NCBI RefSeq assembly: GCF_051307035.1
Contig: NZ_CP195536.1
Location: 2,520,001-2,552,000, forward strand
DNA: 32,000 bases
DNA from: Psychrobacter sp. DM4
GTDB taxonomy: Bacteria; Pseudomonadota; Gammaproteobacteria; Pseudomonadales; Moraxellaceae
Reading direction: 5' to 3'
The notes beneath the pieces were generated by a model that worked only from the letters and a program-made list of their open reading frames with translations, did not search any database and had not been told where the DNA came from. A program made the position numbers and the translations under genes. Of this stretch, positions 1 to 32,000 are shown piece by piece (positions within the stretch are counted from its first letter, which is position 1; the number at the start of each line of letters is the position of its first letter).

Positions 1-576
1 GGCAAACTGGCTGAACTTAAGCGCTTATTCACTGAGGCAAACTTAGATATCACTATCATACCGCAAGGCGAGCTGGGTATTGAAGATGCGATTGAAGACG
101 GTTTGAGCTTCGTTGAGAACGCTATTATCAAAGCGCGTCATGCCAGTCGTATCAGTGGCCTGCCAGCCATCGCTGATGATTCAGGACTATGCGTGCCAGC
201 ACTCGGTAATGCACCAGGGATTTACTCAGCACGTTACGGCGGCGAGCATGGCAACGACGCCAATAACAATGCCAAGCTCATTACCAATCTAGAGCCTATA
301 CGCGCGCAAAACCCAGACTCCGCTATCAGGGCGCAGTTCGTTTGTGTGTTGGCTTTAGTACGTCACGCCGATGACCCGCTGCCGATTATCGCGCAAGGAT
401 TATGGCAGGGTGAGATTTTGGACGCGCCGCGTGGCGCTGGCGGTTTTGGTTATGATCCGCTGTTTTGGCTACCAGAGCTACAGGCGAGTGCGGCAGACTT
501 GGACGCCGCTGTTAAAAATCAAATCAGTCATCGTGGTCAAGCTATTGATAAGCTATTAGCGCAATTACCGCTATAA
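1..576 (+). CDS. rdgB: dITP/XTP pyrophosphatase RdgB (Ham1 family), 5'-truncated by the window edge
   Basis: Frame 1 is open from nt 1 (GKLAELKRLF...) and runs into ORF 103..576. Motifs AIADDSGL, APGIYSARY, GGFGYDPLF and SHRGQA match E. coli RdgB as I remember it. Confidence 0.85.
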   Translation, partial: GKLAELKRLFTEANLDITIIPQGELGIEDAIEDGLSFVENAIIKARHASRISGLPAIADDSGLCVPALGNAPGIYSARYGGEHGNDANNNAKLITNLEPIRAQNPDSAIRAQFVCVLALVRHADDPLPIIAQGLWQGEILDAPRGAGGFGYDPLFWLPELQASAADLDAAVKNQISHRGQAIDKLLAQLPL

Positions 577-884
577 AAGGTTCTATTTGATTCTAAAAAC
601 AGATAACTTTTACTTTAATTAGCAGATAGATTATACTGTTCTACTTTTAAATTTTGTTTAAAAACGCTATCTGTCTTAATAATTGAGCAAAAAGTTCTAT
701 AATTAAGCTATTTAGCAAGCAATACTTAATATTTGATGGTGCATCTAGTGTCATTGGCGATTGCTCATGATACTCATTTTGGTAACGCTATCCCCTATTT
801 ATTCCAACGGCGATCATGGTCATCACTACTTACTAGTGAGGCATGATGGTCTACTCTTATTTTAATCCTAAAGGTGTAATTAAC

Positions 885-2228
885 ATGGCTACAGATCTAC
901 AAGTCACAACCAACAAGCTATCTAATAAAGAGACGCAGCTGACGGTCAAAGTTCCTGTCGAAAAGATTCAAAACAAAGTCGAAGGCCGTATTCGCCAAGT
1001 GGCAAAAACTGCCAAGATCGACGGTTTCCGTAAAGGTAACGTCCCGATGTCACATATCCGCGCGCAATATGGTGCTGGCATTCAACAAGAAGTGATCAAC
1101 GATGTGATCCGTGATACTGTGTTTGAAGCGATCAAGTCTGAAGACATCCGCGCGGTTGGCATGCCAAATATTGATGATGTCAAACTAGAAGACGATTTCT
1201 TGGTGTATCAAGCGACTGTTGAGATCTTCCCAGAAGTTGACGTACAAGGTATTGATGAGATTGAAGTTGAGCGTCATACCGCAAGCGTTAATGAAGAAGA
1301 CGTCGATACAATGATTGAAAACTTGCAAAAGCAGCGCCAAGAGTTCGTTGAGAAAAAAGGCAAAGCGGCAAAAGACAATCAAGTGACCTTTGACTTTGAA
1401 GGCACGATGGATGGCGAAAAGTTCGAAGGCGGCTCATCTGAGGACTTTAAATTGGTCATCGGTAGTGGTCAGATGATTCCAGGTTTTGAAGATGGTATCA
1501 AAGGCATGAAAGCGGGCGAAGAGAAAACCATCGACGTAACTTTCCCAGAAGACTATCAAGCTGAAAACTTGGCAGGCAAAGAAGCTCAGTTCAAAATCAA
1601 CGTAAAACTGGTCGAAAAATCAAAATTACCTGAGATTGATGACGAGTTCCTTGAGCTATTTGGCGTTAAGGAAGGCGGCGTTGACAAACTAAAAGACGAC
1701 GTACGTAAAAACATGGAACGCGAAATCAAAAACGCTGCGCGTAGCCAAGTCAAGCAAGCAACGTTTGATGCCTTGCTAGAAAAAAATGAGTTTGACGTGC
1801 CAAGTGCGATGCTAGAGCAAGAGATCGATCGTCAGCGCAACATGATGATGCAGCGCTTCTCTCAGCAGTTCGGTGCGAACGCGGATAGCTTTGATAAAGA
1901 CATGCTACCGAACGAATTGTTTGAAGAACAAGCATTGCGTGCCGCTCGTCTAGGCATCATCGTCGCTCGCGTTATCGACACTAAAAATATCGAAGTCGAT
2001 CAAGACCGCGTTGAGAGCTTCATTAAAGAGGCATCTGAGAACTACGAAGATCCGTCTGAGGTCATCGAGTACTACACCAATGACAAGCAGCAACGCGCTA
2101 ACATCGAGTCTGTCGTTCTAGAAGATCAAGTCGTTGACTATCTGATTGAGCAAGGCAAAGTCACTGACAAAGAAGTCAGCTACCAAGACCTACTAGCTGC
2201 TCAGCAACAGCAGCAGCAAGCGATGTAG
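885..2228 (+). CDS. tig: Trigger factor (ribosome-associated peptidyl-prolyl isomerase)
   Basis: [11 protein letters not shown] ribosome-binding signature, central FKBP-like region ([18 protein letters not shown]), and the classic tig-clpP-clpX synteny. I chose the ATG at 885 (MATDLQV...), preceded by AGGTG, over the ORF-track start at 843. Confidence 0.93.
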
Positions 2229-2274
2229 TTAAGCAGTTTGCCATTAATTGGTGCTCTTACTTTTAGTCATTCAA

Positions 2275-2307
2275 AATGCCCTAACATGATCTGTTGGGGC
2301 ATTTTTA
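2275..2307 (+). terminator. Rho-independent terminator after tig
   Basis: AATGCCCTAACA / TGTTGGGGCATT stem (one G-U pair) with a 5-nt loop, followed by a T-run. Confidence 0.6.
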
Positions 2308-2488
2308 TTATCATTTTATTAAACTTCTTGTTGATCCTGCCCTTGATAACTGAGCATACGCGCCCTATTAATAGGGAATCATTTTATATTTTCACAGGAT
2401 TACACCACTATTACGAATACAAAAAAGTTATTATACTTTCATTCATTTTAGTGCTTATCATTTAATAGACTTATAAATAGGATCTTTT

Positions 2489-3193
2489 ATGACAGATTAT
2501 GATCGCATTACTGCCAATCCTCACTTTGATATGTTGATGAGTGCTCACACCGAAGCACAACACATTCAAAGCAGCTCTCACTCAGTGCAGCAAGCAGCTC
2601 TCGTACCTATGGTCGTTGAGCAATCCGCACGCGGCGAACGCTCATTTGATATTTTCTCACGTCTACTTCGTGAGCGCGTTATCTTTTTGACGGGTCAAGT
2701 CGAAGACCATATGGCCAACCTAATCGTCGCGCAGTTGTTATTCTTAGAAGCCGAAAACCCTGATAAAGATATCCATCTGTATATCAACTCGCCAGGCGGC
2801 TCTGTCAGTGCGGGTCTTGCTATCTTTGATACCATGAATTTCATTAAACCCGAAGTCTCGACCATCTGTATGGGCGGCGCCTATAGCATGGGTTCGTTCT
2901 TGCTCGCAGCGGGTGAGCGCGGCAAACGTTATGCCCTAGCCAATGCTCGGGTGATGATCCATCAGCCCTCAGGTGGCGCGCAAGGTCAAGCGACCGATAT
3001 CGAGATTAATGCTCGTGAGATCTTAAAAACTCGCGCGCGTTTAAACGAGATTTTGGCTGAGCGTACGGGTCAACCGGTAGAAAAAATCGAAAAAGATGTT
3101 GAGCGTGATTATTGGTTAGATGCCAAGGAAGCCAAAGAATACGGCTTAGTCGATGAAGTGCTAGAGCGTCGCCCTACTGATCTAAAAAAGTAG
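2489..3193 (+). CDS. clpP: ATP-dependent Clp protease proteolytic subunit ClpP
   Basis: [30 protein letters not shown], active-site region [14 protein letters not shown] and IHQPSGG. An AGGA Shine-Dalgarno lies 6 nt upstream of the ATG at 2489. The pro-region before ALVPMV is unusually long, about 38 aa. Confidence 0.95.
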
Positions 3194-3300
3194 TTTCTAC
3201 TTAGATAGCTTACTTAGACAGCTACTGTTAAGTAACTCGCCGAACGTCGTTTAACGATTATTTTTAAACCAGCACAGTAAGATTTTAGGAGCACCTGTAT

Positions 3301-4575
3301 ATGGCAGATGACAAGACCCCGCACTGCTCGTTTTGCGGAAAAGCCAAAAGTGACGTCAAACAGCTTATTGCTGCTGACGATGCCAATATCTGTAATGAAT
3401 GTATTGAGCTATGTACAGATCTAATAGCCGATAGCGATGTCGAGACTGATGACGATAGTGAGATTGATACCTCGTGGGTCAACAAAAAACTACCAACGCC
3501 AAAAGAGCTACGCGCCAAGCTTGATGAGTATGTTATTGGACAAGACTCAGCAAAAAAAGCGTTAGCGGTCGCCGTTTATAATCACTATAAACGTCTTAAA
3601 GTCAGCCAAACTTTGGCTCGTGATAGCAAAAAGGCCAAGATTGGCGCTGATGATGCGATGGTTGAACTGGCAAAGAGTAATATCTTGCTCATCGGTCCAA
3701 CAGGTTCTGGTAAGACGTTACTGGCGCAAACGTTAGCACGTCTGCTTGATGTACCGTTTGCGATGGCAGATGCCACGACGCTAACCGAAGCTGGTTACGT
3801 CGGTGAAGACGTTGAAAACATCGTACAAAAGCTACTCCAAGCCTCAGACTATGATGTCAGTAAAGCGGAACAAGGTATCATCTATATCGATGAGATTGAT
3901 AAGATTAGCAAAAAAGGCGATAACCCGTCCATCACCCGTGATGTATCAGGCGAAGGCGTGCAGCAAGCGCTTCTAAAGCTCATCGAAGGTACGGTCGCTG
4001 CTATCCCGCCACATGGTGGTCGTAAGCATCCACAGCAAGAACTGATTCAAGTCGATACTAGCAATATCCTTATTATCGTTGGTGGCGCGTTTGCAGGTTT
4101 AGATAAAGTCATTCAGCAGCGCACTGAAAAAGGCGGTATTGGCTTCAATGCAGATGTCAGCTCAAAAGACGACAGTGCGCGTAGCTCAGATCTGCTTCAA
4201 CAAGTCGAGCCAGAAGATTTGATTAAATTTGGTCTCATTCCAGAACTAATCGGTCGTTTGCCTGTACTTGCCGCGCTAAAAGAGCTGGATGAAGAAGCCC
4301 TTAAACAGATTTTGACAGAGCCTAAGAATGCTCTCGTTAAGCAGTACAAATATCTGTTCGATATGGAAGGTGCTGACATTAGCTTCACTGATGAGGCACT
4401 CGATGCTATCGCCAAAAAAGCGATGGAGCGTAAAACGGGCGCGCGCGGTCTACGTTCTATCGTTGAGAATGCTTTGCTTGAGACAATGTACGAGCTACCA
4501 TCAATGAAAAACGCCAAAACAGTCATGGTAGATGAAGAAGTGATCAACGAAGGTAAAATACCTAAAATCGCTTAA
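3301..4575 (+). CDS. clpX: ATP-dependent Clp protease ATP-binding subunit ClpX
   Basis: N-terminal zinc-binding CSFCG...CNEC, Walker A GPTGSGKT, Walker [10 protein letters not shown], and the GYVGEDVE pore-loop region. Confidence 0.97.
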
Positions 4576-4608
4576 TTTATCGTCATACTCGTATATTTAA
4601 TTATCAAG

Positions 4609-4638
4609 AAGCGTTTAGCATAAGCTAAGCGCTTTTTT
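4609..4638 (+). terminator. Rho-independent terminator after clpX
   Basis: AAGCGTTTAGC / GCTAAGCGCTT stem, ATAA loop, then TTTTT. Confidence 0.65.
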
Positions 4639-4968
4639 ATGACCTACTGTTTGTTTTTTACTCTATTGTCAGCGCTTATTATAAAATGACAGCGTTGTTT
4701 ATGAATCCTTGTGAGTGCTGATCATAAATTATGCTAAGGTAGCGAGTCTATAATCGCAACTTTTGTTCTATAGTCAATCCAATACAAAGAACGATACAAT
4801 GCGACTGACATTTGTTTTTTGCAGCCTCTGTCAGCATAGACACAGCAAGCAAAAAAATAAATAGCAGTGGCGCGGCCTTAAAAGTCGTCTCTCTTTTATT
4901 GTGAACCTACTATATTATCCCTTAGAATCTTGCACGACCATTATCTATCATACAAAGGACTGTTCATC

Positions 4969-5994
4969 ATGCTTAACAACGTTACCGCTATCGCAAACTC
5001 GCTTCGTCAGCACCTGCCTTTTTCATCGAACCAAGAGCAAGACATTGCCCCTTATTATCAAAATCACGTGGCCGCTATCACGGGAGCAGGCTCTGGTATG
5101 GGGCGCGAGCTAGCGCTTCATTTAGCGCAGATGGGCTGTCATCTGGCGTTGTCGGATATCAATGCCGAGCAACTAACGCAAACCAAAGATCTGCTTGTGG
5201 GTTATGATATAAAAGTCACCACCACTACGCTAGATGTCTCAGATAATAAAGCGATCGAGGTTTGGGCGGATGAAGTTATGAGCGATCATGGCAAGGTAAA
5301 TTTCATCTTTAACAATGCAGGTGTCGCTCTGTACTCAACGGTAGAAGGCAGTAGCATTAGCGAGCTTGAGTGGGTAATGGATATCAACTTTTGGGGCGTC
5401 GTTTATGGCACTAAAGCGTTTTTACCTTTGATCAAAAACAGCGTAAAGGCGAGTGAGATCGACAATGACAGCCAAGCCAACAATCAAGACAATAGCTCAC
5501 GTCAGTTTAAAGAGCACGGTCATATTATCAATATCTCAAGTCTGTTTGGTTTGACGGCTCAGCCCTCACAGTCGGCCTATAATGCGAGCAAATTTGCGGT
5601 ACGCGGCTTTACCGAAAGCCTGCGCCAAGAGTTAGATATCCAGCAGAGCGGGGTATCAACTACTTGTATTCACCCAGGCGGTATCAAAACCAACATTGCC
5701 AATAGCGCACGCGGCAACAATAGTATCAGTGACATCGGTATGCGTGCTGGACCTAAAGCGATCCAAAGTTTTAATAAGTTTTTGAAGTTTGACGCCAGCG
5801 AAGCGGCTTGGATTATTTTGCATGCAGCGGCAACCAATCAGCCACGCTGCCTAATCGGTAATGACGCCAAAGTGATAGATGCATTGCAGCGCGTATTCCC
5901 AGCGCGTTATAGCAATGTGCTAAACGATGTTAATAAATTGTCTCGTAAACTTAAGGGTAAAAAACCTGCCAAAACTCATAGAAAAGCTGATTAA
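4969..5994 (+). CDS. Short-chain dehydrogenase/reductase (SDR) family oxidoreductase
   Basis: Rossmann motif TGAGSGMG, NNAG, and catalytic S...YNASK. The ATG at 4969 follows AAAGGA. The ORF-track start at 4930 is a TTG extension. Confidence 0.85.
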   Translation: MLNNVTAIANSLRQHLPFSSNQEQDIAPYYQNHVAAITGAGSGMGRELALHLAQMGCHLALSDINAEQLTQTKDLLVGYDIKVTTTTLDVSDNKAIEVWADEVMSDHGKVNFIFNNAGVALYSTVEGSSISELEWVMDINFWGVVYGTKAFLPLIKNSVKASEIDNDSQANNQDNSSRQFKEHGHIINISSLFGLTAQPSQSAYNASKFAVRGFTESLRQELDIQQSGVSTTCIHPGGIKTNIANSARGNNSISDIGMRAGPKAIQSFNKFLKFDASEAAWIILHAAATNQPRCLIGNDAKVIDALQRVFPARYSNVLNDVNKLSRKLKGKKPAKTHRKAD

Positions 5995-6032
5995 GCTCAG
6001 ACAGTTTTAGGTACACAAGTTATTATACAAAA

Positions 6033-6062
6033 ACCCCAGCCATTAAATATGGCTGGGGTTTA
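6033..6062. terminator. Bidirectional hairpin terminator between the convergent SDR and EIIC-like genes
   Basis: CCCCAGCCAT / ATGGCTGGGG perfect 10-bp stem, flanked by an A-run on the left and TTT on the right. Confidence 0.6.
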
Positions 6063-6113
6063 ATGTTTGACTACAGCTAAAATATATATGACAAATATCT
6101 AAGTTAAAAAACA

Positions 6114-7211
6114 CTAAGGCAACTTCATATCACCAGCGACCAACCAGCCCATACGGCGCATCATATAAGCGACAAGTCCTGAGATAACCGCAGGCAGTAC
6201 AAACATCAACAAGATAATAGCCGTCCACATCTGAGCACTACTCATAATCTCTTTTGAGGCTTCAATCACGCCGAATACGCCAACCAATCCAGCCGTACCC
6301 ATGCCCGCCCCTGTCGCGGTGCAAGCTAGCTCAAAGACGACCGTCGCAACAGGACCCACGACAGCACTAGCGACAACGGCAGGCAATAATATCAAAGGCT
6401 TTTTGAGGACGTTTGGAATCTGGAGCATGCTTGTGCCAAGACCTTGTGAGATGACACCACTAAAGCCATTATCTTTGAAACTTGCGACCGCAAAGCCAAT
6501 CATGTGCGCCGCGCAGCCAACGACCGCAGCTCCGCCTGCTAACCCGCCTAAGCCAATCGCAATACAAATTGCCGCACTTGACGTCGGTAAGGTCAATAAA
6601 ATACCAACGACGACGGCTATGACAATCCCCATAAGCAGTGGTTGCAACTCCGTAGCGGCTTGAATGCCCTGTCCAATGGCATTGACCGCCGCGACCACGG
6701 GTGGGTTGAGTAGTGCACAGACCGCGAGCGCAACCGCACACACTAGTAATGGCACTAGCAAGATATCTAGCTTGGTCTTGCCAGCGATCCAGTTGCCAGC
6801 ACGATAAGCAAAGACCGTGGTCAAATACGCCCCTATCGGATTACCTGGCAGTGCGATAAAAGTAGCAGGTCCGCCGACTTGCGGGGTAAATAAAGTACCT
6901 GCCATCAGCGCTTCAGAATGCGCGCCTAGCATACCGGCGACTAGGCAGCTGAGCATAACGAGTGTTGGCGCTTTGAGATAATAAGCGATGCCAACACCGA
7001 TACCTGCACCCATCAAAATAGAGGCCAGTTTGCCAACAGCGACTAATGCGGGCACGTTAAGCCAGCCACCAATCTGCGAGATAATAAGGCCTGCAATGAG
7101 AGTCACGAACAACCCGAGTGCCATGCCCGTAAAAGCATCGATAAAGTATTTTTGAAAAAAAGCTTTGATAGTGCTAGGCGGCGCAGCTGAAGGTGATAGA
7201 GTCATAGTCAT
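6114..7211 (-). CDS. Polytopic membrane protein, PTS EIIC-like (PfoR/COG3641-type) family
   Basis: 365 aa, almost entirely hydrophobic and Gly/Ala-rich with about 10 predicted TM segments. The overall pattern resembles proteins annotated as PTS sugar transporter subunit IIC (PfoR-like). Family assignment is from memory only. Confidence 0.6.
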   Translation of the reverse strand: MTMTLSPSAAPPSTIKAFFQKYFIDAFTGMALGLFVTLIAGLIISQIGGWLNVPALVAVGKLASILMGAGIGVGIAYYLKAPTLVMLSCLVAGMLGAHSEALMAGTLFTPQVGGPATFIALPGNPIGAYLTTVFAYRAGNWIAGKTKLDILLVPLLVCAVALAVCALLNPPVVAAVNAIGQGIQAATELQPLLMGIVIAVVVGILLTLPTSSAAICIAIGLGGLAGGAAVVGCAAHMIGFAVASFKDNGFSGVISQGLGTSMLQIPNVLKKPLILLPAVVASAVVGPVATVVFELACTATGAGMGTAGLVGVFGVIEASKEIMSSAQMWTAIILLMFVLPAVISGLVAYMMRRMGWLVAGDMKLP

Positions 7212-7244
7212 ACTCTCGATAAAAAATAAGTCAAAAAAAGAGGA

Positions 7245-7272
7245 TAAAAAAAAGCGCCGTATTGACGCTTTT
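7245..7272 (-). terminator. Putative terminator after the SPOR-domain gene
   Basis: On the minus strand, AAGCG-N9-CGCTT is followed by an 8-9 nt U-run. Confidence 0.45.
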
Positions 7273-7295
7273 AGATTGAATGGACTATGATCACC

Positions 7296-8090
7296 CTAAC
7301 GGCGCTGCTCTACGATAATAGAATCAATGCCGTTATTTTGCAGACGCTGCTGAGCGCTTGCAACCGCTTGTCTATTGTTTATAGGTCGTGAGATAACCTG
7401 ATAGATAGGTAAGCCATTACCCGTTGTATTTTTGACGACTCTAGCATCTACCCCTGCCATGAGTACTTGTGCACGGCGGCGATCAGCTTCATCGGCATTA
7501 CCAAAGCTATTAATTTGTAGGATATAAGTGGCCGCAGGCGCAGCTCGTTGTACACTTGCCGTACCCGTTTCAGCCGCTCTATTAGAGGTCGTATTATTAG
7601 CGGGCGGCGTACCATCGTAAGTAGTGTTTTCTTCAATGATAACAATGTCATTATCAGCCGTATCAGTATTGCTACGGCTAGGTTCTCTTGTCGTACTCTC
7701 AGCAATGCCAAAATTGCCCGTATCTGTAGGGCTTGAGGTATCTTCAGGCTGGTTGACTACGACGTCTGGCTCAAACTCGTTAATGTTGCCAGTCTGACCA
7801 TCAATCTCACCTAAGTCCTCGTCTGGTATAGTCGCCATCTCTTGATTAGGCAAGATGTCATAGAACTCGTAGTCGCTATTATCGGTATCGGTATCCACAC
7901 GTGGCTGTACTTGACGGTCAGGGTCGGAGCCTGCCGTGCTATCAGTCGGACTAAAGTCAAACAACGGTGATAAGTACAAAAACACCCCGATCATCAGCGT
8001 CAATATCGCCCCAACGAGCATCCACAATAAGCCTGATGCGCTACTTGATTTGCGCTTTTCTGTGGCGCCTCTTGGTTTTTTAGCTAACAT
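7296..8090 (-). CDS. SPOR-domain (FtsN-like) septal peptidoglycan-binding protein
   Basis: Basic N-terminus followed by a single TM helix (LLWMLVGAILTLMIGVFLYL), a long acidic disordered linker, and a C-terminal SPOR-like domain (YILQINSFGNADEADRRRAQVLMAGVDARVV...YQVISRP). Sits directly downstream of argS, as in Pseudomonas. Confidence 0.8.
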   Translation of the reverse strand: MLAKKPRGATEKRKSSSASGLLWMLVGAILTLMIGVFLYLSPLFDFSPTDSTAGSDPDRQVQPRVDTDTDNSDYEFYDILPNQEMATIPDEDLGEIDGQTGNINEFEPDVVVNQPEDTSSPTDTGNFGIAESTTREPSRSNTDTADNDIVIIEENTTYDGTPPANNTTSNRAAETGTASVQRAAPAATYILQINSFGNADEADRRRAQVLMAGVDARVVKNTTGNGLPIYQVISRPINNRQAVASAQQRLQNNGIDSIIVEQRR

Positions 8091-8199
8091 AGATCTTCTC
8101 CTGAGCGATTCTCTAGCAACGAGTCTTATATCATGGCATTATATCAACAAGTGCAAGGGCGCTTGCTGAATTCTTTATGGATTTAGGTATATAGCAAGA

Positions 8200-10029
8200 C
8201 TACATGCTAGTTGGTGCTGATAAACCAAGCAGTCCTAGTCCATTTGCCAGTACTTGTCTAACGGCTTTGGATAAGTGCAGACGCGCCTGCATCATATCAA
8301 GCTCGTCCTGACTTGGTATCGCACCCGATGTCAAGCTTAGTGGCAAGATCCGATTGGTGACATACCAGCCATGGTACAGTGCTGCCAGCTCTTTGAGATA
8401 ATTGGTCATCATATGCGGCTCGTAACCGGTTGCAGCACGTAAAAGCGTCGCAGGGTAAGCGGCGAGCAGCTTCATTAGCTCCTCTTCACTTGGGGATGTC
8501 AGCAGATATTGTTGCTGTACACCCATAGCATCATCGACGCTCAGACCGCTGACTCGCAACTTCTCTAGTACCTGACAGATACGGGCATGAGCATATTGAA
8601 TGTAATAGACCTGATTGTCCTTGCTTTGCGATTTGGCAAGCTCTAAGTCAAAATCAACGTGTACCTCAGGCTTACGCGCCACATAATAAAAACGCGCGGC
8701 ATCGTTACCGACCTCGCTTCGTAGCTCACGCAAGGTCACAAACTCGCCCTTACGCGATGACATGGGCACTTTTTCGTCCCCGCGCCACAGGGCAACGAAC
8801 TGTACCAATACCACATCGAGGCGATCGGCATCGATTCCTAGAGCAAGCAGCGCCGCTCTCACGCGCGGAATATAACCATGATGGTCAGCGCCCCAAACGT
8901 TAATGACTTTATCAAATCCACGATCGAACTTGTTCTTATGATAAGCAATATCTGAGGCAAAATACGTAGTTTGACCATTAGCGCGGCGCACAACACGATC
9001 TTTTTCATCGCCAAAGTCTGTGGATTTAAACCAGATATTGCCGTCTTTTTCGTATAGATAACCCTTGTCATCTAATATCTGAAGTACAGGTTCTATATCG
9101 GCATCGATAGAGCGCTCATGGAACCAGCACTCGTAACGCACGCCAAAGTCATTGAGATCGTCCTTGATATCCGCCAAGATACCATTTAGAGCGGCGTCCA
9201 AAAACAGCGCATAGTTATCACCAAGTAATGCTTTGCTATTAGCAATGAGGCCATCAATGTGCGCTTCTTTATCACCTGACAGTAGCTCCTGCTCACCTGC
9301 TTCGTCGGTTTGATAATGCGCGTCTGCAGGCACGTCCAAAACAATATCGGCAAAATCATGAACATAGCTATCACCATGTTCTACTTTGAGCGCCTCTGCG
9401 ATATCGCGGACATAATCACCGACATAAGCGTTCGATGGAAATACAACTGTCTCGCGATTAGCTTGCAGATAACGCAAATAAGTACTGGTCGCCAAGATAT
9501 CCATCTGCCGACCCGCGTCATTGACATAATACTCGCGTGTCACATCATAACCCACGGCCTCTAACAAGTTTGCCACGCTCATACCAAATGCCGCTCCGCG
9601 TCCATGCCCGACATGCAAGCTTGAGGTCGGATTGGCAGACACAAACTCAACTTGCACCTTTTGACCCTTAAACTGCTCGCTGAGACCAAAGCGATCTTGC
9701 TGAGTAAAAATATCATTTAACACCGCAAATTTAGCATCGCTATTTAAAAACACGTTGATAAAACCAGGTCCTGCGATATCGACTTGGCGAATGTCTTTGT
9801 TGCTAGGCAAAGCATCGACAATACTTTGCGCCAATGCGCGTGGATTACTCTTAGCCGCTTTTGCCGCACTCAAGGCGATATTACTGGCAAAGTCGCCGTG
9901 AGCAGTATCTTTGGTACGAGTGATTTGGCTGTTATTGTGCCAATCAGCAGGCAAGACGCCTTGGTCTTTTAAACTTTGCGCTGCGACGTCAAACAATTGG
10001 ACTAACGTATCGATTTGGGCTTGTGACAT
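8200..10029 (-). CDS. argS: Arginine--tRNA ligase
   Basis: Class I HIGH motif (SANPTSSLHVGHGRG), MSSRKG (KMSKS-like), and a typical ArgRS N-terminal add-1 domain and length (609 aa). Confidence 0.97.
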   Translation of the reverse strand: MSQAQIDTLVQLFDVAAQSLKDQGVLPADWHNNSQITRTKDTAHGDFASNIALSAAKAAKSNPRALAQSIVDALPSNKDIRQVDIAGPGFINVFLNSDAKFAVLNDIFTQQDRFGLSEQFKGQKVQVEFVSANPTSSLHVGHGRGAAFGMSVANLLEAVGYDVTREYYVNDAGRQMDILATSTYLRYLQANRETVVFPSNAYVGDYVRDIAEALKVEHGDSYVHDFADIVLDVPADAHYQTDEAGEQELLSGDKEAHIDGLIANSKALLGDNYALFLDAALNGILADIKDDLNDFGVRYECWFHERSIDADIEPVLQILDDKGYLYEKDGNIWFKSTDFGDEKDRVVRRANGQTTYFASDIAYHKNKFDRGFDKVINVWGADHHGYIPRVRAALLALGIDADRLDVVLVQFVALWRGDEKVPMSSRKGEFVTLRELRSEVGNDAARFYYVARKPEVHVDFDLELAKSQSKDNQVYYIQYAHARICQVLEKLRVSGLSVDDAMGVQQQYLLTSPSEEELMKLLAAYPATLLRAATGYEPHMMTNYLKELAALYHGWYVTNRILPLSLTSGAIPSQDELDMMQARLHLSKAVRQVLANGLGLLGLSAPTSM

Positions 10030-10359
10030 AAGACTATAAACTCAGATAAAAAATAAGATAAAAGGAGCAAAAGACGAGTAACTCGTAAATATAACAACCT
10101 TTAGAGTCGATTGCATCTTTATTGCAAAAAAGAACGTCACATTTTATTTGTTAGACTTAGACCATAACCTTAGTATTTTCGGTAATATCTCTGTTTTCGA
10201 TAGAAACATATTATGAATTTAGATGACCAGCTGGTCGTATTGTTTATAGCGTTCCTGTTGTATCGCAGTGCTGTGATGCTCATATCAGTATAGTTACGCG
10301 CTATAATGCGTCACAAATCAGATTCTTATGACTAACTTTGCCTGATACAGGACATAACC

Positions 10360-10578
10360 ATGTTTGCCATTGCCGCCAGTACCGTCACCAGTTGGGGACT
10401 CTATGTCCTATTACCGATCTTTATTGCTTTTTTATTCTTTATTGTTTGGGATATCTCCAAAAAATCTGAGGCAGGACGCGCAGGTACTTTTTGGATTTTT
10501 TTGGCATTAGGCGCAGGCTTCGTGGGTTTTATATTCAAGATATTATTAGAAGTCGCTTTTAAAAAATGGCTGATATAA
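10360..10578 (+). CDS. Small two-TM membrane protein, DUF2788-like
   Basis: 72 aa. The pattern VWDISKKSEAGRAGTFWIFLALGAGFVGFIFK resembles DUF2788 family members I recall. Confidence 0.6.
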   Translation: MFAIAASTVTSWGLYVLLPIFIAFLFFIVWDISKKSEAGRAGTFWIFLALGAGFVGFIFKILLEVAFKKWLI

Positions 10579-10613
10579 TCAGCACTGTTAGCGTTGCGGC
10601 TGTAAAATCGAAT

Positions 10614-11657
10614 TTACTTCTTGGCAATGATGGTCGCGCGCTTCGGCGCAGGATAGCCTTCAACAGTTTTGGTGTGATCATTAGGATCTAAGAAATCAGC
10701 GAGCGATTGATACGTCATCCACTCGGTTGCTCGTTGTTCTTCAATTGTAGTCACATCCACATCGACACAGCGCACATCGCTAAATCCTGCCTTCTCTAAC
10801 CAGCCAATAAGCGCCGCCACCGATGGCAAAAAATACACGTTATTCATCTGCGCATATCTATCATGTGGTACAAGTACGGTATTAGTATCCCCATCAATCA
10901 CTAACGTCTCAAGTACCAATTCACCGCCTTTTACCAGCTGCCCTTTGAGCTGTTGCAAGTGCTCAAACGGTGACTGACGATGATACAGCACTCCCATGCT
11001 AAATACCGTATCAAATAGCTGACTGCCTTGGTCGCTACTGGCAGGCAATGCCTCTAGCGGTACAGGAATATAGTGCGTTCGATAAGCGTCAGCTGCGCCA
11101 ATAAAATGCCGAATCGCCATAAACTGATGATAAAACAGACATGACGGATCAACGATAATGACCGTATCCGCACCAGCGCCTGCCATACGCCAACCATGAT
11201 ACCCAGAGCCGCCACCGACATCGAGCACGCGCCGACCTTTTAGCGTGCCCAAATGCGGTACGACCCGTTGCCATTTCCAATCACTGTGCCATTCAGTATC
11301 AATCTGAATACCTGACTCATCATCGCCAGTTTGACCGCCAATTTGAAACGGCCCTTTGCGCCATGGCATGAGCTGTTTTAATAGCGCTACTATTTGTTTG
11401 CGCTGAGACTCACTCAGACTTGCCTCGATCGTCAACACATCATTGTCTAGGTCGACATTATCAACGGTTAGTTCTGGCAAACGCGCCACCGCCGCTTGGT
11501 AAGCTGGCGCGTGCGCATAGTTGGCTTTGTCTTTTATATCACCCAGCCACGTTGGTAATTGCTTGAGCCACTCATAAGCGCTTGGTTGCTGCTGCGCCAG
11601 CTCCAGTAGTGTTAGATATAGTTCGCGTTCGGCGTTAGCAATGGTTTGATTGATCAT
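10614..11657 (-). CDS. cmoB: tRNA U34 carboxymethyltransferase CmoB
   Basis: LMPWRKGPF signature, SAM-binding [27 protein letters not shown], and the right length. Confidence 0.93.
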
Positions 11658-11894
11658 AAAAGTTCAGTATTTATTTGTTGGTATGTTGGGCGATATTTTA
11701 AGGAGTGAAGGCCACAAAAGCAAAAAGATTAGCCTCTAGATTTGGGTTCTTTAAAGATGGGCAAATATGCGGGGCGTGGGACGGTTTTCTTTAACGATTT
11801 ATGCGTGCCTCGTCCCTCGGCAAGAGCTTTCGTCTTACACTCGGACGAAGCAGTGCTTTGTAGTTTCTTCGCTTCTAAGTTTCAAATTTACGGG

Positions 11895-13253
11895 TCATTC
11901 AAAAGCCATTATATTTGCTACTTCTATAATTTGGCCAATTGCTCTTTTAGTATATGGAATTTCATCCATGAAATAATAATGTTTCATGTATGAAGCCCAT
12001 TTTTTCTGCTGGTCTTCCGATACAACATAGTTTTGAGTGTTTTTATTACAATCTCTTCCAAGCACAAACATCACAAATTCGAAAACCTCTGGACGTGTGT
12101 TTCCTCCTTCCTCAAGAAAAGGGGTTTTCTCTACCCCTAAAAACTCACCTAGAGTTTTAGCGTCAATGTTACCTCTTTTAATTTGTCTCAATAATGCAGG
12201 CTGGTAGCAAACTAGCATAATGCCAATCAGTTTTAATAATGTGTGACCGATATAACGGCGCTCAACAAAAACCTCTGAATTAGAAAGACTTTGCACAATC
12301 TGTATATGTAAAACCAATGTCTCTATTTCTCTAAGCGAAAGATTTTGATGCTGAATCAAATGATAAATAGCGCTTTTAAAATAAGATGATGCCAACAAAC
12401 TTTCAGGTAGACAGCCCTTTTCTTCTATAAGAGAGACAAAGTGATAGCCTGCTGCTAAAGTAGGTGAACCTGACACTCTATCGGCATGAGAAGATAGTTC
12501 AAATCTATACTTTATAAACTTATCTAAGTAGCGTTGTGCATCAACTGCCTGACCATAACAATGATTTATAGAAGCTCTCAACTGCTGGGTATTAGTTATA
12601 AGTACAAAGCTAACACCTTCAACATCGAACGTGTGCTTGATTATCTCAAGCATATCGACTGCGAAGTTTGGTCTACAACGATCAAGTTCATCTATAAATA
12701 TAACGATAGGATTTTGAGATGCAATCGCTGTTAGAGTAGTTTGCAATGTTTGTAAACTCTTTTCTGCTTCCACATGATCTTTAAGTATTAGCTCTGCTGT
12801 TTTGTCGATTGAATCATCAGCTACTTTCTGAATCACCTCATCGAAATCGTTTATAATATCCGTAAAGTCTTGTCTTAAAAGATGAGAAATACCAGCCTTA
12901 GCTACTGTTTTAAGAGTATAACGTACAGCTGGCAATACTCTATTTATAAAAGCCTTTCTACGTGGACCTTCAGGCAATATTTTAATAATTTCTGCTAGTA
13001 CAGTCATCAAAGGCTCATCAACATGATCAGCTTTGAAAGCGTCAATATAAATTATATTGTGTGTACTATCTTCTTTCATTAGATTAATAAGTTTATGACA
13101 AAATTCAGTCTTACCTGTGCCCCAACTACCGTCAATGACCGTTGGTGAAATATCTATATCAGACTTTAAAAGCTTAATAGCTTTCTCAGCGATGCTTTTA
13201 CGCTTAAATTCGTCACGATCATCAAAAGTTTTTGTTGTAATATCCATATCCAT
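11895..13253 (-). CDS. KAP-family P-loop NTPase, apparently soluble and standing alone
   Basis: Walker A in VIDGSWGTGKTEF, Walker B-like PIVIFIDELDRCRP, and the KAP-typical N-terminal layout (FKRKSIAEKAIKLL...). AT-rich relative to its neighbours: 28-42% G+C in four hand-counted 60-nt samples. Confidence 0.85.
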   Translation of the reverse strand: MDMDITTKTFDDRDEFKRKSIAEKAIKLLKSDIDISPTVIDGSWGTGKTEFCHKLINLMKEDSTHNIIYIDAFKADHVDEPLMTVLAEIIKILPEGPRRKAFINRVLPAVRYTLKTVAKAGISHLLRQDFTDIINDFDEVIQKVADDSIDKTAELILKDHVEAEKSLQTLQTTLTAIASQNPIVIFIDELDRCRPNFAVDMLEIIKHTFDVEGVSFVLITNTQQLRASINHCYGQAVDAQRYLDKFIKYRFELSSHADRVSGSPTLAAGYHFVSLIEEKGCLPESLLASSYFKSAIYHLIQHQNLSLREIETLVLHIQIVQSLSNSEVFVERRYIGHTLLKLIGIMLVCYQPALLRQIKRGNIDAKTLGEFLGVEKTPFLEEGGNTRPEVFEFVMFVLGRDCNKNTQNYVVSEDQQKKWASYMKHYYFMDEIPYTKRAIGQIIEVANIMAFE

Positions 13254-13270
13254 TTTATAGTTCTCTTCTA

Positions 13271-13300
13271 ATTACAATCTAAATCAGTAAAAACATGCAA
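13271..13300 (-). promoter_or_regulatory. Candidate sigma70 promoter for the KAP NTPase gene
   Basis: The minus strand reads TTGCAT-N18-TGTAAT. The -10 element ends only 17 nt before the ATG, so the leader would be very short. Read-through from cmoA is an alternative source of transcription. Confidence 0.25.
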
Positions 13301-13304
13301 TGCC

Positions 13305-13370
13305 GTAGGGTGCGCCCAGCGCACCCATTTAAAAAGATGGTTGTTTATCGGTGCGCTGGACTCACCCTAC
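13305..13370. repeat. REPIN-like pair of inverted REP-type repeats (GTAGGGTG..CCAGCGCACC)
   Basis: 8 bp (13305-13312 with 13363-13370) plus 10 bp (13316-13325 with 13350-13359) pair across a 24-nt loop. The left copy is itself a perfect 8-bp palindrome, GGGTGCGC-cca-GCGCACCC (13308-13326). Confidence 0.5.
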
Positions 13371-13454
13371 AAGACTTCAGTTTTTTAGTAAGATAAAGCT
13401 TTAACTACGGCGAATATAATCACGAGAGCGATGTCACCGCTAGCCCTGACTGAA

Positions 13455-13568
13455 GCGGTTATCCTGTCATAACTGCTAGGTTGCAAAGGCTTGGCGGGTC
13501 AGGGTGTCGCGGTAGCAGCAACCTGTCCCGCCTATAGCCGTGCCCTAGCAGTTATGGCAGATAATAGC
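13455..13568. other. 114-nt rod-like imperfect palindrome (structured RNA or MITE/REPIN-type element), identity unknown
   Basis: 17 consecutive pairs (13464-13480 with 13544-13560, including one G-U). An inner GC-rich stem pairs 10 of 11 positions (13493-13503 with 13522-13532). There is a 3-bp bridge (13488-13490 with 13537-13539). Outer pairs run 13455-13463 with 13560-13568, and weaker pairing extends to 13439/13584. Confidence 0.5.
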
Positions 13569-13610
13569 GGACGGCAGGAGCAGCTCCCACTATTTATTCA
13601 AAACAAAACC

Positions 13611-14393
13611 CTATTTAAACGCCACAATAGAAACAAAATTTAAAAACTGAAACCATGTCAAATGCCGCTTGAAACCAACTTGTGCCAGACGTGCATGATG
13701 CTCATCCAAAGTATCGGTAATCAGGACGTTTTCTAGCGCATTACGCTTGCCGCTGATTTCCATCTCGGTATAGCCGTTGGCGCGTTTAAAATCATAATAA
13801 CGCTCAACCAACCACGCATCGTATTGTTCATCAAAAGCATGGGTCTTTTCGGTCAACACCAATATGCCGCCCTCGCTCAGCGCATTATAAATAGTCTCTA
13901 ATACCGCTACCCTATCGGCTGCGGGTAAAAACTGTAAGGTTAAGTTTAAAATTACCATGTCACAGGGTTCAAGCTCGACATCACGAATATCAGCGGTAAT
14001 CACTTCAATATCGTGCTCAGGATAATTATCCTTAAGTAAAGTGGTCGCCTCGTTTGTCATCGCAGGCGAGATATCTATCGCTTTAATCTGTAAGTCTTGC
14101 GGCTCAAACTCGCCCGCCAGCGTCATACTGGCCGCGCCAAGTGAACAGCCCAAATCATAAATTCGGCTGACACGGCCTTTGTCACTCTGTTGACGATACT
14201 TACAATGACGACGGGCAAATATGGGCAGCATCGCTAGCACTTGACCGTAACCTGGCACACTACGGCGGATCATATCAGGGAAACAAGCCACCACTTGCTC
14301 ATCGAAAGAAAAGCGCGCCGCTTTGTCTAGTGGTGTAGTAAACGGTTTATCAAATAGGGTGTCATGTTTGATGGCAGGCTTGGATTGGCTCAT
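13611..14393 (-). CDS. cmoA: Carboxy-S-adenosyl-L-methionine synthase CmoA
   Basis: [23 protein letters not shown]-binding YDLGCSLGA, and NLTLQFL. Length and sequence are typical of CmoA. Confidence 0.93.
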
Positions 14394-14617
14394 GGTGCGA
14401 CTCGTTGTGGCAGTATCGTTGTTGAATACGCATTACAGACAGTAAAGGTAGCAAACGCACATTATAACATTACTGTTTGTTACTTATTGCATTTGGTACG
14501 CCTGCTACTCTAAACGGGTACGGCTAAGGTCAGTGAACCATTGAAAATCAAGCATTTGCAACCATATAAAGACCTTAGCTCACATTTATAACAACAGATA
14601 TAATAAAAGGAAAAACT

Positions 14618-15139
14618 ATGCAAACCATTATATTAGGCGGTGGCTGTTTTTGGTGCACCGAATCGGTATTTTTATCGGTAAAAGGCGTACAATCTGTCGT
14701 CTCAGGCTATATGGGCGGGGACGCAGCTACGGCTAATTATCGCGCTGTTTGCGGCGGTAATAGTGGTCATATCGAAGTCGTCAAAGTAGAGTATGATGAC
14801 TCTGTCGTACCGTTAGAAGTCATCCTTGACGTATTTTTTGCCACTCATGATCCCACTACAATGGATCGTCAAGGCAATGATGTCGGTAGTCAGTATCGTA
14901 GCGCAGTGTTTTACACCGACGAAGATCAAAAACCAACTGTTGATCGCACGATTAATAAACTGCGTGACATGGGTCTGGACATCGTCACTGAAGTCCATCC
15001 CGCTGTAGAATTTTATGATGCTGAAGAGGAACATCAAGATTTCTTTAACAGAAACCCTAATCAGGCGTATTGTAACTTCTCTATTCCACCCAAACTTGCC
15101 AAACTACGTAAAGAGTTTAGCCAGTACATGGTCGCTTAA
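14618..15139 (+). CDS. msrA: Peptide-methionine (S)-S-oxide reductase MsrA
   Basis: Catalytic GGGCFWC motif at the N-terminus, GHIEVVKVEYD, and DPTTMDRQGNDVGSQYRS. Confidence 0.95.
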   Translation: MQTIILGGGCFWCTESVFLSVKGVQSVVSGYMGGDAATANYRAVCGGNSGHIEVVKVEYDDSVVPLEVILDVFFATHDPTTMDRQGNDVGSQYRSAVFYTDEDQKPTVDRTINKLRDMGLDIVTEVHPAVEFYDAEEEHQDFFNRNPNQAYCNFSIPPKLAKLRKEFSQYMVA

Positions 15140-15165
15140 ACGCTTAAAGCTGTTAATGATTGATA

Positions 15166-15196
15166 AAGCCAAGGGTTGATACGCTTGGCTTTTTTG
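15166..15196 (+). terminator. Rho-independent terminator after msrA
   Basis: AAGCCAAG / CTTGGCTT stem with a 10-nt loop, followed by TTTTTT. Confidence 0.65.
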
Positions 15197-15264
15197 TTGC
15201 ATTTAGCGCTATGATAGCTAGCGATGACAACTATGTCTGACTGCAATATTTTAGGAGTAATCTT

Positions 15265-15945
15265 ATGAATCCAGAGTTTTGGCAAGCGCGTTGGGGTGAG
15301 GGTCGTAACGGCTTTCATAAGTCTGAGGTCAATCCGTTGTTGCTCAAATATTTTTCAGCTTTAAAGCTAAAAAAAGGTAGCCGAGTATTAGTGCCTTTAA
15401 GCGGTAAATCATTGGATATGGCATGGTTAGCCGCGCAGGGTTACGAGGTCGTTGGTATTGAGCTGGTCGAATCTGCGGTACAAGAGTTCTTCGCTGAACA
15501 TAGTATCTTGCCAACTATACATTAGCATGCGGATAATCCAGCTGTTAGGGATTATCAGGGTCAATTGGCAGGACAAATTATAACCTTATGGGTTGCTGAT
15601 ATCTTTGCGCTCGGTGCTGATGATATAGGTCATATTGATGCAATTTATGATCGAGCCGCGCTAATCGCTCTACCGCCTGATGTGCGTCCAAAATATAGCG
15701 AACATATCCGTCAGATAACTCCTAACGCGCCGCAACTACTGATCACTCTTGATTATGATCAAAACCAAAAAGACGGCCCGCCATTTTCTGTTAGCCTTGA
15801 GCAAGTAGAGCGGTATTATAGTAATCATTATCAAGTTACTGAGCTTGAAAGTAACCCCTCAATGTTAAATGCCAACGCAGCCCTTAGCGTCAGCGAGCAG
15901 GTTTGGTTGTTGAGCCATCGACGAGAAGCTAAATTAAACGCTTAA
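15265..15945 (+). pseudogene. tpm: Thiopurine S-methyltransferase (Tpm/TPMT family) interrupted by one in-frame TAG at 15523-15525
   Basis: ORFs 15265..15525 and 15565..15945 are in the same frame. Together they align along the whole length of Pseudomonas Tpm as I recall it (EFWQARW...GFH, VLVPLSGKSLDMAWLA, IYDRAALIALP, LITLDYDQ...GPPFSV). The only disruption is a single amber codon. Confidence 0.8.
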
Positions 15946-15975
15946 ATGGTGAGTAAATAACTAAAGAGAAGTCCT

Positions 15976-16689
15976 ATGAAAATTGTCGTTAGTCTTATGA
16001 GTGTCATCGCTTTTCTATTAGTGCTACTCCCGGGCCCACTCTATAAGTTTGGTATCGTCGATTTGGGGACGGCGTTTGCAGGCTTTACTTTTGGCATGAT
16101 GGCAGGCGGTATCGCGCTGATTATGCTGATCTTACAAACCCTATTTAAACGGGACACGCTCACTACAAGCAGCGTTGTGATAGCCGTTACGTTATCTCTG
16201 ATTGCGATTATCATACCGCTAGGTATGCTCAGTACCGCCAAAAGCGTCCCGCCCATTCATGATATCTCAACCGATATAGTCAATCCGCCAGAATTTGTCG
16301 CTATTGCTCCACTACGCGCTGATGCGCCCAATCCCGTCGAATACGCGGGTAGCGAGACTGCCGAGCAACAACGCAAAGCTTATCCTGAACTGCAAACCTT
16401 AACTTATACGCAATCAAAGTCAGAACTAATGGAAGCTAGCGAACAAGCCGTCAATAATTTGGGCTGGGAGCTTGTCAATACGGATACAAGCGCAGGTATC
16501 GTTGAAGCGACAGACACTACGGTTTGGTTCGGTTTTAAAGATGATGTTGTCGTTCGCGTGACAGACAATGGCGATGAGCGTTTGCTCGATATTCGCAGTA
16601 AATCACGGATTGGCGGTAGTGATTTGGGTAAGAATGCGGCGCGTATTCGTGACTTTATTAAAGCGTTAGATGAGGTTTTGGGAGAGTAG
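15976..16689 (+). CDS. DUF1499 domain-containing membrane protein
   Basis: Three N-terminal TM helices, then a C-terminal region (VWFGFKDDVVVRV...DIRSKSRIGGSDLGKNAARIRDFIKAL) typical of DUF1499. Confidence 0.75.
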   Translation: MKIVVSLMSVIAFLLVLLPGPLYKFGIVDLGTAFAGFTFGMMAGGIALIMLILQTLFKRDTLTTSSVVIAVTLSLIAIIIPLGMLSTAKSVPPIHDISTDIVNPPEFVAIAPLRADAPNPVEYAGSETAEQQRKAYPELQTLTYTQSKSELMEASEQAVNNLGWELVNTDTSAGIVEATDTTVWFGFKDDVVVRVTDNGDERLLDIRSKSRIGGSDLGKNAARIRDFIKALDEVLGE

Positions 16690-16817
16690 GTTTTTGATAG
16701 TAGAAACACATTCGCCTAATTCTGATAGTGTATTTCTTTTCCATTATGGCAATGACCTGCTACCCAAAAAGATAGCAAAGACTTTAGACTATTAAGTGAA
16801 ACCTTTTGCAAAGTTGC

Positions 16818-17906
16818 TTATAACCAAACTGCTACTTTCTCAAAACCTTGTTGTATGGCCATATCCGCCACCATCAGCGCTCTAGAACCACTGGCACAGG
16901 TAAAGACTAGGCGTTTGTCTCTGGGTAGTGTGCGCAAGCTTTGGGCATTATAATTAGGATCTGATTGGTTTATAGGTTGGTGCTGATCACAAAACTTTGG
17001 CTGCTGCGCAACTTCAGCGCTGCTACGGACATCAATTATCCAATCCTGATCAGCATTTTTGTTTGTACTATCGTCTTGTCGAATATCGCTTTTTGCAATA
17101 ATCTTTACACAATTCTCAGGTTCAGTTGCACCTGTAAAATCAATAATGGTCTGACGATAACTCCACATATCTAAACTGAGTAAACGTCCTGCCAGTTGGT
17201 GTTTATCTTGCACTACCACTTTTATCACTTCTTGAGCTTGTAATATACCCATTATACCTGCAGCCGTTCCTATCACACCTACACTGTTGCAGTTCTGATC
17301 TGCAGGAGGTGGGCTTGGGAAGATAGCTCTCATACTTGGACAGTCAGACTGTCCTTTGATACTAGAATGGCAAAACACCCCTACATATCCCGTCACACCC
17401 ATCACTGATGCTGATACTAATGGCTTACGGGTTTTTAGACAAAAATCACTAAGTAGGTAACTCAAAGCAAAGTTATCAGAGGCATCGACAATCACAGTAG
17501 CTTCTGCTAGCAGATCATCAATGTTACTAGCAGTCAGTCTGAGGTTATGGCTGATAATTTCTATATCGTAATTTAGTTGTATGAGCGTGTCTCTAGCTGT
17601 CTCAGCCTTGTAATGGTCGATATCAGCTTCGCGGTATAAAATTTGTCGATGCAAATTTGTCAAACTGACTATGTCATGGTCAATTAAAGTTAGTTTACCT
17701 ACACCAGCACCTGCCAAATAAAGGCTTGCAGGAGAGCCTAGCCCGCCCATACCAACGATAGCGACATGACTATCTAAAAGTCTTTGCTGCCCAAGTAACT
17801 TAAGTTGTGATACTCCTATTTGGCGCTGATACCGATCTTGTACTTGGTTGTAGGAGCGCTCAAGGTCTAGGATGTTGTGTCCAGCTATCTTATTCATTGC
17901 AGTCAC
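16818..17906 (-). CDS. thiF: ThiF/MoeB-type adenylyltransferase fused to a C-terminal rhodanese-like domain
   Basis: Nucleotide-binding VGMGGLGSPASLYLAGAGVG and the LHRQ motif. The C-terminus WIIDVRS...FTCASGSRA contains a rhodanese CX4R active-site loop. It is the last gene of the thi operon, with a 4-nt overlap with thiE. Confidence 0.8.
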   Translation of the reverse strand: MTAMNKIAGHNILDLERSYNQVQDRYQRQIGVSQLKLLGQQRLLDSHVAIVGMGGLGSPASLYLAGAGVGKLTLIDHDIVSLTNLHRQILYREADIDHYKAETARDTLIQLNYDIEIISHNLRLTASNIDDLLAEATVIVDASDNFALSYLLSDFCLKTRKPLVSASVMGVTGYVGVFCHSSIKGQSDCPSMRAIFPSPPPADQNCNSVGVIGTAAGIMGILQAQEVIKVVVQDKHQLAGRLLSLDMWSYRQTIIDFTGATEPENCVKIIAKSDIRQDDSTNKNADQDWIIDVRSSAEVAQQPKFCDQHQPINQSDPNYNAQSLRTLPRDKRLVFTCASGSRALMVADMAIQQGFEKVAVWL

Positions 17907-18502
17907 TTTGCCCTATCCAACCATTGTTTTAGGCGCATTTCAGGATTTTTGTTTTTGAGGACATCACTGACCACACTTATACAGTCTGCACCAGCATCAT
18001 AGACGCCCTGAGCACGTTCAATAGTCAAGCCCCCTATCCCAACTAAAGGTATATCACCGATAGCATGCTTCCATTCACGAACCCGATCAAGCCCTTGCGG
18101 TTGCCAACGCATCTTTTTTAGAGTGGTCTCATAGACGGGTCCTAAAGCAATATAGTCAGGCTTGATTGCTAAGGCAATTTGCAACTCTTCGCTGCTATGC
18201 GTACTGATGCCCAGCTTCATGCCAGCTGCTTTTATTTTATCCACATCAGCATGTACTAAGTCTTCTTGACCAAGATGTAAATAGTCGCAACTTGCCTCAA
18301 GGGCTAATTCCCAATAATCATTAATCACCAACTGGCAGTCTACAGCTTCACACTGTTTTTTTGCTTCAATAATTTGCTGCATAATAACTGCTTTAGGTTT
18401 ATCTTTAAGGCGCAGCTGCACCAATCTTACTCCAAGTGGCAACAACCGAGGCAGCCATGATACGTCATCTACAATCAAATAAAACTTTGGAAAATTTTTC
18501 AT
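17903..18502 (-). CDS. thiE: Thiamine-phosphate synthase ThiE
   Basis: FYLIVDD, VQLRLKD, STHS, YIALGPV and VGIGG motifs. I chose the ATG at 18502 (MKNFPKFY...). The ORF track extends to a TTG at 18532, which cannot be excluded. Confidence 0.85.
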   Translation of the reverse strand: MKNFPKFYLIVDDVSWLPRLLPLGVRLVQLRLKDKPKAVIMQQIIEAKKQCEAVDCQLVINDYWELALEASCDYLHLGQEDLVHADVDKIKAAGMKLGISTHSSEELQIALAIKPDYIALGPVYETTLKKMRWQPQGLDRVREWKHAIGDIPLVGIGGLTIERAQGVYDAGADCISVVSDVLKNKNPEMRLKQWLDRAK

Positions 18503-18649
18503 TGTTTTAGGTCTGCTCGTTTTGACGATCAACGCTCAATGAATTAAGAGTAGGGTCTGTTGACTACACTTAGCTCATTTACGTCGAACTTTTATAAGGT
18601 GTCAGGATGACTAAGTTTACCTCAAAGAAATAACGAGAGCTAGAATACC

Positions 18650-19498
18650 TTATGAGTCAAACCAAAACGGTGTCCCTATGATAGGTGTAGAAGGACTCGC
18701 CATGTCACGAGGTAGAATAGGTGTTGACTGATACGCTTGCCTGCCAGCTCTAATTGCTTTTGCAAAAGCAGTGGCCATTGTTATAGGGTCACCAGCCTTA
18801 GCTACCGCCGTATTTAACAATATAGCATCATAGCCAAGCTCCATCGCCTGACACGCTTGTGACGGTAGGCCAATACCTGCATCTATAACAAGGGGCACAT
18901 CAGGAAAGTAAGCACGCAAGGTTTGCAATGCTTTTGGGTTTTGTAACCCCTGACCACTACCAATCGGAGCACCCCAAGGCATAAGTACCTCACATCCTGC
19001 CTGTAGTAGTTTTTCGGCGACAATTAAGTCGTCGGTCGTGTAGGGATATACCTGAAAGCCTTCATTACTTAAAATCTGAGCAGCTTCAACCAGTGCAAAG
19101 ACGTCAGGCTGTAGAGTATCTTCGTTACCGATCAGCTCAAGCTTAATACGCGGAGTATCAAACAATTCTCGTGCCATATGCGCTGTCGTTACAGCCTCTT
19201 GTACCGTACGGCAACCTGCCGTATTAGGTAAAACGTAGCTACCTGTATCCTTGATAAGTGACCAAAACTGTTGCCCCGCCCCATCCACTCCTGCCTCCCG
19301 CCTTACTGAGACGGTCACCATTTGTGTTCCTGACCTTGCAATCGCTTCAGCTAACACTTTAGGTGAAGGGTACTGCGCTGTCCCCAATAACAGACGGCTG
19401 TCAATAGTTAAGTCATAGAGCTTAAGCGGGTCACTATTTAGGTTATGAGCTTGATCGCTGTTAACGTCAAACAAGCTTAGATTTGTGGTTTGACTCAT
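18650..19498 (-). CDS. thiG: Thiazole synthase ThiG
   Basis: [37 protein letters not shown] and DAGIG motifs. Confidence 0.95.
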
Positions 19499-19499
19499 A

Positions 19500-19703
19500 T
19501 TAACCTCCCTGCATCGGTGCCACTACCTCGACTTGATCGCCATCACAAATCATATAGGTGGCGCGAGTATGCCTTGCGATAAAAGCTCCATTAACCGCTG
19601 TGGCGACACGACTATCTGCTTCAAAGCCCTGCTCTAACAGTAATTGAGCCAATGTCTCAATGTCCGTTTGCATCGCTGTTCCGTTAAACTGAATGTTCGT
19701 CAT
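19500..19703 (-). CDS. thiS: Sulfur-carrier protein ThiS
   Basis: 67 aa with a ubiquitin-like ThiS pattern, ending in the diagnostic C-terminal GG. Its stop codon is separated by 1 nt from the thiG start codon. Confidence 0.85.
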
Positions 19704-20724
19704 AAATTAAGGCACTCAATGCTGGGGGACTGTTATGCTGCAATATAAGGTCGCAAGCTATTTTGGCACAAGCTGGCGCTAATAGATAACCATGCCGATA
19801 CATACCATTGATAAGCAGACGCCTCCCCTGTTTGATGATTTTGGGCAAGTTATCGGGAAATGTTGGACGCACATCAACGCCGATCTCTACGATTTCTGAT
19901 TGAGAAAAAGCGGGATTGACAGCATAAACCGCAGATAGCAGTTCCATAACTGAGCGTACTGATGCACGTTCACGTGAGGCACTCTCAATCATAGTCGCCC
20001 CCAACATAAACTGCTGATTAGCACGAGGGACAAGATAAATAGGAAAACGTGGGTGCAACAGCCGTACGGGACGTGAGAGACTCAGCTCAGTATTGTATAG
20101 ATGTATCATCTCTCCTCGTACACCGCGAATATCGGATAATTTGGCGCTCGCACTATAACCTCGACAATCAAGTAGCCAACTGTCCTGTTTTTCAGCGCTA
20201 GTAGCCAACTCATCGATCTCAGCATCACTAAGTGTGGTGCTGGTAACCACTTTTGCATGTTCACACACCTTCTTCCACAACACACGCAAAACGCGTCGAG
20301 GCTCGATGTGTGCCTCAGTCGGATAGAACAGAGCATCTTGATGCTGATGCAAGATTGGCTCAAGATCGTGTAACTGCTTTGCCCCTAGCTTTTTCCATTG
20401 CTGTGTTTTTTGGGCGAAGTGCTTAAGCATATTTTGATCACGGTTTGGTGAGATAACCACAGTACCATTATCAGTATATTCACAATCAGCATTGTATTTA
20501 CAGAACGACTGCCAATAACGCATTGATATACCTGACAATTCGCCTATTAAAGGTTCGGCTGACTCCATCTCACAGTAAGGTGCAAGCATACCCCCTGCCC
20601 ACCAAGAGCAGGCGCTCTCATCAACTCCTGTGCTGGCGGTTATGACTTGGACTTGGCAACCTGCATCAATGAGCATATCAGCACATGTCAATCCAACAAC
20701 GCCTGACCCTATAATCGTGATCAT
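19684..20724 (-). CDS. thiO: FAD-dependent glycine oxidase ThiO
   Basis: N-terminal dinucleotide fold IIGSGVVGLTCA, a DAO-family C-terminus (GMYRHGYLLAP), and position as the first gene of the thiOSGEF cluster. Confidence 0.85.
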   Translation of the reverse strand: MITIIGSGVVGLTCADMLIDAGCQVQVITASTGVDESACSWWAGGMLAPYCEMESAEPLIGELSGISMRYWQSFCKYNADCEYTDNGTVVISPNRDQNMLKHFAQKTQQWKKLGAKQLHDLEPILHQHQDALFYPTEAHIEPRRVLRVLWKKVCEHAKVVTSTTLSDAEIDELATSAEKQDSWLLDCRGYSASAKLSDIRGVRGEMIHLYNTELSLSRPVRLLHPRFPIYLVPRANQQFMLGATMIESASRERASVRSVMELLSAVYAVNPAFSQSEIVEIGVDVRPTFPDNLPKIIKQGRRLLINGMYRHGYLLAPACAKIACDLILQHNSPPALSALIYDEHSV

Positions 20725-21108
20725 TTTAATTCTTTAATGTTTTTTCTATAGTTTGGCTATATTATAACAATGACATTATGATAAAGATATTAATAAGATG
20801 GCTTGCTATATATCACCTACAAAGTATCAGTTTAAAATTGTAATATAGCCAAAATAAAGACCAATCAGGGCCACACTGTAAAATAACATTACAAAGACAT
20901 CCCTATTTCACTTTAAAGCTTTAAGAAGTAAGACGGTTAATGGTGATACAGTATCCAAAACACATAAGCTGATTCATAGGGTCACAACGTGCTACGATAT
21001 CTTTTTATCATACTTAGTTTTGATGCCGAACACTCAAACATGCCCTACTCTTTAACAACGTTACTAAACCTTATTATCGGTTATCTCTAATGACCACAGG
21101 ATATTTTT

Positions 21109-22554
21109 ATGCGCATATCTACGCTCTCTCTATTCATCGCTGCCATTGGGTTTAGTCTTGCCAGCACCGCTCAAGCGGCCAAACCGGATGCTCCTTATTT
21201 ATCCAATAGCGAGTTTCAGCAGTGCTTAGATGGACTCAAAAATTCCAGCAAGTTTCGCGATGTAGACAATTATACTTTTAATAACTACCGCCCAAGCGAA
21301 CCTGATCCTAGTGTGATTCAATCACTGAACTATCAGCCCGAGTTTCAAAAAGACGTTTGGGATTATCTATCAGCATTAGTAGACAAAGAGCGCGTTGAGG
21401 ACGGCATCCGTGCCAAGCGTCAATGGGGCGATACCCTACGTCAGATTGAATCACGTTATGGCGTCAGACCTGAGCACGTATTAGGTGTCTGGGGCGTTGA
21501 GTCAAACTTTGGACAGACTTTGGGCAAAAAGCCTCTGTTTGAGTCGTTGGCGACCCTGTCTTGCTTTGATCGTCGACAAAGTTACTTTCAAGGTGAGTTC
21601 GCTAATGCCCTCAAGATTGTACAGCGCGGTGATATTGCGCCAAATGATATGACGGGCTCTTGGGCAGGAGCGTTTGGGCAAACGCAGTTTATGCCGAGCA
21701 CCTTTTTGGAGTTGGCCGTAGATTTTGATGGTGATGGTCGTCGAGACCTTGTCAATAGTGTGCCTGATGCGCTAGCCTCTACTGCCAACTTTTTGGACAA
21801 CCGCGGCTACCGCACGGGCGAGCCTTGGGGTTATGAGGTCAAACTGCCTGATGGATTTTGGGCAGCTTCCAATCGTAAAGACAAAAAGTCAATAAGTTAT
21901 TGGCGTAATAAAGGGTTAACGCTTGCTAATGGCAGCGCGTTACCTTATACCTTAGATAGCGCAGGTTTACTGCTGCCAGCAGGTATGGACGGACCAGCAT
22001 TCTTAGTGGGCAAAAACTTCGATACCTTTTACTCATATAATGCTTCAGAGAATTACGCTCTTGCCATTGCTCATCTATCAGATCTGATCATGCGTGAGGA
22101 CAGCAGCAAAACAGACTTTGTTACCGCATGGCCAACCAGTGATCCTGGTATTAGCCGTCAACAAGCAAAAGATATCCAGCAAGCGCTCCTAAACGCCGGC
22201 TATGATATCGGCGGTGTCGATGGCATCATTGGTGATAATACGCGCACCGCTATTCAGCAATATCAGACAAGCCGCGGTATCTTTCCCGCGGATGGGCGCG
22301 CAGGACAGAATTTTTATCGCGCTATTGTCGGTAATACCGCACCAAGTCGTCCTCAGTACGCCAATCAGTATGGACAGCCAGCAGGTGCACGTCCATTGAC
22401 ACCTGCGCCAGCAGATCGCATGGGGCAACTGATTCAGCAGCAAACGATAGCGCCAAATGCACCCTCAAATTCATCACCGACGCCTGTAAGTAACGTACGT
22501 TATCGCCGTGTCATTGGTGATGATGGCGTGACGCGCTTGGTGCGTATCGACTAA
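21109..22554 (+). CDS. Lytic murein transglycosylase (MltB/SLT_2 family) with a C-terminal peptidoglycan-binding domain
   Basis: Signal peptide ending ASTAQA. Catalytic region LGVWGVESNFG, then GAFGQTQFMPSTF and DGDGRRD. PG_binding_1-like segment IQQALLNAGYDIGGVDGIIGDNTRTAIQQYQ. Confidence 0.88.
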   Translation: MRISTLSLFIAAIGFSLASTAQAAKPDAPYLSNSEFQQCLDGLKNSSKFRDVDNYTFNNYRPSEPDPSVIQSLNYQPEFQKDVWDYLSALVDKERVEDGIRAKRQWGDTLRQIESRYGVRPEHVLGVWGVESNFGQTLGKKPLFESLATLSCFDRRQSYFQGEFANALKIVQRGDIAPNDMTGSWAGAFGQTQFMPSTFLELAVDFDGDGRRDLVNSVPDALASTANFLDNRGYRTGEPWGYEVKLPDGFWAASNRKDKKSISYWRNKGLTLANGSALPYTLDSAGLLLPAGMDGPAFLVGKNFDTFYSYNASENYALAIAHLSDLIMREDSSKTDFVTAWPTSDPGISRQQAKDIQQALLNAGYDIGGVDGIIGDNTRTAIQQYQTSRGIFPADGRAGQNFYRAIVGNTAPSRPQYANQYGQPAGARPLTPAPADRMGQLIQQQTIAPNAPSNSSPTPVSNVRYRRVIGDDGVTRLVRID

Positions 22555-22580
22555 AAGGTGTGGGTACAAACTAGAGATAG

Positions 22581-22617
22581 AAAAAAGCCACCTCATTGCT
22601 AATAAGGTGGCTTTTTT
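22581..22617. terminator. Bidirectional Rho-independent terminator
   Basis: AAAAAA-AGCCACCT-N11-AGGTGGCT-TTTTTT between the convergent genes ending at 22554 (+) and 22638 (-). Confidence 0.65.
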
Positions 22618-22637
22618 ACTACAATAGATGTTTACTA

Positions 22638-22937
22638 CTATACGATAGGCGGCGGGTTAGGCTCGCCATTGTCACCGTCCCAGTTTTCACGAGCTTTCTC
22701 ATCGAGATCCGCAGATGTTTTAGGTTCCCATTTGCCATTCTCTTTCCACGTCGCATCACCCCAGTCATCGTTTTCTTCTTTTCTGTCTAAGTCTTTATAG
22801 GCTTGACTAGGATCAATACCACGGCGCTTCATGTCTGCTACCTGCTCCTCAAGCGTACGGAACTGATCGGCGTCATGCATCGTATTTTCTAGAGTATCGA
22901 TATCTTTTCTTAAATCGTCTCTTTTAGAGTCAGTCAT
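22638..22937 (-). CDS. Small, highly charged, Trp-rich hypothetical protein (99 aa)
   Basis: Strong AAGGAGAG Shine-Dalgarno 5 nt before the ATG, and a terminator immediately downstream. I recognise no family. Confidence 0.6.
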   Translation of the reverse strand: MTDSKRDDLRKDIDTLENTMHDADQFRTLEEQVADMKRRGIDPSQAYKDLDRKEENDDWGDATWKENGKWEPKTSADLDEKARENWDGDNGEPNPPPIV

Positions 22938-23078
22938 TATGCTCTCCTTATGTTTTTTAATAGTTATAGAATCACGTTATAGTGCACATTATCTATCAAT
23001 AAATGCAAAATTGACAACGCAGACTCGTATGCTTTGTATTACAAAACGTAGTCTTAGTCAATTGTCGATCGTTAATTA

Positions 23079-24137
23079 CTAAGGACTACTGACAAAATCT
23101 TGCTGCTCTTTTGATAGTTTTTTGGCATAAAAGGTCAACTTCCAAAGTTCTTGTTTGACTCGTGCGCCAAAAGTGGTGAGCTCAATCCAGTTGGCTGCAA
23201 CCAGTTGCCGCTGTAGCCTATTAAGATCATTTTGAGCGATCTGACAACGAGCAACCGCATGAACCTTGGGCATTAGCTGCTGAACATCGTTTTCAGCTTT
23301 ACTAGCAATCAAACGGTTGATACTGCTTTGGAGGCCATAACTTGAAAAGGTCGGTGATATCTTGATAAGCGCTTGTAATATTTCAAGCCAAGTCAAAGCA
23401 ATGGGCATCGTCACCTCCGTTAGATTGCCGCCCTCATAAGCATGAGCAGTGTATTGAAAGCTAAATATTTCAGTAAGTACGATGGGTCTACTCAAACTGG
23501 GCGAAGCAGTAGTACTGGCAGTAGAGCAGCTATTTTGATCTTTAGATACTCTAGTCGATACTGAGCTTCTACGCGGCGATAGCATCGTTGACTCGTTTGC
23601 AAGTGGCGAGCGTTCTCGTGTCTTTGTCCAGCTGCCTGTTATCTTTTGACTGGCTATGATTTCGTCATGGGCTCGTATGAGGAGCTGCTCCATTTGGGTA
23701 TCTTCATCGTAGTAATGAATATATTTTGCATGCTTTTCAACCGTACGGATAAAGTCTGTTAGAGGCGGTTCAATGTTAATGAGTTGATGATGCGTCTTTA
23801 TAAGTACGAGCAATGGCTTTAGCTTGGCTTCAGCGCTCAAATAGCTCAAATGCATTTGACTGACGCCAGTACGCTGCGTGGTACCGTATCTATCGTCGAT
23901 GATGATTAGCGCATAATCGCAGGCATCGATACACTGACGTCCATAGAGAGAGGCTTTGGGTAATTTACTTGATACATCGTAAGTCAAAAAAGCACGTTCT
24001 TGAAAGGCGATGGCTACGCTATCTAAAGTTAGTGACTGATCGTTGTCAGCACGTATAACATGAATGTGATAGCAATAATTCGACACGATAACCTCTAATA
24101 TTAGACCGGGATGGATTAATCGCCTATCTAGATGCAC
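23079..24137 (-). CDS. Hypothetical protein with an N-terminal DUF4062-like (TIR-like fold) region and an unknown C-terminal domain
   Basis: CIDACDYALIIIDDRYGT matches the C..CD.Y..I...RYG core I remember for DUF4062. A Ser/Thr-rich linker follows, then an uncharacterised helical C-terminus of about 140 aa. The ORF-track start is a GTG at 24137. A GTG at 24086 preceded by GAGG (giving MSNYCYHIHVI...) is a plausible true start. Confidence 0.6.
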   Translation of the reverse strand: MHLDRRLIHPGLILEVIVSNYCYHIHVIRADNDQSLTLDSVAIAFQERAFLTYDVSSKLPKASLYGRQCIDACDYALIIIDDRYGTTQRTGVSQMHLSYLSAEAKLKPLLVLIKTHHQLINIEPPLTDFIRTVEKHAKYIHYYDEDTQMEQLLIRAHDEIIASQKITGSWTKTRERSPLANESTMLSPRRSSVSTRVSKDQNSCSTASTTASPSLSRPIVLTEIFSFQYTAHAYEGGNLTEVTMPIALTWLEILQALIKISPTFSSYGLQSSINRLIASKAENDVQQLMPKVHAVARCQIAQNDLNRLQRQLVAANWIELTTFGARVKQELWKLTFYAKKLSKEQQDFVSSP

Positions 24138-24266
24138 TCATTAAAATATATTCAGTTTTTTTTATACAGCCTAGCACAGCTCAGTTTTGAGTGTAAATTT
24201 TATTATTATAAAGGGCTGATACCGGTTCATTCTAAAACATTATTAGCAGTAGATAAACTCATTTTG

Positions 24267-25172
24267 CTATGGCTCATAACATGCTATTAATGGTGACAGA
24301 ACGAGCGTACGCGTGCCTAATAAACGCTGGATCAGCTGTCCAAGATTGTCATCATATTTGCTTGCATAAAAAACTAGCGGCCATTGAGTATGACCATCTA
24401 TAGGGTAAACGCTTATAGCATTACTTAAGGGTTCATTATCTAACACACTGATAGACGGCGCTAATAGCTGATGACTTACTAGTAACTGCTTGACTCGCTC
24501 AGCAATGGCTTGACCTGAATCAACCACTTGCATGGATAGCTGCTGCTCTACAATGTACTGCTGAATAAATGTCTTAAAAAAAGGATAATGCGTGCAACCT
24601 AAGACCAGCTGATCTACGCCTTGCTCAGCGAACCATTGAAGTTGCTGACGCAAATCCTGAGCGGTGATGCTATCCTCTGGCATGCCAGCCTCAACCCAAG
24701 GGACAAGGTTGGGATCAAAATATTTAGTCACTTTTGTTAGATTGGGCCGTGCCACATTAGCAATCACCTGATTGAGCAAAATACCATCTAATGTCGCTTT
24801 GGTTGCTAATACTGCCACATGAGCGCTCTTGCTGGCGATGACCGCAGGTTTAAGCGCTGGGACAAGACCGACGATAGGAAGCTGAGGATAGTGAAGACGC
24901 GCCGTCTCTAACGCGTGAGCGGATGCGCTATTGCAGGCAATAACGATAAGCTTGCAGCCTCGCTCATATAGCCATTTCACTGCTGATAGAGTCAAAGATT
25001 CGATATCTTGACTGTCGCGATTGCCATAGGGCACATGCAAAGTATCGGCGTAATAGATGTAACGCTCAAACGGTAATTGCTCAGTTAAATGTAGATAAAC
25101 GGACAAACCACCAATGCCAGAATCGAACAAACCTATCGGCTTGCTCGTCTGTTTTTGTGCAGCAACATTCAT
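24267..25172 (-). CDS. murI: Glutamate racemase MurI
   Basis: GLFDSGIGGLSV, plus the catalytic Cys motifs IACNSASA and GCTHYP. Confidence 0.93.
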   Translation of the reverse strand: MNVAAQKQTSKPIGLFDSGIGGLSVYLHLTEQLPFERYIYYADTLHVPYGNRDSQDIESLTLSAVKWLYERGCKLIVIACNSASAHALETARLHYPQLPIVGLVPALKPAVIASKSAHVAVLATKATLDGILLNQVIANVARPNLTKVTKYFDPNLVPWVEAGMPEDSITAQDLRQQLQWFAEQGVDQLVLGCTHYPFFKTFIQQYIVEQQLSMQVVDSGQAIAERVKQLLVSHQLLAPSISVLDNEPLSNAISVYPIDGHTQWPLVFYASKYDDNLGQLIQRLLGTRTLVLSPLIACYEP

Positions 25173-25352
25173 GGTTTTACTATCATCATTATTAATACAT
25201 TATTATGGCGGTTATAGAGCATCGTTATGGCAACTATAGAATAGCGTTGTATCGCACTATTTACTATAAAAGCCATTATATACTTAGCATTTGTGAACTG
25301 GCAAACAGTAGATGGCATTCTGCAAAGACTAGCAAGCAAAGTCTAGTAGCAC

Positions 25353-26078
25353 TTATTCGGCAGGCATAGACAACTGGTAAGATTTACCACCACTTTGCAA
25401 TGTCAAAATAGTTTCACCGTTTTGTTCCGTCAGCTTACCAATCTCAATCAAATGATAAAAAGCATTGCGACCGATAAGAGCGTCCAAGCTGTTTCTCACT
25501 GGCATATAGGGACGAACTTTTGAATCCTCTGTGCTATGACTATTCGTATCTTGGTCATTTTTGATTTGGCTGTTCTCTTCTTGGTCACTATCTCCTTGAT
25601 ACTGACGCAGCGTAATAGGATGCTCGTCGTCCAATCTGACAACGTCACCAGTTGTCGTCGTAAACTCTAACCATTGCTCATTGTCTTCGTTGACAATACC
25701 GATATCATTAATGAATAAGGGGACGTCTTCAACGGTGATACGCATTTTTTGAACAGGTGTCTTCAAAAAATAAACTAAACGGCCCTCTTCTTCCTCTGCC
25801 CACAACACTGTAGCAAAAAGGCTAACAAGTGACTCTCGGGTCATATGACCACCTTCATGCCACCATTCCCCATTTGCTTTGATAGTTAAGTCCATATCGA
25901 CGGTGTTTTCAGGATGCCATTTCTCGAGAGGCGGTATGCTGCGACCCTGCCGAGTTCCTGCTTCTGACTTTAAATACTGGTCCAATGCCTCCATGTTATT
26001 TAGACTAGAAGGCCGACCATTCGTGGTTTCGCTGTCATTGGTCAGCTGATTTGTAGTGTCACTATTATCGTTATTCAT
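25353..26078 (-). CDS. DUF1285 domain-containing protein
   Basis: The core PPLEKWHPE...DLTIKANGEWWHEG...LVSLFATVL...YFLKTPVQKMRITVEDVP resembles DUF1285. Low-complexity N-terminal and internal acidic insertions are present. Confidence 0.8.
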   Translation of the reverse strand: MNNDNSDTTNQLTNDSETTNGRPSSLNNMEALDQYLKSEAGTRQGRSIPPLEKWHPENTVDMDLTIKANGEWWHEGGHMTRESLVSLFATVLWAEEEEGRLVYFLKTPVQKMRITVEDVPLFINDIGIVNEDNEQWLEFTTTTGDVVRLDDEHPITLRQYQGDSDQEENSQIKNDQDTNSHSTEDSKVRPYMPVRNSLDALIGRNAFYHLIEIGKLTEQNGETILTLQSGGKSYQLSMPAE

Positions 26079-26569
26079 CTTGTCGTTCTCCAGTGATTTA
26101 TTGAAGTTTGCTGTAAGCCATATGAGTATTAGATTTGGTTTTGTATATTATGACGCTATATCATCAAATTATGTTTAACGTAATAACCTCACCATACCAC
26201 TGATAGTTCTAAATGCGTATCGTGTTTGTACGACTTTTCTTTTATAATGAGTAACGTTTTTTATCCAATCATAAGTGTTGGCGTTGCGTTGTAGGTTACG
26301 ATAGTCAATTCTAATTTGATCAACCCAATTTTTGCATACCTTATATTTAGACGCTCATATTTATACGTCAATATTTAGGTATTGATATTGATGATAATAG
26401 TTATATCGCAAGTACTAAGATTAAAGACAAGTACTTAGACCAGAGAAATGTCCCTTGATATCCAAAAGACCATTTTTATTGGGCAGCCTTATCAGTGCAG
26501 CAAGACTTATTGTTTAATTGCAGCGCTTGTAATGTCCATAGATAAGCCATTAAGAACTCAGGAGTAGCT

Positions 26570-28537
26570 ATGCAAGAACAAGATAAGCAAACGCCAGTTG
26601 TAGATACCGAGACTGTCAACACTGACAAGACTGCGGTTGTCGATACACAAGAGTTAGAGGCAACCACACTTGATACGACCAAAACGGACAGTTCTGATAC
26701 AACCGACAACTCAGCGGTGTCTTTGGACAAAGACGCAGAGGTTGATGAGACTGTCACTGAGCCTGTTATAACAGAAGAGACCGTGGCTGTAGATCCTGAG
26801 CCTATCGTTGAAGAACCCATTGTCGAAGAGCCAGTGATTGAAGAAGTCGTCGTTGAAGAACCTGTCATTGAAGAAGAGCCTGAGATTGAACGCGAGTCGA
26901 TGGAGTTCGATGTTATCGTCGTCGGTGGTGGTCCTGCGGGTCTCTCGGCAGCGATTCGTTTGCGTCAGCAAGCCATTGCGGCAGGTAACGACGAATTTAT
27001 GGTCTGTGTCGTCGAAAAAGGCTCTGAGTTTGGTGGTCATATCTTATCAGGTGCGGTCATTGAGCCGCGTGCTCTAGATGAGCTAATCCCTGATTGGAAA
27101 GAAAAAGGCGCACCGCTCAACGTTCCTGCGACCGAAGATCGCGTTTACATGCTCGGCTCTGCTACGCGCTCGACCAAGTTACCTGATGCGATCGTACCTG
27201 CCAGTATGCACAATCATGGCAACTACATCGTATCGCTAGCCAACGTCGTACGCTGGCTTGCTGAGCAAGCAGAAGAGCTCGAAGTTATGATGTTCCCAGG
27301 GTTTCCTGCATCTGAGATATTATACAACGACGACGGTTCTGTCAGAGGTATCTTAACAGGCGATATGGGTGTGGCCGCCGATGGCGAAGCCAAACCGAGT
27401 TTTGAGCCAGGTTACGAGCTACTTGCCAAGTACACTATCTTTAGTGAAGGTAGCCGTGGTCATTTAGGCAAGCGCCTAATCAGTCGCTTTGCTCTCGATA
27501 CTGATTGCGACCCGCAGCATTATGGTATAGGTCTCAAAGAGCTTTGGGATATCAAACCTGAAAAGCATGAAGAAGGCGTTGTGCTACATGGTTCAGGGTG
27601 GCCATTGACAGATACGGGCTCTACTGGCGGTTGGTGGTTGTATTTTGCAGAGAACAACCAAGTTAGCTTCGGTATGGTTATCGATCTGTCGTACTCAAAC
27701 CCTTACATGTCACCGTTTGATGAGATGCAGCGTCTAAAACTACATCCCCTTATTCGTGATATTTTAGAGGGCGGTGAACGCATCTCTTATGGTGCTCGTG
27801 CTTTAACCAAAGGCGGCTTGAACTCACTACCTAAGTTTACCTTTCCAGGTGGTGTATTAGCAGGCGATGATGCTGGATTTTTGAATCCTGCCAAAATCAA
27901 AGGCACACACACTTCAATGAAGTCTGGTATGCTCGCAGCTGAGGCTGTATTTGAAGCGGTACAAGCAGGTCGTCAGCATGATGAAGTTGTTGCTTATAGC
28001 GCTATGTATAAAGAGTCATGGCTCTATCAAGACAACTATGAGGCACGTAACTTCTCACCTGCGATGCACCGTATGGGCCAGTGGATGGGCGGCGCGTTCA
28101 ACTTCATTGATCAAAACGTATTGCGTGGCAAGATGCCTTTGACTATCCATGATAACACTCATGACTATCATCATTTAGAGCGCGCTGCACATGCTTATCA
28201 GCCAGAGTATCCTAAGCCTGATGGCAAACTGGTATTCGATAAACTGTCATCAGTATTTATTTCAAACACCAATCATGCTGAAGATCAGCCTGCGCATTTG
28301 AAGCTCACCGATCCAACTGTACCTATTTCGATCAACTTGCCGCTCTATGCTGAGCCTGCGCGTTTATACTGCCCAGCTGGTGTTTATGAAGTGGTCAAGG
28401 ACGCTGAAGGTGCAAAGTTCGTCATCAATGCGCAAAACTGCGTGCACTGCAAAACCTGTGATATCAAAGATCCGTCACAAAACATCACTTGGGTAACGCC
28501 AGAAGGTGGCGGTGGTCCAAACTATCCCAACATGTAG
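26570..28537 (+). CDS. Electron-transfer flavoprotein:ubiquinone oxidoreductase (ETF-QO) with a 110-aa acidic N-terminal extension
   Basis: The core begins at MEFDVIVVGGGPAGLSAA (ATG at 26900) and ends with the 4Fe-4S region CPAGVYE...NCVHCKTCDIKDP...W..PEGGGGPNY. The long form starts at the ATG at 26570, preceded by AGGAG. Confidence 0.93.
   Translation: MQEQDKQTPVVDTETVNTDKTAVVDTQELEATTLDTTKTDSSDTTDNSAVSLDKDAEVDETVTEPVITEETVAVDPEPIVEEPIVEEPVIEEVVVEEPVIEEEPEIERESMEFDVIVVGGGPAGLSAAIRLRQQAIAAGNDEFMVCVVEKGSEFGGHILSGAVIEPRALDELIPDWKEKGAPLNVPATEDRVYMLGSATRSTKLPDAIVPASMHNHGNYIVSLANVVRWLAEQAEELEVMMFPGFPASEILYNDDGSVRGILTGDMGVAADGEAKPSFEPGYELLAKYTIFSEGSRGHLGKRLISRFALDTDCDPQHYGIGLKELWDIKPEKHEEGVVLHGSGWPLTDTGSTGGWWLYFAENNQVSFGMVIDLSYSNPYMSPFDEMQRLKLHPLIRDILEGGERISYGARALTKGGLNSLPKFTFPGGVLAGDDAGFLNPAKIKGTHTSMKSGMLAAEAVFEAVQAGRQHDEVVAYSAMYKESWLYQDNYEARNFSPAMHRMGQWMGGAFNFIDQNVLRGKMPLTIHDNTHDYHHLERAAHAYQPEYPKPDGKLVFDKLSSVFISNTNHAEDQPAHLKLTDPTVPISINLPLYAEPARLYCPAGVYEVVKDAEGAKFVINAQNCVHCKTCDIKDPSQNITWVTPEGGGGPNYPNM
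26801..26875 (+). repeat. Five tandem 15-nt (5-codon) repeats encoding P/V-I/V-V/I-E-E
   Basis: cct atc gtt gaa gaa / ccc att gtc gaa gag / cca gtg att gaa gaa / gtc gtc gtt gaa gaa / cct gtc att gaa gaa. All five are in frame with the ETF-QO ORF. Confidence 0.9.
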
Positions 28538-28556
28538 TCTTAGCTTTGTATAATGT

Positions 28557-28591
28557 CAAAAAACCGCTCTTATTTTAAGAGCGGTTTTTTT
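28557..28591 (+). terminator. Rho-independent terminator after ETF-QO
   Basis: AACCGCTCTTA / TAAGAGCGGTT 11-bp stem followed by a T-run of 7. Confidence 0.7.
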
Positions 28592-29482
28592 GTGTCTAGA
28601 AGTATAAACCGCTGATTGTAGGTACAACTCAGTAGTCTACCCAACGATTGCTAGAAATTAACTCGTTATTATTACTCCGAATAATACTCGTGCCATAGCG
28701 GACAAGATTGTTGAACCAGTCTGCGATATCTTCATCCGTGTTGTACCCTTCTCTCTATAAATTATATCTTTGTCTATATGCCAACACTTGTAATTGCCGC
28801 TTATCATAAAGTTAGGAATAAGTCTAGCGGCCTACGTTTGACTATAGTAGATAAAAGTCGACTGTAATCGTTGGTGAAATTTATGACTTTTATACAACTA
28901 TTTAGCAAATAAATAACAAACATTTATTTAAAATTATTCTTTTATTTATAGGCAAAATTTTTCTGTTACTTATCCTCATCTCCTACTATACTTAGCTTTA
29001 AGAACTCAAAATTTCACTCTAAAGTGGCAAATTTACAGTCTGAAAAGTTAGTTGCTGTAAAGTAATTTTAATTTACTTATTGTTAATTGACGCGTTTTTG
29101 TATATATTCCTAATAAGTTTATGACTGTCCAGTATAGTCATTCGCAAATGAGCAGACGAGCAAACGTTAGATACATTCAAACTAATATTTAGTTTAAATG
29201 CTCTATCATAAGATATTAGCTCGTACTAAAGTAGAGATTACTTTGCTTGAGTTATATTCGACTTTACTTAGTAATACTAAACCTGCTCAATCGGTCGACA
29301 ATATTGATTGGATATTTAATTGGTCATTATGCTTTAGCAGTTTTTACAAGGTTTTAATCCTTTAGTGTTTAAGACTTTGCTATAGACAACACTGATTGCC
29401 CTGTGCGATAGATGCTAAACCACAATGTCTGTTTGAGCTTATCCAATATCTTGATTTTATGTTAGGCAAAAGGAATTGTCCT

Positions 29483-29743
29483 ATGGAAAACCACAACGAT
29501 TCATCCGGTTATTGGCGTGCCAATGTCCGTCTTATTCTAGGTAGCCTATTTATATGGGCTCTCGTGTCTTATGGCTTTGCTATTCTTCTTCGCCCATTAC
29601 TAGCTGGCATTAAAGTTGGCGGTACAGACTTAGGCTTTTGGTTCGCCCAACAAGGCTCCATTGGTGTCTTTATTATCTTAATTTTCTTTTACGCATGGCG
29701 TATGAATAAGCTAGATAAACAATATGGCGTAGACGAGGAATAG
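29483..29743 (+). CDS. DUF4212 small membrane subunit of a Na+/solute symporter
   Basis: 86 aa with two TM segments. YWRANVRLI...GFWFAQQGSI...IFFYAWRMN is typical of DUF4212, and the gene lies directly upstream of an SSS transporter. The ATG at 29483 follows AAAGGA. Confidence 0.8.
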   Translation: MENHNDSSGYWRANVRLILGSLFIWALVSYGFAILLRPLLAGIKVGGTDLGFWFAQQGSIGVFIILIFFYAWRMNKLDKQYGVDEE

Positions 29744-29746
29744 AGC

Positions 29747-31615
29747 ATGAGTCAATTTACGATTAACATTATTTTTGTAGGCCTATCCTTTGCTCTGTAC
29801 TTCGGTATTGCAATTTGGGCACGTGCTGGAACCACCAGTGAATTTTACGTGGCAGGCGGCGGTGTTCATCCTGTCGTCAACGGTATGGCAACAGCCGCAG
29901 ATTGGATGAGTGCCGCGTCGTTTATCTCGATGGCAGGTTTGATTGCAGCAGGCGGTTATGGTGCTTCAACGTATTTGATGGGTTGGACGGGTGGTTACGT
30001 TCTACTAGCCATGCTACTAGCCCCTTACTTACGTAAGTTCGGTAAGTTTACGGTTCCTGATTTTATCGCCGATCGCTTCTATTCAAAAACAGCAGCTATG
30101 ATTGCTGTGGTGTGTTTGATTGTCGCCTCAACCACTTACGTTATCGGTCAGATGACTGGCGCCGGTGTTGCCTTTTCACGCTTCTTAGAAGTTGAGAATA
30201 CAACGGGTCTACTTATCGCCGCTGTTGTTGTTTTCTTTTACGCCGTACTTGGTGGCATGAAAGGGATTACATATACGCAGGTTGCACAGTATGTGGTTCT
30301 AATGATTGCTTATACCATTCCAGCAGTCTTCATTTCACTTGAATTAACTGGTAATCCTATTCCAGGTCTAGGTCTGTTCTCAAATGATATTGAAGCTGGT
30401 ATTCCCATTCTAACCAAGCTTGATCAAATTGTGACTGATCTTGGTTTTGCCGCTTATACTGCTGATGTGCCGAACAAGCTCAACATGGTGCTATTTACTC
30501 TATCACTCATGATAGGTACAGCAGGTCTACCACACGTTATCATTCGCTTCTTCACCGTACCTAAAGTTGCTGATGCGCGTTGGACAGCAGGTTGGACACT
30601 TGTCTTTATCTCACTGCTATACTTCACAGCGCCAGCCGTTGGTGCTATGGCACGTTTGAATCTTATCGATACGGTTTATCCACAAGGGGTCGCTGAAGTA
30701 CCTTTAGAATACGATCAACGCCCTGATTGGATGAAAACATGGGAAGATACGGGTCTGATTAAATATAACGATCTAAACAACGATGGTCGTATTCAGCTCT
30801 ATAACGATAGTGGGTTAGGTGCAGCTCAATTAGCACTTACCGCAGCAGAGGCTGACGGTAGCGATATTGCCGCAGCAACAGCAGCAGTTGATACCGCTCG
30901 CATAGCACATGATGCAGAACTTGATGGACGTTTCACTGCTGCTGGGTGGGAAGGTAATGAGCTTGATGTAAACGCTGATATCTTAGTACTTGCAAATCCA
31001 GAAATTGCACAGCTTCCACCATGGGTTATTGGTCTTATTGCAGCAGGTGGTTTGGCCGCAGCGCTATCAACAGCTGCAGGTCTACTACTTGCTATCTCAT
31101 CAGCTATTAGTCATGATTTGATCAAGCGTAATCTTAATCCAAATATCTCTGATAAAGGGGAGCTCTTAGCTGCACGTATCTCGATGGGTGTTGCTATCGT
31201 TATTGCGACATGGCTCGGTCTCAATCCACCAGGATTTGCCGCACAGGTGGTTGCCTTAGCCTTCGGTATTGCAGGTGCATCGCTGTTCCCAGCATTGATG
31301 ATGGGTATTTTCTCTAAACGTATTAATAACCTAGGTGCTATCTTTGGTATGCTTGCAGGTCTTATTAGTACTTTGGTTTATATCTTTGTTTTCAAAGGCT
31401 GGTTCTTCGTTGGCGGTACTGCTAACTTCCCAGATACCGCAGAATACTGGTTATTTGGTATCTCACCATTGTCATTTGGAGCGATTGGTGCTCTTATTAA
31501 CTTTGCGGTAGCGTTTGCGGTCTCCTACGCGACTGCGCCGCCGCCAGCACACATCCAAGAGTTGGTTGAAAGCGTACGTTCTCCACGCGGCGCTGGTGGA
31601 GCGATTGACCACTAA
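29747..31615 (+). CDS. Sodium:solute symporter family permease (DUF4212-associated, ActP-related subfamily)
   Basis: 622 aa with about 13-14 TM segments. SSS signatures include AADWMSAASFISMAG and GTAGLPHVIIRFFT. It contains a soluble insertion of about 100 aa (residues ~310-410). Confidence 0.9.
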   Translation: MSQFTINIIFVGLSFALYFGIAIWARAGTTSEFYVAGGGVHPVVNGMATAADWMSAASFISMAGLIAAGGYGASTYLMGWTGGYVLLAMLLAPYLRKFGKFTVPDFIADRFYSKTAAMIAVVCLIVASTTYVIGQMTGAGVAFSRFLEVENTTGLLIAAVVVFFYAVLGGMKGITYTQVAQYVVLMIAYTIPAVFISLELTGNPIPGLGLFSNDIEAGIPILTKLDQIVTDLGFAAYTADVPNKLNMVLFTLSLMIGTAGLPHVIIRFFTVPKVADARWTAGWTLVFISLLYFTAPAVGAMARLNLIDTVYPQGVAEVPLEYDQRPDWMKTWEDTGLIKYNDLNNDGRIQLYNDSGLGAAQLALTAAEADGSDIAAATAAVDTARIAHDAELDGRFTAAGWEGNELDVNADILVLANPEIAQLPPWVIGLIAAGGLAAALSTAAGLLLAISSAISHDLIKRNLNPNISDKGELLAARISMGVAIVIATWLGLNPPGFAAQVVALAFGIAGASLFPALMMGIFSKRINNLGAIFGMLAGLISTLVYIFVFKGWFFVGGTANFPDTAEYWLFGISPLSFGAIGALINFAVAFAVSYATAPPPAHIQELVESVRSPRGAGGAIDH

Positions 31616-31656
31616 GCGACTAAGTACATGGTGACACGTAATTTGCTACACTAACG

Positions 31657-31696
31657 ATCACTCACAGGCAGTAGCTGCTTGTGAGTGATTTTTTTG
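31657..31696 (+). terminator. Rho-independent terminator after the symporter gene
   Basis: ATCACTCACAGGCAG / CTGCTTGTGAGTGAT 15-bp stem (one G-U) followed by TTTTTTT. Confidence 0.7.
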
Positions 31697-31750
31697 TTCC
31701 GTTGTTTTTATGACAGAATTTAAAATTATATTATCGTATAAAGGAAATCT

Positions 31751-32000
31751 TATGCTTTTTGAGTTTATCGCTACCATAGCCGCTGCATTTGGTATGGCTG
31801 GATTGGCACTGATCATAACTCACCTGAGTAAACTGGCAGGTAAACGCGCACCCAAATGGCTCATACCTTTGTTTGCCGCTATTGGTATGTTCGCTTTTCA
31901 AATAAACCAAGAGTACAACTGGTATCCTCAGCAAGTGGCTAAGCTACCTGAAGGCGTCACTGTGGTTAAAACCGCTGAGAGTACGGAGTGGTTTCGCCCC
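31751..32000 (+). CDS. Hypothetical membrane protein, 3'-truncated by the window edge
   Basis: The ATG at 31751 is preceded by AAAGGA. The frame stays open to the end of the window (MLFEFIATIAAAFGMAGLALIITHL...) and contains two hydrophobic helices. It is absent from the ORF track because no stop codon is reached. Confidence 0.5.

Follow-up and report, generated by a model that had tools for sequence, protein, structure and literature searches.

The locus examined here raises the question of why cmoA and cmoB, which adjoin each other in most Psychrobacter species, are held apart in strain DM4 by DNA that carries a lone KAP-family gene, and what that gene is doing there. An earlier note on this DNA had proposed an undescribed defence module, made up either of a single protein or of a protein plus an RNA. 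In the window, by which we mean the whole 32,000-nt stretch that was analysed, cmoA (carboxy-SAM synthase, 13611–14393), the gene for a 452-aa KAP-family P-loop NTPase (11895–13253) and cmoB (tRNA U34 carboxymethyltransferase, 10614–11657) all lie on the minus strand, and the gap between cmoA and cmoB (11658–13610) spans 1,953 nt. The flanking genes were identified from the open reading frame list and Pfam matches, which gave a SAM-methyltransferase fold for CmoA and Methyltransf_9 (PF08003, E 5.9e-127) for CmoB. Taking the parts jointly, we consider it probable that a solitary KAP gene of the PDC-S20 type recombined into an insertion hotspot without restriction-modification (R-M) partners, that it encodes an RdrA-like defence switch, and that the leader before it is a mosaic of repeats.

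Comparison across the genus placed the insert in a site that is filled repeatedly. With cmoB as the query we obtained 80 Psychrobacter loci, and both cmoA and cmoB were present in 79 species; across these 79 loci, the gene upstream of cmoB was 75%–96% identical to cmoA of the window. The gap was 100 nt or shorter in 54 of the 79 species and longer than 300 nt in 17, where it held unrelated AT-rich cargo. Among the cargo at the site were one fragment each of pretoxin-HINT and CobU. The locus comparison proposed in the earlier note thus found empty sites, with cmoA and cmoB contiguous in most species, and its view that an insert splits the pair was borne out. At the sequence level, these data establish the cmoA-cmoB gap as a genus-wide, recurrent hotspot for accessory genes with varied cargo.

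The DM4 insert is AT-rich and, by its composition, foreign, as had been suggested. Its G+C content was 35%, compared with 44% for the window. For the KAP reading frame the value was 0.352 against 0.441 (z = -3.4 relative to other 1.36-kb windows), and GC3 was 0.256 against ~0.467 in cmoA, cmoB and argS. KAP homologues had 34%–36% G+C in all cases, across three genera. In syntenic loci with annotation, neither a mobility gene nor a recombinase lay within ~6 kb, so the observation that no integrase accompanies the insert stands; that this is an anomaly does not, because the gap has been filled repeatedly and with diverse cargo, and operon-splitting inserts at this junction need no integrase for their explanation. 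Comparison of the window with empty sites revealed neither a target-site duplication nor terminal inverted repeats for the insert taken as a whole; the empty site is a 53-nt intergenic region that has diverged beyond nucleotide-level boundary mapping. The KAP gene would have landed between cmoA and cmoB without R-M partners, presumably by recombination after DNA uptake rather than by self-mobilisation.

The assignment of the protein to the KAP family was confirmed. It matched KAP_NTPase (PF07693) with E 3.1e-58 and 197.8 bits (cut-off 20), over residues 18–323 and profile positions 1–292 of 293. Walker A (GSWGTGKT, G42–T49, window 13107–13130) and Walker B (VIFIDELDRC, V184–C193, window 12675–12704) were both invariant among the 32 KAP homologues compared. 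No transmembrane (TM) segments were found; the highest 19-residue Kyte-Doolittle mean was 1.45, at residues 337–355, outside the NTPase core. In agreement with the note, hydropathy places the protein in a soluble subgroup without TM helices; helices of this kind within the NTPase domain are common, though not universal, among KAP family members. In an AF2 model with a mean pLDDT of 73 and a confident C-terminal half, a compact, all-helical C-terminal domain covers about residues 263–452 (~190 residues). We found no recognisable effector or nuclease domain in the 452-aa protein, the C-terminal part being helical only. The best solved Foldseek match of the model was RdrA of RADAR (8hr8, E 5.4e-6, probability 1.0, TM-score 0.34), followed in rank by AAA+ rings, and when PDB sequences were searched by means of the family profile, only a marginal match to PEX1 (E 0.0099) emerged. 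The protein may be an oligomerising, AAA+/RdrA-like nucleotide switch, which could sense a phage cue or disturbed restriction and then stop infection, either by hydrolysing NTP itself or by way of a partner whose gene lies elsewhere.

The proposal that this gene is undescribed had to be given up. A PADLOC search returned an end-to-end match to the PDC-S20 model PDLC04956 (E 9.3e-175, residues 3–450 of 452 against profile positions 1–447 of 450), and PADLOC lists PDC-S20 as a single-gene phage defence candidate. By this profile match, the window gene is of an already listed candidate type. A defence role is plausible by guilt by association, since members of the subfamily are known as candidates only.

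Relatives of the gene point to type I R-M operons as its usual setting. In these operons, homologues lie in the order hsdM-hsdS-(0–4 genes)-KAP-hsdR-YgjP, and the hsdS-hsdR interval appears to be the usual home of the PDC-S20-type family. Embedded copies of this kind, which share 53%–80% identity with the window protein, were present in Psychrobacter (L081/82, L084–86, L096/97 and L102), Shewanella (L093/94) and Pseudoalteromonas (L095). At the cmoA-cmoB site, seven copies stood alone, the window's included: those of DM4, NC44 and WY6, of three strains of P. immobilis and of a metagenome contig. More distant homologues adjoin NERD or DUF6161 genes in mini-islands. The DM4 copy shares 80% identity with an R-M copy and 76% with that of NC44; because DM4 is closer to an R-M copy than to NC44, the history of the gene is more complex than a single transfer, and the cmoA-cmoB copies do not clearly form a monophyletic group. 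Ratios of dN/dS among KAP copies were 0.09–0.19, also when lone copies were compared with each other; for the DM4 gene the ratio was 0.09 against L100 (89% identical) and 0.17–0.19 against the other lone copies. These substitution patterns demonstrate purifying selection.

The tight association with hsdR suggests an explanation that we regard as unlikely, namely that KAP serves type I restriction as an accessory or regulatory subunit, assisting, guarding or restraining HsdR with no autonomous defence function of its own, and that the lone copy acts in trans, together with an R-M system at another place in the genome. Examples of such a role would be PrrC-like sensing of anti-restriction proteins, or restriction alleviation together with the YgjP-like protease. 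In all six R-M-embedded lineages examined, KAP lies directly 5' of hsdR, with the YgjP-like gene next, and in five of the six it is separated from hsdR by 5–12 nt (the spacer in P. jeotgali is 516 nt). This position is also that of PrrC. Coupling this tight could mean that KAP regulates or assists restriction rather than defending alone, and if it assists restriction, the lone copy might have no task unless a matching R-M system is encoded at another place in the DM4 genome. Against this, both the lone cmoA-cmoB copies and the mini-island copies beside NERD or DUF6161 genes are under purifying selection, and PADLOC handles PDC-S20 as a single-gene candidate. The lone copy bears on the question of whether soluble KAP ATPases defend alone or only with type I restriction. 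A link to the cmo5U tRNA modification was also considered, because PrrC-like genes occupy the same position in R-M operons. It was set aside: the protein has no nuclease domain, and since many unrelated cargos are found at this site, the position of the gene beside two tRNA-modification genes seems a matter of chance.

Returning to the solitary, recombined defence gene that we favour, we considered the non-coding DNA around it, which the earlier note had described as structured at both ends. This held for the upstream side, where 357 nt had a predicted folding energy of -145.8 kcal/mol (z = -8.1 relative to shuffles). The downstream 237 nt showed no significant fold (z = -0.85) and were rejected as a structured element; they contain a conserved repeat instead. 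This block, module C (11668–11859, minus strand), is a stretch of ~190 non-coding nucleotides upstream of cmoB, defined by an alignment of 10 copies. It is 80%–82% identical to sequence in the gaps of L063, L002 and L041, is common to filled cmoA-cmoB gaps regardless of cargo, and also occurs inside the KAP-hsdR spacer of P. jeotgali. A consensus scan of both spacers found no terminator-like site on the gene strand, and an intrinsic terminator was rejected; T-runs follow only some copies of the upstream hairpin described below. A promoter-like site lies at 11908–11937.

Aligned with other loci, the 357-nt leader is shown to be a mosaic of dispersed intergenic repeats that border the hotspot. 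Nearest to cmoA, beginning 15 nt past its stop codon, is hairpin A (13430–13595, plus strand), a long, rod-like element similar to the Flavo-1 motif. It has conserved basal arms and a variable apical stem, and its copies have in common the basal sequence GA.TG.AGCGGTTATCCT ... AGATA.TAGCG.A..GC..GA. Model R1 scored 151.5 bits on the window copy, and 20 of 40 pairs showed compensatory changes among nine copies. In all nine, it was the strand running antisense to KAP that folded better; in the window this is the plus strand, which is antisense to cmoA as well. A related motif follows every copy; this tail of the hairpin-A unit (13363–13429, minus strand) has a consensus of about TATTTATCGTGGTT and reads TATATTCGCCGTAGTT in the window. 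Positions 13363–13466 are 90% identical to L002, whose cargo differs. Hairpin B (13288–13387), detected by inverted-repeat and pattern searches, is a REPIN-like doublet of two inverted REP-like units, each with GTAG and the palindrome GGTGCGC-CCA-GCGCACC. The units, at 13305–13325 (plus strand) and 13350–13370 (minus strand), have 0 and 2 mismatches to GTAGGGTGCGCCCAGCGCACC, respectively. Similar units occur in the cmoA-cmoB gaps of six other loci (L002, L004, L041, L058, L098 and L100); exact or near copies were seen only in such gaps of a few species, and a pattern search of the 32-kb window found no further units. Closest to the gene is a ~50-nt leader with a ribosome-binding site (13254–13305, minus strand), which side-by-side comparison identified as the only upstream part common to the KAP copies of the window, NC44 and WY6. 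Its last ~17 nt, (A/G)AG(G/A)(A/G)AAC..TAAA-ATG, also stand 5' of the R-M-embedded copy L084. Only these ~50 nt beside the start codon travel with the gene. The border of the hotspot is marked by repeats, namely the long Flavo-1-like hairpin and the GTAG-type REP doublet on the upstream side and module C on the downstream side.

Hairpin A recurs well beyond this locus. Its copies lie 13–127 nt past the stop codons of core genes and border variable cargo. It follows cmoA beside cargo other than KAP in L002 and L004, and it also lies 3' of aminotransferase, FGGY-kinase, tkt and fumC genes, again beside unrelated cargo, R-M systems among it. Position and orientation are the same at five different core genes. 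In one case an inverted pair of hairpins flanks an R-M island, and there are short forms that lack precisely the core of the hairpin, the gap lying between short direct repeats. It is conceivable, though we think it doubtful, that hairpin A is the cis-acting site of an undescribed mechanism of cargo exchange or insertion, with a recombinase acting in trans and KAP as one such cargo. Folded, strand-specific DNA or RNA would then serve by a logic like that of integron attC sites or IS200/IS605 ends, and would put AT-rich accessory and defence genes just past core-gene stop codons. The conserved basal arms, covarying variable tips and fixed placement at five core genes are compatible with such a site, as are the inverted pair around the R-M island and the short forms between direct repeats. 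An integron attC identity in the strict sense was rejected: the base of the hairpin has no R'' (RYYYAAC) or R' (GTTRRRY) cores, and the hairpin precedes the cargo, on the wrong side for attC, which is expected at the 3' end of a cassette. A blastn search in distant mode did not find hairpin A in plasmids, nor was its exact 25-nt pattern found in viral contigs; a looser pattern gave only two viral matches, both canonical short Flavo-1 copies.

These distributions bear directly on the proposed protein-plus-RNA module, in which the ~350-nt leader, as a regulatory 5' UTR or as the source of a non-coding RNA, would form one defence unit with KAP. The strong folding of the leader and the presence of hairpin A upstream of KAP in five of the seven cmoA-cmoB copies (DM4 and L098–L101) speak for it. 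However, in NC44 and WY6, where the gene occupies this site as well, the leader measures just 160 nt; of hairpin A it has the left basal arm alone, and hairpin B is missing. Moreover, neither leader nor hairpin A is present in any of the six R-M-embedded lineages. The occurrence of hairpin A beside other cargo, after cmoA and after the four other core genes, and the antisense orientation of its stabler strand also argue against this reading, which the comparative data largely refute. The strongly folding leader does not appear to be a cofactor RNA, and we hold the module in this form to be very improbable.

We likewise give little credence to the idea that the gene is a stranded R-M island fragment, caught in a permissive intergenic spot and now drifting without function: the hotspot does gather odd cargo, such as the pretoxin-HINT and CobU fragments, and the WY6 copy looks disrupted (two reading frames of 121 aa and 222 aa), but the 452-aa frame of DM4 is intact with invariant catalytic motifs, its dN/dS ratios are low, and sequencing errors are likely in WY6 because cmoA and cmoB are fragmented in that assembly too.

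Among known systems, PDC-S20 is the closest to the solitary gene favoured here. Payne et al. 2024 (bioRxiv 10.1101/2024.01.29.577857) describe the PDC series as 145 candidates that were picked out for their embedding in systems of the BREX, DISARM and type I R-M kinds ('guilt-by-embedding'); the name PDC-S20 is absent from the main text of that paper, and a literature search for the term gave no match. The window protein matches the profile over its full length and type I R-M operons harbour its homologues, in keeping with the PDC rationale, but the window copy itself lies outside any R-M, BREX, DISARM or other defence system, alone between cmoA and cmoB. It is of modest value, as a naturally solitary example of a candidate whose relatives are embedded in R-M operons.

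Other KAP-domain proteins, such as EF_KAP, provide Walker-B-dependent phage defence (PMC13552941). Tmn, PifA, QatA, EF_KAP and the relatives of EF_KAP have the KAP P-loop domain in common with the window protein. Tmn and EF_KAP have TM helices, whereas the window protein has none, including the two after Walker A that define Tmn (Gao et al. 2020), and no Tmn model was among its PADLOC matches at E <= 1. The similarity to PifA is partial (residues 14–254 against positions 17–254 of a 720-position profile, E 5.1e-15), and QatA gave a weak PADLOC match (5e-10) over the NTPase domain, with no QatBCD neighbours at the locus; the window protein is far shorter than both profiles. EF_KAP has a 322-residue region, compared with the compact helical C-terminal domain of the window protein. 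RdrA, the best solved fold match, is a ring-forming ATPase of a defence system according to PDB entry titles, but it has ~800–850 residues and only 13%–16% sequence identity to the 452-aa protein. The RdrB adenosine deaminase gene of RADAR is absent nearby, where the neighbours are cmoA and cmoB. PrrC and RloC, the anticodon nucleases embedded in type I R-M systems, are NTPases at the same hsdS-hsdR position as the KAP homologues, and PrrC is almost exclusively found in such systems (bioRxiv 10.1101/2024.01.29.577857). Their NTPase is of the ABC class rather than KAP, whereas the window protein has no recognisable nuclease domain and stands outside any R-M system.

The leader elements also have known counterparts. 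Hairpin B has the GTAG and short palindrome of REP sequences, with two units inverted to form a hairpin as in REPINs. Hairpin A aligned to Flavo-1 (RF01705) at 13438–13585 on the plus strand and, at 42.5 bits, just exceeded the gathering score of 42; the nine copies scanned scored 32.9–50.7 bits, and five, including the window's, reached the gathering score. The basal sequence matches and canonical short copies look alike, but Flavo-1 is a compact hairpin of ~76 nt in Bacteroidetes, under which the motif was listed by Weinberg et al. 2010, whereas the alignment in Psychrobacter, a gammaproteobacterium, covers 148 nt, of which 73 nt form a loop insertion that corresponds to the variable apical stem. 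We consider this Flavo-1-like hairpin a more useful lead than the KAP gene: it occurs outside the phylum under which Flavo-1 was listed, borders variable defence cargo behind several core genes, and offers both a concrete hypothesis (a mobile-element end, a recombination site or an insulator) and a covariance model for genome-wide use.

In the chromosome of Psychrobacter sp. DM4, the KAP-family P-loop NTPase gene (452 aa; 11895-13253, minus strand) lies between the co-oriented genes cmoA (13611-14393, minus strand; SAM-methyltransferase fold by Pfam) and cmoB (10614-11657, minus strand; PF08003, E = 5.9e-127), a placement made in an earlier note and on which Pfam identities and ORF calls agree. 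A PF07693 match was sought for the ORF and obtained (residues 18-323, E = 3.1e-58), and the Walker A (G42-T49) and Walker B (V184-C193) motifs are invariant across 32 homologues. No transmembrane (TM) helix is predicted anywhere in the protein, whose Kyte-Doolittle mean over 19 residues stays at or below 1.45 throughout, in agreement with its earlier description as soluble and lacking a TM pair. The insert is AT-rich, as proposed, with 35.2% G+C in the KAP ORF compared with 44.1% for the window (z = -3.4), and GC3 is 25.6% compared with ~46.7% in neighbouring genes. Structured DNA had been noted at both ends but was found only upstream, where the 357-nt spacer folds strongly (z = -8.1); the 237-nt downstream spacer has no significant fold (z = -0.85).

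Several further features of the region were observed. The thiopurine-methyltransferase-like gene beside msrA is broken into ORFs of 86 and 126 aa (15265-15525 and 15565-15945), probably by a frameshift; it is likewise split in strain NC44 (L083; 78 and 133 aa) and intact in P. immobilis (L098, L101; 222-224 aa). A DUF1176 gene (~375 aa) separates cmoB from the DUF2788 gene in these three loci and is missing from DM4, where the two genes are 35 nt apart (10579-10613). The sole other stretch of the window matching the low G+C of the KAP gene (0.35; 1.36-kb window from 28451) is 28538-29395, ~860 nt with no ORF of at least 90 aa, between an ETF-ubiquinone oxidoreductase-like gene and a small membrane-protein/permease pair.

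The cmoA-cmoB junction is an accessory-gene hotspot across the genus Psychrobacter, with the KAP gene as one rare occupant, since filled gaps carry varied, unrelated, AT-rich cargo and most species are empty. A CmoB query against species-representative genomes gave 80 Psychrobacter loci, 79 with both genes. The gap was at most 100 nt in 54 of the 79 (typically 53 nt), confirming that the insert splits an otherwise contiguous pair, 101-300 nt in eight and more than 300 nt in 17. Cargo is co-oriented with cmoA-cmoB, has 29%-40% G+C and is mutually unrelated, comprising a ~187-aa protein matching no family (13 species), a pretoxin-HINT fragment (L004), three ORFs of no assigned family (L063), a WG-repeat protein with a CobU fragment (L078) and a KAP homologue (L079, strain WY6). 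We found no recombinase within 6 kb in annotated syntenic loci, and exact insertion ends could not be mapped against empty sites, whose short spacer is too diverged. The most frequent occupant, the ~187-aa protein (MIPSIAEQNIHQVL..QSFEQWLYED..LESSNPDLYLELISFDYS; e.g., L005 5334-5897, also L002, L007, L011, L013, L018, L020, L029, L038, L041, L070, L078 and L080), occurs in distant Psychrobacter species and has no Pfam match and no credible PADLOC match. It could conceivably be an orphan immunity protein because of the pretoxin-HINT fragment at the same site in L004.

The KAP gene is a fresh member, at a new location, of a catalogued family of defence candidates. Although the earlier note put the insert forward as a candidate for an undescribed module, the protein matches PADLOC-DB PDC-S20 (PDLC04956) end to end (E = 9.3e-175), with weak matches over the NTPase core to PifA (5e-15) and QatA (5e-10). 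The PDC series comprises 145 "phage defence candidates", described as untested, drawn from genes found inside BREX, DISARM and type I restriction-modification (R-M) systems (bioRxiv 10.1101/2024.01.29.577857); the name PDC-S20 is absent from the main text of that preprint and does not occur in searchable literature. Homologues in type I R-M operons bear this rationale out: in six lineages (four Psychrobacter, one Shewanella and one Pseudoalteromonas), whose proteins share 53%-80% identity with that of the window, the genes run hsdM-hsdS-(0-4 variable genes)-KAP-hsdR-YgjP-like. Two remoter homologues (~50% identical) lie in small islands beside a NERD or DUF6161 gene. Recurrent neighbours of KAP homologues are DUF6161, Mrr_cat, DUF4357 and NERD (L084 1640-5862; L095 5086-5958; L103 3712-4968; L104 3936-4904); DUF6161 is found both within an R-M-embedded cluster and as part of a stand-alone pair, and the Mrr_cat gene matches PADLOC PDC-S02. 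The hsdS-hsdR interval itself behaves as a small defence island.

In five of the six R-M-embedded lineages, 5-12 nt separate the KAP stop codon from the start of hsdR. This tight coupling favours the main rival to our preferred reading of the KAP NTPase as a nucleotide switch, namely that the protein assists or guards HsdR and depends on an R-M system in trans. Lone copies at cmoA-cmoB occur in DM4, a metagenome contig (L100, 89% identical), NC44, three P. immobilis strains and WY6. Pairwise dN/dS is 0.09-0.19 among KAP copies, lone-lone pairs included, which indicates that the lone gene is kept by selection. G+C of the copies is 34%-36% in every host. The cmoA-cmoB copies do not clearly form one clade, since the DM4 protein is closer to an R-M-embedded copy (80% identity) than to the other cmoA-cmoB copies (75%-76%). 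Downstream of the KAP gene is module C (11668-11859), a conserved block that precedes cmoB in filled gaps regardless of cargo. It also lies within the KAP-hsdR spacer of P. jeotgali (L096 7540-7700), unusually long at 516 nt, and its presence in both kinds of KAP locus hints at exchange between them. The module is ~150-190 nt and non-coding, with conserved pieces ..TTGCCGAGGGACGAGG..TTAAAGAA..GCATATTTGCCCA..AATCTNGAGGCT...

The leader upstream of the KAP gene consists of hairpin A (13430-13595, plus strand, antisense to the genes), which matches Rfam Flavo-1 (42.5 against a gathering score of 42), hairpin B (13288-13387), a REPIN-like pair of inverted units of GTAG plus palindrome, and a start-codon-proximal part of ~50 nt. 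The protein-plus-RNA form of the earlier proposal did not hold up: in NC44 and WY6, which have the KAP gene in the same place, the leader is 160 nt long and shares with the window leader only its first ~54 nt, in which the left basal arm of hairpin A falls, and its last ~52 nt. As a KAP partner RNA, the structured leader is rejected, with hairpin A missing from all R-M-embedded KAP copies and following cmoA beside non-KAP cargo in L002 and L004.

A metagenome scan with the right-arm pattern of hairpin A gave six further contigs, none encoding CmoA, CmoB or the KAP protein. In five, the element is 3' of an identifiable core-gene stop codon and 5' of unrelated cargo; the exception is L088, with its upstream gene cut off. 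The core genes encode an aminotransferase (L091, L092; the first copy in L089, whose upstream gene is cut off, is the same element), an FGGY kinase (L092, matched by the second L089 copy), a transketolase (L087) and a fumarase (L090). At these four sites and the cmoA site, 13-127 nt lie between the stop codon and the start of hairpin A. Beyond it are a Dcm methylase and a PD-Lambda-5_A-like protein (L091), two methylases with an AAA_5 (McrB-like) restriction protein and its partner (L092, L089), a weakly matched SLATT/2TM-like protein (L087) and a small protein with no identity assigned (L090). L091 and L092 have both flanks in common but differ in cargo, and L092 and L089 carry a second, inverted copy on the far side of the R-M/McrB-like island. 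The sample, from five sites, comprised 13 full copies and two truncated at contig ends, with one further copy outside these sites that had no identifiable upstream gene. They form a long-hairpin family in Psychrobacter-type DNA (window 13430-13595, L002 4008-4174, L004 4444-4609, L087-L092 and L098-L101) that always sits just past a core-gene stop codon, with the better-folding strand antisense to that gene, and adjoins variable cargo, R-M systems among it. Across nine aligned copies, basal arms are conserved and apical stems variable, 20 of 40 predicted pairs show compensatory changes, all match RF01705 (32.9-50.7 bits) and the Flavo-1 strand always folds better, by 5-22 kcal/mol. At hotspot borders, the hairpin may serve as the end of a mobile element, as a site of recombination or as an insulator carrying an outward promoter, and we consider it the part worth following up.

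In short forms, short direct repeats of TCGC(T/C)(T/C)T(T/C) type bracket the exact point where the hairpin core is absent, a pattern that fits insertion with core duplication as well as palindrome deletion by slippage. These forms retain the outer left arm alone (GGGAGCTNATCNCGC...), and the bounding repeats are CGCCTTC/CTCCTTC and CGCTTTT/CGTTTT (L091 6660-6700 versus L092 798-964; L058 5829-5900 versus L004 4444-4650; L083 5841-5900). Canonical short Flavo-1 occurs in two IMG/VR viral contigs (L107 9618-9705 and L106 332-408; 48 and 52 bits) with the basal sequence TG.AGCGGTTATCCTTTTGC (GATTGAAGCGG... in L107). One viral copy lies 4 nt past the stop of a 567-aa gene, a putative terminase large subunit as read from its translation alone, and, like hairpin A, is antisense to the gene that it follows.

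An AlphaFold2 model of the KAP NTPase, from an alignment of the 32 homologues, had a mean pLDDT of 73, and its C-terminal half, all helical, was predicted with confidence. The protein contains no recognisable effector domain such as a nuclease or protease, and a profile search of PDB sequences with the family gave nothing useful. As our best inference, the KAP NTPase would be an oligomerising nucleotide switch, perhaps triggered by a phage cue or by interference with restriction, with NTP hydrolysis or a partner encoded elsewhere as its output. In Enterococcus, KAP domains fused to uncharacterised regions give Walker-B-dependent phage protection (PMC13552941), and Tmn is a KAP NTPase that bears TM segments. 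By Foldseek against the PDB, the predicted fold is closest to RdrA, the ring ATPase of RADAR (E = 5e-6), which it resembles at a TM-score of 0.34, followed by the AAA+ rings HslU, RuvB, clamp loader and ORC/Cdc6.
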